DNA of 64,000 nucleotides from Nostoc sp. DedSLP01 (GTDB lineage: Bacteria > Cyanobacteriota > Cyanobacteriia > Cyanobacteriales > Nostocaceae). Positions 1-64,000 of this stretch are shown one piece after another. The stretch's first letter is position 1, and each line of letters starts with the position of its first letter. The notes beneath the pieces were generated by a model that was not told the DNA's origin, made no database searches, and was given only the letters and a program-made list of their open reading frames with translations. The stretch covers positions 96,001 to 160,000 of the forward strand of contig JAVRCJ020000014.1 in assembly GCA_034530875.2 (NCBI GenBank), read 5' to 3'. The position numbers were made by a program, and so were the translations under genes.

Positions 1-343
1 CACCTGTAGAACATCCAGCGTGCCAGATACGAATAAATGGATAGGTTTGCAAGAATGGGATAACTTGACTTCTAAAGGCGTTGTAAAAGCTGGGATCCCT
101 GAACATTGAGGTGACATTCACGGTTAAAGCCAGCAAAAATCTTTCTAAATAATTAGGATTGTGGAGTAACTTCTCTTGTAAGGCAGAAATGTTGGGTAAT
201 TCTTCCAAGTACATAAAGCTCAGAATCCGCCGTTTAATGGAAGAAAGAGCGTAGTTCCGGAAGTCATAGCCATAGTATTGATACACTCCTTCCAAGAGTA
301 AATATATTTCGATGTCATCCAAGCTAGGTTTGGGCAAAGTCAT
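1..343 (-). CDS. cheR: CheR-type protein-glutamate O-methyltransferase (5' part; runs off the window)
   Basis: Manual translation from ATG at 343: MTLPKPSLDDIEIYLLLEGVYQYYGYDFRNYALSSIKRRI...LTVNVTSMFRDP...IRIWHAGCSTG, which has the typical CheR motifs (YGYDF, T-x-N-V-T-x-x-FRD, IWxAGCSTG). Not in the ORF track. Confidence 0.9.
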   Translation of the reverse strand, partial: MTLPKPSLDDIEIYLLLEGVYQYYGYDFRNYALSSIKRRILSFMYLEELPNISALQEKLLHNPNYLERFLLALTVNVTSMFRDPSFYNAFRSQVIPFLQTYPFIRIWHAGCSTG

Positions 344-657
344 AATAATTCACAATTCGTAATTATTACCTCATGCATAAATAGGCTTGTTGAATAAATA
401 CTGCTGTAATTGTCGGAATTTCAATGATTAAAATTTTCCGCTGACAGGTTTTCGATAACCCAGCTAAATCTTATTTTAAAAATAGATTTATAAATTGACG
501 AAATTTTAAATTTGATACTGTTGCTCGGTAAGCTAAAACAATAAAGTTAGTCTCAACTTGAGTTGTCAGAATTCAGCACTCTAAAGCCATTACCAATATT
601 GGATATATGGACTTTATGTATTCAGAATTCTGGATTCTGAAATCTGAATTCTGACTT

Positions 658-1182
658 TTAGTTTAACCAAGTGGCTGTTACTCCTAAAACAGCGATCGCA
701 ATTATTGAGATTCCAGCTAGCCATCGGACTTGATAACGCAGATTTTTAATTTCTTGGTTGAGAGTTTCAGTTTCTCGCGTGGAATATGGTTGAACTGGTG
801 CAATATCGATCGCTACTTCTTGGGGTTTAGCTGGAATAGTTCCAAAAGTTACCTGAGAATGCAGCCAATCAGCAATTAGTTGCGGACAGTTCTTTTTAAA
901 CCAATTGAAAGCCAAGATTCTAAAAACTGGTTTAGAGACGCGGGCAATTAATTTCATCAACCTGTTTACAGGTTTGATGCGAAGCTTCTTATTGATTAAG
1001 TTAACCGAACCAACATCATAGAGACAATCCAGAATTAATTTGACAGTTGCCTCTTCACTATTAATCAAGTTTTGCAGTAATAGCAAAACATCGTGCATAC
1101 GCTCTGCTTCAATATATTTTTCTCCCAATATTTCTGGAGGAATTACTGATGCATTTAAGGATTTTTTTCTTACTATTGTCAT
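658..1182 (-). CDS. Hypothetical protein with C-terminal coiled coil and membrane anchor
   Basis: 174-aa ORF ending in a hydrophobic helix (WLAGISIIAIAVLGV); no recognised domain. Confidence 0.7.
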   Translation of the reverse strand: MTIVRKKSLNASVIPPEILGEKYIEAERMHDVLLLLQNLINSEEATVKLILDCLYDVGSVNLINKKLRIKPVNRLMKLIARVSKPVFRILAFNWFKKNCPQLIADWLHSQVTFGTIPAKPQEVAIDIAPVQPYSTRETETLNQEIKNLRYQVRWLAGISIIAIAVLGVTATWLN

Positions 1183-1399
1183 ATTAAAAACGTAACATTT
1201 GAGTTAATTTCAGTACAACTATCTACCGAAATAAATAACTTTTATCTAGAGAAATAAGGCCAAAACTTGTACGAAACAGTACTTTTTTTTCTAAAGATAG
1301 AAGTTCTATAGCTTATTTTATTACTTAAGTGAATTTCCTGTCATTGATATTGTTTTGACCAAAGCCCCTTCGGGGTGGGTGTAGGGGGAAGACAAGCCC

Positions 1400-1594
1400 C
1401 ATTGGTGTCAACTTCAGCTCAAATGCTTATCCCACAGGCGTTTTACCCCACCCCTCAATCCCCTCCCCTTGCTAAGGGGAGGGGAGGTTTTGCGTCAGCA
1501 AAGCCGGGGTAGGGTAACGCGGATCTTGATGGTAAGTGAGTAGAACTCGCTCATCACGTTTTTATCAGGGTTTCACGTTAAGTTGACACCAATG
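1400..1594. mobile_element. 195-bp MITE with 15-bp terminal inverted repeats and a 9-bp target-site duplication
   Basis: TIRs CATTGGTGTCAACTT (1400-1414) / AAGTTGACACCAATG (1580-1594); flanking direct repeat GACAAGCCC at 1391-1399 and 1595-1603. Confidence 0.9.
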
Positions 1595-1636
1595 GACAAG
1601 CCCCGAAGGGGCTTTGGCCACCAGTTCCCATTCCCC

Positions 1637-4600
1637 TCACCGATACAACCAAACCCTGAGCAGTGAAAGCAGTTGTTCGGTATCTACAGGTTTGGTAATG
1701 TAGTCAGAAGCTCCGGCTTCGATGCATTTTTCTCGATCGCCTGGCATGGCTTTGGCGGTTAAAGCAATTATCGGTAGGGAGCGAAATTGCCCTTGCTGGC
1801 GGATGGCGCGGGTAGTTTCGTAACCGTCCATTTCTGGCATCATGATGTCCATCAAAACGATGTTGATGTCGGGATTTGCTTGCAGCTTTTCAATGCCATC
1901 TCTGCCATTTTCGGCAAACAGCACTTCCATCTGATAGCTTTCTAAAAAGCTGGTGATGGCAAAGATATTTCGCAAATCATCATCAATAATCAAAATTTTG
2001 CGATTGGCTAGCACCGGGTCGGTTTGGTGTAGCTGTTCGAGGATTTGACGCTTTGGTGGTGGCAGATTTGCCTGGACGCGATGCAAAAATAAGGCAGTTT
2101 CGTCTAATAACCGTTCTGGCGATCGCACATTTTTGATAATAATTGTCTCTGCTAGTCCCCGCAGTTGGGTTTCTTCTTGGCGGCTGAGTTCTTTACCTGT
2201 ATAAACAATAATTGGCAGTTTCATCAGCCTGGGTTCTAGCTTGATTTGCTCGATCAGTGCAAATCCACTCATGTCGGGCAGACCCAAGTCCAGTACCATA
2301 CAATCAAAGTGCTGCGATCGCAATATCTCTAGTGCTTGTGCCCCCGTACCGACTGCTGTACTCTGGACATCGTTATTACCAATCAGTTCGATAATACTTT
2401 GGGCTTGTACGGGGTCATCTTCTACTATTAAAAGATTTTTTACCTGACGCTCGATAAAGCTTTTAATCTCAGTCAATACTTCATTTAAAGCTTCTGGAGA
2501 AACGGGTTTTTGCAAATAAGTAATTGCGCCTAGCTGCAATCCCCGTTGCTGTCTTTCATCCACAGAAAGGATATGCACTGGGATGTGTCTGGTGGCTGGG
2601 TTATGCTTGAGACGATCTAGCACTGACCAACCATCCATCTCTGGCATGTGGATATCTAGCATAATGGCATTTGGCACAAATTGTTGTGCCAGTGCTAGAC
2701 CTTGTTTGCTCTGTAAAGCGACAATTCCCTTAAAGCCCTGCTGACGCGCCATGTCTAGCAAGATGCGGGCGAATTTATCATCATCTTCGATAATCAGCAA
2801 AATGCGATCGCCCGATTGAACGATTTCGCGATCGTCTGGGATTTCGCTAACGCCAGAAACCACTTTTGTTTTTGGAGAAATGCTCTCAGAGCTACTCCGA
2901 CTGCCAATTGGTGACATTTTCGAGGTAGGCAAATTGGCAATATGTTTCCTCATTTCTCGATTGACTTCAACGCCACTTTGTGGCGTCTGTGGCTTTCCCA
3001 CCAACGGTAAGTAGAGAGTGAAAGTACTTCCTTGGTTTGGTTGGCTGATTAATTCAATCCTTCCTCCCAGAAGTTGAGCTAGTTCGCGGCTGATGGACAA
3101 GCCTAAGCCAGTACCGCCGTACCTGCGGCTAGTAGTGCCATCTGCCTGCTGAAATGCCTCGAAAATAATTTTCTGCTTCTCGACTGGAATGCCAATTCCC
3201 GTATCGCTGACTGCAAAAGCGATCGCTGGCGCATCGATTGGATTTGGTTGAGGTGCTGTACTAATTTGTAACTTCACGCCTCCGCGTTCGGTAAATTTAA
3301 AGGCGTTAGCTAAAAGATTTTTTAATACTTGTTGCAGGCGTTTGGAGTCAGTAGAAATTACCAAGGGTAAATTGTCGTCGAGTTCAACAGCAAAACTCAG
3401 TTTTTGATTCTCAGCAACTTGATGAAAAGTTTGCTCTATAGATGTGCGCAAATCTGTAAAAGCAATTTGCTCAATCTCTAGAGACATAGTACCCGACTCA
3501 ATTTTTGCTAAATCTAAAATGTCATTGATTAATTCCAATAGATCGGTTCCAGCAGAGTAAATTGTGCGGCTGTACTCTACCTGTTTCTCAGTTAAATTGT
3601 TTAAAGGATTATCTGCCAGTAGCCGAGCTAAAATTAACAAGCTATTTAGCGGTGTCCGTAACTCATGGGACATGTTGGCTAAAAATTCTGATTTATATTT
3701 GGAAGATAATGCCAGCTGGTCGGCTTTTTCTTGTAATGACTGCCTCGATCGCTCAATCTCTTGGTTTTTGCGTGCAACTTCTTGATTTTGGTTTTCTAAG
3801 AGTTCTGCTTTTTCTTCTAGTTCTTCGTTGAGTTGCTGTAATTCTTCGTTAGATTGCTTGACAAGGAATTGCGATTCCTGCAATTCGTGGGCTTGTTGTT
3901 CTAAGAGTAGATTGCTTTTTTGTAATTCTTCTTGCTGGCTTTGCAGTTCTTCTGTCAAAGCAACAGATTCGGCAAGTAGTTGTTGAGTTTGTAATTGTGA
4001 GGCGATGTTATTTAAAAATACACCTAAAATTCCACTCAATTGCTCTAGAAATGCTAGATGTAACTCGCTAAAAGGTGCAAAAGAAGCAAGTTCAATTACC
4101 GCATTTACTCGCTCTTCAAATAATATCGGCAATACAATAATATTTAACGGTGGCGCTTCTCCCAAACCGGAACTGATGCGAATATAGTCGCTGGGAACTT
4201 TCGTTAACAGGATTCTTTGTTTTTCTAGGGCGCATTGTCCTACCAATCCCTCGCCCAAACGAAACTCATTTGCTAAGTTTTTACGCTCTTTGTAAGCATA
4301 ACTACCCAACAATTTCAGTACTGACTCATCGTTGATTGATTCGATGACATAAAATACACCGTGAGCTGCCCCAACTAGCGGCGCTAAATTCGACAAAATT
4401 GTGTCAGACACACTTTTGAGATTTCGCTGCCCTTGAAGCATCTGGGTAAATTCAGCCAAATTAGATTTGAGCCAGTTTTGTTCGTCATTTTTTTGAGTTG
4501 TGTTTCGCAGATTGACGATCATCTGGTTGAAAGTCCGCTTTAGCACGCCAATTTCGTCTTGGCGATCGCTAGTTGGTAAATTGACTGATAAATCGCCGTC

Positions 4601-5275
4601 TGCTACCTGTTGGACTAGATCGGAAACTCGCTTCAGGGGTAGTGAAATGTGCCTGGTAAGGATAATTCCAATCAAAGCCAAGATCAGACCAAATAGAGGA
4701 ATACTATAAACAATTGTGGCGATAGTTTGCTCGGCAGCGGCCTGTGCGTTTCCAGAACGCTGCTTTAGAAGTAGATTTTCCTCGTTTTTCATCTCCTGGA
4801 TCAGCTTCTGGATGCGATCCATTAGCTGCTTACCCTCATCAGTGAGAATAGCTTGCTCCGCAACTTCAAAACCCTGCTTTTGCCGTAGCTCGATCACATT
4901 TGTCATTACAGCCATTCTCTGAGCTACAAGTGGCTGTAACATTTCCAGCCGATTTTGTTGGTTGCGGTTATCTGCTATTAAATTCTGAAGTTCCTTGATT
5001 TTTTCATTTAGTGTTTGCGTGGCAGCGTTATAAGGTTCTAAATAACGTTGTTCTCCAGTAATAATGTAACCCCGTTGCCCAGTTTCAGCATTTGTTAGTT
5101 GTAAGTTGAGATCTTCAAGCTCAGCTAACACTTGATAAGTATGGTTTTCTTTGCGCGAAGCTTCAATTAATTCTTTGGTACTTTGATAGGAGATTAGACC
5201 AATGGAGGTGAGAATTGCTAAGCTCAAGGCAAAACCTGCTCCAATTTTGGTTCCAATCTTCAAACGGTTCAACAT
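1637..5275 (-). CDS. Hybrid sensor histidine kinase (TM-CHASE3-TM-HAMP-GAF-coiled coil-HisKA-HATPase-3xREC)
   Basis: AETGQRGY (CHASE3), DEIG (HAMP), FLANMSHELRTPL H-box, NAFKFT / DTGIGI / GGTGLGL ATPase boxes, and three receiver domains (LDIHMP, LDLGLP, MDIMMP). Confidence 0.93.
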   Translation of the reverse strand: MLNRLKIGTKIGAGFALSLAILTSIGLISYQSTKELIEASRKENHTYQVLAELEDLNLQLTNAETGQRGYIITGEQRYLEPYNAATQTLNEKIKELQNLIADNRNQQNRLEMLQPLVAQRMAVMTNVIELRQKQGFEVAEQAILTDEGKQLMDRIQKLIQEMKNEENLLLKQRSGNAQAAAEQTIATIVYSIPLFGLILALIGIILTRHISLPLKRVSDLVQQVADGDLSVNLPTSDRQDEIGVLKRTFNQMIVNLRNTTQKNDEQNWLKSNLAEFTQMLQGQRNLKSVSDTILSNLAPLVGAAHGVFYVIESINDESVLKLLGSYAYKERKNLANEFRLGEGLVGQCALEKQRILLTKVPSDYIRISSGLGEAPPLNIIVLPILFEERVNAVIELASFAPFSELHLAFLEQLSGILGVFLNNIASQLQTQQLLAESVALTEELQSQQEELQKSNLLLEQQAHELQESQFLVKQSNEELQQLNEELEEKAELLENQNQEVARKNQEIERSRQSLQEKADQLALSSKYKSEFLANMSHELRTPLNSLLILARLLADNPLNNLTEKQVEYSRTIYSAGTDLLELINDILDLAKIESGTMSLEIEQIAFTDLRTSIEQTFHQVAENQKLSFAVELDDNLPLVISTDSKRLQQVLKNLLANAFKFTERGGVKLQISTAPQPNPIDAPAIAFAVSDTGIGIPVEKQKIIFEAFQQADGTTSRRYGGTGLGLSISRELAQLLGGRIELISQPNQGSTFTLYLPLVGKPQTPQSGVEVNREMRKHIANLPTSKMSPIGSRSSSESISPKTKVVSGVSEIPDDREIVQSGDRILLIIEDDDKFARILLDMARQQGFKGIVALQSKQGLALAQQFVPNAIMLDIHMPEMDGWSVLDRLKHNPATRHIPVHILSVDERQQRGLQLGAITYLQKPVSPEALNEVLTEIKSFIERQVKNLLIVEDDPVQAQSIIELIGNNDVQSTAVGTGAQALEILRSQHFDCMVLDLGLPDMSGFALIEQIKLEPRLMKLPIIVYTGKELSRQEETQLRGLAETIIIKNVRSPERLLDETALFLHRVQANLPPPKRQILEQLHQTDPVLANRKILIIDDDLRNIFAITSFLESYQMEVLFAENGRDGIEKLQANPDINIVLMDIMMPEMDGYETTRAIRQQGQFRSLPIIALTAKAMPGDREKCIEAGASDYITKPVDTEQLLSLLRVWLYR

Positions 5276-5614
5276 TGTTTCAGACAGTTAATTTCAATTA
5301 TTTCTGTTGGTGTTGCCAATATTGTGAGAATTTTTCATCTCTCCAAATCATAAAACTGACTGGGAATTGCTTAAATTTGAATGTGTCTATTTTGAGAAAA
5401 TTATAAGATTTTTTAATATTTGTAGCATTTTTTATATTTCTTTATCTTCAAACTTTAATAATTAGTTTTTAAGATTACAGATCGTTTAAGCCTGGAGATA
5501 GTATAACTTATTTCCCAAGCTCCAACTACAGAATTTTTTAATTGAATCTCACGGGGGATTATCAAATTAGGCTAATGCAAGTATAAATTGAATATCTAAC
5601 TATTAATAAAAAAG

Positions 5615-5857
5615 GTGATTTTTATGAGTACAGTAATTGACTTTGCCAGACCGAAATTTCGTCAAGGACAAAAAGTAGAATTTCTTGGTGGATGGGGAAC
5701 TATAATACAATGCTGCCGTAACTCTGGACATTGGTCGTATCTTGTGGAAATGGCAATGGGTGCGGAACCAGAAATGGGTCGGATTGGTTATGAAACCACT
5801 ATTTTACTATTTGAAACAGATATTGCATTACTTGAAGACTATCCTTTTGCAGCTTAG
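5615..5857 (+). CDS. Small hypothetical protein (possible SH3-like beta-barrel)
   Basis: 80-aa ORF (ATG alternative at 5624) with a PKF..GQKV.F.GG.G.I pattern, divergent from the kinase and followed by a hairpin. Confidence 0.65.
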   Translation: MIFMSTVIDFARPKFRQGQKVEFLGGWGTIIQCCRNSGHWSYLVEMAMGAEPEMGRIGYETTILLFETDIALLEDYPFAA

Positions 5858-5893
5858 AATTTTAGATAATATTATTCGTTTACAAGCTTTAGC

Positions 5894-5920
5894 TCCCCGA
5901 TTTCCTTAAGAAATCGGGGA
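5894..5920. terminator. Hairpin between convergent genes, probable bidirectional terminator
   Basis: TCCCCGATTTC-cttaa-GAAATCGGGGA perfect stem. Confidence 0.6.
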
Positions 5921-5961
5921 ACTAGATATATTAAATTTGACATTTTGCTAGAGACTATGAA

Positions 5962-6816
5962 TTACTTGGCAACACTGCTAGTTAAACTGGCTGAGGACTC
6001 GCTATATATGTGAAAATTTTGAATCTTGTTACTTTCTAAAACAGCTCTTGCACCTGCCATATAGATATCAGTAGTTTTTAGAAAGACAAGAAAATTGCCA
6101 AGATTCAGTTGATGTTCGTAAGATTTGCTTAGCTCTTCAGGAAATCCTAAAGAGTTATAGTTATCTTTAGTAATTACTGAAACTTGACTCATAGGAAAGC
6201 CAGCTTTCTTGAGTTCAGTAAGTGCTGTGTCTACATCTTGACGCCGAGAAAAAACGCCAAGTCCATGTTTATAGCGACTTTTGGGCGATAAGTATGGTTG
6301 ATAAATGCCCGAATGTTGAATTTTATGGCGATTAAGAATTCTCTGAGCAAAATGAATTTCTATTTCTATACTGGTTACGATCGCTAAATAGTAACCTTTG
6401 AAAACTAAATCGCTATAAACTTGCGCTTGTTCTTGAGGAATTCCCAAACATAGCAGCGCCCCAGTTAAACTACCTGGGGCAATACCGATCGCACCACCAA
6501 TTAAAGTAGTAGCGATCGCTGTTGCCTCTGCTCCTGCTAGCCAAACTTGTCCCATACCAGGAATTGCCAACATATCTATACTGACTAACAAGCTAGCAAG
6601 AGCGCCTAAAGCACTACGAGTAGATTCCTCAGATGTATTGCTAGTATCCTTTTTAACTTCAATCCCAGCAATATGATGTTGTTCTTCTGCCTTGTGCGCA
6701 ATTACAGAAACTTTCTGCATTGGAAAATTTACAGCTTGTAGTTCCTGGAGTGCCAATTCTGCATCTGAACAGCTAGCGAAAACTCCTATAAATTTTCGCT
6801 CTTTTTCTAATGTCAT
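5962..6816 (-). CDS. General stress protein (two YflT/17M-like repeats)
   Basis: Two GVF....A..AL.EL...FPM..VSVI segments, a Gly/Ala-rich hydrophobic hairpin and LGIP.E.A..Y motifs. Confidence 0.65.
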   Translation of the reverse strand: MTLEKERKFIGVFASCSDAELALQELQAVNFPMQKVSVIAHKAEEQHHIAGIEVKKDTSNTSEESTRSALGALASLLVSIDMLAIPGMGQVWLAGAEATAIATTLIGGAIGIAPGSLTGALLCLGIPQEQAQVYSDLVFKGYYLAIVTSIEIEIHFAQRILNRHKIQHSGIYQPYLSPKSRYKHGLGVFSRRQDVDTALTELKKAGFPMSQVSVITKDNYNSLGFPEELSKSYEHQLNLGNFLVFLKTTDIYMAGARAVLESNKIQNFHIYSESSASLTSSVAK

Positions 6817-6879
6817 GTCATTTTATCTGTTTATTCCGATTGCAAATGATTGCCAAAATTGTTAACTAATCTGAGGTAA

Positions 6880-7158
6880 TTATGCAGCGCTGCGAGTAAG
6901 TAATCCCCAAAGGAAAATCAATAGCATTGCACCAAGAACAGCAAATAAAATGCTACCAAATGATAAAGCTCCTACAGATGCCGCCGCAGCCGAACTACTT
7001 CCTAATAAGATTTGGCCTAAATAACCGCCAACTACAGCTCCGAGGATTCCTAATACAATAGTGGAAAGAATTCCACCGCCTTGACTTCCAGGATAAAAGA
7101 ACTTAGCTAAAGCACCTGCAATTAAACCCAAAACTAGCCAAGCAATGATGTTACCCAT
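6880..7158 (-). CDS. GlsB/YeaQ/YmgE family stress-response membrane protein
   Basis: IIAWLVLGLIAGALAK...G...LGILGAVVGG...AVLGAMLL pattern; GGAG RBS upstream. Confidence 0.88.
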   Translation of the reverse strand: MGNIIAWLVLGLIAGALAKFFYPGSQGGGILSTIVLGILGAVVGGYLGQILLGSSSAAAASVGALSFGSILFAVLGAMLLIFLWGLLTRSAA

Positions 7159-7584
7159 ATTATTTTCTCCTTTTTCGTGAAAACGTTATTTGTTTGCTTT
7201 TGACAATTTAATATTACAATTGCTCTCAGAAACCGCTGCTCTATCTAGAGAACTAATATCAAAAATCTTGAGATATTATCTAAATATTTAGAAAAACATA
7301 TTTGCGATCGACTAACCGAAAAATTAGCGAAAACATCCAAAAATCGTATGTTTTCATCTCCAGATAGAACCATAAAAACGCTCCTTTCTACCTTTCGGAT
7401 ATTACTCAAATTCTCTTAGATGAGTATTACCTTTGAATAACTATATATAACGGACAAACATATTTTTTCGTAAAAACATCTGGAGATAGAAGTATTCCTA
7501 ATTGTTTAAAAGTAATCTAGAAACATGCAAACCAATCCGGCGAGCAGAAACGAAGAGATAATTAATCAATATTAGGAGTAAATC

Positions 7585-7767
7585 ATGAGTATCGAAGATA
7601 GAGCAAAAGCTGTTGCTAAAAATATTGAAGGTAAAGCCCAAGAAGTACTTGGTGATGTAACTGGTAACCCTGATGATAAAGCTGAAGGTAAAGCTAAACA
7701 AGCAGAATCACAGGTTCGTCACTCAGTTGAAAATGTCAAAGATGAAGTTAAAAAAGCTGTAGACTAA
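7585..7767 (+). CDS. csbD: CsbD family general stress protein
   Basis: GKAQE.LG.VTG....KAEGK..Q motif; AGGAG RBS upstream. Confidence 0.88.
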   Translation: MSIEDRAKAVAKNIEGKAQEVLGDVTGNPDDKAEGKAKQAESQVRHSVENVKDEVKKAVD

Positions 7768-8107
7768 ACTCAATCTTAACTTGGTAGAAGGTGTAAGTAA
7801 AATTATAATTTGCTGAACCTTCTTCCTTGTTCTAGCTTTATCGAAACAATTGGGTCTAAAATCTTGCCTTTTAAGGCGAAAAGTTTTTGGAACGGGGTAT
7901 AAAATCCTCGTTACAAAAACGGCCTCCAGCAAGAACTGCCCCCTGCCTCCTGCCTTCGTTAAGTGTCCCGATTATTGTCCGGCTTTGATGCAGTACTTTG
8001 TAGCTGAGTGAAGTAAAAAATCGAAAACTCAAAACCAAATTTTGATACTAATCGCTTCCAAAATAACTTTTTAAACTATCACTAGTTTTTTTCAAAGGTG
8101 CTAACTG

Positions 8108-8317
8108 ATGATTAATGTACTATTTACCTATTTTTTGACAGACGTAGCTGTTACATCAGAAGCTAGTTCTAGTTATTCTACAGTATTGACAGGATTATTT
8201 ATAGTTGGCTTTATCGCTGCTGTTACAATAGGTTCCATCGCTTGGTATAATTCCAAACGTCCTGTAGGTTGGGAAGATAAACAACGTCCTGATGTCGTTC
8301 CAGAAGTAGATAAGTAA
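8108..8317 (+). CDS. psb35: Single-helix thylakoid protein, Psb35-like
   Basis: VGFIAAVTIGSIAWYNSKRPVGWE motif, recalled as the Psb35 family; not verified by search. Confidence 0.55.
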   Translation: MINVLFTYFLTDVAVTSEASSSYSTVLTGLFIVGFIAAVTIGSIAWYNSKRPVGWEDKQRPDVVPEVDK

Positions 8318-8364
8318 TCAAATCTTTGCCTACCTCCTCCTAAGTGTATGTGCTTTCCTAGCTA

Positions 8365-8400
8365 GCGTTCGCAGGTTAAATCCGCGAACGTCTTTTTTTT
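8365..8400 (+). terminator. Rho-independent terminator
   Basis: CGTTCGC...GCGAACG stem followed by a run of T, downstream of the psb35-like gene. Confidence 0.6.
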
Positions 8401-8651
8401 AGGGAACAGTTCCATCCTTAAAAAGCAATAGGGAACACAAATTATTGTTGTAACTTTTTAATCAGCGCAACAATCATTCGACTTTAACAAGAAAGAATTC
8501 AAGAGTCAGAATTCTCCAATTGAATTCTGTGCGACTGGCGCATGAATAAACTCTTTTTATTCCCCCACCAAATCATAGATTTGGTGGTCTTAAATCAGTC
8601 CTGGGTCTAAATACCTTAAGCATTGCTGAATTCTAAATTCTGAGTTCTGAT

Positions 8652-9617
8652 TTAAGATGTTTGCTGCATTTCGGTATATGCTTCATAAACACCCTTGACG
8701 TTGTACCAGTTGAGAAAAATTCGGGCAATTTCTAAAGCTAATTGTGGTTTTCCTAAGTTAATTAGCCATTGCAAAAACGGAGCCATTGTTCGTTCATTTA
8801 GCGCACCATTAACTGAAAGAATGCCCCAAAGTAAGCGATGCAACCAAGTCATTTGAATCATCATTCGTACTTCCCATGTGGGATGTTTTTGATAAAACAA
8901 AACTCCCATCCGACCGCGTTGAATTTCTTTGTCAATTAAGCTGGTAATTTGTTCTAAATTAAATGGTGGATGCCAATGATAGCCTACAGCTTCCGGACAT
9001 TTAATTAGTGCCAAACCTAAGTTTTTCAGCCGCACGCCTAACTCTAAATCTTCCCAGCCATAGAGTTGGAAACTCGTGTCAAAAAGTCCCGCTTTTTCTA
9101 GCCAATGTTTAGGAATCGCTACATTTCCCGTAGCAAAAAAAGCTGCTGAGAAATCTGTGACTTTATAAGGTTCAGCCGTTGGATTCTCAAAATTGCAAGT
9201 ATTGATAACTGCACCGTAAGTAAAAAAGCGATCGCTCCCCAATTTCTCTTTTCCCTGCATCAGTGCGTTACTATGAGCTTGCAGGAAATTCTTCAGCACA
9301 ACTAAATCGCTATCAATAAAGATAATTGTGTCTCCTCGCGCCTGTTCTACCCCCAAATTCCGCGCCGCCGCAGGCCCCGCATGATCCTGCTGAAACCATC
9401 GCACATGGGGAAACTCTTCTTTGTGTGCCGTAAACCACTCCAACGTGCCATCAGTAGAACCATCATCCACCAAGACAATCTCGTAATCAGTTACCATTGA
9501 CTGATTAAATTCCTGCACTTCCAAAGCACGAAGGCACTTTTCCAAAATCGGTTGGCGATTATAAGTCGGTATCACAACGCTGAAAAACACAGTCTCACCC
9601 ACAACACATTTACCCAT
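8652..9617 (-). CDS. Glycosyltransferase family 2
   Basis: SVVIPTYN, VDDGSTD, AARNLG, FIDSD and GWED motifs. Confidence 0.9.
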   Translation of the reverse strand: MGKCVVGETVFFSVVIPTYNRQPILEKCLRALEVQEFNQSMVTDYEIVLVDDGSTDGTLEWFTAHKEEFPHVRWFQQDHAGPAAARNLGVEQARGDTIIFIDSDLVVLKNFLQAHSNALMQGKEKLGSDRFFTYGAVINTCNFENPTAEPYKVTDFSAAFFATGNVAIPKHWLEKAGLFDTSFQLYGWEDLELGVRLKNLGLALIKCPEAVGYHWHPPFNLEQITSLIDKEIQRGRMGVLFYQKHPTWEVRMMIQMTWLHRLLWGILSVNGALNERTMAPFLQWLINLGKPQLALEIARIFLNWYNVKGVYEAYTEMQQTS

Positions 9618-9699
9618 CTCCAGGATAGGACAGATGGGGCGCTGACTCTGTTCCTTACCTGATTTTGCTTACGTAAGATGTAAGCTTTAATAATTTATA

Positions 9700-9729
9700 G
9701 TTAATCAATATATAACCTACAGTTAATCT
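9700..9729 (+). promoter_or_regulatory. Putative Pho box (SphR/PhoB site) upstream of the first phoX
   Basis: Three 8-mers at exact 11-bp period: GTTAATCA (9700), TATAACCT (9711), GTTAATCT (9722), resembling the cyanobacterial PyTTAAPyPy(T/A) consensus. Confidence 0.65.
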
Positions 9730-9985
9730 TAGTACAATATTTTATTAACTCGTAGCGAATTCTCTGCGTACCTTTGCGGTTACCTCTGCGTTCCTCTGCG
9801 TTTAAATTTCAACCCCCAATTCGCTACGAACTCATGCAAAGCTCTATTGACTAAACTATGGTTAATAATAAATTAATTATTTTTATGCATATTTAAAACT
9901 AATTTCATCAAGTTAAAAGTTTTTATATTAACTCAATAGAATTTGTTTCTACTAAATTTTTTCTGTCACATCAGAGGCAAGCTTA

Positions 9986-12325
9986 ATGTCTAAATTGAGT
10001 CGTAGAGAACTTTTAATATTTTTTGCTGGCACTGCTGGCGCTGCTGTTTTCAAAGACAAACTCCTCAACAATATTGGCAAGATTGCAGAAGCGAAAACAG
10101 CGCCACTGAGCTTTACACCTATACGCCTACCACATCCTCTACCAATTTATCAACAGCAGAAAAATTTCTTGCCCACAAAAATTGGTGCAGGAGAAGTAGT
10201 TAATGCATCTGCCGATGTGAAATTAACTAGCTACAACGTTCTTGATGATGTGGTAGTGCCGCCAGAGTACGAACGTTATATCATCGTTAGTTGGGGCGAT
10301 CGCGTATTTCCTAACAAAGACGATTATTTCGGCTATAACAACGATTTTACTGCTTTTATTCCCCTTGGTAAAACTAATGATGTCGGCTATTTATGGGTTA
10401 ATCATGAATACATTAGTTTTCCCTTTTCTACTTTAGCCGTAGAAGATTCCTCTGATGTAAAAGTATTACCCGACGCATTTGAAAGCGTCATCGGCTGGGC
10501 TTTACCATCCACCAAAAATATTGAAGCCCAAGGCGAATTTTTATATAACCAAGGCGGCTCAATTATCCGCATCTCTCGCCAGAATGCAAGTAAACGTTTT
10601 GTTGTCCTCAAAGATGACAAAAATCGTCGCCTTCATGGTCTTTCGGGATTGGGAATCAATAGCCAACGCAATGATGACTACAAAAATATCACAGCTTGGG
10701 GAAGTCGCAAGCACCAAAAAGGCGATCGCAATTATTTAATTGCAACTGGTCCCGCTGCAACCCAAGTTTTCAACCTCTCCACTGACGAACTAGGTAACAA
10801 AATTATTGGTACTGCCTTCAACTGTTCTGGTGGTAAAACTCCTTGGGGAACAATTTTATCTGCGGAAGAGAACTTCCAAAGCACCGTTACAGAAGCAGTC
10901 ACAGCTAATGGAACTCAGACAGATTATACAGATAAAACTATCGGTAAGACTTTTGGATTGGTTGGTGAAAAATACGGCTGGATTGTAGAAATTGACCCCA
11001 CAAATCCGAAATTTCGTCCCCGCAAACATACTTGGTTAGGTCGTTTTCGCCATGAGAATATTGCCATGCGTGCTGAAAAAGGTAAAAAATTAGTTGCTTA
11101 CTTAGGTGATGACAGACGTGGGGGACACACTTGGAAATATATCAGTGCTAACACTATCTCTTCACCAACCAGTAAAAGCAACAGCAAGTTATGGGAAAAT
11201 GGAACTTTGTACGTCGCCCGCTACAATCCAGACGGTACAGGTAAATGGATACCGTTACTTTTAAGCACTGCTACCAATCCAATTGCACCAACAGTTCTAT
11301 CCTCTGTAGAATTTGCAGCATTGCAGAAAGCCCAAAAAGAAGGTCTTTTATCGCTACCGAAACGTAAAAATATTGCAGAACAAAGTGAAGATGGTGGTAT
11401 TTTTAAATGCGATCGCAATAACGAAGCAAAAGCACTACCTGATTATCAAAACAAAAAGCTATCTGACTTCTACTCTAGCCAAGGTGCCGTACTCGCTGAC
11501 GCCTTTTTAGCTGCAAACTTAGTCGGTGGAACTCCCACAGCGCGTCCAGAAGATATAGAAGTGCATCCAGCCACCAAAGAAGTATTCATTGCCTATACTG
11601 ATGGTGCCCCGGGTAGCGATGGTTATCCTGATTCGCGGATTTTTCAAGTTGCCAAATTAAGTACAGATGTCAATGCAACTCAGCAATCAGGAGGACTGTA
11701 CAAGATTATCGAAGATAGTGCTGATGGTACACGTTTAACCTTTAAATGGCACAGATTCGCCCAAGGTGGCGAAGCCGGGTCTGTGAATGGTGCTGGTTTT
11801 GCCAACGTCGATAATTTAGTTTTCGACGATCGCGCAAATATTTGGGGCGTCACAGATATGCCTAGCAACACTCATAATGGTTTTGATGTCGGTGCTGAAG
11901 GTAAGCAAACCAAAATCGAGCGCACAGCTAGCGGTAATGTTTCTGATTTGACAGGAGTTTTCGGCAATAACTGGTTGTTTTATATTCCTACCAGCGGTGC
12001 AAATGCCGGACAAGTCATACCCTTTGCATCTGGGCCAGTGCGTTGCGAAATGACAGGGCCAAGTTTTGTTGGGAATACGCTGATTATTTCAGTACAGCAT
12101 CCTGGTGAAGATTGCCCAATTAATGATGGCACGATTCTGAGTCGCAACATTGAATTATTAGATTTGAATGGTAGTACATTCAATCAAACTCGCAGTTTAC
12201 CTCGTGGCAGTAGTTGGCCGAGTAATATTTCTAAAGCTGATGGTGGAAAAGAGCAAGCTACAGGTATTCCCCGACCATCTGTAATTGCTATCCGCCCAAA
12301 AAATCAAGGCAGCAAATTTATTTAA
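9986..12325 (+). CDS. phoX: PhoX family alkaline phosphatase, Tat-exported (copy 1)
   Basis: SRRELL twin-arginine signal; WVNHE, NCSGG, EEN, RHEN, RPED, NVDN, CEMTGP and VQHPGE PhoX motifs. Confidence 0.92.
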   Translation: MSKLSRRELLIFFAGTAGAAVFKDKLLNNIGKIAEAKTAPLSFTPIRLPHPLPIYQQQKNFLPTKIGAGEVVNASADVKLTSYNVLDDVVVPPEYERYIIVSWGDRVFPNKDDYFGYNNDFTAFIPLGKTNDVGYLWVNHEYISFPFSTLAVEDSSDVKVLPDAFESVIGWALPSTKNIEAQGEFLYNQGGSIIRISRQNASKRFVVLKDDKNRRLHGLSGLGINSQRNDDYKNITAWGSRKHQKGDRNYLIATGPAATQVFNLSTDELGNKIIGTAFNCSGGKTPWGTILSAEENFQSTVTEAVTANGTQTDYTDKTIGKTFGLVGEKYGWIVEIDPTNPKFRPRKHTWLGRFRHENIAMRAEKGKKLVAYLGDDRRGGHTWKYISANTISSPTSKSNSKLWENGTLYVARYNPDGTGKWIPLLLSTATNPIAPTVLSSVEFAALQKAQKEGLLSLPKRKNIAEQSEDGGIFKCDRNNEAKALPDYQNKKLSDFYSSQGAVLADAFLAANLVGGTPTARPEDIEVHPATKEVFIAYTDGAPGSDGYPDSRIFQVAKLSTDVNATQQSGGLYKIIEDSADGTRLTFKWHRFAQGGEAGSVNGAGFANVDNLVFDDRANIWGVTDMPSNTHNGFDVGAEGKQTKIERTASGNVSDLTGVFGNNWLFYIPTSGANAGQVIPFASGPVRCEMTGPSFVGNTLIISVQHPGEDCPINDGTILSRNIELLDLNGSTFNQTRSLPRGSSWPSNISKADGGKEQATGIPRPSVIAIRPKNQGSKFI

Positions 12326-12461
12326 ACTGACAACCCACGTACATTGGTTTTGTCTGTGTAACTGCCAATTGAATCCATCAAATTATATCATTTTTGGCTA
12401 ATCACTTGTGATTAAAATTTCTCTGCGTCCGAGCGTCCCCATGTCCCCCCGTCAGCCTAAA

Positions 12462-12555
12462 TAGACATCTCCAGAAATTAATTCTGCGTTACCCGAAATC
12501 TTTGTAGAGACATAGCATTGCTACGTCTCTAAATTCCTTTTCACTCCTATGTCTA
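12462..12555. repeat. Degenerate MITE-like element containing a GTAG REP-type hairpin
   Basis: TAGACAT...ATGTCTA ends enclosing GTAGAGACATAGCATTGCTACGTCTCTA (12504-12531). Confidence 0.5.
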
Positions 12556-12711
12556 AATAATAAGTCTTCAAACCAACACGATATTAGAGGTCTTTTGATA
12601 ACAGTCAGATGTTTTTTTTGAATTCTAACTTAATCTATTCTGACTTTTTATTTTTAAATTCTCTGGGTAACAAAGATTTGAGTCAGTAGAGAATAAACAG
12701 AATAAATCTCT

Positions 12712-12741
12712 ATTAATCAAGATATAACCTAACCTTAATTT
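12712..12741 (+). promoter_or_regulatory. Putative Pho box upstream of the second phoX
   Basis: ATTAATCA (12712), TATAACCT (12723), CTTAATTT (12734) at 11-bp period, homologous to the box at 9700. Confidence 0.65.
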
Positions 12742-12939
12742 TTGCTGATTAAATTCTATGACAAACTGAAAAATTTTTGTCTAGTTAATTAACCGAAATC
12801 ACAAACAAAGTTTTGTTAATAGCAGGTTATTAACTAATCAAAAATTGTGGTATTTCACATTAACAATTCATGGCTTTTTCTGCCAGTAACCAAGATTTGT
12901 CTTTACGAGATTTTTCATGTCACAAGCGAGGAGAGTTTG

Positions 12940-15300
12940 ATGTCTACATTGAGTCGCAGACAAATTTTAATGTTTTTTGCTGGCAGTGCTGGTGCTGCTG
13001 TGTTGGGAGACACCATTCTAGATGGTATTTCTAATGTTGCAGAAGCAACAAAAAAACGACTGAGCTTTACACCAGTACGTTTACCCCATCCCCTACCCGC
13101 TTATCAAAAGCTGAAAAGTTTCTTACCAACGAAAATCGGTCAGGGACAAGTACTCAATGCATCTGGAAATGTAAGGTTAAATAGCTACAACGTTATTGAT
13201 GATGTAGTAGTACCACCAGAGTACGAACGTTATGTAATTGTTAGTTGGGGCGATCGCGTATTTCCTAACAGCGATGATTATTTTGGCTACAACTGCGACT
13301 ATACAGGTTTTATTCCCCTTGGCAGAACCAATGACGTCGGCTATTTGTGGGTCAATCACGAATACATCAGTTTTCCTTTTTCCGATTTAGCACCAGAAGC
13401 TCCAGCTGATGTTAAAGGATTACCCAGCACCTTTGAATCAGTCATTGGCCGGGCTTTACCTAGCACTAGAGGCGTGGAATTTGACGGCGAAGCATTGTAT
13501 AACTTAGGCGGTTCAATCGTCCGCATCTCCAGACGTAATTTTAATAAACGTTATGCTGTGGTTAAAGGTGATGCGAGAAACCGCCGCATTCACGGCCTTT
13601 CTGGGTTAGGAATTAATAGCCAAAGGACTGATGAATATAAAAACATTACTTCTTGGGGAAGTCGCAGCTACCAAAAAGGCGATCGCAACTATTTAATTGC
13701 AACTGGCCCGGCCGCTACCCAAGTATTTAACCTCTCCTCTGACGGACTAGGTAACAAAATTATTGGCACTGCCTATAACTGTTCTGGCGGTACAACTCCT
13801 TGGGGAACTATTTTAAGTGGGGAAGAAAACTTTCAAGGAAGTTCGGGATCTTTCGTTGGTGTCACAGAATCAGTCAACCCTAATGGTACTCAAACAGGTT
13901 ACACCGATGGTACTACAGGTAAAACCTTCGGCTTAGTTGGAGAAAAATACGGTTGGATTGTGGAAATTGACCCCGTTAATCCAGATTTCCGCCCTCGCAA
14001 ACATACTTCGTTGGGTCGTTTCCGCCACGAAAACGTCGCCATCCGTGCCGAAGCTAAAAAGCCATTAATCGCCTATATGGGTGATGACAGGCGTGGGGGA
14101 CACACCTGGAAATTTGTTAGTGCAGGTGTAATTTCTTCACCAACCAGTAAAGCCAACAGTAGTTTGTGGGAAAACGGTACTTTATATGTCGCCCGCTACA
14201 ATCCAGATGGTACCGGTCGATGGATACCTTTAACATTGAACACTCCCACCAATCCTATTGCCCCATCGGTGATTTCTTCTGTGGAGTTTGCCGCTTTGGG
14301 TTCCGCGCAAAGAAATGGCCTTTTACTCCTACCAAAACGCAATGGGATTGCACGTCAAACTACAGATGGTGGTTCCCTCGCAGTCGATCGCACCAATGAA
14401 GCCCAAAGACTACCTGATTATCAAGGTAAAAAACTATCTAACTTCTACACTTCCCAAGGTGCTATCCTCGTTGATGCTTTCTTAGCAGCAAACTTAGCCG
14501 GCGGCACCCCTACCGCCCGCCCAGAAGATTTGGAAGTCCATCCAATCACCAAAGAAGTGTTCATTGCTTATACCGATGGTGCCCCAGGAAGCGACGGTTA
14601 TCCAGATTCGCGTATTTTCCAGGTTGCTAAGTTAAGTACAAATCCTAACGCGACTCAACAATCTGGAGGATTGTACAAAATTATTGAAGATAGCGCCGAT
14701 GGTACCGGTCTAACCTTCCGTTGGCAGAGATTTGCCCAAGGCGGAGAAGCCGGATCGATTTCTGGTACTGGTTTTGCCAATGTAGATAACCTAGTGTTCG
14801 ATAACAAAGCAAATATTTGGGGTGTCACGGATATGTCTACCGACACTCACAATGGTTTTGGCCTTGGTGCTGCTGCAACTCCAACTACCATTAACCACAC
14901 AGTTAGCGGTAATGTTGCTTCCTTTACTGGGGTTTTTGGTAATAACTGGCTATTCTACATTCCTACAACCGGTAGTCATGCTGGAGAGTTAATACCATTC
15001 GCTTACGGCCCGGTGCGTTGTGAGATGACTGGTCCAACCTTTGTAGAAGATACTCTAATTATTTCCGTACAGCATCCCGGTGAAAATTGTCCGATTAATG
15101 ACGGAACGATACTAAGCCGCGATATTGAATTACTCGATTTGAATGGTGTTACATTCAATCAAGCTCGTACTGTACCTCGTGGCAGTAGTTGGCCGAGTAA
15201 CATCCAAACTGCTGACGGTGGTAAGGGTCAACCTAAAGGTCTTCCCAAACCTGCGGTGATTGCCATCAAACGCAAGCATCCTACTGGTAGCTTTACTTAA
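12940..15300 (+). CDS. phoX: PhoX family alkaline phosphatase, Tat-exported (copy 2)
   Basis: Start moved to ATG 12940 (GAGGAG RBS, MSTLSRRQIL Tat signal, aligns with copy 1); same PhoX motifs. Confidence 0.92.
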   Translation: MSTLSRRQILMFFAGSAGAAVLGDTILDGISNVAEATKKRLSFTPVRLPHPLPAYQKLKSFLPTKIGQGQVLNASGNVRLNSYNVIDDVVVPPEYERYVIVSWGDRVFPNSDDYFGYNCDYTGFIPLGRTNDVGYLWVNHEYISFPFSDLAPEAPADVKGLPSTFESVIGRALPSTRGVEFDGEALYNLGGSIVRISRRNFNKRYAVVKGDARNRRIHGLSGLGINSQRTDEYKNITSWGSRSYQKGDRNYLIATGPAATQVFNLSSDGLGNKIIGTAYNCSGGTTPWGTILSGEENFQGSSGSFVGVTESVNPNGTQTGYTDGTTGKTFGLVGEKYGWIVEIDPVNPDFRPRKHTSLGRFRHENVAIRAEAKKPLIAYMGDDRRGGHTWKFVSAGVISSPTSKANSSLWENGTLYVARYNPDGTGRWIPLTLNTPTNPIAPSVISSVEFAALGSAQRNGLLLLPKRNGIARQTTDGGSLAVDRTNEAQRLPDYQGKKLSNFYTSQGAILVDAFLAANLAGGTPTARPEDLEVHPITKEVFIAYTDGAPGSDGYPDSRIFQVAKLSTNPNATQQSGGLYKIIEDSADGTGLTFRWQRFAQGGEAGSISGTGFANVDNLVFDNKANIWGVTDMSTDTHNGFGLGAAATPTTINHTVSGNVASFTGVFGNNWLFYIPTTGSHAGELIPFAYGPVRCEMTGPTFVEDTLIISVQHPGENCPINDGTILSRDIELLDLNGVTFNQARTVPRGSSWPSNIQTADGGKGQPKGLPKPAVIAIKRKHPTGSFT

Positions 15301-15309
15301 AAAATGAGT

Positions 15310-15338
15310 GTAGAGACGTTAAATAATAACGTCTCTAC
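15310..15338. repeat. GTAG REP-type palindrome just after the phoX2 stop
   Basis: GTAGAGACGTT-N7-AACGTCTCTAC. Confidence 0.7.
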
Positions 15339-15673
15339 ATTCTTCAATTTTCTCAGCTGTCTATCAACTTTGTGTAAAGCGATCGCAATAAATACAATCT
15401 GTTATGTTGATATTTGTAGCGATTATCAACACTTGCTGACAGCAAACTTTTGGCAAGCAAAAGTTATTTTGCATTCAAAACATTGAGACATTGGAAACTA
15501 GATCGAAAAATATTTATATACGAGCGATCGCTTTATTAGCAAACTCCGATTAAAACTTCTGGCTTTTGAATTCTGGCTTTGAACTCCCATTAGTTATTGT
15601 ATAAATAAAATATAGATGGATTAGTTTCGATATAATAATGACTCATTCTTTGTTTTCCTAACTGGAGAAATTA

Positions 15674-16876
15674 ATGGGTCGCGCCAAAAAGGTTGTTCTG
15701 GCATATTCTGGCGGAGTAGATACCTCTGTTTGCATTCCTTACCTGAAAAATGAGTGGGGTGTAGAAGAGGTAATTACCCTAGCAGCAGATTTAGGTCAGG
15801 GAGATGAGTTAGAGCCAATCAGAGAAAAAGCTCTGAAATCGGGTGCAAGTGAATCCTTAGTTGCGGATGTTAAAGAAAGCTTCGTTAAAGATTACGCCTT
15901 TGGAGCAATTCAAGCCAACGCGCTTTATGAAAATCGTTATCCACTAGGAACTGCCCTTGCCCGTCCGTTGATTGCCAAGATATTAGTAGAAACAGCCGAA
16001 AAATACGGTGCTGATGCGATCGCTCACGGTTGTACTGGCAAAGGTAACGATCAAGTCCGCTTTGATGTCTCTGTTACCGCCCTCAACCCCAACATCAAGA
16101 TCCTCGCGCCAGCCAGAGAATGGGGAATGAGCCGTGAGGAAACCATCGCCTATGGTGAAAAGTTTGGTATTCCCTCACCAGTCAAAAAATCTTCTCCCTA
16201 CAGTATTGATAAGAATTTACTCGGTCGCAGTATTGAAGCTGGTTTACTCGAAGATCCTTCATTCGAGCCACCAGAAGAAATCTATGAAATGACCAAAGCG
16301 ATCGCCAACACTCCCAACGAACCAGAGTACATCGAAATTGGTTTCCATCGCGGTATTCCCACCACCCTCAACGGTGCAGCCAAACAGCCAGTTGAGCTAA
16401 TTGAACAACTCAATCAGCTTGTAGGAAATCATGGTGTTGGACGGATTGATACGATCGAAAACCGTCTAGTAGGCATAAAATCGCGGGAGATTTACGAATC
16501 ACCCGCGATGTTAGTCCTAATTCACGCACATAGGGATTTGGAAAGTTTGACTTTGACAGCAGATGTCACTCATTACAAACGTGGGATTGAAGATACTTAC
16601 AGCCAAATCGTTTACAACGGTCTGTGGTACAGTCCACTAAAAGCTGCACTCGATGCTTTTATTCAAAAGACACAAGAGCAAGTATCTGGAACTGTGCGGG
16701 TGAAGTTGTTCAAAGCTAATGCCACCATAGTTGGACGCTCTAGCGATAATTCCCTCTACAGTCCCGATCTGGCAACCTATGGAGCCGAAGACCAATTCGA
16801 TCATAAAGCTGCCGAGGGCTTTATCTACGTTTGGGGATTACCAACTCGCATTTGGTCGCAGAAAACGAGAAGTTAG
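15674..16876 (+). CDS. argG: Argininosuccinate synthase
   Basis: [26 protein letters not shown] and KSREIYE motifs. Confidence 0.97.
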
Positions 16877-16985
16877 GAGTTAGGAGTTAGGAGTTAAGAG
16901 GTAAAAATTCCCAAATTCAAGAATTCAAACTAAAAAAATAACTTTTTTACTCTATTCCTAACTCCTCACTCCCCACTCCTCACTC
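16868..16985. repeat. STRR-type heptamer tandem repeats (GGAGTTA / inverted copies)
   Basis: gttaggagttaggagttaggagtt followed by inverted ctcctaactcctcactccccactcct, between convergent argG and dedA. Confidence 0.75.
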
Positions 16986-17005
16986 TCTATTTCACTGCTA
17001 ACTCT

Positions 17006-17638
17006 TCACTCTTCGCTCCCCACTTCTTTAACTTGACGAGACTCCAGCCATACTGGGACAAAAATTAAAGCCGCTATGATAAATAGTGCTGCGATTGCAA
17101 ATTGACTTACCCAAGCAACCAATTGTTCTAGGGAGATAATTTTGCCAGCAAAGAAAGCTAATGTCACCATCAAGCTAGCCCAAGCAACTGCCCCTAAAAA
17201 GTTGTATAAAAAGAATTTTGCGAAAGGAATTTCGGCTATCCCAGCTAGTGGTGCAGCAAAAACCCGTAGCAAAGCTAGAAAACGTCCAAAAAATATTGCT
17301 TTTGCACTATTTTGACTAAATTGTTCTTTAATATTCAGCATTCGCACTTCCGAAATCCGAAAGATGCTACCAAATTTTACTAGAAAAGACCAACCGCTAA
17401 CTCTACCAACCCAATAACCACAAGTACCGCCAATTACGGCACCCATAATTGCGTCACCGAGAACAAGCCAGTAATTCAGTTCGTCGCTACCAGCTAAAAA
17501 TCCGCCCACTAAGGTTACGGTTTCGCCAGGAACGGGAAGGCCTAAATTTTCTAGCAAAATTCCCAAAAAGATTGCCCAATAGCCGTAGTTATGAGCGACT
17601 TCCTGGATGTTTTCTAGTGAAATAAGTTCTAAAGACAT
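17006..17638 (-). CDS. DedA family membrane protein
   Basis: LENLGLPVPGE, GYWVGR and FFGRF..LR DedA motifs. Confidence 0.9.
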   Translation of the reverse strand: MSLELISLENIQEVAHNYGYWAIFLGILLENLGLPVPGETVTLVGGFLAGSDELNYWLVLGDAIMGAVIGGTCGYWVGRVSGWSFLVKFGSIFRISEVRMLNIKEQFSQNSAKAIFFGRFLALLRVFAAPLAGIAEIPFAKFFLYNFLGAVAWASLMVTLAFFAGKIISLEQLVAWVSQFAIAALFIIAALIFVPVWLESRQVKEVGSEE

Positions 17639-18125
17639 CCCGCACCGCCGTCTTTACAAATTTTTACTTTTAATATATCTTTGCTTGTTTTAGGGCGGAG
17701 TGTCAATCAAACCACTACATGAATTCATGCAGCGATCGGTTCAATTCTGATTTATCTATAGATGATAGTCTATGGTAAATATTATTATTTAGCTATTAAT
17801 TCTAACATTTTTAAGTTTTGATATCACAAATATATAATTCTTTAAAAGAAATAAAAATAATTTAGAAAAAATTTATAAATCTCGGCTTTATTTGTGAAAA
17901 TCTTGTAAAAGACACCGTTGATACCGAATTTATTAGGCGCTTATGCCTATATTGGGGAAAGTTATTACAAATTATACGACATGAATACTGAAATAAGCTC
18001 TGTCAACTTCATAAATCGAATTACCTAAATATTTAGGTAAAACAACGATTTTTCGGTTGAAAGAGAAGAGGTATTGATGTCATTTTTCAATTTTTGTCGC
18101 TTTTTCCAACTACCCTGTTAAATTT

Positions 18126-18479
18126 ATGACTCTCACACAAGAAACTCAAGTAATTTTGTTCAAACCAGAAGCGAGTATCGATCTGGAAGGTGGCATGGTT
18201 TTGAGCGAACAGATGGCTAGAGTGGTACCCCAACCTAATCAACTTTGGATTATCGATTTAGCAGAAGTTAATTTTATGGATAGTTCTGGCTTAGTTCCTT
18301 TAGTCAAAGGTTTGAAAGCTGCACGAGAAAGCGGCTGCCGCTTAGTTTTATGCAACGTGCAAACTCCTGTAAGATTAATTTTGGAACTTACCCAGTTAGA
18401 TTCAGTCTTTGAAATTTTTGACACTTACGAAGATATCTTTACCAGTGCTAAAGATAAAAGTCTGGTGCTAGCAGGCTAA
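18126..18479 (+). CDS. STAS-domain anti-sigma factor antagonist
   Basis: IDLAEVNFMDSSGL motif with phosphorylatable Ser; LELTQLD.VF. Confidence 0.9.
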   Translation: MTLTQETQVILFKPEASIDLEGGMVLSEQMARVVPQPNQLWIIDLAEVNFMDSSGLVPLVKGLKAARESGCRLVLCNVQTPVRLILELTQLDSVFEIFDTYEDIFTSAKDKSLVLAG

Positions 18480-18592
18480 TTGATAAATCTACCTTGAGAA
18501 GGATGGTGGAGTCAAGAAAATTTGCATTTGTTTACAATTTTCCGTGTATGTTCGCGTCGTCAAGGATAATAGTCTGGTGCTAGCAGGCTAAT
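18459..18592 (+). repeat. Direct repeat duplicating the 3' end of the STAS gene
   Basis: AGTCTGGTGCTAGCAGGCTAAT identical at 18459-18480 and 18571-18592. Confidence 0.9.
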
Positions 18593-19016
18593 ACCCTATC
18601 TTACGTAGAAAAAAGTGTTGAGGAAAAGCCTTAGTTTTCCGGCTATCCAGCTAGTATGGGAAATGACCAAGATCGGTCAAAGCAAATGCAATTATTTGTG
18701 AGACTCCCCAGCCTCTGGAAAGCATCCCCACTACGGCTACAGCACTGGGTATGAACTAAACAAATACCTTCTTCTTCCCTCCACTCACTACTTCTCGATC
18801 GAGGCTTAAGATTATTTCTTGAAAGCGGTCTTTAGGCAGCCTACTAACCGCTATGAATAAAAGGAACGTTTTCTTCCTCCATTCCCCCCTTTCCCTATAT
18901 TTATTGAAAAGTATGATTTTTAACATACTCTAAGCTAATTGTTTTATCTTTGACGCAGCCAAGCTAATGGACGTCGAAATTTATTAGCTGTTTAATTGCA
19001 CCCAAATATTTCTAAT

Positions 19017-19577
19017 TTAGGCATTTTGGGGAGTTGAGATTTGAGTTTGTTCGGATACTGGCCGGGGAAAATTGGGCAAATCAATGCCGCTGTGACTAGC
19101 ACTGCGGGTTTTGATTGCTAAACGATAACTTACACTTTGGAGTTCCGCCTGTAGTTGGCGGTTTTCTCGTTGTAGCATTGCTACTTTTTCTCTGACTGGT
19201 GTCATTCGCTCCTCAAACTTACGACGGTAAATTTGAGGCAACTCTTGTACTACTTGCTCTAACATCCGAGTGCGATCGCTCAGTTCTTGAACTGATTGCC
19301 GCAATTGATAAATTTCGGAGTCACGAGTTGTAATCTGCTCCTGGTAGAATGCTACCTGCTGCTCCACAGCTTGGAGTTGTTCTTGCAAAGCTTGTATCTG
19401 CGTTATATCGCGCTCAAGGTTCGGCTGTTGGGGCATAAAGTTAGTATTGCCCTTTACCAACCGAAAGAGTTCTTGAGATAGCTGTTGCACTAATTGATCG
19501 CGAAGCTGCAACTCCTGGCGTAGCTGCGAGACTTCAGTCGAGAGAGCTTGAATGTTGGGTGTATTAGATTGGCTCAC
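19017..19577 (-). CDS. Coiled-coil cyanobacterial hypothetical protein
   Basis: 186-aa Q/E/L-rich heptad protein downstream of rpsF. Confidence 0.8.
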   Translation of the reverse strand: MSQSNTPNIQALSTEVSQLRQELQLRDQLVQQLSQELFRLVKGNTNFMPQQPNLERDITQIQALQEQLQAVEQQVAFYQEQITTRDSEIYQLRQSVQELSDRTRMLEQVVQELPQIYRRKFEERMTPVREKVAMLQRENRQLQAELQSVSYRLAIKTRSASHSGIDLPNFPRPVSEQTQISTPQNA

Positions 19578-19724
19578 AGTGGCTAAAAGCTCCCATTCAG
19601 AATCTTGTCCACTCTTAGGTATAACTGCGGGAGTACTACCTTTGGCAAGTATTTGTTAATTTAGCATTGCGAGCCAAGTTACTGGTAAATAAAAAAACAA
19701 AATTTTAATTAAGGGCATTGGAAT

Positions 19725-19803
19725 GGGGAAAGGGAAAAGGGTAAGGGGGAAAGGGAAAAGATTAAATTTATTCCTTTTCCCTTTTCCCTTTAACCTTTTC
19801 CCC
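19725..19803. repeat. Dispersed purine/pyrimidine palindromic repeat (GGGAAAA / TTTTCCC family)
   Basis: Near-identical copy at 25613-25685 and related copies at about 33029-33083, 48458-48500 and 50756-50819. Confidence 0.8.
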
Positions 19804-19839
19804 TACCTTCCCAGTTCCTAGTCCTCAGTCCCGAGTCCC

Positions 19840-20172
19840 TTAAGCAGTTGCATTTGCAGCAACTTTAGCGGCTTTAGCTTCTTGGGATTCCTGCTTAATT
19901 GTGAGATAGCGAATCACGTCTTCACTCAAGCGCATAGCGCGTTCAAAGGGGGCGATCGCAGTTGCAGGTGCGGTGTAGTTTAACTGAATGTAGATACCAT
20001 CGCGGTGTCTTTTAATTTCATAAGCCAGACGACGCTTACCGCGATTTTGAATTTCAATATCCTCAGCGCCTTGTTCGCGAAGCAAATTCTGATATTTAGT
20101 AATTGCTTGCTCTGCTTGTTCGTCTCCCAAGTCAGGGCGCAGAATGTACATTGTTTCGTAACTTGTGGTCAT
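19840..20172 (-). CDS. rpsF: 30S ribosomal protein S6
   Basis: [10 protein letters not shown]...GKRRLAYEI...G.Y...VIRYL. Confidence 0.97.
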
Positions 20173-20183
20173 TTTTTTGTTGT

Positions 20184-20275
20184 CTCCTTATGGACAAAAT
20201 GGCTGCTAGTGTTAATTTATACTGCGTTTAAATTTTAAATACTAGTATCGCTCAACATCTGAAGCAACAAGGAAC
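20184..20275 (-). promoter_or_regulatory. S6:S18 ribosomal protein leader (autoregulatory 5' UTR RNA)
   Basis: Minus strand reads GUUCCUUGUUGCU...AGCAGC-CAUUUUGU-CCAUAAGGAG-N-AUG: outer UCCUU/AAGGA stem sequestering the RBS, inner stem, and CCR internal-loop motif as in known rpsF leaders. Confidence 0.72.
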
Positions 20276-20580
20276 TATAATCTTACCAGTTTTCAATTTG
20301 AATCATTAGCCAATCCGCCGAACTTTGGATTTTATTTCTTAGATGTTCCTAATGAAATGCTAGGTCGAAAGCCGACTTCAGATTTCCTTAGCAAGGAAGA
20401 ATCCAGCTTTTGGTGTTCGCCAGCAAATTGATTCAGCTATCAGCTTAGGTTTTTTTAAGGATATTTTATGGCGATCGCTTTTTTGCTCAAGGCTCAATCG
20501 GTTCGCTAAGAAGCTAACTGAGGATTGCTAATACTTGTTTACAGGTTTTAATCAAAGACAAAAGGATATTCATCAAGGTT

Positions 20581-21354
20581 ATGGCGCAGCGCTATGTACG
20601 AATTCAAAATCAAGAAGGACAGATTTACTATGGGTTACTACAACCATCCTTCAACGTCCAGGTGCTAGATGCTCCGCCCTGGTTACAGGGGCAACCTACT
20701 GATTTGACTTTGACGCCAGAAGATTACCAAATTTTGGCTCCTTGCGCTCCGTCAAAAATTGTGGCGGTGGGGAAGAATTACGCCGATCATGCGGCGGAAA
20801 TGGGAACTCCAGTGCCTTCTGAGCCACTAATTTTTCTCAAGCCACCCACGTCGATTATTCCATCTGAGACGGAAATTAAATATCCTCCCCAGTCGCAACG
20901 AGTAGATTACGAAGGAGAGTTAGCATTAGTGATTGGCGATCGCGTTTTTGACTGTACGCCAGAAGTCGCCCAAACTAAAATTTGGGGCTACACTATCGCT
21001 AATGATGTGACAGCGCGGGATTTACAAAAAAAAGATGGTCAATGGACGCGAGCCAAAGGTTTTGATACTTTTTGTCCTCTGGGGCCTTGGATTGTGCGGG
21101 AGTTAAATCCAGGAGCTAGATTACAGACTTTTCTCAATGATGATACCAATCCAGTTCAATCTGCCTGTATCGATCGAATGGTATTTCCGCCGGATGTTTT
21201 AGTGTCTTATATCAGTAAAGTGATGACACTACTACCAGGGGATGTAGTGCTTACAGGAACGCCAGAGGGTGTGAGTCCATTGCAATTGGGCGATCGCATC
21301 CGTGTAGAAATTGAGGGTATTGGCCGTCTGGAAAACACCGTGGCGATCCGTTAA
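20581..21354 (+). CDS. Fumarylacetoacetate hydrolase family protein
   Basis: KIVAVGKNYADH, DYEGEL, NDVTARD, KGFDTFCPLGP and TGTP motifs. Confidence 0.92.
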   Translation: MAQRYVRIQNQEGQIYYGLLQPSFNVQVLDAPPWLQGQPTDLTLTPEDYQILAPCAPSKIVAVGKNYADHAAEMGTPVPSEPLIFLKPPTSIIPSETEIKYPPQSQRVDYEGELALVIGDRVFDCTPEVAQTKIWGYTIANDVTARDLQKKDGQWTRAKGFDTFCPLGPWIVRELNPGARLQTFLNDDTNPVQSACIDRMVFPPDVLVSYISKVMTLLPGDVVLTGTPEGVSPLQLGDRIRVEIEGIGRLENTVAIR

Positions 21355-21357
21355 CGA

Positions 21358-21837
21358 CTAGCGAACTTGCATATATACCGCATCAGAAATCGCTGGAATT
21401 TCTGCATAACGCCCGATTAAAGATTGGATGACTGAATATCCAACTCCTACTACTACACCTAAAAAGATGGTGTTAGCAACCGTTTCTATGGCAAAGCCAG
21501 TACCGGGAACCTGTCTCAAAATTTGCACTAATATGGAACATAAAAATATAACTATATCCAGAAGAATTGCCTGCATTGTGTTGAAACGAATGAAGTGACT
21601 GATTTTTTCGTTTCTGACTACCAATAAGAACAAGGCAAAGAACACGATTAGTTGTCCTAATTGTCCTAAACTACCGTAAATTATCAGTACTGGTTGCAGC
21701 GGTAAAAGTAAGACTTGTAAAGCTGGAAACTGGGTAAACAAAAAGCTGCCAAAGACCAAACCATCAATTAACGGCAGCAAATAAGGCAAACAAGCAAAAA
21801 TTCTATCTGGAACTGTTGTAGACCCGCGCCAAGTCAT
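21358..21837 (-). CDS. Tic20/Ycf60 family membrane protein
   Basis: DRIFACLPYLLP, VVRN...HFIRFN.MQA.LLDI, IP.ISDAV..Q. Confidence 0.88.
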   Translation of the reverse strand: MTWRGSTTVPDRIFACLPYLLPLIDGLVFGSFLFTQFPALQVLLLPLQPVLIIYGSLGQLGQLIVFFALFLLVVRNEKISHFIRFNTMQAILLDIVIFLCSILVQILRQVPGTGFAIETVANTIFLGVVVGVGYSVIQSLIGRYAEIPAISDAVYMQVR

Positions 21838-21918
21838 TATGCATTCTCCTATGGTGATATTTCAACACTTACTTGACCTTAGGATAACGCAGTTGCATGG
21901 TCTTGCTGTGAATTCGGA

Positions 21919-22116
21919 TTATTCTATATGGGCAATGCGAAAGCCCATTAGACATTCATATTGGTCTGGCTGCTGTTGAGTCAGTTTGCGAATAGCTTGG
22001 CCGCAACGCAGTTGACCTCCACGCCAACGGGGTTGGCCGCTGCCATCAGCGAGTAAACAAGACTGGCAAACTTGCTCAGGGGCAAGGATTTGCTCGTCCA
22101 TTAAAATGACTAGCAT
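21919..22116 (-). CDS. Small four-cysteine hypothetical protein (possible metal-binding)
   Basis: 65 aa, CQSC...C...C; GGAGG RBS upstream. Confidence 0.7.
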   Translation of the reverse strand: MLVILMDEQILAPEQVCQSCLLADGSGQPRWRGGQLRCGQAIRKLTQQQPDQYECLMGFRIAHIE

Positions 22117-22528
22117 CTAATCCCTCCTGTAAATTTTCATTGTCAGCTAAATTTCACTTGAAAAAAGACACTCGTTGTAGCGGTCTCAAAGGACAGCACC
22201 TTGTCAGTTATGATGATTGGCGATCGCAGAATATACTTAAGAGCCACATCCTAACTGGTTGTAGCAAAAATGCAGGTGTCACAATTCAATCGAAGTTGTC
22301 AAGTGAATCTTAATTTATTGTATGTTCTGTTCTGTGGGAGATTGGGTTGTTTAGTCAAAAAAGCCTTATCTTAGGGTGTTGACTTTGCCAAAATTTAAAT
22401 ATATGAAACTAAGTTAACTCAATAGCCTTTTCAAGGATGCAATTACGAATTAGTGAGGTAAACTTGCAAGCAAGGTAATACACAACTATTACTAGGTAGG
22501 CGGTTCTTCGGTCTGGGCATCACTCATA

Positions 22529-25500
22529 ATGGACAACTGGCAATTTCTGATACAGAAGCAAGGCGATCGCTCGTGGCATATCCTGGAATCGCCAAATTTA
22601 CAAATTTTGGAAGGGCAGTATAGAGTTCTGGCTCGTTCTAGCCTGCGCAATACTGATGTGGAAGTGCGCGTCACTCACTTTTCAACACACGAAGCCACAC
22701 CAAAACGGCGAATTTTCAAGCGATCGCGTCGCATTAACTCTGAAGGCTTGATGGCGGTTATTCCCTTTACTGACTTTGAGCCAGGAATTTGGGAGTTGCG
22801 CTGCTGCGGCGATTTAATGTCGGATATGCTCGGTAAATCCTGGCAATACAGCATCCAAGTGCAAGTCCTGTCTCAGGAGGTATGGAATAGGGAAGATGCA
22901 GAAACAATACCACCCCACCACCTCATCACCCCACCTCTCCCACACTCCCAATACCCCATTGCCGATGCGCCATCGCCTGTAGAAACGCCAGATAAAGCGA
23001 TCGCCATCCCCACAGATAGCAGCCTTGAGACTGCTGTTGTGCCAGATACAAGCAAACAAGAAGACACAGATAGCAGTTTTGAGACTGCTGTTGTAGTAGA
23101 TGCGATCGAACAACAAGAAGATACAGATAGCAGTTTTGAGACTGCTGGTGTGGTAGATGCGATCGAACAAGAAGATACAGTTAGCAGTTTTGAGACTGCT
23201 GGTGTGGTAGATGCGATCGAACAAGAAGATACAGCTAGCAGTTTTGATATTGCTGTTGTGAATGCGGCTAAACAAGAAGATACAGATACGCCTGACACCA
23301 ATGTTGTGGCAGATGCGATCGAGCAAGAAGAAGACACAGATAGCAGCCTTGAGATTGCTGTCGTGAATGCGGCTAAACAAGAAGATACAGCGAGCGATCG
23401 CTCAGGTAACCCTGTATGGCTCAAAGGTGAGACGGCAGAACAAATTTTACAAAATTTAATAGAATTAGCTTTACCGACTAGCGAACCGTTGTCCGAAGAT
23501 GAAGAGGTTGTAGATTCTTCAGAAACACAACAGCCACAGCCATTATTGCTAACTTTAGATCGGGATACTTACGTTGCTTGTTGGGGGCAAGCTTTAACAA
23601 TTAATGGCCGGGTAGAACTTGAGGAAAAGACGAATCTAGAATTTGCTGAAACAGGATCGCCAAAAAGCGTCCGCGGACTAGAACTAAAAATTGAACTGCG
23701 ATCGCCCTTAGAGCCGCAAATCTTAAGCCAGGTACGGCGACCCTTGCCAGACCAAGACCTGCCTTTCACGATCGGTACCTCAATTGATATTCCTGCTGAG
23801 TGTGAATCAAAGTTAATTTTGGCAGATATTAGTTTGTATGGTAGATTGACCGAAATTGGTGAGCTTATACACTTAGCCAGTTATTCTTTCAGCATTACAG
23901 CAGATGTCACAGAATTACTGGCGATCGCAACCGCACCCAAACCTAGCACATCATCAAATAAGCTGACAGCGCCTTCGGCATCCTCTGATAATTTCACAGA
24001 ACCAGAGGCAGCAGTTAAACTCGATTTAAAACTATTGAATCTAGTCAAACTCCGCAAAACAGACCAGCCTCAGCTAACCAGCCCATCTTCAAATACACCA
24101 ACACCACCGCAAATTAACTTGGAAGTTCTGCGAGAAGCAACCCGAAAAACATCTCAGCACAAGACTTCAGCTACTTTGCCTCAATTACCGAAACTGCCGC
24201 CCATTCAAATTGATGTCAACACTTCTACAGACGTTGTTGCAGAATCTCCTACACAGAGTGAGCTTGTAGAAAAGGATGCTACCGTAACTGCCATCAATTT
24301 AGAGCAGTTACTCATCAAGCAACGTCGGATACCAATACTAGACACGACTTTTCCATTCTTGAAACGGGTACAAGCTACGCCAAGCTTTACAGAAGTAATA
24401 AATAATACCTCAGATACTTTAGAAATTGCGGCAACTGAGGACTCACTACACTTAGGCCAAACTCTCGCTGAAGAGGAAAATACAACTGAAGTACAACCTC
24501 AGGTAAATCTAGAATTCCAAGAACAACCTGCTCCTCAAGTACTACCTCAGCCAAATCCAGAATTTCACGAAGAATCTGCTCCTCAAGTACAACCTGAACT
24601 ATATCTAGAATTTCAAGAAGAATCTGCTCCTCAAGTACTACCTCAGGTAAATCTAGAATTCCAAGAAGAACCTGCTCCTCAAGTACTACCTCAGCTCAAT
24701 CCAGAATTCATTCAAACAAAACTTTACTCTTCTCCCTTGCTCAGGAAGTGGATGCAGAGCCAAGGATACTCTTTGCCTGAAACTATAAATGAGCTGCCAC
24801 CCCAAAGTTATGAGAACTATCTTCCAGTCGAGCAGACGCCCCCTTCTGTTAATGCAGAAAGCCCTAACGATGATGTTCTTGATATCAACTTGCTTTTAAG
24901 CTTAGATGCCAACACAGAAATACTAGAAGACACAGATACGCAAGAAAAAGCAGACCTGAGTATACAGGAGAATACGGAAGTAGAACAAATATTAGAAGAA
25001 CCGACATTTTCACCGCCTCTAGTATCACAAGTACCACCGCCTCCTCCTCCGATAAACACAGTTACAGCGTCAGCTTGGTTGGAGGAAGAAATTGTTGTAG
25101 ATGATACATACAGCGAATCAGAAACCAATGTAACGAACAGCTATGTGTTGGAGGAAGAGGAGCAACCACTGTCAGATTTGTCTCGTCTTTTAGCTATCAG
25201 TGCGGAAGCCATTGAGCCTTTGCCAATTCCACAACTGCATGTACCAGAGGGCGAACTCATAGCTGGTAAGTCTGTGATGGTGCGGGTAGTGATGCCTGAA
25301 GTCACTCGACAAGTTGCTATCAAGTTATGGGTTGAAGATTGTCAAACTCGTTGGTTATTAGACGGGCCGCATTTACTGACAAATTTACTACCTAACGCCT
25401 TGGGAGGCCTAGAAGTGATGACACAATTAAACATTTCCTTTGGCTGTTTGGAAATTCGTATAGAAGCGATCGCTCTCGATCCGACAACCCAACAAGAGAG

Positions 25501-25579
25501 TCACAAAGTCACCATAGTGCGGACTGTCATCCCTCCAGACTTGCCCAATTTAGAACTAGATGAACTATTGGGTATTTAA
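22529..25579 (+). CDS. Large acidic protein with globular termini and two internal tandem-repeat tracts
   Basis: 1016-aa ORF; globular-looking N-terminus (WQFLIQKQGDRSW) and C-terminus separated by long E/P/T-rich linkers. Confidence 0.8.
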   Translation: MDNWQFLIQKQGDRSWHILESPNLQILEGQYRVLARSSLRNTDVEVRVTHFSTHEATPKRRIFKRSRRINSEGLMAVIPFTDFEPGIWELRCCGDLMSDMLGKSWQYSIQVQVLSQEVWNREDAETIPPHHLITPPLPHSQYPIADAPSPVETPDKAIAIPTDSSLETAVVPDTSKQEDTDSSFETAVVVDAIEQQEDTDSSFETAGVVDAIEQEDTVSSFETAGVVDAIEQEDTASSFDIAVVNAAKQEDTDTPDTNVVADAIEQEEDTDSSLEIAVVNAAKQEDTASDRSGNPVWLKGETAEQILQNLIELALPTSEPLSEDEEVVDSSETQQPQPLLLTLDRDTYVACWGQALTINGRVELEEKTNLEFAETGSPKSVRGLELKIELRSPLEPQILSQVRRPLPDQDLPFTIGTSIDIPAECESKLILADISLYGRLTEIGELIHLASYSFSITADVTELLAIATAPKPSTSSNKLTAPSASSDNFTEPEAAVKLDLKLLNLVKLRKTDQPQLTSPSSNTPTPPQINLEVLREATRKTSQHKTSATLPQLPKLPPIQIDVNTSTDVVAESPTQSELVEKDATVTAINLEQLLIKQRRIPILDTTFPFLKRVQATPSFTEVINNTSDTLEIAATEDSLHLGQTLAEEENTTEVQPQVNLEFQEQPAPQVLPQPNPEFHEESAPQVQPELYLEFQEESAPQVLPQVNLEFQEEPAPQVLPQLNPEFIQTKLYSSPLLRKWMQSQGYSLPETINELPPQSYENYLPVEQTPPSVNAESPNDDVLDINLLLSLDANTEILEDTDTQEKADLSIQENTEVEQILEEPTFSPPLVSQVPPPPPPINTVTASAWLEEEIVVDDTYSESETNVTNSYVLEEEEQPLSDLSRLLAISAEAIEPLPIPQLHVPEGELIAGKSVMVRVVMPEVTRQVAIKLWVEDCQTRWLLDGPHLLTNLLPNALGGLEVMTQLNISFGCLEIRIEAIALDPTTQQESHKVTIVRTVIPPDLPNLELDELLGI
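23012..23390 (+). repeat. In-frame tandem repeat, about 7 units of 51-57 bp
   Basis: Units start at 23012, 23066, 23123, 23177, 23231, 23282 and 23336, encoding TDSSFETAGVVDAIEQED-like peptides. Confidence 0.9.
24489..24709 (+). repeat. In-frame tandem repeat, about 4.5 units of 48 bp
   Basis: Units at 24489, 24537, 24585, 24633 and 24681, encoding QVLPQVNLEFQEEPAP-like peptides. Confidence 0.9.
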
Positions 25580-25818
25580 CCCAGGGGTGAGGGCATAGGT
25601 CAAACAGAGAATGGGGGAAAGGGAAAACGGTAAGGGGGAAAGGTTAAATTTATTCCTTTTCCCTTTTCCCTTTAACCTTTTCCCCTGTCTCCCCACCTCT
25701 TCCCCATGCCCTATGCCCAATATCTGCTGTGTTAAAAATCTTTAGAATTTAAAAAATCTGACGCACTTTGCAGTAAGCTCATCTTGAATTGTAGTGTGAT
25801 TTCACAGGAACTTTTACT

Positions 25819-25959
25819 ATGGCATTTGATTTTTTGCCTACTATCTTGGCTAGTACTTCTTACTTGCCTGCTATCTTTGTTCCAATCATTGGTTGGGTTC
25901 TACCAGGTGTGGTTTTCGCATTTCTATTTTTATACATAGAAAGCGAAGATATTGCTTGA
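25819..25959 (+). CDS. psaI: Photosystem I reaction centre subunit VIII
   Basis: Manual translation MAFDFLPTILASTSYLPAIFVPIIGWVLPGVVFAFLFLYIESEDIA*; the LP.IFVP..G...P.V....LF.YIE pattern is PsaI. Confidence 0.9.
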   Translation: MAFDFLPTILASTSYLPAIFVPIIGWVLPGVVFAFLFLYIESEDIA

Positions 25960-26184
25960 TTGGTTTATGACTAATTGGTGATTGGTAATAGATGACTTCG
26001 CTTTTTACCAATTACCTAATTATTCACTTTCCAGTCATTTTCATCAAGTTGATTGTAGAGCTAATTAATATACAGCAGAATTGGTGAATTCACAAGTCAA
26101 AATTGCAAAGTAAAACAAGCTTGAGGGTATGCGATCGCGCTTAGGTTGCGTACTTCACATTACTTAAAATCTGCTGTAACAATA

Positions 26185-26216
26185 CCGCCTATCTCAAAGA
26201 GACAGGCGGCTTTTTT
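26185..26216. terminator. Terminator hairpin between convergent psaI and psbJ
   Basis: CCGCCTATCTC-aaa-GAGACAGGCGG followed by a T run. Confidence 0.65.
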
Positions 26217-26278
26217 ATGCTGATTTCTCAACAAATGCTAAAAAATTCAGACTTTATAGTATTGGCTTCAAACTAATT

Positions 26279-26398
26279 TTAGATTGAAGAACCCAGTCCA
26301 GCGTAGGCACCATAAAAGAAAATGCCTAAGACTGTAATTACACCTAATCCTGCGACCGTAGCGACGACCCACAGGGGAATTCTCCCACTTCCAGACAC
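26279..26398 (-). CDS. psbJ: Photosystem II protein J
   Basis: GTG start; [39 protein letters not shown]. Confidence 0.96.
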
Positions 26399-26464
26399 AG
26401 CTTCTCTCCTCCCTTAACAACAAATCAACACAAGTTCAATAAACAAAGATTAACAAAGGTATTT

Positions 26465-26584
26465 CTAGTTAAAGAAGTAACTAGAAAACAGAATTCCCAG
26501 AACAAAAATTAGTAGTAGTCCCAGGTATAGCGAAGTCCGGTTTAATTCAACCGGTTGATTATTAGGATTGGGCGATCTTTCCAT
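26465..26584 (-). CDS. psbL: Photosystem II protein L
   Basis: [39 protein letters not shown]. Confidence 0.96.
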
Positions 26585-26593
26585 AACTTGCTC

Positions 26594-26731
26594 CTAGCGT
26601 TGAATAAATTGCATTGCGGCGATCGCGCCCAAAAAGAATACAGTTGGCACACCTAAGGTGTGAACTGCCAGCCATCTAACGGTAAAAATTGGATAGGTAA
26701 CTGGTTGATTGATGTTATTGCCGCTAGTCAT
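26594..26731 (-). CDS. psbF: Cytochrome b559 beta subunit
   Basis: [45 protein letters not shown]. Confidence 0.97.
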
Positions 26732-26740
26732 GATCTCAAA

Positions 26741-26989
26741 CTACTTTCCAATAAATTGTTCAACTTGGTTTTTCGCTTCAAAACGGTTCTTCACAATTGG
26801 TACTTCCTGCCGCACTGGTGTGAAATATTCATTGGGGCGGGGTGTACCAAAAGCATCATAAGCCAGTCCAGTGCTGACAAATAACCAACCAGCAATAAAC
26901 AATGCGGGGATGGTGATGCTGTGAATTACCCAGTAACGAACGCTGGTAATGATGTCCGAAAACGGACGCTCTCCAGTGGTACCTGACAT
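26741..26989 (-). CDS. psbE: Cytochrome b559 alpha subunit
   Basis: [28 protein letters not shown]. Confidence 0.98.
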
Positions 26990-27169
26990 TTAGATCCCTA
27001 CCTTCATTAAGAATGTATTGAGTTTATTATCCTACAAAGTTTAGAAAGAGTTACAAGTTGCAACGTTCTTCTCAGAAATGGGCATTGGGGATTGGGGACT
27101 GGGTATTGGGTATTGGGTATTATAAAAGCTCTTCCCAGTCCCTAGTCACCAGTCACCAGTCCCTAGCCC

Positions 27170-28189
27170 CTAAGCTGCTTGTGCAGAAGTTGTTTCCGGA
27201 TTTGGTATGTATTTAAGCAAGACGCCGCGATCGCCAATGACAAATCCTTGGTCTGGTTGGAAGAAAACAATCTTGTACAAATTGGCAGCTACTTCTTCTA
27301 CATCACGGTCTTTTTCCCAGGTTTTACCACCGTCGCTACTGCGTAGTAAATTACCGCTACCACCACCTATCCAAATTTCCTCGGGTGTGCGGTATGCCAA
27401 ATCGAGTAAACCCCAACTGGTCGATAACTCTGGAAAATCTGCTTTTTGCCACTCCTCAGGTTTAGCTGGTTCGGTAAACTGGAGCTGACCTCCTCTGGCT
27501 AGCATCCACAACTGACCACTGTCAGCAAAACCCATATTTTCTACTCGGCGGGAACTATTGCGATTATGAGGAACCCAAGCATTTTGTCCTGGTTCCCAAG
27601 TTGAGTAGAAATTACCTTTAGCGGAAACGGCAACATATTTGCCATCAGCAGAACGTTCTAAGTTACGCACTACACCCACTGCTGATTCCACTTTGGCTTT
27701 CCAGTTTTTGCCGCCATCTGTGGTTTGATAGATGGCTCCCACATCAGTAGCCATCTCAGCTGTGTTCTCTCCTAGTGCTTTAACTGCGATCGGGTTACCT
27801 GGTAGCTTTTCGCTCAGAGCAATCCGGGACCAAGAAGCGCCTTCATCAGTAGTATGAATTAAAAATCCAGGTTCTCCGGCAATCCAGCCTTCTTTACCCT
27901 GAAAACTAACTGAGTTAAAGCGATACTTTTGCTCATTTAGTTGCACTGCTATTGGTTTCCAAGTATCACCTCCGTCTTTAGTTTCCAACAGGGTGGCATT
28001 GCTACCTACTAAGTAGCCATGCTGAGGATTACCAGTAAAAGCAATATCCAGCAACTTTGCATCTGTTGGCACAGAAATGATTTTCCAAGGATTGTAGCTA
28101 ATAGAAGGCACTTTGCTACAACCAATACACATCAGGACTACAAGTAACAAGGCAAATATTCGTTGCCAACTTTTCACAATTGAATGCAT
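27170..28189 (-). CDS. ycf48: PSII assembly factor Ycf48 (HCF136)
   Basis: Lipoprotein signal, repeated T.DGG.TW propeller motifs, HNRNSSRR; conserved position upstream of psbE. Confidence 0.95.
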   Translation of the reverse strand: MHSIVKSWQRIFALLLVVLMCIGCSKVPSISYNPWKIISVPTDAKLLDIAFTGNPQHGYLVGSNATLLETKDGGDTWKPIAVQLNEQKYRFNSVSFQGKEGWIAGEPGFLIHTTDEGASWSRIALSEKLPGNPIAVKALGENTAEMATDVGAIYQTTDGGKNWKAKVESAVGVVRNLERSADGKYVAVSAKGNFYSTWEPGQNAWVPHNRNSSRRVENMGFADSGQLWMLARGGQLQFTEPAKPEEWQKADFPELSTSWGLLDLAYRTPEEIWIGGGSGNLLRSSDGGKTWEKDRDVEEVAANLYKIVFFQPDQGFVIGDRGVLLKYIPNPETTSAQAA

Positions 28190-28336
28190 CAGTATCTCTT
28201 AGATTGATTCTAAATTTGTGTAGGTGTTTTCTAAAAGGTTTACCTTAAAGGCTAAAGTCTTGAGAATTCAGAATTCAGAATTCAGAATTCAGAACTCCTA
28301 ACTCCCAACTCCCAACTCAGCACTCTCAACCGGGTG

Positions 28337-28672
28337 TTATTGTAAGCCGTAGAGACTGAGAAAAAACAAAAAGGCAAGAGCCAGGGCACCAAAAATTAAG
28401 AAATTCTTTTGGGTTGGCGTTAGGCTGTTGACACCCAAACCGTAACCGAGATTTTCTTTAAAGCCGGATGCCGAACCCACAGGCCCGATGTTGGCAAAAG
28501 CCGTTTTCTTGGCACTACAAACTGGACAGCGCCAATTTACGGGCAGTTCTGCAAAGGGCGTTCCTGAAGGAATGTCATCTTTGTCATCTCCTTTTTCAGG
28601 TTCGTAAACATAACCGCAGGCGCGACACTCATAGCGGTCTAACACTGAAGTCTCAACAGCTGGTTCGCTCAT
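28337..28672 (-). CDS. rubA: Membrane-anchored rubredoxin
   Basis: CRACGYVY...WRCPVC plus C-terminal TM helix; start reassigned to ATG 28672 (MSEPAV). Confidence 0.93.
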   Translation of the reverse strand: MSEPAVETSVLDRYECRACGYVYEPEKGDDKDDIPSGTPFAELPVNWRCPVCSAKKTAFANIGPVGSASGFKENLGYGLGVNSLTPTQKNFLIFGALALAFLFFLSLYGLQ

Positions 28673-28842
28673 GGCTAAGGTCTCGCAGAAGAGAAATCTT
28701 AAATATACGTTAAAAATTATGACATAACTGTTAGACTTTTCTATCAATACCAAAAACCAATCAAATACCTGAAATCCATTTGTTTCGTAGATTTCAGAAA
28801 AATCAAACAGATATAATGTAAAAGAAAGTTACGGAAATCAAG

Positions 28843-29005
28843 GGATTGGGTACTGGGGATTGGGGACTGGGGACTGGGTATTGGGCAAGCACAGAGGTGT
28901 GGGAGGAGCCAGAAGCATAAATTCTCTTTCTCAGCACACTTTTGTATCTCCCCACATTTCCCTATCTCCCCAGTCCTCAGTCGCCAGTCGCCAGTCCCTA
29001 GTCCC
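28843..29005. repeat. STRR heptamer tracts (TGGGGAC and inverted GTCCCCA/GTCGCCA) in the rubA-ndhC divergent region
   Basis: Tandem 7-mers in inverted arrangement; similar tracts at 27080-27170 and 28263-28320. Confidence 0.75.
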
Positions 29006-29038
29006 AACCAAAATACTTCATAGCGGTAGATACTCATT

Positions 29039-29401
29039 GTGTTTGTCCTCAGCGGTTACGAGTACCTTCTAGGCTTCTTAATAGTCTGTAGCCTAGTTCC
29101 TGCCTTAGCGCTCTCAGCATCCAAGCTCTTACGACCCAGCGGTTACAGTCCCGAACGGCGTACTACTTACGAATCTGGGATGGAACCCATCGGCGGAGCC
29201 TGGATTCAGTTCAATATTCGCTACTACATGTTTGCTCTGGTCTTCGTGGTCTTTGACGTGGAGACTGTATTCTTGTATCCTTGGGCGGTAGCTTTCCACC
29301 GTCTGGGGCTATTGGCATTTATTGAAGCGCTAATCTTTATTGCAATTCTTGTAGTTGCTTTAGTTTACGCATGGCGTAAAGGAGCTTTGGAATGGTCTTG
29401 A
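29039..29401 (+). CDS. ndhC: NDH-1 subunit C
   Basis: [28 protein letters not shown]. Confidence 0.97.
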
Positions 29402-30126
29402 ATTCTAACTTAACCCAGGACAAAGAGCGAATCATCAACCCCATTGAGCGTCCTACTGTCACTCAAGACCTTTCAGAAAATGTCATTTTGACTACGGTTG
29501 ACGATCTCTATAACTGGGCGCGGCTTTCTAGTTTGTGGCCGCTATTGTTTGGTACTGCTTGCTGCTTCATTGAGTTTGCAGCTTTAATTGGCTCGCGATT
29601 TGATTTTGACCGTTTTGGGCTAATTCCTCGTTCTAGCCCCCGCCAAGCCGATTTAATCATTACGGCAGGGACAATTACTATGAAGATGGCACCCCAATTG
29701 GTGCGTCTTTACGAACAAATGCCTGAGCCAAAGTATGTAATCGCGATGGGTGCTTGCACGATTACTGGCGGGATGTTCAGTGTTGATTCTCCAACGGCAG
29801 TGCGCGGAGTTGATAAACTGATTCCTGTGGATGTGTACTTGCCTGGTTGCCCTCCTCGTCCGGAAGCAATTATCGATGCAATTATTAAGTTGCGGAAGAA
29901 AATTGCTAATGATTCGATGCAAGAGCGAGATAAAATTAAGCAAACTCACCGCTATTACAGCACGACTCATAACCTCAAGCCAGTGGAAGAAATCTTAACT
30001 GGTAAGTATTTGCAGTCAGATACTCGCTCTGTACCACCGAAGGAATTGACAGAAGCGATCGGTATGCCAGTACCACCTGCATTGCTGACAGCAAAGAAAG
30101 AAAAGGAGGAACAACCCCGTGGCTGA
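29392..30126 (+). CDS. ndhK: NDH-1 subunit K
   Basis: [26 protein letters not shown]. Confidence 0.97.
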
Positions 30127-30649
30127 AGAAGAATCTAAACCAGTACCAGCAGCTAAAGAAGAGTCATTAGTACAAGCTGGTAAAGTTTCCCAGTGGTTGA
30201 CGGAAAATGGTTTTGGCCATGAGGTTTTGGCACCAGACAAAAATGGGGTGGAGATAATTAAGGTGGAGCCAGATTTCTTACTCCCCACCGCTACAGCCCT
30301 CTATGCTTATGGGTTTAATTATCTCCAGTTTCAAGGTGGTGTTGATCTTGGGCCAGGACAGGAATTGGCGAGCGTGTATCACTTGATTAAAGTCGGTGAT
30401 AATGCAGATCGGCCTGAAGAAGTCCGGTTAAAGGTGTTCTTACCACGAGATAATCCGAGAGTGCCTTCAGTGTATTGGATTTGGAAAACGGCTGATTGGC
30501 AAGAGCGCGAGTCTTACGATATGTTCGGCATTATCTATGAAGGACACCCAAATCTCAAGCGACTTTTGATGCCGGAAGATTGGGTGGGTTGGCCTTTGCG
30601 GAAAGATTACGTCTCGCCTGATTTTTACGAGTTGCAAGACGCTTATTAA
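30119..30649 (+). CDS. ndhJ: NDH-1 subunit J
   Basis: [30 protein letters not shown]. Confidence 0.97.
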
Positions 30650-30677
30650 TTTAGTGCTGAGTTTCGGTAGCGATTAA

Positions 30678-30713
30678 CCCCTTTCCGGTGGCGGAGAGGG
30701 GTAATGTTTTTTT
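30678..30713 (+). terminator. Rho-independent terminator of ndhCKJ
   Basis: CCCCTTTCCG-gtgg-CGGAGAGGGG stem followed by a T-rich tail. Confidence 0.65.
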
Positions 30714-30817
30714 AACGCAAAGGGGCGCAAAGGGAAGCGCGGAGGGGCGCAAAGGAGGTGCGTTGTTGCAAAAGCTCAACGCATGTGGAAGGATGCAATT
30801 ACAGTTTTGTCTTTTCG

Positions 30818-31510
30818 CTACTTTGAAGGCTTACTCAATGCTTTAACAAGCTCATCTTTTTTCATTTTAGTGATGCCAGTAATTCCTTGTTTTTTTGCCA
30901 TCGCTTTTAGATCGGCTGTTGTCATTGTTTTGAGAATACCGATATCAGTAGTTGTATCTGGCATTGGCTGAGGAGTTAGATAAAACACTTGATTTAAAGC
31001 ATCAAGTTTTTTACCTTTGGTAATGCCACACTTCAGATCGACAATTGGATCTAATGTCTTCCAATATTGACGAGGAGCTTCATCTATTCGGTTTGTAGCT
31101 ATAGCAGGTTTAACTGTTTTGAGAACACTATCTGGTTGCTTGACTAAATACTCTAATGCTGCTTTGATTTCATCCCTAGATGCCTTAGAAAGATTGATTT
31201 TTGGAATTTCTTCTCCTGCCAATACTTTTGTGACTTCAACTGTCTCATCACTACCATCGGTAATAATGCACCAAACACGATTTAAGCGAGCTGCTTCTGC
31301 AATTGCATAAATGAAAGAGTTACCAATTACTTGATATTTATCTTTACCAGTTTCTTTCACAATTACTGGAATCCAATTTCTTCCCCCCTTTTGCTTGAGT
31401 AAATTAGCTGAAGCTTTAATTAAAAATTCAGGTGCATCAGTTCCTTCACCAGGGTCAATTTCATCCAAATATAAATGCATCAAGTTTCCAATATCGCTGA
31501 GGCTACTCAT
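30818..31510 (-). CDS. ParB/Srx-like N-terminal domain protein with a C-terminal Rho_N-like helical domain
   Basis: NWIPVIVKE...YQVIGNSFIYAIA......VWCII resembles the ParB-N fold but lacks GxxRxxA; C-terminal MTTADLKAMAKKQGITGITKMKKDELVKAL is Rho_N-like; ATGA overlap with the upstream gene. Confidence 0.7.
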   Translation of the reverse strand: MSSLSDIGNLMHLYLDEIDPGEGTDAPEFLIKASANLLKQKGGRNWIPVIVKETGKDKYQVIGNSFIYAIAEAARLNRVWCIITDGSDETVEVTKVLAGEEIPKINLSKASRDEIKAALEYLVKQPDSVLKTVKPAIATNRIDEAPRQYWKTLDPIVDLKCGITKGKKLDALNQVFYLTPQPMPDTTTDIGILKTMTTADLKAMAKKQGITGITKMKKDELVKALSKPSK

Positions 31511-32844
31511 TGTAAAAAATACTCCTTTGCTAAATTTTTGTAATATTCATGAGCAGATTGATCTCGATAAACCGCAGGAATACGCGAGAAAGCTGAACCA
31601 GCTATGTTAGCGTAGCTTGGAACCTCATGAATACGAAGATCTCTGTTGGCATTAGTATACTTGGGATAGAAGTAAGCCAGTAAATCAAATCCCTCTTTTT
31701 TAGCAGTTTTAAGAATGTTATTAATTTCTTTTTGAGCAACTTCCAGCTGGAATGGTGTAATCTTTTCTCCATTGAAAAAAATCGGTAATGGAATGGGGCT
31801 ACCATCAGCTTTTTGAGATTGAACTTCAGGAATGAATTTCTTCATTGCTATTGCTGCATTTTCTAAAGAGAAAAGATTGTTATGCTTTGTGGGAATGAGA
31901 ACGACATCAGCCGCATATACAGCTAGCTGGCTAAATACTCGCCAGTTAGGTGGCGCATCTATCAAAATATAGTCGTATTCTTGTCTTAAAAATTCTAACT
32001 TGTCATAAAGAGTATGAGATTTCAAGTTATTACGCAAAAGATTTTCAGGTGCATCTGTCAGTTCTAAATCGGCAGGAATAATATCAAATCTAAGTTCTGA
32101 ATTAACCTTCCTTAGAGGAAATTTATAAGGATGTATAGTATTTTGAAGTTCTATACCTCGTTCTCTAAGAGCCTCAAATACACTACCTTTACTTAATGGA
32201 AGACCTAAAGCACTTGTTAAATCTTGTTGGTTAGGATCGAAATCTATCGCTAAAACCTTTTTCCCTAAAAAAGTTAAAATAGCTGCTAAATTGACGGTAG
32301 TTGTAGTTTTACCTACTCCACCTTTGTTGTTATAAACTGCAATGGTTAAAGCTTTAGCGGGATTTTCAATTTTTTTCCGAATTGAAGCAACTACCTTATC
32401 AATATTACCTGCATCAAGTGTAAGACATTGTGTTGCGGGATAAATCACTTTTCCATGCTTACGAAACAGTTGAATATGGCAAGAATTAGTAATAATCCCC
32501 CACTGTACTGTTTTGCAATTAGGTGCAAGTAGATAATTTTTTAGTTGTTTAACTGTTTTTTGATACTGTGCAGCATCTTCAGATAAGTTAATATCTCTTC
32601 CCTTCAACTCCAGCAGAAGGTATGGATTTGATTTTGTATGTAAAAAGATATCATCTCCAATAGTTTTCCTCGCTGCTTTATCAACAGCTCCGTCGCCAGT
32701 GTTATATTGCGGATGAATTTCTTCATATTCAAACCCTAATACTTTCAACAAGTGAGGAGCAAAAAGGTCGTTTACAACAGCTTCGGGTGCATTTTCGGGC
32801 AGGCTTTGTACGGCTGCTCGAAGACTAATAATTGTCATGCTCAT
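31507..32844 (-). CDS. Fusion of an HsdR-N-like PD-(D/E)xK nuclease domain and a ParA/Soj ATPase
   Basis: N-half: E..V...F...LL..LGF, VD, LLELK, QLKNY, WGIITN; C-half: deviant Walker A KGGVGKTT, IDFDPNQ, YDYILIDAPP. Confidence 0.82.
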   Translation of the reverse strand: MSMTIISLRAAVQSLPENAPEAVVNDLFAPHLLKVLGFEYEEIHPQYNTGDGAVDKAARKTIGDDIFLHTKSNPYLLLELKGRDINLSEDAAQYQKTVKQLKNYLLAPNCKTVQWGIITNSCHIQLFRKHGKVIYPATQCLTLDAGNIDKVVASIRKKIENPAKALTIAVYNNKGGVGKTTTTVNLAAILTFLGKKVLAIDFDPNQQDLTSALGLPLSKGSVFEALRERGIELQNTIHPYKFPLRKVNSELRFDIIPADLELTDAPENLLRNNLKSHTLYDKLEFLRQEYDYILIDAPPNWRVFSQLAVYAADVVLIPTKHNNLFSLENAAIAMKKFIPEVQSQKADGSPIPLPIFFNGEKITPFQLEVAQKEINNILKTAKKEGFDLLAYFYPKYTNANRDLRIHEVPSYANIAGSAFSRIPAVYRDQSAHEYYKNLAKEYFLQ

Positions 32845-32987
32845 AGTGTAGGGTGACTTCCAGCAATATCTAAGTCTAGTGTTCCCACTTCAGGACAATT
32901 ATTTATTGTGTTTGTCTATTACACTACACAATGCTGATGTTGGGTTTCACTTCGTACCCCTACGGGGAAGCAAGCTACAACCCAACC

Positions 32988-33097
32988 TAATAAGGTTCGG
33001 ATAAGCATTTTGAACTAACAATTTGTTTGGGGAAAAGGTTAAAGGGTAAGGGTTAAAGGTTTTTTATTCCCCTTTCCCCTTTAGCCGAACCGTATTG
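32988..33097. mobile_element. Degenerate 110-bp MITE-like element
   Basis: Imperfect 18-bp inverted ends TAATAAGGTTCGGATAAG / TTTAGCCGAACCGTATTG enclosing a GGGAAAAGG-type repeat; no clear TSD. Confidence 0.5.
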
Positions 33098-33123
33098 CAA
33101 CAGCGTATTGCCCAATGCTCCAA

Positions 33124-34995
33124 TTAATTCAACGGTTCCATAATGACTCTTAAGCCTTTACTAGAAAGCGTTTTGAGCATTTCTTTAGCATTATATTCAC
33201 TGTCAAACACTCCTGCTTGCATGACTTTCTGACCTTCCCAGACTGTAGGAAAGGCACCAGGAGCAATCGATCGCACTAAATCTGGATCTTTATCTGTAAC
33301 TAATGTGACTACTACACGATAACGGATACCGTAATTTGTCCCGGAGTTTCCTCTGTAGGAGATAGTTGTAGTTCCAATTGGTACTTTTGGTAGGTTGCGA
33401 GTATCGTCAATGGTGACATTAGGCGGGACAGGAGGCTTTAGTGTTGCTAATGGCTGCTGTGTTTGATTAGGCGTGTTAGAAACTGCTGGCTGTGCTATGG
33501 AAGTGGATGGATACTGAGGTGCATTAAATTCAATCGTGTTGGGATCGATTTGCACGTAATTAAACTGCGGTGTTTTAGGAGGTTGTACTGCTGTGGAAGT
33601 TGCAACTGGAGTATTAGTTAATACTTGTCTGGCTGGTAAGCTGGTAGGAATAGGAAATCCAGCAACTTTAGGGGTAGGTGGATTTTGAGTGGAGGTAGGA
33701 GGGGAAAGCGGCACAGTTGCGGCTTGCAATGGCAAAAGTTGATTGTTTAATTTTGGCGGAACAGTATTAGCTGTTGAAATACTGTTACTAGTTTGGGTAT
33801 TGATATTTTCTGCAACTCCAGGAGCCGAGAATGTGATTTCGCCGGATGGTGGTATTTCTTGTACCACATTGTTGGGAACAGCGACGGGTTGAGAATTTTC
33901 GGCTGCTAGTGCTGTTGTACCTTTGAGGTCTACATTACCAGTGATGCGATCGCTTACCAAGTTATTACCAGCCGCAGAAATCACTTGCTTGGCAGCGCTG
34001 GCGTTAATGTCGTAGCGGCCGTTATTTTGAAATTGATTGCCCCCAGGTTCCGATGCATTGCCTAAATCTGGCATTGCTTGAGCGATCGCTACTAAACCAT
34101 CTTCTTTACTATTTTCAATAATATTATTCCGTAAAATCGGGCGAGCATTTGCTTGCACTAGAATTCCCGATCTATTATTCTGAATGCGATTGCTTATCAC
34201 CACAGGCGCGGCATTTTGGGCAATATTGATCCCAAAACCTGTTTCATGAAAGACATTTTCCTTCACTTCAGGGCGGGACTTACCGGCAATTGTGATGCCA
34301 TTAGCGCCATTGCGATCGAAGTAGTTTTTACTAATGGTGGGTGCGGCGTTACCGCTGACGGAAATGCCATCCTGCATGTTACCGCTAAAGGTATTTTCCA
34401 CAACTATCGGGTTGCTAGATTCAATCCACAAACCATAACCACGGCGGTTTGAGTTGGTTAATGTCACGCCAGTCAGCACTGCTTGGTTTGCTCCAACAAT
34501 TGTCACGTTTTGACCGCCAAAACTGCGACTTAAATAATCACCGCCTCCCTGAATTATGATATCTTTGCCGCGATCGCTAGGATTGCCTTGAATGGAAACA
34601 CCTGGTTTGAGGATTAAAGGAAATACTTCTCCCGTCTCGGCGCTATAAGTGCCTGGGGACAGCATAATTACCGTATTGGGATGAGCTAATCGCAAGGCTT
34701 GGGTAATAGTTTTGACAGGAGCCGATTCGCTACCATTACCTCTATTGTCATCTCCAGCATTTGGGTTAACAAACAGCACGTTCATCTGAGAGTTTGTTTT
34801 TTCACTCACAGGTGTGGAATTTGTTGTTGATGGTATCTGAGCGATCGCGCTACTCAGGCTAGTCACTGCCAAACTTATAGTAAAAGATAATACTGAAAAA
34901 CTCAAAAACAAAAGCCTTGTTGATGACATAAACTTCGGCTTTACCTGCAAAATATCTATACTACGGTACTTAGATAATACACAATAGGGAATCAT
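33124..34995 (-). CDS. Secreted DUF1565-type beta-helix protein with a Pro/Thr linker and a SPOR-like C-terminus
   Basis: Signal-like N-terminus (likely start near 34929), FVNP..G.D...G....P.KTIT.AL, GTYS..TGE.FP, right-handed beta-helix repeats, QAGVF....NA. Confidence 0.8.
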   Translation of the reverse strand: MIPYCVLSKYRSIDILQVKPKFMSSTRLLFLSFSVLSFTISLAVTSLSSAIAQIPSTTNSTPVSEKTNSQMNVLFVNPNAGDDNRGNGSESAPVKTITQALRLAHPNTVIMLSPGTYSAETGEVFPLILKPGVSIQGNPSDRGKDIIIQGGGDYLSRSFGGQNVTIVGANQAVLTGVTLTNSNRRGYGLWIESSNPIVVENTFSGNMQDGISVSGNAAPTISKNYFDRNGANGITIAGKSRPEVKENVFHETGFGINIAQNAAPVVISNRIQNNRSGILVQANARPILRNNIIENSKEDGLVAIAQAMPDLGNASEPGGNQFQNNGRYDINASAAKQVISAAGNNLVSDRITGNVDLKGTTALAAENSQPVAVPNNVVQEIPPSGEITFSAPGVAENINTQTSNSISTANTVPPKLNNQLLPLQAATVPLSPPTSTQNPPTPKVAGFPIPTSLPARQVLTNTPVATSTAVQPPKTPQFNYVQIDPNTIEFNAPQYPSTSIAQPAVSNTPNQTQQPLATLKPPVPPNVTIDDTRNLPKVPIGTTTISYRGNSGTNYGIRYRVVVTLVTDKDPDLVRSIAPGAFPTVWEGQKVMQAGVFDSEYNAKEMLKTLSSKGLRVIMEPLN

Positions 34996-35312
34996 ATTTA
35001 ACTAACTCCTGAGAAGTATCAATAAATTCTTATACTCTTAGACAGTAGTATGTCGATAATATTACCCACATATTGACCTATTGGCGAGTAATAAAAAAGG
35101 GATTGAGGGGCAGGGGGAGCAGGGGAGGCAGAGGGAGCAGAGGGGGCAGGGAGAGAGACAAGGTTAACTGAAGGGTATTGGCTTATGCTTAATACTTTTA
35201 TGTGGATGTTAAATTAATGTAATTTATGCATAAAAAAGCTGCATGAATGATGAGATATAATCAGAGTATCAGCCGAATGGCTTATGACTAAACCAATTCA
35301 CCAGACAAGGAT

Positions 35313-35522
35313 ATGGCTAACGAGAAAAAAAGAATAACAGTCAGTTTGACTCAGGAAGCGATCGATAAATTGAAGGAACTTGCCCAGCAAAGAGGAATAA
35401 CAGCTACAGCAGTTTTAAATCAAGCTATTGCCACTGAAGATTTTCTCGCCAAGGAATCTAAAGATGGAAAAGTTTTGATCCGGAAAAATGATGGCACAAT
35501 TAAAGAAGTTATTTTTAGATAA
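35313..35522 (+). CDS. Ribbon-helix-helix (CopG-like) DNA-binding protein
   Basis: KRITVSL...DKLKELA...GITATAVLNQAI RHH pattern; AAGGA RBS. Confidence 0.8.
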   Translation: MANEKKRITVSLTQEAIDKLKELAQQRGITATAVLNQAIATEDFLAKESKDGKVLIRKNDGTIKEVIFR

Positions 35523-35791
35523 CAATAGACATCGCTAAAACTTCTAATCCCCTCATTGTTCCCGTCTTTAAACCTGAATTTGCCCTACGTGAAAGCAGTT
35601 TCTTTGAATAGCTATGTAGGTTAAAAAATTGCATAGAGTTTCCCAAGAGAGGGGAGAATTGGCAAGCTCTCCTCTTAATTATATGTTTTCTAATTTTCTT
35701 TACATTATTTATTGTGCCAAACCTGACAAAATTATTGAATATAAGCTAAAAATTAAATTTCTAGCACATCGACTTATTTTAGAAAATTCAA

Positions 35792-36217
35792 ATGCCATCG
35801 GATAATTCTAATTCAAAACCCATTGATATTGAAGATATTGATAAAGAAACGGGTACAGCAAATAACGATAACCCCGACCCTAAAACCCCTCATCTAACTA
35901 ACTTTAATCCTGCTCGGATACAAGAATTGATTCGGAGCTTGATTAGTATAGTAATATTTCTTAATACTTCTTTAATTATACTTTTAGTAATGACTTTTAT
36001 CTTACATCCTATTATTTTTAATAAAGAGAAGGAGGGCAATGATTCTAATAAAAATATTATAAATTTAGGCGATAAAACATTTATTTATGTTGTTAAAGAC
36101 GAGGATGAAAATAAAGGTAGTAGAGAATTAATTAACTTACTTTGGACATCACAGATAACTTTAATTAGCGGTACTATCGCATTTTATTTTGCCAGTCAGA
36201 ACATTTCCAAAAATTAA
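35792..36217 (+). CDS. AT-rich hypothetical two-TM membrane protein
   Basis: Hydrophobic segments LISIVIFL...LLVMTFIL and LLWTSQITLISGTIAFYF. Confidence 0.65.
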   Translation: MPSDNSNSKPIDIEDIDKETGTANNDNPDPKTPHLTNFNPARIQELIRSLISIVIFLNTSLIILLVMTFILHPIIFNKEKEGNDSNKNIINLGDKTFIYVVKDEDENKGSRELINLLWTSQITLISGTIAFYFASQNISKN

Positions 36218-36627
36218 GTATAACTGGGCATAAAAACTGTGTGACATACCAATTGTTTGTAGGGGCATATAGCATAGCTAGCTGTGCGCTGCTGTTAGCG
36301 CAGTGGGGCGAACCTCTCAGGCGTTGGCAAAGCTATCCTTGCTTTGCTCGTGAATTGTGCTGTAACTAGTGGGATATTTTTTGATTTGCAAGCTTCTGAG
36401 GTATTGCTTGTGCTTGCTGTGAATTTCTTGTTGTAAGCACTTTTGTTGATTCTTTGTAGGCGATCGCTATCCTAAAATACTTGACTAACCTCAGTGCTAA
36501 ATTGTAGCCTCAAACTACCCCCATCGTTGTATATAGCAACATGGGATAATTTAAAATAAGCTTTATTCCTACGTTATTTTCCGTAGATTTAGTCAAAATC
36601 GAGTAAAAAAAGCTAATTAATTAACTT

Positions 36628-37755
36628 ATGGTTACTAGGACTTATGATAATTCACATTCCGATGAAAGCACTAACGGGGTTGTTGTAATGGTCGAGCCAT
36701 ACAGCCAAAAACAGCAAGTACAGCAAGTTATTTACCGCATTTTAGATGCCAATTTAGACCGCGCTCGTGAGGGTTTACGGATTATTGAAGAATGGTGTCG
36801 GTTTGGGTTGAACAATTCTCAGTTGGCTCTTGAATGTAAGCACTTGCGCCAAGAACTAGCTAAATGGCATACCCCAGAATTACGAGCAGCGCGAGATACA
36901 CAAGGCGATCCTGGCACTGAATTAACGCATCCTCAAGAGGAAGAACGAGCCAGTATAAAATCGGTGTTGCAAGCTAACTTTTGTCGGATAGAAGAAGCAT
37001 TGCGAGTGCTGGAAGAATACGGCAAACTCGATCGCACAAGTATGGCTAAAGCTTGTAAGCAGATGCGCTATCAAGTGTATACCCTAGAAAGTAACTTAAT
37101 GGGTCATCAACGCCATCAATTATTATGGCGATCGCGTTTGTATCTTGTTACTTCCCCTAGTGACAATCTATTGAACGTAGTGGAAGCTGCACTTAAAGGC
37201 GGATTAACCCTCGTACAGTACCGCGAGAAAAACGCCGATGATTCTGTGCGTCTGGAACAAGCTAGAAAACTGCGGCAATTATGCCACATTTACGGTGCCT
37301 TGTTTATTGTTAACGATCGCGTAGATTTAGCTTTGGCTGTAGATGCTGATGGCGTGCATCTAGGACAGCAGGATATGTCCATCAATGTTGCTCGGCAATT
37401 GCTCGGTTCTCAGCGTTTAATAGGTCTTTCTACCACAAATCAAGACGAAATGCAACGAGCGCTTGCTGAAGGTGTAGATTATATAGGCGTGGGGCCAGTT
37501 TATGAAACTCCCACAAAAGTGGGTAAAGCAGCAGCAGGCTTAGAATATGTCAGCTATGCTGCCAAAAATTGTTCGATTCCCTGGTTTGCGATTGGGGGAA
37601 TAGATGCAAATAATATTAATGATGTCATCGATGCAGGAGCTGAACGTGTAGCAGTAGTGCGATCGCTCATGCAAGCCGAACAGCCCACTTTAGTAACGCA
37701 ATATTTACTGTCCCAACTCAATCGCATTAAACCAGAATCTTTAAAAAGTTATTAG
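36628..37755 (+). CDS. thiE: Thiamine-phosphate synthase (cyanobacterial long form)
   Basis: RILDANLDRAREGLR N-terminal domain; QYREK, NDRVD, GVHLGQ.D, T.TK, AIGGI; true start may be near 36688. Confidence 0.95.
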   Translation: MVTRTYDNSHSDESTNGVVVMVEPYSQKQQVQQVIYRILDANLDRAREGLRIIEEWCRFGLNNSQLALECKHLRQELAKWHTPELRAARDTQGDPGTELTHPQEEERASIKSVLQANFCRIEEALRVLEEYGKLDRTSMAKACKQMRYQVYTLESNLMGHQRHQLLWRSRLYLVTSPSDNLLNVVEAALKGGLTLVQYREKNADDSVRLEQARKLRQLCHIYGALFIVNDRVDLALAVDADGVHLGQQDMSINVARQLLGSQRLIGLSTTNQDEMQRALAEGVDYIGVGPVYETPTKVGKAAAGLEYVSYAAKNCSIPWFAIGGIDANNINDVIDAGAERVAVVRSLMQAEQPTLVTQYLLSQLNRIKPESLKSY

Positions 37756-37850
37756 AGACGCGATTAACCCTTGTCTGTACAAGAGTCATTTGTTTCAAGT
37801 GAATAACCAATGACCAATGCCTCATGCCCAATTCCCAATTCCCCACATTT

Positions 37851-38063
37851 ATGTCTAACGAGATTAACGTTCAGATAAATGGTGAAACCCGTAGCTGTTT
37901 ATCTCAAACTCTTTTGCCCGATTTACTCCAACAGTTAGGTTTCAATCCTCGCTTGGTGGCGGTGGAGTATAACGGCGAAATTTTACACCGCCAATTTTGG
38001 ACAGAAACAAAAGTACAACCAGGCGATCGCTTAGAAGTGGTTACTATTGTTGGTGGTGGTTAA
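37851..38063 (+). CDS. thiS: Sulfur carrier protein ThiS
   Basis: INGE...VAVEYNG...GDRLEVVTIVGGG; start reassigned to ATG 37851. Confidence 0.95.
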   Translation: MSNEINVQINGETRSCLSQTLLPDLLQQLGFNPRLVAVEYNGEILHRQFWTETKVQPGDRLEVVTIVGGG

Positions 38064-38200
38064 TTAGTTTGAGCTATAGGATTCACATTTGATTGCGTGA
38101 AAAAAAACAGTACATCCAGACAAGGCTTCTGTCCTACTCCCTACTCCCCATTCCCTACTCCCTGTCTACACAAATAAATTCTCCAAATCAAACCCGATTC

Positions 38201-39100
38201 CTATAGTAAGCCCAGATCCTTGAGGCTGCGCCGTGTAATTTCGATGCGGGCGGGTGCATCCTCTGGTTTATATATATCAAGGGTTGTGGCAAAAAAGTAG
38301 ACGTTTTTGTTTTGCTCTAAATAACCCACAAACCAACCAATATTTGGTTTAGAACTTGTTAACCATCCTGTTTTTCCCCGCAAAGTGTATTCTGGAGTTT
38401 GTTCGCGGATTGCAATATCTTGAACAAGATTTATTGTGCGTTGAGAAAAAGGCAAATCTCCTCCATACAACTTTTGTAAAAATTGAATTTGCTCTTGTGG
38501 TGTAATTTTTAATGGCTGTCCTAACCAAAAGCGGTCTATGTCTGCGGCGGTGCCAATTTGACGGTTACCGTAACCTACTTTATTAATAAATTGTTGCATC
38601 TTTTCATGTCCGGCTCTACGCGCCAATACTTGATAAAACCAAACAGTTGAATCTTTAAAAGCTTGGCGCAAATTAGTATCGTGATTCCAAGCATCAATTT
38701 CTCGCTTAATTCCATCCCAAGTTAGCACCGCAACATCATCAGGAATGACGCCTGTTTCTAGCGCCACCAAAGAGTTAAAAATTTTGAATGTGGAAGCTGG
38801 AGGAATGGCAGTTGCATTACGTTGAGGATTGTGTTCGTAAGTGCGCTTGTTTTTGGAATCATAAATTACGATCGAGCCTTCACGCCCTAATTCTTGAAAA
38901 TGTCGTCCTAAATTTGGCGTTTTCACATTCAGCATTGCTGGAGGTTCGGATACAGTTGCACCAGGTTGAGCCAGAACATACATTCTGCCAAATCCCATCG
39001 CGCTTAATACAGCAAAACAGCCGATGACTGTGAAAATAAGAGATTGCTTTTGCTGAGTTCGTTGAAGAAATCGTGATATGGCAAACAAGATATTTTTCAT
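38201..39100 (-). CDS. Class D (OXA-like) beta-lactamase homologue
   Basis: PASTFKI (SxxK), STV (SxV), YGN, FWL, KTG and GWFVG motifs; signal peptide. Confidence 0.88.
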   Translation of the reverse strand: MKNILFAISRFLQRTQQKQSLIFTVIGCFAVLSAMGFGRMYVLAQPGATVSEPPAMLNVKTPNLGRHFQELGREGSIVIYDSKNKRTYEHNPQRNATAIPPASTFKIFNSLVALETGVIPDDVAVLTWDGIKREIDAWNHDTNLRQAFKDSTVWFYQVLARRAGHEKMQQFINKVGYGNRQIGTAADIDRFWLGQPLKITPQEQIQFLQKLYGGDLPFSQRTINLVQDIAIREQTPEYTLRGKTGWLTSSKPNIGWFVGYLEQNKNVYFFATTLDIYKPEDAPARIEITRRSLKDLGLL

Positions 39101-39225
39101 TGCAGATTCATCAAATCACAAGCGATATCCTACAACGCAATCTTGCTCAATTTCGGAAATATTTGTTGTATCTTTGAGAAAAATTTTGGCAAAATCTAAA
39201 TATTTGTATGGGCGTACACCTCTAC

Positions 39226-40452
39226 CTACAAATTCGTGTTTTTTGTTTCTGATTTATACAGCGAACGGTGGAGGGTTCTACGGTTAGCTAATTCTTTACC
39301 TTTACGTCCTAGCTGTTCCCGTAGCTGTTGGTCTTTGCACAAGCGATGAAAAGCTTGAAAAACCTTATAACCAGAATTGGGATTTACAAGTATGCCATTT
39401 TCCTCATGTTTAACTGTGTCTAAAACACTACCTAAACGAGGAGCAATTACAGGTTTACCGAAGTAACCTGCTTCTAAATAAACGACACCAAAACCTTCTA
39501 TATTTTCAGGTTTGGTATCTAACAAACTCAGCATGGCAAATATATCGCAGGCTGCATAATAACCTGCTAATTCGTTCTCTGGTACGCATCCAGCAAAGTG
39601 TACCCTTTTATCTACGCGCAAACGATGCGCCAGAGATTTGAGTTGAGATTCACTTGCCCCTTGGCCGCAAAGTATGTAGTGGACATCCACTCCAAAAGTT
39701 AACAGTAGAGGAATGTTATCAATTAAGCGATCGAAGCTTTTATGTTTTACTAGCCTTCCTACCGAGAGAATAACTATTGCTGTTTCGGGAATGTTGTAAC
39801 TTTGACGAACACGCGCGCGTAAATCATCAAAGTTATTTAACGCTGCATTACCGAATTTGTCTGGTCTGATGGCTGGGTTGATTACATGGGTGGGGGTATC
39901 CACCCGGAAAGCAGTTCTCAGATAGTTTTGTGTATAAGAACTGTTACAAACAATGCCTTCGGCTCTATGAAGTGTTAATTTGAATAGCGATCGCAATACC
40001 GGATTATGCAATGGACTCAAAAGATCGTTGCCATGCAGATAGATAAAAAAGCGAATTGGTAAAAAATAGCTCAATAGCAACAGTGAAGGGAAATCATAGC
40101 CGTGACCCCACTCAATATAGCGGTAGTGATAGCGAAAATAAAGTTTAATTGCTAGCACAAACGAGCAAACAATATTTACCAAAGGCTGAAGAAAACTTGC
40201 TAAATAACCACAAAACCAGTATTGAGGATAAAACCAGCGATATATAGGAAACTGTTGATTTTCATCAAATACTTTATCTCCCGGACAGCCAGCAGCCAGC
40301 ACAATTACTCGTTCTGGATCTTGGAGACAGCGATTATATAAATATTCTCCAATTACAGCTTTTTTCGGTAGGAAGATTCGAGATATAACCAGAATATCCG
40401 GATAGGCAGTTTCGTCTCTAATTTGGGCTGTGAGTTGAGAGATATTTTCCAT
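39226..40452 (-). CDS. Glycosyltransferase family 4
   Basis: LSVGRLVKHK, EGFGVVYLEA (EX7E), GKPVI. Confidence 0.9.
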   Translation of the reverse strand: MENISQLTAQIRDETAYPDILVISRIFLPKKAVIGEYLYNRCLQDPERVIVLAAGCPGDKVFDENQQFPIYRWFYPQYWFCGYLASFLQPLVNIVCSFVLAIKLYFRYHYRYIEWGHGYDFPSLLLLSYFLPIRFFIYLHGNDLLSPLHNPVLRSLFKLTLHRAEGIVCNSSYTQNYLRTAFRVDTPTHVINPAIRPDKFGNAALNNFDDLRARVRQSYNIPETAIVILSVGRLVKHKSFDRLIDNIPLLLTFGVDVHYILCGQGASESQLKSLAHRLRVDKRVHFAGCVPENELAGYYAACDIFAMLSLLDTKPENIEGFGVVYLEAGYFGKPVIAPRLGSVLDTVKHEENGILVNPNSGYKVFQAFHRLCKDQQLREQLGRKGKELANRRTLHRSLYKSETKNTNL

Positions 40453-40804
40453 AATCGTCTTGAAAACTATATTTTGAAATATTTTTTATTTACAATTAAC
40501 ATCAGTTTCAAATCACAATAATCCTTATTTATGTTGCCAAATCTGGAATATATAAATTCTAAGCTAATTTTATAACATTAGCCACTAAGATTAATTTTGA
40601 TTGCCAAATTTATCAATACATGATAATTTGTATTTGTGAGAAACAAGAAATCTGAAATAAAGACTTACAGCTAAATTTCTCCAGCATTAATTGTTGCGAA
40701 ACTTATCAAATTTAGCTATGTTTAACACAATAGCTAAAATAATCTTGACAGTTATGCCAAAATGCCAAAACCTCTCACTTATTGAAAATAAGTAATAAAG
40801 GATT

Positions 40805-40835
40805 AGGTCTAGCTTTAAAAGACAAAGCTAGACCT
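40805..40835. terminator. Hairpin downstream of the serine hydrolase gene
   Basis: AGGTCTAGCTTT-N7-AAAGCTAGACCT. Confidence 0.55.
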
Positions 40836-40912
40836 TGATATCAGAAATTACACAACTAGGGCGTCGATATATTACTTTACCAGCTCTGAGTCTTTATATT
40901 TTCAAGCTGCGT

Positions 40913-41932
40913 CTATGGTATATTACTAATTTTTGGTTGTTCAAAATAGCCATATACTAATTTAGAGACTTGACGAATAAAATCTCTGGCTCTATCATCA
41001 TTATTCGGTCTTTTCACAAAAATGCCTGCGAAATAGCGTTTACCTGAAGGTGTTTCAATAATACCTGCATCACCCAATACAAAACGTAAAGTTCCTGTTT
41101 TGTGGGCTATTTTTGCACCAGAACCTAAACCAGATGGTAGCAATCTTCTATTATGGCAACCATACATAATACCTAAAACTTGAGACTTACTTTCATCAGA
41201 AAGTAGCTGATTATTTACCATTAAAGCTGAAAGTCTGACTAAATCTTTTGCACTAGTTTTATTAGTCCCGTTGAAGTCTCCTAACATCCGGCGGAGAATA
41301 GTACTTTGTAAACCCCAACTACGAAACCGTTGATTTAATTTAGCAATTCCACCTAAACGGGCAATAATCATATTTGTTGCTGTATTATCGCTAATAGTCA
41401 TCATCATGGTCGCAGTTTTCAAAATACTAAACTTGCTTCCTACCCGCTTGTACTGCATATTCCCAGAACCGCCAACAACATATTTACGCTGCATTACTAG
41501 AGTTTCATTGAGGTTGATTCTCCCTGCATCTACTTCTTGAAATAAAGCAATTAAAATCGGGTATTTAATGGTACTAGCAGCGGGGAAAGCTTTATTCCCG
41601 TTGAAGCTTATATAGTCTCCTGTTTCCAAGTCCATGAAAAAGATACCAGGAGTCAGAAATTTGTAACTAGTAACTAATTTATTAATTGGAGTTTTTAGTT
41701 CTGATATTTCACGTCCTAAAGGAACGATACCAGTGTAGTTGGGCTGAACTGTCGGATTAACAAGATTAGTAGGAGATGGAGGAATAAATTTCAGGGGCGG
41801 TAATTGTAAATTTGATTTAGTTCTATCCCAGCTATTAGACGAATAAACTTTATCAGCGTTAGAATTTGCTTTTACTGGTGAAGAAAAGAGAATAATACTG
41901 ATGAGGCTAAGTAAAAACCAGCGTAGTTTCAT
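40913..41932 (-). CDS. Class A beta-lactamase-related serine hydrolase (PBP-A-like)
   Basis: AASTIK (SxxK), SDN and HKTG motifs; signal peptide. Confidence 0.88.
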   Translation of the reverse strand: MKLRWFLLSLISIILFSSPVKANSNADKVYSSNSWDRTKSNLQLPPLKFIPPSPTNLVNPTVQPNYTGIVPLGREISELKTPINKLVTSYKFLTPGIFFMDLETGDYISFNGNKAFPAASTIKYPILIALFQEVDAGRINLNETLVMQRKYVVGGSGNMQYKRVGSKFSILKTATMMMTISDNTATNMIIARLGGIAKLNQRFRSWGLQSTILRRMLGDFNGTNKTSAKDLVRLSALMVNNQLLSDESKSQVLGIMYGCHNRRLLPSGLGSGAKIAHKTGTLRFVLGDAGIIETPSGKRYFAGIFVKRPNNDDRARDFIRQVSKLVYGYFEQPKISNIP

Positions 41933-42149
41933 GTACGATCGCAGAATTAGTGTTAGTTATTTTACGGAAATTTATTAGTCCCGAAAATAAAATCAAGACA
42001 TGGAAGATGATAATCAATAAAATATACAATGTCAATGTTTATCGGTAAGAGTTAAAAAATAATCGCATCGATACGAGAAATTTCTGGAGTAAATTCAATG
42101 TGATTTATATAACATATCTTTTAAAAATGGCTTGCCAAGCTAATAGCTC

Positions 42150-43112
42150 TCAAAAGGCTTTAGCTATCAACCAACTGAAAATCAATTTACCAACTTTTGG
42201 CTCGATAAATCTTAAAATATACTCTACTAGTTTTGGTGCGACACCTGACAAAAATGGCAATAATAAAGTTTTAATATCGTTAAAACCATCAATATTGGCA
42301 ACAGCAAGGTTAGGAATCAGGCAGACTAGCGCCCAGGCTAACCAATCTATCAATTTAAAGTTCATAGAAGTCAGCCTTTGAAATTGATTAGCAAGTACAT
42401 AGCGGGTAGTAACAAATAATATAGTAAAGCCTACCCAAGCAAATATTGATAGCGTTCCATTTGTTGGGTATAAATCGTAGGCTACAAAACCAGCAGTAAA
42501 TGAAGAAGCTACCTCCCAAACTAATAAATTTGAGTAAGTCTGAAAGCTACTTAGTAGTTGTTCTGTCAGCCAATAATGAGCCGATACAATTTTAGAATAT
42601 TGAGAGTTTTGCAGAAAATCACACTGAATTTTATGAAATATATCACCATCAAAAATTACAGTGGTTTGTAAAATAATATCTTCTTCTTTATAAACATCTA
42701 AAGGCGATGCATCCTGTTTATAATAACAATTAAAGGTGATTCCAGGCTCTAAGCTTCTTTCATCGCGTACATTTTTATTCAGTAAAAGTTGAAATATATC
42801 CAATAAAATAATAATCAAAAAACTTTTATAAAAGACTTTTAAAATATTATTTTCTGTATTATCCAGTGGCAAATTATGATTGAAATAGCCATAATACCAA
42901 AGAGAAAATTTGGTTTTAGCAGAAATTTCTAAAGAAAGATTAGTTTCTTTTGCTTGTTGAATTTGTTCTACAACTGTCTGGTTTAGGTAAAAACTATACT
43001 GTCCTTGCTCAATCTTAAGTTGAAAGCGATCGCCTTGAGGAACTTCTAGAAATATAAAGAGTCCCGTCTCAGTTTGGTTATCTTCTTTTATTTCTATACA
43101 ATCTGCATTCAT
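42150..43112 (-). CDS. Hypothetical membrane protein
   Basis: AT-rich ORF with several C-terminal TM segments; ATG at 43112 lies 2 nt after the upstream stop. Confidence 0.7.
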   Translation of the reverse strand: MNADCIEIKEDNQTETGLFIFLEVPQGDRFQLKIEQGQYSFYLNQTVVEQIQQAKETNLSLEISAKTKFSLWYYGYFNHNLPLDNTENNILKVFYKSFLIIILLDIFQLLLNKNVRDERSLEPGITFNCYYKQDASPLDVYKEEDIILQTTVIFDGDIFHKIQCDFLQNSQYSKIVSAHYWLTEQLLSSFQTYSNLLVWEVASSFTAGFVAYDLYPTNGTLSIFAWVGFTILFVTTRYVLANQFQRLTSMNFKLIDWLAWALVCLIPNLAVANIDGFNDIKTLLLPFLSGVAPKLVEYILRFIEPKVGKLIFSWLIAKAF

Positions 43113-43114
43113 TA

Positions 43115-43987
43115 TCAAGATAATTTTGCAATTTTTTGTACTAACTCAATTAAAAAACTAAATGTTCCCCGCCACTGTTTCTCTCCAGCAACTACTCCTT
43201 CATTATGTGTAGTCATGAGATACTTTTTAGTTTCTTCAGGTAACTGAAACAATTTTTCATTGTAACGAGTGATAATATCCCCATCTACCTGCATTACAGT
43301 TTGAATATAAATAATATCAGTTTCAGTACTTGTAACATTATTGCCATCTAGCGCTGCTTTTAGTTCAGATATTTTGCGCAAAGTACGAACAAATTTTGCA
43401 TTTTTTAAAAGTTTTTCAATTTCTTGAAAACTTGCAATCCAATCTTCTTCATTATTTCCATCTTGTTCATCGACAACGGGAGTTGGAGCAGGTAATATAG
43501 GCTTGGCTAGCTTGATGTTCTTGGCATCAGCTTCTACTAAATCTTCTTGACGCTTCTTTGCATTTTCAAGGTTTTGACGATATCGTGTGACCCTCTCATC
43601 GTGAGGATTATAAAAACCAGAATTCTGTTCTAACAACAGATAAAAGTATTCTCTTTCAAGTTGGTCAAATAGACTTTTATAATGCTGACGTAGCTTTTGA
43701 GCTTGTTCGCCTTCTTTAGGAATTTCTTTTGCGTCAAAATAGCTTGGGTCATGTATAGAATAAATTTCTTGATATGCTTCCCAAGCATTAAATTTCGAGC
43801 CGCTAATTCTATTGACAACTATAGTATTTACTTCTAAAGCTGTCATGTCAGAAACTAATGTTTGTATGCTAGATACTAAATTGCTTAATAACCCTCTAGC
43901 TACGTTTTGAATGCGGTCTGGGTCAGTATTATTCAAGCTTTGAGTATTAATTTTACTGCGCTTATTAGTTTCAATATCAGTAGACAT
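43115..43987 (-). CDS. Hypothetical soluble helical protein
   Basis: 290-aa ORF; LEVNTIVV and QTVMQVDGDIITRY segments look conserved; no recognised domain. Confidence 0.75.
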   Translation of the reverse strand: MSTDIETNKRSKINTQSLNNTDPDRIQNVARGLLSNLVSSIQTLVSDMTALEVNTIVVNRISGSKFNAWEAYQEIYSIHDPSYFDAKEIPKEGEQAQKLRQHYKSLFDQLEREYFYLLLEQNSGFYNPHDERVTRYRQNLENAKKRQEDLVEADAKNIKLAKPILPAPTPVVDEQDGNNEEDWIASFQEIEKLLKNAKFVRTLRKISELKAALDGNNVTSTETDIIYIQTVMQVDGDIITRYNEKLFQLPEETKKYLMTTHNEGVVAGEKQWRGTFSFLIELVQKIAKLS

Positions 43988-44274
43988 AAAAGTATTTCTT
44001 GCAATCTTCTCGTGTCAAAAGTGTTTAAATCAAACACTAAACTTATTTTGAACAGGGTTAAAAACTTTACCAATTTTATATAAGAAAATTTAGTTAAATC
44101 CAAATAACTTAATACTTTTCTCTGTGTGCATGAAGAAAGGTAACGCTATAGTTTACAAGGAATATTTTTATCTCGTTAAAGAAAATACTTGCTGAAAAAA
44201 GTAGAATTTATACATGAGAATGCCAATTAAGTAAAAGTATAATACAATACATTAAAAATATAAAGTTAACTGAT

Positions 44275-45060
44275 ATGTTGTTATCCCGTAAAGCCATTGT
44301 TACACCTTTTGTAATTTGTGCGTGTATTTTGGGAGTTGGCTTAATTCAATCTCCAAAACTGGAAAAACTGCTCAATAGTAAAAAATCAGTTTCATTAGCA
44401 ACTCTAGAAAAGGATATTAAATTAGAAAAAGTCAGTCTTGATTTTCTCAAAAAAATGCCTAGTTTTGGTTATGACAATTTGATTGGAAATTGGGTATATA
44501 TAAATTTTTTAGAGTATTTTGGGGATGATGAAGTCAGAGATCAAACAGGTTATAGTTTAAGTCCAGAGTATTTTGAAGTAATTTTAGAACGCGACCCGCG
44601 ATTTTTAGCAGCATATCAGAGTCTTTCAATTAGTACTTCATTGTATGCTGCTATGCCAGAACGGGCGATCGCATTATCTGAAAAAGGCTTAAAATCATTA
44701 TCTCCGTGGGTTCCCGAAAGGTCTTATTACGTGTGGCGTTATAAAGGAACTGATGAGTTATTATTTCTAGGCAATCCGAAAGCTGCTCAAAAATCTTTTA
44801 CAACAGCGGCAAATTGGGCGAAAAACTATTCAGATGAAGAAAGTCAGTTTGTAGGCGCTGCTTCTCAAAGAACTGCTGAATTTCTCAGTCGAAATCCTAA
44901 GAGTAAATACGCGCAAATTGCTACTTGGGCAATGGTTTTAAATAATAAAGTTGATGATAAAACTCGTAAACGCGCAATTAGAGCGATAGAAGCACTGGGA
45001 GGAAAAGTAGTTAAAACTCCTGAAGGAACTAATAAAATTATATTTCCTCCCAAGGATTAA
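44275..45060 (+). CDS. Hypothetical membrane-anchored helical (TPR-like) protein
   Basis: N-terminal TM; P.FGYDNL..W..L.F..YFGD pattern. Confidence 0.75.
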   Translation: MLLSRKAIVTPFVICACILGVGLIQSPKLEKLLNSKKSVSLATLEKDIKLEKVSLDFLKKMPSFGYDNLIGNWVYINFLEYFGDDEVRDQTGYSLSPEYFEVILERDPRFLAAYQSLSISTSLYAAMPERAIALSEKGLKSLSPWVPERSYYVWRYKGTDELLFLGNPKAAQKSFTTAANWAKNYSDEESQFVGAASQRTAEFLSRNPKSKYAQIATWAMVLNNKVDDKTRKRAIRAIEALGGKVVKTPEGTNKIIFPPKD

Positions 45061-45162
45061 AGTAATATACCAGTTTGCTGCAAGAGAAATAAACTTTTGT
45101 AAAATTGCGAACTTTTTAACAACTCAGAAAGAAAACACGCAATATTTTTAGGAGGAATAGCG

Positions 45163-45582
45163 ATGTCAATCCGATTGGCAGAATCTGATTTTCAAATATT
45201 AGGGTGTTTTCCTGTGATGTCTCAGCTACGTCCTCACCTTGAGGAGGCTAAATTTCTAGAACAAGTTCGATATCAGATGAAACAAGGATATCAAATTGCA
45301 TTTTTGGCAACAGAGGAGCAACCCGTAGCCGTTGCTGGATTTCGTATTTTGACATGTTTATCATCCGGTAAATTTTTATATATTGATGATTTAGTTGTTG
45401 ATGAGTTTAAGCGATCGCAAAATTACGGTCAACAGTTATTTCAATGGCTCGTTGAATATGCAAGAGAGAACTACTGTCAACAACTGAGACTTGATTCTGG
45501 CATTCAGCGATTTGCAGCTCACAGGTTTTATCTTATGCAACGTATGAGCATTACAGCTCATCACTTTTCAATAAAGTTGTAG
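45163..45582 (+). CDS. GNAT family N-acetyltransferase
   Basis: LYIDDLVV...RSQNYG motif A; LDSG..R..AHRFY; GGAGG RBS. Confidence 0.9.
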   Translation: MSIRLAESDFQILGCFPVMSQLRPHLEEAKFLEQVRYQMKQGYQIAFLATEEQPVAVAGFRILTCLSSGKFLYIDDLVVDEFKRSQNYGQQLFQWLVEYARENYCQQLRLDSGIQRFAAHRFYLMQRMSITAHHFSIKL

Positions 45583-45593
45583 CAATTAGCAAG

Positions 45594-46394
45594 ATGACTG
45601 GGAAAAATGACATTTTTTGGTATGACGGGAAATTAATTCAGTCGCAAATTTTGGAGTTAAATATTAACGATCCGGGGTTGCTTTATGGAGCAACGGTTTT
45701 TACAACTTTGCGAGTTTATGAGAATTCCATCGATAATAATTTAACCAATTGGCAAGCCCACTGCGATCGCCTCCTGTTCTCAATCCAATGTTTTGGTTGG
45801 CAACAACCCAATTGGCAGCGTATCCGCCAAGGTGCCCAAGTTCTTCTCTCATACTTCCCCGTTCTCAGAATTACCCTGTTTCCCGATGGACGAGAGTGGA
45901 TAATTGGCAGATTCTTAACGCCAGATTTGACAGAAAAACAAAAAAATGGTATTGCCTGCTGGGTTGCCAGTTCAGAATTTTCTCGTTCTCTACCTTCTCA
46001 TAAAACTGGCAATTATCTGAGTGCTTGGTTAGCAAAAACTAGCTCCAATGCCCAAGAAGCAATATTAACGGATGCCCAAGGAAATTGGCTAGAAACCAGT
46101 ACGGGTAACCTTTGGGGATGGTGTGATGGTAGTTGGTGGACGCCGCCAATCAATGCCGGAATTTTGCCGGGAATCATGCGATCGCAACTGATAAACTACT
46201 TGCAAAACCAGCAACAGCCGATACAGGAAGCACCTTGGAGTCCAGAGCTAGTCAAGAAATTTGAAGCGATCGCCTACACTAATAGCGTGGTAGAGATTAT
46301 CCCCATTCATACCGTTCATCAGCCTACAGGATCGTTACAATATAATCCACACCATCCCAGTTTTCAGGAAATAAGGGGGCTTTTTTTAGCATGA
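45594..46394 (+). CDS. Class IV aminotransferase / aminodeoxychorismate lyase-like
   Basis: GLLYG..VFTTLR, HKTGNY (PLP Lys), ETSTGN, LPGIMR. Confidence 0.85.
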   Translation: MTGKNDIFWYDGKLIQSQILELNINDPGLLYGATVFTTLRVYENSIDNNLTNWQAHCDRLLFSIQCFGWQQPNWQRIRQGAQVLLSYFPVLRITLFPDGREWIIGRFLTPDLTEKQKNGIACWVASSEFSRSLPSHKTGNYLSAWLAKTSSNAQEAILTDAQGNWLETSTGNLWGWCDGSWWTPPINAGILPGIMRSQLINYLQNQQQPIQEAPWSPELVKKFEAIAYTNSVVEIIPIHTVHQPTGSLQYNPHHPSFQEIRGLFLA

Positions 46395-46506
46395 CAGCCA
46401 CGCCATTCTGTTATATCTTAAGATAAGTTAACATAATTCTTAATAATGACCTCTCCGCTTACAGACGCTACGCGATGGCGCGAAAAATACAGGAGGATAG
46501 ACCTTA

Positions 46507-48348
46507 GTGAATAAAAGATGGAGAAACGCAGGGCTGTACGCGCTGCTGTTTATTGTTGTAATTGCCCTGGGAACAGCATTTTTTGACAAACAACCCCAAA
46601 GCAGAGAGACATGGCGATACAGTCGCTTTATTCAAGAAGTTGAACAAGGCAGAGTAGAAAAAGTCAGTCTGAGTGCAGACCGTTCTACAGCATTGGTTAC
46701 CCCCAAATACGACCCAAATAAACGGTTGGTAACCTTGGTCAACGACCCAGATTTAATCAATACTTTGACATCAAAAGGCGTTGATATTTCAGTATTGCCC
46801 CAAACCGATGAAGGATTTTGGTTTAAGGCACTGAGCAGCTTATTTTTCCCTGTATTGCTTTTGGTTGGCTTATTCTTCTTGCTACGTCGCGCTCAAAGTG
46901 GCCCTGGCAGCCAAGCGATGAACTTTGGCAAATCCAAAGCCAGAGTACAAATGGAACCCCAAACACAGGTGACATTTGGTGATGTAGCTGGTATCGACCA
47001 AGCCAAGTTGGAATTAAACGAAGTCGTAGACTTTTTGAAAAATGCCGATCGCTTTACCGCCGTTGGTGCAAAAATTCCTAAAGGCGTGCTGTTAGTTGGC
47101 CCTCCTGGTACAGGTAAAACCCTCCTGGCTCGTGCCGTAGCTGGCGAAGCAGGCGTACCTTTCTTCTCAATTTCCGGTTCGGAATTCGTGGAAATGTTCG
47201 TGGGTGTCGGTGCATCCCGCGTCCGCGATTTATTTGAACAAGCCAAATCTAACGCTCCCTGTATCGTCTTCATCGATGAAATTGACGCCGTAGGTCGTCA
47301 ACGGGGTGCGGGTTTGGGCGGTGGTAACGACGAACGCGAACAAACCCTCAACCAGCTGCTCACAGAAATGGACGGCTTTGAAGGTAACACTGGCATCATC
47401 ATTATCGCTGCTACTAACCGTCCCGACGTTCTCGATGCAGCCTTGTTGCGTCCCGGTCGCTTCGACCGTCAAGTAGTAGTAGACCGTCCCGACTATTCTG
47501 GACGTAGCGAAATCCTCAAAGTACACGCCCGTGGCAAAACCTTAGCCAAAGATGTGGACTTGGATAAAATCGCCCGTCGTACCCCTGGATTTACCGGTGC
47601 AGATTTATCCAACTTGTTAAACGAAGCCGCAATCTTAGCAGCACGGCGGAATTTAACTGAGATTTCAATGGATGAAATCAACGATGCGATCGACCGCGTA
47701 TTAGCCGGGCCAGAGAAGAAAGACCGGGTAATGAGCGAAAAGCGCAAGACCTTGGTAGCATATCATGAAGCTGGTCACGCTTTAGTTGGTGCCTTAATGC
47801 CCGACTATGACCCAGTACAAAAGATTAGCATCATTCCTCGCGGTCGTGCAGGTGGTTTAACTTGGTTTACCCCCAGCGAAGACCGTATGGACACCGGTTT
47901 ATACAGCCGCGCTTATCTAGAAAATCAGATGGCTGTGGCTTTGGGCGGACGCATCGCTGAAGAATTAATCTTTGGTGAAGAAGAAGTTACCACAGGCGCT
48001 TCCAACGACTTGCAACAAGTCGCCCGTGTAGCCCGTCAAATGATTACGCGATTTGGTATGAGCGATAAACTTGGCCCGGTCGCCCTTGGTCGTCAGCAAG
48101 GTAACATGTTCCTGGGACGAGATATCATGTCAGAACGCGATTTCTCTGAAGAAACCGCCGCCGCCATTGATGAAGAAGTCCGCAAACTTGTGGATGTCGC
48201 TTATGCACGCGCTAAAGAAGTATTAGTGGGCAACCGCCACATTCTAGATCAATTAGCGCAAATGCTGGTTGATAAAGAAACAGTAGATGCCGAAGAATTG
48301 CAAGAAATTCTGGCAAATAACGATGTTAAAACTGCTGCGTTTGCTTAA
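46507..48348 (+). CDS. ftsH: ATP-dependent zinc metalloprotease FtsH (FtsH3 type)
   Basis: [21 protein letters not shown] and [17 protein letters not shown]-terminus. Confidence 0.97.
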
Positions 48349-48547
48349 CTAATCGCAAGTTATAAATTAGGAGTTAGAACTTAATAATAATTTCTAACTT
48401 CTAAGTTTAAAAAAGTGGGGTAACTCTGGGATTTTTCCGAGTTACCCTAATACTTTTAGGGGAAAGGTAAAAGGGAAAAGGTTTCAATTTACCCTTTTCC
48501 TAAACCAACACTGGTTTTCTGTTTTCCTATTAGAATTCTGTATTCTT

Positions 48548-49327
48548 CTAATTAATAAAACGTGAGCGTTTGAGAAATTGCCAGAAGTCGGCAACAACAG
48601 AACTGGTACAGCGCCATGTACGAGAGTGCTTTTTACCAGCTAAATAAAACCAAGGAGAGGTTGCATAGCTAGAAATGTATAGCAAAATCTCCCAATCGCC
48701 ACTCACCGCACAGAAGTCGAAGGCATCGCTGAACCACATAACATTCAAGCCATAAGTACGCGCTAGTTGAGCTAGTTGGGACGCTGCTTGGCGATCGATG
48801 CGGCTGTGGGCTTGTACCTGCATATAATTGCTAATAATGTAACGGAATGCCCGCTTATAAAGATGTCCAACCCAACTTTCTGCCCAGAACACCCTAGAAC
48901 CAGATATTTCGGTAAATACCCGGCCTGCTACATGTTTGTCACATTCCACAAAAACCTCTTCACAATGTACTCCAAAAACCCCCACCACTAAACATTGAGA
49001 CGGTGGACTTTCCCCTTCTTCCAACTGATAGCTATAGTACTCATACAAACTTTCTACATCTGGTGCAGCATCCTCCACAAAAGCACACCAAGGCACATTT
49101 TCACCCCACCCGCTTTGAGAAGTGTCTACAACGAACCCAGGAGCAGATACACCCATTCGCAACAGAAAATTATAATAATCTAATGGCAAATTTAGTGCCG
49201 AGACTTGATAGACAAGCTCTGCAAGAGCATCGATTTGTGCTAAAGAAGCCCCTTGAATTATCTGAGGAAAATCAGGGCTGTAGCGGGCGATTAATTGAAT
49301 AAAGCCCTCGATACTACGATCGCACAT
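48548..49327 (-). CDS. SMI1/KNR4 (SUKH)-like protein, putative toxin immunity protein
   Basis: GASLAQIDAL......LNLPLDYYNFL..MG N-terminal pattern typical of SUKH. Confidence 0.55.
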   Translation of the reverse strand: MCDRSIEGFIQLIARYSPDFPQIIQGASLAQIDALAELVYQVSALNLPLDYYNFLLRMGVSAPGFVVDTSQSGWGENVPWCAFVEDAAPDVESLYEYYSYQLEEGESPPSQCLVVGVFGVHCEEVFVECDKHVAGRVFTEISGSRVFWAESWVGHLYKRAFRYIISNYMQVQAHSRIDRQAASQLAQLARTYGLNVMWFSDAFDFCAVSGDWEILLYISSYATSPWFYLAGKKHSRTWRCTSSVVADFWQFLKRSRFIN

Positions 49328-49412
49328 AATTAAATTGGGCTTTTGAAAGATTAAAGAATTTACTTTCCATCGCTAATCTAGATGAGGACGAGGTGCTGAA
49401 AAATCCAGGACT

Positions 49413-50042
49413 TCACACCTGAAGATGTGCGCGTAAAATTCCTTGAATTATTTCTTGTACAGCTTGTTTGCTCAAGCTACCATCTACCCGCGCAATTCGT
49501 GAGGGATGGGATGCTGCTAATTCTGCATATCCTTGCTGAACGCGGCGATGAAAAGCAATTGTCTCTTGTTCGATACGGTCTAGTGCTACTTCGCTTCCTC
49601 GTTTGCGAGAAAGTCCCACCTCGACATCGACATCCAACCAAATAGTGAGGTCGCTTTCTAAGCCACCAGTAGCAATATAATTAAGCTGATTAATTAAGCC
49701 GATACTCAGACCCCGACCATATCCTTGGTAAGCAATGGTAGAGTCAGTGTAGCGATCGCATAAAATATATTTCCCTGCTGCCAGATTGGTTTTGAGTTCT
49801 TGTTCAACGTGTTGGGAGCGATCGGCAGCATACAATAAAAGTTCTGTGACCTCGGCAATTGGTTTATCCTCTGACTTGGATAGTAGCAAACGCCGCAGAT
49901 CTAAACCTAACTCAGTTCCCCCTGGTTCGCGAGTCACCACCACAGAAATACCTTGACTTTCCAACCATTGTTGGCAAAGCTGGATTTGGCTGGTTTTACC
50001 GCAGCCTTCCACCCCTTCAAATACAATTAATTTGCCACCCAT
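49413..50042 (-). CDS. tmk: Thymidylate kinase
   Basis: FEGVEGCGKTSQ, TREPGG, DRY..ST.AYQG. Confidence 0.96.
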   Translation of the reverse strand: MGGKLIVFEGVEGCGKTSQIQLCQQWLESQGISVVVTREPGGTELGLDLRRLLLSKSEDKPIAEVTELLLYAADRSQHVEQELKTNLAAGKYILCDRYTDSTIAYQGYGRGLSIGLINQLNYIATGGLESDLTIWLDVDVEVGLSRKRGSEVALDRIEQETIAFHRRVQQGYAELAASHPSRIARVDGSLSKQAVQEIIQGILRAHLQV

Positions 50043-50127
50043 GCTTTTTGCTGCAACAATAGCGCCGACTGTAAAATCCTAACCTGCAATTGCGATCGCT
50101 GAGGCAATAGCTGTGTTTGACTAGCGA

Positions 50128-50601
50128 TTATGGCGATTTGATTTCTGTTCGATCGAAGACATTTTTGAGTAGAGTTAAGCCTTCTTCAATATTAGAAATT
50201 TGTTCTTCTGTCAGACCTTTAAGTAGATCGGTAATATGAGCGCGAGTTTGGTCTTGGGATTGCTTGAGTTGCTGCTTTCCTTCCTCAGTAAGATTGAGCA
50301 ACACTCGCCGCCGTTCTTGAGGATCGGCGTTGCGTTCGACAAAGTTGCGTTGTACCAGGCGTTCTATGGTTGCTGATGCTGTCGCAGAGGTGACGCCCAA
50401 ATGTTCTGCTAGGTCGGATAATGAAGCACCAGGATTGCGGTTGATAAATGCGAGCGATCGCAACTGAGGTATAGATAAAAAAGCAGCGCTGTGGGCACGC
50501 ATATCGGCTCGGATAAACCGCATTACCAGTGGTACTGTTTCCATCACTCTAGCAGCACATTCTTCGGAAGTTGAACCTTGAGTTAGTTTATCCAAGGTCA
50601 T
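50128..50601 (-). CDS. MarR family transcriptional regulator
   Basis: LS.PQ...L.........LAEHL.V...TAS..I.RLV...V.R..D..RR...L.LT..G; start placed at ATG 50601. Confidence 0.9.
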   Translation of the reverse strand: MTLDKLTQGSTSEECAARVMETVPLVMRFIRADMRAHSAAFLSIPQLRSLAFINRNPGASLSDLAEHLGVTSATASATIERLVQRNFVERNADPQERRRVLLNLTEEGKQQLKQSQDQTRAHITDLLKGLTEEQISNIEEGLTLLKNVFDRTEIKSP

Positions 50602-50824
50602 GGGATTGTTGTTCTCCTGATTACATTGCCACCCGTTGATAAAATCGTCCACCAACGATAGCTAAGACTATTATTGTACAATCCAGTCCAAAGCTAAAGG
50701 AGTGGGCATTGGGCATTGGGAAAAGGGGAAGGTGGGGTCCCCTCTGGGGATAAGGGGCGGGGGTAAGGGGAAAAGGTAAAAATCATTCCTTTGCCCTTTT
50801 CCCTTTAACCTTTTTCCCCATGCC

Positions 50825-53470
50825 CTATGCCCCATCCCCAATCCTTCGTTTACTTTCGAGTATTTCTGTAGCTTTTTGAGCAGAAAGTGGTCGGTAGAAT
50901 AAAAAGCCTTGTACATCTTCACATTTGATAGATTTCAAAAACTCTAATTCTTCTTCGCTTTCTACACCTTCAGCTGTCAGTCTCAATCCCAAACTCTGCC
51001 CCAAGCTAACTATGGCTTTGATAATATGAGCAACTTTGTTATCGTGCTTCAAATCTTTAATAAAAGACTTATCAATTTTTAAATTGTGGAGTGGCAAAAG
51101 TTGTAGGCGCGAGAGGGAAGAATGACCAGTACCAAAGTCATCAATGGAGAGGTGAACGCCCATTTGCTGCAAATTTTGTAATACATTTCGGGTGAATTCT
51201 AAATCTTCAATAGCTGTACTTTCAGTAATTTCTAACTCTAAAAATCGAGCTTCTAATCCTGTTTGTTCTAATATTTGGGCTACAGTCTCTACTAATTGCG
51301 GTTGACGGAATTGCTTGAGAGAAAGATTAACAGCCATCATCAAAGGTGGTAATCCTGCATCTTGCCAAGCTTTATTTTGGCTACAGGCTGTCCGCAGTAC
51401 CCACTCGCCGATGGGGACAATTAATCCAGTTTGTTCGGCTAGAGGAATGAAAACACTAGGCGCGACCAATCCCATTTCTGGGTGTTGCCAGCGCAACAAA
51501 GCTTCCATACCAGTAATCTCTTGAGTCTCTATTTTGACTCTAGGCTGATAGTACACCGAAAATTCTTTGCGTTCTAAGGCATAACGCAAGCTTTTCTCTA
51601 GAGTTAAAAGTTCAGGATTCTTGGCGCTGAGAGAAACACTGTAGAATTGGTAGTTATTGCGCCCTCGATCTTTGGCATGATACAAAGCTGTATCCGCGTG
51701 CTGCATTAATGTTTCGGCATCATAACTATTACAATCGAACAAGGCAATACCAAGGCTGGCACTGATATAAAGTTCATGCTCTTGGAGATGAAAGGGATCT
51801 TCTAAGGTTTGTAAGATTCTCTGTGCCACTTGAGTCACTTCTTCGATGTTAGTCACTCGAGGAAGTAGGATAGTGAATTCATCACCTCCCCAACGAGCTA
51901 CAGTGTCTCCTTTTCTCAGTGAATCTTGTAATCTTTGAGCGACGTTTTGTAGTAGCTTGTCTCCCAGTGTGTGGCCGAGAGTGTCATTAATCGTCTTAAA
52001 GCGATCCAAATCCAGAAACATTACAGCTAAACTTTCTCCTTTCCTAGTTGCGTTGGGTAGGGCTTTGTCTAGCATCTCGTTAAATAGTAGACGATTGGGC
52101 AACCCTGTAAGCAGATCGTGGAGGGCTTGATAGCGAATCTTGTCTTCTACCTGCTGACGCTGCTTGGCACCGATAATACTGGCAGCCATTGTCAACAGGC
52201 TGGATTCTTCATGCGTTGACCAGTGACGCTCAAAGGTGCAGTCTGCCAAACCAAGGTAACCCCACAACTCGTTTTCTAAACGCAGAGGTACCAGCAGCAG
52301 AGATTGAATGCCATCTCGAATCAGTAATTCTCGCTCGCTGATGGGAAATGTTTCGGTGAGTCCGTTGATTGATTGCCCGCTGGAGAGGATATCGTACCAA
52401 CGTGTTAATCCAGAATCTTTATAAGGCTGATTTTGCCAAAGATGCTGAGTAGGTTCGATAGAAGGGCGCGTCCATTCAAAGCGCAGGCTGACTGCTATTT
52501 CTCCTATAGCAGGATGGGGATGATTTTGGAAAAGATAAGCGCGATCCGCTTTTGCAGCTTCGCCCAAAATAGATATAGCTTGCTCGACACCTGTTTCATA
52601 GTTCATTTCGCTAAGCAAAAAATTGGCGGCTTGTGCAACTGCTTGTAGCAAGCGATCGCGCTGGCGTAGTTCGGCTGTAGCTTGCTTTTGCTCTGTAATA
52701 TCCCTAGTAATAAAGGTTCTAATTAAATCGCTTTCAGGAAGGTAAAGAATCGATTGTTCAAAAACTTCCGTGCCTACTTCTACTTCACGCACAAAAGAAT
52801 TGTTTTCGAGATCTTTCACTTTACTCAGCAGCCCTATCAAAATCGGGTGTTCCATTCCAATCTCCCTAAGTTTGGGAAACTTCAGAGCTGCGGCGGGATT
52901 CAGATAAGTCACTCTTCCCTCTAAATCCATCTCAATAATTGGATTGGGAATCAGTTCGGGGAAGGATGCTAGGCGAGCAAGAGCCGCTTCACTCGCTGCT
53001 TCAAAGTTGGGATCGACAGCTACGGTTTGAAAAGGATTGGCAGGATGGGCTTGCTGTGATAAAAGATCCAATAAATCTTCGACATCGGATGGTTCAGAAA
53101 ATTCTTCTTCTGAAAGATTGGAAATAGCATAATATTTAGCTTGAGCTAGATTGCTCCCAAAATGTATAACATCTCCATGCCTGAGATTGTGAGAGAAGCA
53201 TCTATCGCCATTCACAAACAAGCCATTGGTACTTCCTTTTCCCTTATAGTTTCCATCAATAATCTGGAAGCCATATTGGTCAGTGTCTGGAACAGTAACC
53301 CGCAATAAGATTGCATGTTGCATTGACACTGACCTAGAAGCCAGAACAATAGTATTCGCAGAATGCCGTCCTATAGAATAAGTAGCCTCTTTCAGGGAGA
53401 TAATTCGCCGCCCTTCTAGGTCTTGGACGACCAGCAGATGGCGTATTTTTTCCCTCTCATTTCCTAGCAT
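50825..53470 (-). CDS. FHA-PAS-GAF-GGDEF-EAL c-di-GMP signalling protein
   Basis: IGR...S..HA...STNG (FHA), intact GGDEF, EALLRW and DDFGTG motifs. Confidence 0.92.
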   Translation of the reverse strand: MLGNEREKIRHLLVVQDLEGRRIISLKEATYSIGRHSANTIVLASRSVSMQHAILLRVTVPDTDQYGFQIIDGNYKGKGSTNGLFVNGDRCFSHNLRHGDVIHFGSNLAQAKYYAISNLSEEEFSEPSDVEDLLDLLSQQAHPANPFQTVAVDPNFEAASEAALARLASFPELIPNPIIEMDLEGRVTYLNPAAALKFPKLREIGMEHPILIGLLSKVKDLENNSFVREVEVGTEVFEQSILYLPESDLIRTFITRDITEQKQATAELRQRDRLLQAVAQAANFLLSEMNYETGVEQAISILGEAAKADRAYLFQNHPHPAIGEIAVSLRFEWTRPSIEPTQHLWQNQPYKDSGLTRWYDILSSGQSINGLTETFPISERELLIRDGIQSLLLVPLRLENELWGYLGLADCTFERHWSTHEESSLLTMAASIIGAKQRQQVEDKIRYQALHDLLTGLPNRLLFNEMLDKALPNATRKGESLAVMFLDLDRFKTINDTLGHTLGDKLLQNVAQRLQDSLRKGDTVARWGGDEFTILLPRVTNIEEVTQVAQRILQTLEDPFHLQEHELYISASLGIALFDCNSYDAETLMQHADTALYHAKDRGRNNYQFYSVSLSAKNPELLTLEKSLRYALERKEFSVYYQPRVKIETQEITGMEALLRWQHPEMGLVAPSVFIPLAEQTGLIVPIGEWVLRTACSQNKAWQDAGLPPLMMAVNLSLKQFRQPQLVETVAQILEQTGLEARFLELEITESTAIEDLEFTRNVLQNLQQMGVHLSIDDFGTGHSSLSRLQLLPLHNLKIDKSFIKDLKHDNKVAHIIKAIVSLGQSLGLRLTAEGVESEEELEFLKSIKCEDVQGFLFYRPLSAQKATEILESKRRIGDGA

Positions 53471-54463
53471 GGCTGTTCCTCAATTTTTCATAGCTTTAGG
53501 TCTTAGGTTGAAACATACTACTCCCGGAAATTCAGACTTTTAAGTTCGCATTTTTGGGAGATTGACTGAGTTAATTTATGGCTATATGTGATTAGAAAAT
53601 TGGGATGGAGATGCAAACTAAGGTTTGTCTTGAGAATTTACCTTCTGGAATGAGATGCCCAATTGCCTAATTAGTTTTTGTTGTATAAGTCTTAGCTGTT
53701 TTCTCAAGTCTGTTTTTTTTCTCCATATCATCTAACGTTCCTTGTTTTAGGATACCCAAAATAAAATTAAACGCCGGATTTGCTATATGGTATATTTGCG
53801 GATTTTTTATTCTGAAGTTATGCATAAATTCCGAAAAAACCACACAGTAGGAAATTTTATAATAAATAAGCCGACATAATTAAATGTAAAATCCAAAGCA
53901 GCAAAACCTTTTACTGTTGAGGCTTTTACTTCCTACCTATAGCAAGAACTGCCTCCTGCCTTCTACTTAATTAAAAATTAAAAATTTTCTCTTGGAAAGT
54001 TCTTATGCCTGTGACAAGAAGCAAAGCTGATAATCCGTAAGCCAGGCCATCCTGCAAAAAGCAAGCTACAGAGTTCCCAGAAAATTCAGCATGAAAAAAA
54101 CTAGATATCATAAGGGTTTGAGCTTATGCATCTGTCACGTTCTTTTTTCAAATTGGTATTGATTGATTGCTGCATCAGTATCAGAATTGAAAAAAGATAA
54201 AAATAATCAATTAAACTCAAAAAAGCTAAATGCGATAAATTTAGCTTTTGAAACATTGTTTATTAATAGAAGCTGCTTCGAGCTTCAAGTTACTGTCACG
54301 ATAGGATGTACTAGTACAGAGTATCTTGTGCAGGTAAGGTAACTTTTCAAAAAGTGACAAATATTTATTTCATTTTTCAAAAAAAAATTATGCACTGATA
54401 CCAATTCTTTTTTCTTGATGAGTACTTTTTAAGTTTTAACTTTTGCCTTGTTTGATAACTGAT

Positions 54464-56260
54464 TTAAAAAGGATTATAAATTAAGCTAAAATACAAACCG
54501 TTTTCTTGTAATGTGCGATCGCCAGAGTCAACAGATACTAAAGGAACTCCCCAATCAAGACGAACAGTAAACCTATCGCCCTGCACCCAACGCAACCCCA
54601 AACCAACCGCAGCTAGGGTATTACGGTCTGGATTTTCTCCACCAGAACTATTCCAGCCAACACCAAAATCAACAAAAGGAACGACCTGCAAAATACTATC
54701 TATCTGGGATAAACGCAGAATTGGTACTTGAACTTCGCCAGAAACAAAAGCCCCATTATCTGTTAAAAGATAATCTTGACGATAGCCCCTAATACTATCT
54801 AGTCCGCCTAAACCAAATTGCTCGATGGGTAAAAGTCTTTTCGATGCCAGTTGTGTATTTAAACGAAGTAACAGCAAGGTGTCAGGAGCTAAAAGACGTG
54901 CCCACTGTGCTTGTCCTTGCCAAGCAAAAAAACGACTATCGGGAGGATTTTGGTTAATGGTAGCATCCAACACATCGATGCCCAAGTTAAATTGAGAGCG
55001 CACGGCGATGACTTCGCGGCTGTTGCGAGAAGTCCATTCTTGAAAAAATCGTAATGCAGATACCCTAGTGCGTCCCTGTTCATCGGCTCCTGGTGAAATT
55101 TCCGATGCGGGCACCCCTTCTCTCTGTAATAACGACGAGATATCACTTTCTCGTCGCGAAAGTGTTAACCCAACTGCCAATTCTTGTGTAGGAGTTTGGG
55201 TTATTGGCTGGCGAAATGTCAATTCGTAATAGCGAGAATCAGAATGGATATCTAAAAAGTCAAAAGGAGGTTCAATGACATTGCTTGAGGTAATGCCATA
55301 GTTCAAACTCAGCGTTCCGTTGCGGGGATTGAGTGGTAAGGTGTAACTAGCGTCAAAGGAGTTGCTACCATCGGTATTGGTGTAAGCTATACCCAGACTA
55401 TCCCCCAATCCCAATAAGTTAGCTTCATTCAATTGTAATCGGCGTCGGAAACTACCTACACTTGGCGATCGCCCATTATCCAAAACTATTTGGCTACTAA
55501 AGGTTTTTGCCTCATTAACCTTGACTTCCAACAGACTCGTACCCGTGCGCGATCCCGCCGAGAGTTCGGCAGACAAATTTTCAATCAAAGGATTAAGTTG
55601 CAAAAGTTGTAATGCTTCTAACAAACGCTGCCGATTCAGAGGAGGTGATGTGGCTATTGCGATGCGGTTGCGGATATAGTTGGCGTTCAACCGACGAGTG
55701 CCAGTTACTTGAATGTCTTCTAATTTACCTTCGATTACCTGAATTTTTACCACACCGGATCGGATTGTTTGCGGTGGGATATAAGCACCAGAGGTAATAT
55801 AACCATTTTTTACGTATAACTCAGTAATTTTAGAGCGTGCTTGATACACTTCGGTGAGAGAAATTGGCCGTTTGGTAAATTCAGCAGTAACAGCGGCTAA
55901 CTCTTGGGGAGTGAAAACTGTGCTACCAATGACTTCAAATCGTTCAACAGTAATTTTTTGAGGTAGCTTGTTAGGAACTGATTCCTCAGGTGTGGGACTT
56001 GGGGGAGAGGATGGAAACAGTTCTGCTGGTGGCGGAAGTGGCTGTGGCAATTCTGGTGAGGGAGCTGGAGAAGGCACAGGTGGCTGGACATCCTGTGGTG
56101 GTGGGATCTCTTGCGACAAGGGCGAATTGCTATTTGGTAGTTTTGTCCTATCAACAGTCTGAGCTTTAAGAGATGAACAATCTATAGCGCTGATAGATAC
56201 AAATACACTCAGTGGTAATAACCATAAAATTGCAATATTAACAGGATATTTATGAATCAT
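54464..56260 (-). CDS. ShlB/FhaC/HecB family (TpsB) outer-membrane transporter
   Basis: Pro-rich linker, POTRA (Y...GYITS....P.Q....G.V.I...EG), IRGY motif, C-terminal F. Confidence 0.9.
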   Translation of the reverse strand: MIHKYPVNIAILWLLPLSVFVSISAIDCSSLKAQTVDRTKLPNSNSPLSQEIPPPQDVQPPVPSPAPSPELPQPLPPPAELFPSSPPSPTPEESVPNKLPQKITVERFEVIGSTVFTPQELAAVTAEFTKRPISLTEVYQARSKITELYVKNGYITSGAYIPPQTIRSGVVKIQVIEGKLEDIQVTGTRRLNANYIRNRIAIATSPPLNRQRLLEALQLLQLNPLIENLSAELSAGSRTGTSLLEVKVNEAKTFSSQIVLDNGRSPSVGSFRRRLQLNEANLLGLGDSLGIAYTNTDGSNSFDASYTLPLNPRNGTLSLNYGITSSNVIEPPFDFLDIHSDSRYYELTFRQPITQTPTQELAVGLTLSRRESDISSLLQREGVPASEISPGADEQGRTRVSALRFFQEWTSRNSREVIAVRSQFNLGIDVLDATINQNPPDSRFFAWQGQAQWARLLAPDTLLLLRLNTQLASKRLLPIEQFGLGGLDSIRGYRQDYLLTDNGAFVSGEVQVPILRLSQIDSILQVVPFVDFGVGWNSSGGENPDRNTLAAVGLGLRWVQGDRFTVRLDWGVPLVSVDSGDRTLQENGLYFSLIYNPF

Positions 56261-56540
56261 CGCACTGGACTATATGTCGATTTTAAAATTATGGGACTAT
56301 ACGGATACTGCTATAAATGTGAATCTTACTTCATCTTTTGCCACTAAAGTTAATATTGTCAGCAAATCTCCATCGAAACACTAAATTTAATCTTGATTGC
56401 AGACTTGAAGAAGAATTCAACAGCAAAGACAAAGATTTTGAAAGTTCTGGTTTTAATCTTCAGTACGATCGCTCCTGAATTTTGGCGATGGCGATCGCAT
56501 ATTAAAATAGCATTCAGAAGCTTTTGGGAATAGTGCTAGG

Positions 56541-56882
56541 ATGCGGCATTTTTCTGTTGATAAAATTAAAAATACTCGCAGTGAAGTTTTAAGCCAAGCT
56601 ACTGTTGAGCCTGTTTTACTCACAACGGAATCGCAATCAAGTTATGTAGTTATGTCGGTCGAAAGCTATGAGCAACTAATCAATCGACTTGCTCAGTTGG
56701 AGGATTTAGTATTCAGTGCAAGCCCAAATTGCCCTTTCAAACTCGCGAATGGTTGGTATCGAAACTTTTACGGCAGAACTCAAGCGTTTAGCTGCGCACA
56801 TGCAGATTTAGTTGAAGTAATTCTAGTTGGAAAGCGCAATGATAATGAAGTGTATAAGCAACTGAAGCGGTTACTGGGTTAG
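56541..56882 (+). pseudogene. Decayed type II TA locus: frameshifted Phd/YefM-like antitoxin plus the 3' remnant of a RelE-like toxin
   Basis: EV...A..EPV.LT.....YVVMS.E.YE Phd pattern; the continuation QAQIALSNSRMVGIETFTAELKRLAA lies in the +1 frame from about 56719; the ORF ends with ADLVEVILVGKRNDNEVYK, a RelE-type C-terminus. Confidence 0.7.
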
Positions 56883-56906
56883 CTGTTGCGATAGTCCAGA
56901 GCTTGG

Positions 56907-57233
56907 CTACTGTTTGTATTTGCTATTTCTGCAAGATGGAGTCCGCCATGCTGCTTTGGGGATAGTACCAACCTCAATGCCTTTAACTCGAATGGATTTC
57001 TTTTTTGCTTTTCCATCCCATCGAACGCAGAACTTTCCATACTTCTCATAGATTGACAGAAGCGTTGTTTCTGCCGCATTTATTTCTTCTGTTTTTCTCT
57101 CAATGTCAGCTTGCTGCGATCTCTCGTATTCACCAATGAATGTGCCGTTGCTTTCAATCAGCAGCCGATTCATTTTTTTTCCGATGGGTTCAGAGCGCAC
57201 AAACAAAGTCATGCTGCCGATCTCCTTTGGCAC
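56907..57233 (-). CDS. Hypothetical protein
   Basis: 108-aa basic ORF with no recognised motif; may be a remnant. Confidence 0.4.
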   Translation of the reverse strand: MPKEIGSMTLFVRSEPIGKKMNRLLIESNGTFIGEYERSQQADIERKTEEINAAETTLLSIYEKYGKFCVRWDGKAKKKSIRVKGIEVGTIPKAAWRTPSCRNSKYKQ

Positions 57234-57544
57234 AAACTAGTTATTAGACTGAAGCTTGCCACATCTTACACTAAGCGATTTAAGTAGAGAAAGGATTACA
57301 AGCATTTTAATCGAAATATCAAGAAATTTTTGAGATATCGTCAGTCTAACTAGCTTGTTTGGGGCTAATATCAACAAATTTTCTGTATATTCTCCTTTTT
57401 CAGATAACAGGCATACAAACCGTATATTTACTTAATTTTAGATGTAAGTATGGTCTTTTCGGTATATTCCTCGCTGATATCTATAAATTTTCTACATAAC
57501 ATCAAAACTAGGACATTATAAGGAATTTTTCTAGATATTACTCT

Positions 57545-60388
57545 ATGCAAGAACGATCAAAAAAGCTGTTGAGATGGATTGCATTATTTCTAGTTGGAAC
57601 ATTTCTGCAATTTTTGTTTTACATCCCAACACCAGTCTTATCCCAAAATTCCAATAGCTGTAGCAATATTACAGTTCCCTTGACACCTGAAGAACAAACT
57701 TATGCTCGTGGTGCTTGGCAGTATTTTGTGAAAAATTATCAGCCAGCAACGGGATTTACTAATTCTACTGGGGGTTATCCTTCTGGTACGCTCTGGGATA
57801 TGGGTAATTACCTGATGGCGTTGAATGCTGCACGCTGGTTGAATTTGACCGATCAAGCAGACTTTGATGCCCGCCTCAATAAGTTTTTGACAACTCTTAG
57901 CAGCTTGAAGTTATTTGAGGATGCCTTGCCGAATAAAGTCTATAACGCAGCCACGGGACAGATGGTTGATTATGGCAACAATCCGAATGAACGGGGTATT
58001 GGCTGGTCTGCTTTAGATATCGGTCGAATTTTGGCTGCCTTTGATGTGATTCGCAGTTGTCATCCGCAATATAATGATTGGCTCAAAGGAATTGTAGCAA
58101 AGTGGCAAGTGGCGCGATCGCTCAAAGACGAACAACTTTTTGGCGCTACCGTTCTTGCTGACAACAAAACCTTACTGGTGCAAGAAGGACGACTCGGCTA
58201 CGAAGAATACGGCGCTAGAGGTTATGGACTTTGGGGTTTCAACGCACCCAAAGCTATTGCTTTAGAACCGTTTAAGCTAGTGGAAATTAATGGCGTACAA
58301 ATTCCCGTTGATACCCGTGACTTTCAAAGCACTAACGCCAATAATTACGTTGTCAGTGAGTCTTATATTCTTGATGGTATTGAATTTGGCTTGCAAGGTA
58401 AGTTAGCTGATTTTGCAGCCAGAGTTTTAGACGTACAAAAACGGCGTTACGATAGCACAGGTCAGTTGACTGCGGTTACAGAAGACAATATCGACCAAGC
58501 ACCTTATTTTCTCTACAACACCGTCTACGCCAACGGCGCAAACTGGGCAACAATTACCGATGCTAACCAGCCTTATCCCCAGTTTCGCAGCATCAGTACG
58601 AAAGCTGCTTTTGGCTGGCACTATCTTTTTCCCGATAATGCTTATGCCCAAAAACTTTTTGATGCTGTCAAGGATCTCCGCAGTCCTGATGATAGTGGTT
58701 ACTATGCTGGAATCTATGAAGAATCAAAGCAACCCAACAAAGCTTTGACGGGTAATACCAATGGGCTAATTTTAGAGATTTTATATTACAAAGCTAGAGG
58801 AAATCGCCCTTTAATTGCTTCTAGTTCTGTAAATGTATCTACTGCTAAACCTAGTGAGAATGTAACGTCGTCAAATCAAGCGAATTCTACTGTTAAACCT
58901 AGCGAAAATGTAACGCCCTCAAATCAAGCTAATTCTACTGTTCCAGCTCCTACCTCGACCCCCATTGATAGTTCTAAAATTACGGAAGTGGCTGTTGCAC
59001 CGATTCCACCAGTGGGTAGTCCGGAGACATCGTGCAATCTCAAATTCAAAAGACCGCTAACGCTGATTGAACGACGCTATGCAGAGGCGGCTTGGCGATA
59101 TTTTCAGGCAAATTACCACTCCAAGAGTGGGCTAATTGACGATCGCAGCGATTTCAAAGGCGCAACTCTCTGGGGCTTAGGAGATTATCTCGCAGCACTT
59201 CATGCAGCGCGATCGCTGGATATAATTAATCCCAAAGAATTTGAAGGGCGCACCCGACATCTATTAGCAGCCTTGACAAAATTACCTTTATTTGCTGGTG
59301 AGTTGCCGAGCCGGGGTTACGATACAAGAACGCTGCAATCTATAGATTATGGTGGAAATCCAATTCCAGAAGGAAATGGCTGGTCGGCTTTAGATTTAGG
59401 CAGGATGCTGGCAGCACTTTACAACTTAAAAACCTGTCATCGAGAATATACCGCTGCTGTAGATAAAATCGTTCTGGATTGGTCATACTTGCGTGTGGTG
59501 CGCGAAGGTATTCTTTCGAGTGCAACTGTTAGCAAAGATGAATCTTCAGGGCGATCGCTTATCCGCGTCAACCCTGAAACCCGCTTGGGTTATGAAGAAT
59601 ATGCTGCTCGTGCTTTTCAATTATGGGGGTTTAATGTTGCTGGTTCTACTGTTGGCGGTGAATATCAAACTGCCTCAGTAGAGAAAGTGAAAGTCCCAAC
59701 TCAACGCCGTCGCACAGATACTAACTCCAAGGTCAACCAATACACAGTTAGCAATCCCTTCTTACTCTATGCTTTGGAATTTGGACTAGATCCACAAATG
59801 CGATCGCTCTTTGAGCCGATTTTTCAGGCGCAAGCCGAACGTTACCGCCGTACAGGCACTCTCACAGCTTCAGCCACCACCTTAATCGATCGCAAGCCAT
59901 ACACTGTCCACAGCACAATTACCGGACAAGGCGATGCTTGGATAGCCTTAGGAGATGACGGTCAACCCGTACCAAACGGGCGATTAGTAAGTACAGCAGT
60001 AGCTTTTGCTTATCATGCTTTGCTTCCAGAAAACAAATACAGCCAAGAATTACTGCAAGCTACGACTGATTTATACAATCCATCAGCTGGATTTTATGAA
60101 GGCTTTTATGAAACCACCGGGAAAACGGCAATTGGTTTCACTAGCAGCACCAACAGTATGATTTTGCAATCCTTGCTGTACAAAGCAATGAACGGACAAC
60201 CCCTAATTCGTCCGACTACCACCATGAAATCTCCCTGGTGGGTAGCAGTAACCAAAGGCGATTCTGGGCGAGGTTTACCCAACACCCCAATACAACAAAC
60301 TCAGTTAATTTCTGATGGTTCGGAAAGTTACTGGACTTCAACTAGCAAAAATACTCCACTAGTAACTCGCACAAAAGCCACAGAATAA
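57545..60388 (+). CDS. Secreted protein with two DUF3131-like glycan-processing domains
   Basis: Signal peptide; duplicated motifs AW.YF..N, TLW..G.YL, GWSALD.GR, RLGYEEY.AR; Ser/Thr/Pro linker with a 48-bp duplication (58838-58942). Confidence 0.82.
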   Translation: MQERSKKLLRWIALFLVGTFLQFLFYIPTPVLSQNSNSCSNITVPLTPEEQTYARGAWQYFVKNYQPATGFTNSTGGYPSGTLWDMGNYLMALNAARWLNLTDQADFDARLNKFLTTLSSLKLFEDALPNKVYNAATGQMVDYGNNPNERGIGWSALDIGRILAAFDVIRSCHPQYNDWLKGIVAKWQVARSLKDEQLFGATVLADNKTLLVQEGRLGYEEYGARGYGLWGFNAPKAIALEPFKLVEINGVQIPVDTRDFQSTNANNYVVSESYILDGIEFGLQGKLADFAARVLDVQKRRYDSTGQLTAVTEDNIDQAPYFLYNTVYANGANWATITDANQPYPQFRSISTKAAFGWHYLFPDNAYAQKLFDAVKDLRSPDDSGYYAGIYEESKQPNKALTGNTNGLILEILYYKARGNRPLIASSSVNVSTAKPSENVTSSNQANSTVKPSENVTPSNQANSTVPAPTSTPIDSSKITEVAVAPIPPVGSPETSCNLKFKRPLTLIERRYAEAAWRYFQANYHSKSGLIDDRSDFKGATLWGLGDYLAALHAARSLDIINPKEFEGRTRHLLAALTKLPLFAGELPSRGYDTRTLQSIDYGGNPIPEGNGWSALDLGRMLAALYNLKTCHREYTAAVDKIVLDWSYLRVVREGILSSATVSKDESSGRSLIRVNPETRLGYEEYAARAFQLWGFNVAGSTVGGEYQTASVEKVKVPTQRRRTDTNSKVNQYTVSNPFLLYALEFGLDPQMRSLFEPIFQAQAERYRRTGTLTASATTLIDRKPYTVHSTITGQGDAWIALGDDGQPVPNGRLVSTAVAFAYHALLPENKYSQELLQATTDLYNPSAGFYEGFYETTGKTAIGFTSSTNSMILQSLLYKAMNGQPLIRPTTTMKSPWWVAVTKGDSGRGLPNTPIQQTQLISDGSESYWTSTSKNTPLVTRTKATE

Positions 60389-60724
60389 GCCGAAACGTAA
60401 CTAACTGTAAATACAAAGGCTTGTTTGTTAATAACCAGTTGCATTTGGGAATACTTGTACATGAGTCAATGTAGTCATATCTTTTCCGGCTAACAACTCA
60501 AATCAAAAAATATCCAATTAACTCTTGTGGGGTGGGCGTCTCGCCCGCCCATAGCCAAGGGTGGGCAATATGCCCACTCTACAAAATTGGATAATTTATT
60601 TTTTGGATTTACAATCTATTTTCAAAAATCATTATGACAAACGAAGCGTAAAAAGTGACTACCAATAGGTATTTTTTCAACAAAGATTACGCCAATACAA
60701 ACTAAAATCCAAAATCTTACTAAG

Positions 60725-62707
60725 ATGACTTCAGTTTCTATTATTGATAATTCCGCAAATTTTTCTGGTAACAGTCGCTCGTTACTCAAGAAAAGAACGC
60801 TGTTATTTCGTTATTTAGCAGAAATTAATTTAATTTTTGGTATTTGGTATTTGCAATGGCGTATTACTCATTCGATTAATTTTGATGCCCTTTGGCTCTC
60901 TATCCCTTTGTTACTAGCTGAAATTTATAGCTATTTCGGTGGCGTCATGTTTGTAATTGGGTTGTGGCGGCCTTTAGTTAGACAAATTAAATCTCTCAAC
61001 CAGCTAACCCCACCGATACCTAAATCCGACTGGCCAACAGTAGATGTATTTATAACCTGTTATAACGAACCGCCAGAAATAGTAGAAGAAACAGCGAAAG
61101 CTGCTCTAGCAATGGATTATCCACCAACCAAGTTACGCGTTTATGTCTTGGATGATGGTAACTCCGCTGATATGCGAGGGATGACAGAAAGACTGTGCAT
61201 TGAGGATTTGCAGTCACCACAACTACAGCAGGAAGCAGAACGAATTGATGCAGAACGCTCTTATTTGTTCGAGCGTTTAAAACAACTGGAAAATCTCACA
61301 TCTAATACCAAAGCTGCCGAAGAATGGCTGCAAGCATCATCACAAACACAGGTAAAAGATATAAGTAGCCAATTTGTAGAAAGTCTGCGAGAGTTTATTC
61401 TTTGGTTACCTCCACAACACCAAAGTATAAAGGAACGCCTCACCACCGAACGCAAAGTCTTAGAAGAAGCTATTCGCAAAAAAGAGCTAGAACTAGTTGA
61501 TCTCAGTCGTTTTCGTTACATTGCTCGTCCCAAACCTGCTGGCGTACCGCACCACGCTAAAGCGGGTAATCTCAATTACGCAATATTTTCTGGAGAAACT
61601 TCCGGACAGTTTATTCTCACTCTAGATGCTGACCATATTCCCAAACCACAATTTATTCAGCGAGTTCTGCCTTATTTCTATACCTATAATATTTTCACGG
61701 GTAAATACGACCAAAATCAAATTGCTTTTGTGCAGACACCCCAAGATTTTTACAACATTCCAGCAGGCGATCCTTTTGGACATCGAGCGAATTTATTTTA
61801 TGGGCCGCTGCAACAAGGCAAAGATGGCATGAATGCCGCTTTTTATACAGGTACAAATGCACTTTTAAGGCGAGAAGCACTTATTAGTGTTGGGCTGCAA
61901 TATTTTGCTGATGAATTTGCCAAAGATGAAAAACGTTTAAATGAATTTCAATTAATTGGCGGTGTATCCAGCAACAGCATTACAGAAGATATGAATACAG
62001 CAATGCGTCTGCATGGTGCTGGATGGAAATCTATTTATCACCATGAATTGCTGGCAGAAGGTTTAGCACCAGATGACCTCAGTTCTACTCTTAAACAACG
62101 ACTACGCTGGGCGCAAGGAACAATTCAAGTACTACTGCGAGAAAATCCGTTAACCAAGCCAGGGCTAAGTTTTTGGCAAAGATTGCATTATTTTAAAACG
62201 ATGTATAGCTATTTTTCTGGTTTTGCAACTCTGATTTTTATTTCTTGTCCAATTATCTATTTTTTTACAGAAATTATTCCAGTTAAAACTTCTGGCCCTG
62301 ACTTTGCTTTACACTTTTTCCCAGCTTTTATTATCAACCGCCTGACTTTTCTCGCGGCGACCTGGGGCATTCCTGCTAGAGAACTTTGGCGGTCGGAACA
62401 ATATGCGATCGCTTTATTTCCCTTATTAATCCAAGCAGTATGGAGTGTATTCACCGGACAAAAACTTAATTTCCAAGTCACACCTAAACAGCGGCAATCT
62501 GGTATTTATATCCGGCTAGTCTGGCCGCAAGTTGTTGTTTTTATCTTGACCATTCTAGGAATATTATGGAGCCTTTATCAGTTTGCAATTGGCCGCCTCA
62601 ATTCTCCTGAAGTTCATCTAATGAATAGTGCATGGGCTATTTATAACTTATTACTTTTGTCGGCCATCATTCGTGCATCTGTTTGGCAGCCTCCAAAAGA
62701 GGTATAA
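60725..62707 (+). CDS. Cellulose-synthase-like processive GT2
   Basis: TCYNEP, LDDG, HAKAGNLN, DAD, VQTPQ, TED and QRLRW motifs; N- and C-terminal TMs; no PilZ domain. Confidence 0.9.
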   Translation: MTSVSIIDNSANFSGNSRSLLKKRTLLFRYLAEINLIFGIWYLQWRITHSINFDALWLSIPLLLAEIYSYFGGVMFVIGLWRPLVRQIKSLNQLTPPIPKSDWPTVDVFITCYNEPPEIVEETAKAALAMDYPPTKLRVYVLDDGNSADMRGMTERLCIEDLQSPQLQQEAERIDAERSYLFERLKQLENLTSNTKAAEEWLQASSQTQVKDISSQFVESLREFILWLPPQHQSIKERLTTERKVLEEAIRKKELELVDLSRFRYIARPKPAGVPHHAKAGNLNYAIFSGETSGQFILTLDADHIPKPQFIQRVLPYFYTYNIFTGKYDQNQIAFVQTPQDFYNIPAGDPFGHRANLFYGPLQQGKDGMNAAFYTGTNALLRREALISVGLQYFADEFAKDEKRLNEFQLIGGVSSNSITEDMNTAMRLHGAGWKSIYHHELLAEGLAPDDLSSTLKQRLRWAQGTIQVLLRENPLTKPGLSFWQRLHYFKTMYSYFSGFATLIFISCPIIYFFTEIIPVKTSGPDFALHFFPAFIINRLTFLAATWGIPARELWRSEQYAIALFPLLIQAVWSVFTGQKLNFQVTPKQRQSGIYIRLVWPQVVVFILTILGILWSLYQFAIGRLNSPEVHLMNSAWAIYNLLLLSAIIRASVWQPPKEV

Positions 62708-62788
62708 TACCAATTCAAAATTAAGAAATCTATATTTTACAAGGGTTTCTGGATTTGGATCTGTTTCAAAATTTTAGTGAATTGGTAT
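62707..62788. mobile_element. 82-bp MITE-like element
   Basis: 11-bp inverted ends ATACCAATTCA / TGAATTGGTAT; a related right half at about 54105-54160. Confidence 0.55.
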
Positions 62789-62893
62789 AAGGCGATGAGG
62801 GAGATGGAAAGATAAGGGGACAAGGTGAATAACTTCCCACTCAACACTCCCAATGCCCAAGAAAAAATCATCTAATCCATACAGAAAACAGCC

Positions 62894-63589
62894 ATGAATA
62901 CTCACTTTAGTCAACGAACTGTGTTAACAATTTATGCTCATGCTGATGATGAAGTTTTACCTACTGCTGGTACTCTCAGTCTGATGTCGAAAGCAGGGTG
63001 GAATGTTCGTTGCTTAATTTTGACTGATGGTACTCTTTCTAGTTCGTCTATTAAGGGTACACGTCACCAAGAAGCAGATGCGGCTGGTAAAATTATCGGT
63101 GCAAGTTACGAATTTCAGGCGCTAGAAGAGTGTAATTTTTCAACACAAACAGTGATTAAAGTTACTGAAGAAGCTATTGGGCGTTGGCATCCAGATTTGA
63201 TTATTACTCACGCACCACAACCTGAAAAATATGGACATAGAGACCATGAAGTATGTAGTATTGCAGTTTCTAATGTTGCTATCCGCAAAAATATACCTTT
63301 GTGGTATTCAGCACCGCCTGTTTTTCTGCGTGGTTTTGAACCCAACTTTTTTGTAGATATCACTTCTGTAATTGAGGAAAAAATTGCAGCTATTGGTTGT
63401 TATGAATCAGAAGCAAATAAAACATTTATGCAACTCGATGCTATACTTATCTTATCTCGTTTTTGGGCACGAGAATTAGGTCAAAAAAATGGATATTTTG
63501 AAGCTTTTGAAATTTCTCGTCAATGGGTTGATGCTAGCTTCTTTACTGCAATAGCAAATTCTCATAACAAACTAAATACAAATTATTAA
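62894..63589 (+). CDS. PIG-L/LmbE family N-deacetylase
   Basis: AHADDE, LTDG, R..EA, HRDH and YESE motifs. Confidence 0.88.
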   Translation: MNTHFSQRTVLTIYAHADDEVLPTAGTLSLMSKAGWNVRCLILTDGTLSSSSIKGTRHQEADAAGKIIGASYEFQALEECNFSTQTVIKVTEEAIGRWHPDLIITHAPQPEKYGHRDHEVCSIAVSNVAIRKNIPLWYSAPPVFLRGFEPNFFVDITSVIEEKIAAIGCYESEANKTFMQLDAILILSRFWARELGQKNGYFEAFEISRQWVDASFFTAIANSHNKLNTNY

Positions 63590-63684
63590 AATCAAAAATT
63601 TTTTTCTAACTCTTGCCGTTTACATTAAGGTAATGCCAAAATAATACTATATATTCTTTGAACAAATAGCAGAAGATTAAAACT

Positions 63685-64000
63685 ATGAGCTCGAACGTAA
63701 AAGTATTAGAATTATCTGGAATTTTAGATGGTATTAGAGGTAATGAATTGCGTAGAGAAGTTAGCAGCATTGTAGAAAATGGAGCTAATATTTTATTATT
63801 GGATCTTAAAGAAGTAAAGTTTATTGATAGTTCTGGTTTAGGTGCTTTAGTATCAGCAATGCAAATCGTGCGGAATGCTAATGGTAGACTTTGTGTTTGT
63901 TCTATTAACGATCAAGTCAGAATGTTGTTTGAACTGACTAAAATGGATAGAATTTTTCAAACCTTTGCTGACCAAGATGAATTTAATCGTCAATTACTAA
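63685..64000 (+). CDS. STAS-domain anti-sigma factor antagonist (runs off the window)
   Basis: Manual translation MSSNVKVLELSGILDG...LDLKEVKFIDSSGLGALV...LFELTKMDRIF; not in the ORF track. Confidence 0.9.
   Translation, partial: MSSNVKVLELSGILDGIRGNELRREVSSIVENGANILLLDLKEVKFIDSSGLGALVSAMQIVRNANGRLCVCSINDQVRMLFELTKMDRIFQTFADQDEFNRQLL

Follow-up and report, generated by a model that had tools for sequence, protein, structure and literature searches.

The window analysed here, a stretch of 64,000 nucleotides from Nostoc sp. DedSLP01, carries on its minus strand a compact unit of two genes, which converges on the end of a gene that we take from its sequence to be ndhJ (the name ndhK at this locus was assigned in the same way). 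Gene 1 (31507..32844) encodes a protein of 445 aa comprising a restriction-type nuclease domain and a ParA ATPase, while gene 2 (30818..31510) encodes a protein of 230 aa with a degenerate ParB domain, a helix-hairpin-helix (HhH) domain and a Rho-N tail; both assignments are based on the open reading frame, the Pfam matches and a structural model. As described in the first-pass annotation of this DNA, the stop codon of gene 1 and the start codon of gene 2 overlap in the tetranucleotide ATGA (31507..31510, minus strand). The nearest named relatives come from Nostoc, at 89–92% identity. Outside of the unit, 3' of ndhJ, there is a terminator-like stem-loop (30677..30702, plus strand), identified only as a consensus match in a scan that returned one terminator-like match versus 2.1 expected in shuffled sequences; it forms the boundary of a variable slot, and the genus-level matches stop nearby. 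The AT-richness of the unit and its lack of HIP1 sites, both pointed out earlier, are genuine and carry weak weight: the GC content of 36.1% (40.9% in the genome) falls into the 9th percentile, and when the genome is cut into 4174 tiles of equal length to the unit, 660 are likewise free of HIP1. A foreign origin deduced from these two features was accordingly rejected as weak. The repeat cluster reported upstream of the unit does exist, but it represents a dispersed genomic repeat with about 12–15 blastn matches in the genome, and was therefore rejected as a component of the system. A general scan of the locus for repeats revealed only short two-copy matches and no parS candidate standing out near the operon, and a promoter scan of the locus returned fewer sites than were found in shuffled sequences. 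Elsewhere in the window, an AT-rich island (35313-36217, GC about 0.29-0.35) encodes a 69-aa ribbon-helix-helix protein and a 141-aa membrane-like protein.

The N-terminal domain of gene 1 (aa 4–163; 32356..32835, minus strand) was matched by the Pfam family HSDR_N_2 over aa 21–129 with an E-value of 6.6e-5 and a score of 23.4 bits, just below the cut-off of 25 (25.7 bits in a second search). In the AlphaFold model of the protein (pLDDT 91.9) this domain indeed exhibits the PD-(D/E)xK fold, with the type IIG endonuclease BpuSI as a structural match (Z 12.7, rmsd 3.3, 144 residues aligned). When solved structures were searched by sequence with the nuclease profile, only weak, unrelated matches over a short stretch emerged, which were rejected as chance, and Foldseek carried out for the gene 1 model identified ParA-family chains only, among the matches listed. 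The remaining part of the protein (aa 164–445; 31510..32355, minus strand) is a ParA domain, recognized by Pfam AAA_31/ParA over aa 167–343 (E 1.4e-35) and by the match of aa 163–445 of the model to the ParA structure 8ray (Z 28.4, rmsd 2.5). The previous suggestion that an HsdR-N-type nuclease is joined here to a complete ParA is thus borne out by both profile and structure comparisons.

The alignment of gene 1 comprised 75 proteins: to the query were added 74 full-length ORFs out of the best 80 of 87 loci, and six loci were omitted because their ORFs were cut or split. In the nuclease domain D55, E79, K81 and Q100 are invariant in all 75 proteins, whereas 73 proteins retain E21 and Y104, so that the catalytic residues are conserved across homologs; D55, E79-x-K81 and Q100-x3-Y104 presumably correspond to the motifs of the PD-(D/E)xK superfamily. 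The ATPase motifs (K174-G-G-V-G-K179, D201-x-D203, D291...D296 and N358) are equally complete, with K174, K179, D201, D203, D291, D296 and N358 invariant in 75 of 75 sequences. The dN/dS ratio of the nuclease domain ranges from 0.16 to 0.23 in six pairwise comparisons, indicating purifying selection. Since the catalytic residues are near-invariant and the domain is under purifying selection, the N-terminal domain of gene 1 is most likely an active nuclease, as far as can be predicted from the sequence. The two arginines that in Soj presumably serve non-specific DNA binding are, judged by eye, not kept in gene 1. With respect to the ConB1-clade motifs given in a recent preprint (10.64898/2026.10.19.760177), N173 and V177 of gene 1 fit, V being common in ParA proteins generally, and the Q following the DxD motif is displaced by one residue.

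The model of gene 2 (pLDDT 91.5) exhibits three domains. Residues 5–103 (31202..31498, minus strand) adopt the ParB/Srx fold, with PadC (Z 11.1, rmsd 2.7, 94 residues aligned) and KorB (Z 10.5) as structural matches. Residues 103–180 (30971..31204, minus strand) form a ComEA-like HhH domain, for which the match to ComEA 8dss (Z 6.5, rmsd 2.2, 61 residues aligned) reaches a middling score and that to 2duy a Z of 6.2; Pfam returned no match when searched with this stretch alone. Residues 188–230 (30821..30949, minus strand) constitute a Rho-N (helix-extended-helix) tail, identified by Pfam Rho_N (E 4.3e-9) and by comparison of the model with Rho 1a62 (Z 7.0), and containing 10 K/R versus 4 D/E residues. 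The ParB fold and the Rho_N tail had been recognized before, but the HhH domain between them had been missed. The notion that the ParB-N-like domain has lost the CTP-binding arginine patch holds for the aligned partners too: Box II GxxR is absent, with an Arg at positions 63–70 in 0 of 69 aligned partners. Box II and the LG-R/K-GL ParA-binding motif are defined in 10.1101/2025.10.10.680097; the latter motif is also absent, the N-terminal consensus of the partners being L-S-D-I-G-N-L, which contains no basic residue. Nor does gene 2 possess any domain of the helix-turn-helix (HTH) type, as its model past residue 103 is fully covered by the HhH and Rho-N matches. The lack of the Box II arginine in all 69 partners argues against CTP binding. 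The HhH domain is the most conserved part, with dN/dS values of 0.06-0.11, similar to those of ndhJ/ndhK (0.05-0.16). Degenerate ParB domains of this type occur also at the C-terminus of unrelated proteins of 330-930 aa (P0163, P0172, P0177, P0179, P0183 and similar ones).

The two genes are tightly linked. Among the best 80 of 87 loci gene 2 is found directly downstream of gene 1 in 78, and in the two loci without a partner the contig ends inside gene 1; likewise, in the phylum sample a partner match is present in 28 of 30 loci, the other two being located at contig ends. No neighbor family is conserved across the same best 80 of 87 loci. The nuclease profile matches 53 of 301 genomes in the phylum sample, gene 2 is matched in 34 of 121 genomes of the family sample (strongly in 29), and 17 of 60 genomes of the genus sample have a match, these samples being possibly overlapping and their counts not additive. 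A patchy distribution was among the things that the annotation had proposed to look for, and the pair is not universally syntenic either: the ndh region is present in all 60 genus genomes, and the pair adjoins it in only 3. One further genome of the genus retains a remnant of 256 bases at the ndh site, another carries a close copy elsewhere, and no match to the pair was found in G150, whose ndh region is the most similar of all (96%). The slot 3' of the ndhJ terminator (window positions 30650-30820; L171-L186) is variable in the genus, its interchangeable contents including Pepco with caspase-FGE, GmrSD, pentapeptide genes and an AAA_35 pair. In 16 of the 57 other ndhJ sites, sampled for slot content, the genes nearest to ndhJ were Pepco together with a caspase protein three times, GmrSD, an AAA_35 pair, an FGE-domain protein and the above remnant once each, ordinary genes six times and unassigned genes three times.

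A quick tree of the 75 sequences splits those from heterocyst-formers into two supported groups, with the group of the window nested among Leptolyngbya-, Oculatella- and Aliterella-type sequences. A single clade of heterocyst-formers was rejected (p-AU 1.9e-7) for a constrained group of 28 sequences that was chosen after the tree had been viewed, and old paralogy could yield the same rejection. Gene 1 matches 3 of 72,556 plasmid records at E 1e-20; on each of these three plasmids a further gene of the ParM or ParA type lies less than 8 kb away, and integrase genes adjoin the unit on two of them. The search of a phage collection with the nuclease domain gave no match at E 0.01. A distant subtype (~53% identity) exhibits two tandem ParB-like matches, i.e. 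two partners following ParA (genomes G131, G148, G172, G147, G174, G164, G126, G143 and G178).

The first-pass annotation considered the system to be undescribed, which is not supported, since its architecture has been named in the preprint of Li, Burroughs and Aravind of 22 October 2026 (10.64898/2026.10.19.760177), whose section 15 deals with the 'effector-ParAB system'. According to that section, ParA and ParB are coupled, a variable effector, most commonly an REase, directly precedes ParA, the ParB is predicted to be inactive, and HhH or Rho-N replaces its HTH domain; the systems are said to be enriched in multicellular bacteria, e.g. cyanobacteria. All four structural features of that description are found in the pair of the window: operonic coupling (a 4-base overlap, adjacency in 78 of the best 80 of 87 loci), an REase domain N-terminal to ParA (HSDR_N_2, BpuSI Z 12.7), a ParB predicted to be inactive (fold Z 11.1, arginine at 63–70 in 0/69) and HhH/Rho-N-type modules instead of HTH (ComEA-like Z 6.5, Rho-N Z 7.0). 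Thus, the unit is a further member of a class already described by computation. It is set apart from the text of section 15 by the presence of both HhH and Rho-N in tandem, whereas the text treats them as alternatives. The same section suggests that the ParB may perhaps still bind nucleotide and clamp DNA; for the subfamily of the window, such a nucleotide-dependent clamp is argued against by a Box II devoid of arginine in 69 of 69 partners. The authors assign these systems to immunity as a computational prediction, their section offering a model and no experiment, and our literature searches found no experiment on any member.

With the ParABS systems (Soj/Spo0J, and PadC and KorB as relatives in fold) the pair shares the ParA fold and motifs, the ParB-CTPase fold and the gene order. 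It differs from them by the nuclease head on ParA, by its patchy and mobile occurrence, and by a partner without GxxR, LG-R/K-GL and HTH. With the N-terminal domain of type I HsdR and the corresponding domain of the type IIG enzyme BpuSI it shares the PD-(D/E)xK fold; unlike in type I and type IIG restriction-modification, the ATPase is ParA. The neighbors of the best 80 of 87 loci include no conserved gene for a methyltransferase, specificity or helicase function, and Pfam detects neither a methylase nor a specificity function in the two proteins, in agreement with the earlier statement that the unit lacks one.

Whether the unit lies among defense genes was assessed with PADLOC, which, consulted as the annotation had proposed, has no model for it; in PADLOC and NCBIfam neither protein scored above the cut-off, and only Walker A matches were obtained. 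PADLOC matches were found in 8 of 118 nearest flanking genes versus 3 of 118 genes located more than 6 kb away (118 drawn from 242), and of the eight, two are full-length Uma2-like PDC-S03 and the rest are partial. The matches being mostly partial or incidental, the proposed enrichment in defense islands is not clearly seen. Moreover, the steady purifying selection, with the HhH domain as the proposed sensor and at the same time the most conserved part, is not the pattern of an arms race. The idea that the par module has been repurposed for conflict is backed by the conservation, coupling, patchiness and mobility of the pair and with the same conclusion in the preprint, but the defense function is still a prediction.

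Taken together, we consider it probable that the unit is an accessory, horizontally moving system directed against invaders such as plasmids, phages or integrative elements, its ATPase-nuclease being gated by the DNA-binding partner. The partner would bind DNA with little sequence specificity via its HhH and Rho-N modules, and its ParB fold may serve solely as a docking surface for ParA. Because the basic ParA-stimulating motif is missing, the partner is more likely to hold or position ParA than to drive a partition cycle. ParA dimerizes on ATP, and ATP-dependent dimerization could bring two nuclease heads together on DNA and thereby lead to cutting. The target may be invading DNA or, if all else fails, the chromosome of the host. 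Should the unit restrict plasmids, it could be one of the barriers that limit the transfer of genes into filamentous cyanobacteria, and it would illustrate in what way a nuclease gated by ATP distinguishes foreign DNA from that of its host when no methylase is involved.

The translational coupling and the near-obligate linkage of the genes, together with the integrase genes beside two of the three plasmid copies, would also suit a selfish module of the toxin-antitoxin type, in which the nuclease-ParA protein is toxic unless restrained by the partner, the unit persists by killing the cells that lose it, and defense is a side effect. The pattern of decay is relevant here. Of the 29 genomes of the family sample in which gene 2 is strongly matched, 22 appear to retain both genes whole, 5 combine a full-length gene 2 with a gene 1 that is broken or was not found, and 2 show damage in both; decayed pieces of gene 1 alone occur in two family genomes, and in a single one, G062, gene 1 is whole (452 aa, with the acidic and lysine residues of the motif) and no partner was found. 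This pattern leans towards a partner that restrains the nuclease, as read from the sequences, and is not decisive: gene 1 is twice as long as gene 2, and 5 versus 1 is therefore not far from chance. Since G062 carries a nuclease-ParA for which no partner was found and the unit is often lost, we regard addiction as unlikely. The lone gene of G062 (L153:4835-6193) adjoins a KilA-N/Bro-N gene, in what appears to be a mobile element.

A different reading denies immunity altogether: cyanobacteria without a canonical ParB would use interchangeable pairs of nuclease-ParA and CTP-independent ParB/HhH proteins on their own chromosomes, where an ATP-gated, positioned nuclease would trim, resolve or remove chromosome copies, for instance in polyploid or differentiating cells. 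The genome leaves room for such a housekeeping role, as the only matches of Pfam ParB_N in the draft, which is 99.8% complete, are a sulfiredoxin-like ORF and the partner of a second pair, neither of them a canonical ParB. Including that of the window, there are three pairs of ParA and degenerate ParB in total. The second (contig C11, L002:452-2544) comprises a 455-aa nuclease-ParA with HSDR_N matches and 29% identity to gene 1, overlapping the gene of a 242-aa degenerate ParB protein with a weak HhH match. The third (contig C4, L006:163-1668) comprises a 322-aa ParA that lacks the nuclease head and, downstream of it, a 178-aa protein with an HhH match that resembles the ParB domain of gene 2 (hhalign 70%), and is an effector-less version. 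Matches to the partner of the C11 type occur in 44 of the 60 genomes of the genus, their identities (34-85%) falling into separate bands, and this, with the purifying selection and the ordinary neighbors, would be in line with a nucleoid function. Against it, 11 of the 60 genus genomes, several of them near-complete, are matched by neither the window's nor the C11 partner, and a twelfth has a remnant only; in addition, the site varies among close kin and broken copies are common. We therefore hold a role on the host chromosome to be doubtful. Were it true, it would reveal a partition-derived nuclease with a housekeeping or developmental role and overturn the immunity prediction made for these systems in section 15 of 10.64898/2026.10.19.760177.

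That the unit is simply a partition cassette of plasmids, be it ordinary or decayed, with a non-catalytic, DNA-binding head, as the parA-parB order, the three plasmid copies and the intact ParA motifs might suggest, is very improbable, given the near-invariant catalytic residues of the nuclease, the partner without Box II Arg and HTH, the other partition-type ATPases already borne by those plasmids and the small number of matching plasmid records.

Even with its architecture in print, the unit is a good test case for the anti-invader role that we favor, because it is compact, offers clear residues for mutagenesis (D55, E79, K81 and K179) and is present in some natural strains at a site where others lack it. 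A further locus of the genome, on contig C9 (L003:1474-2777), encodes a 295-aa ParA directly followed by a 139-aa protein, a layout that resembles the ParA-HeH systems described in the same preprint.
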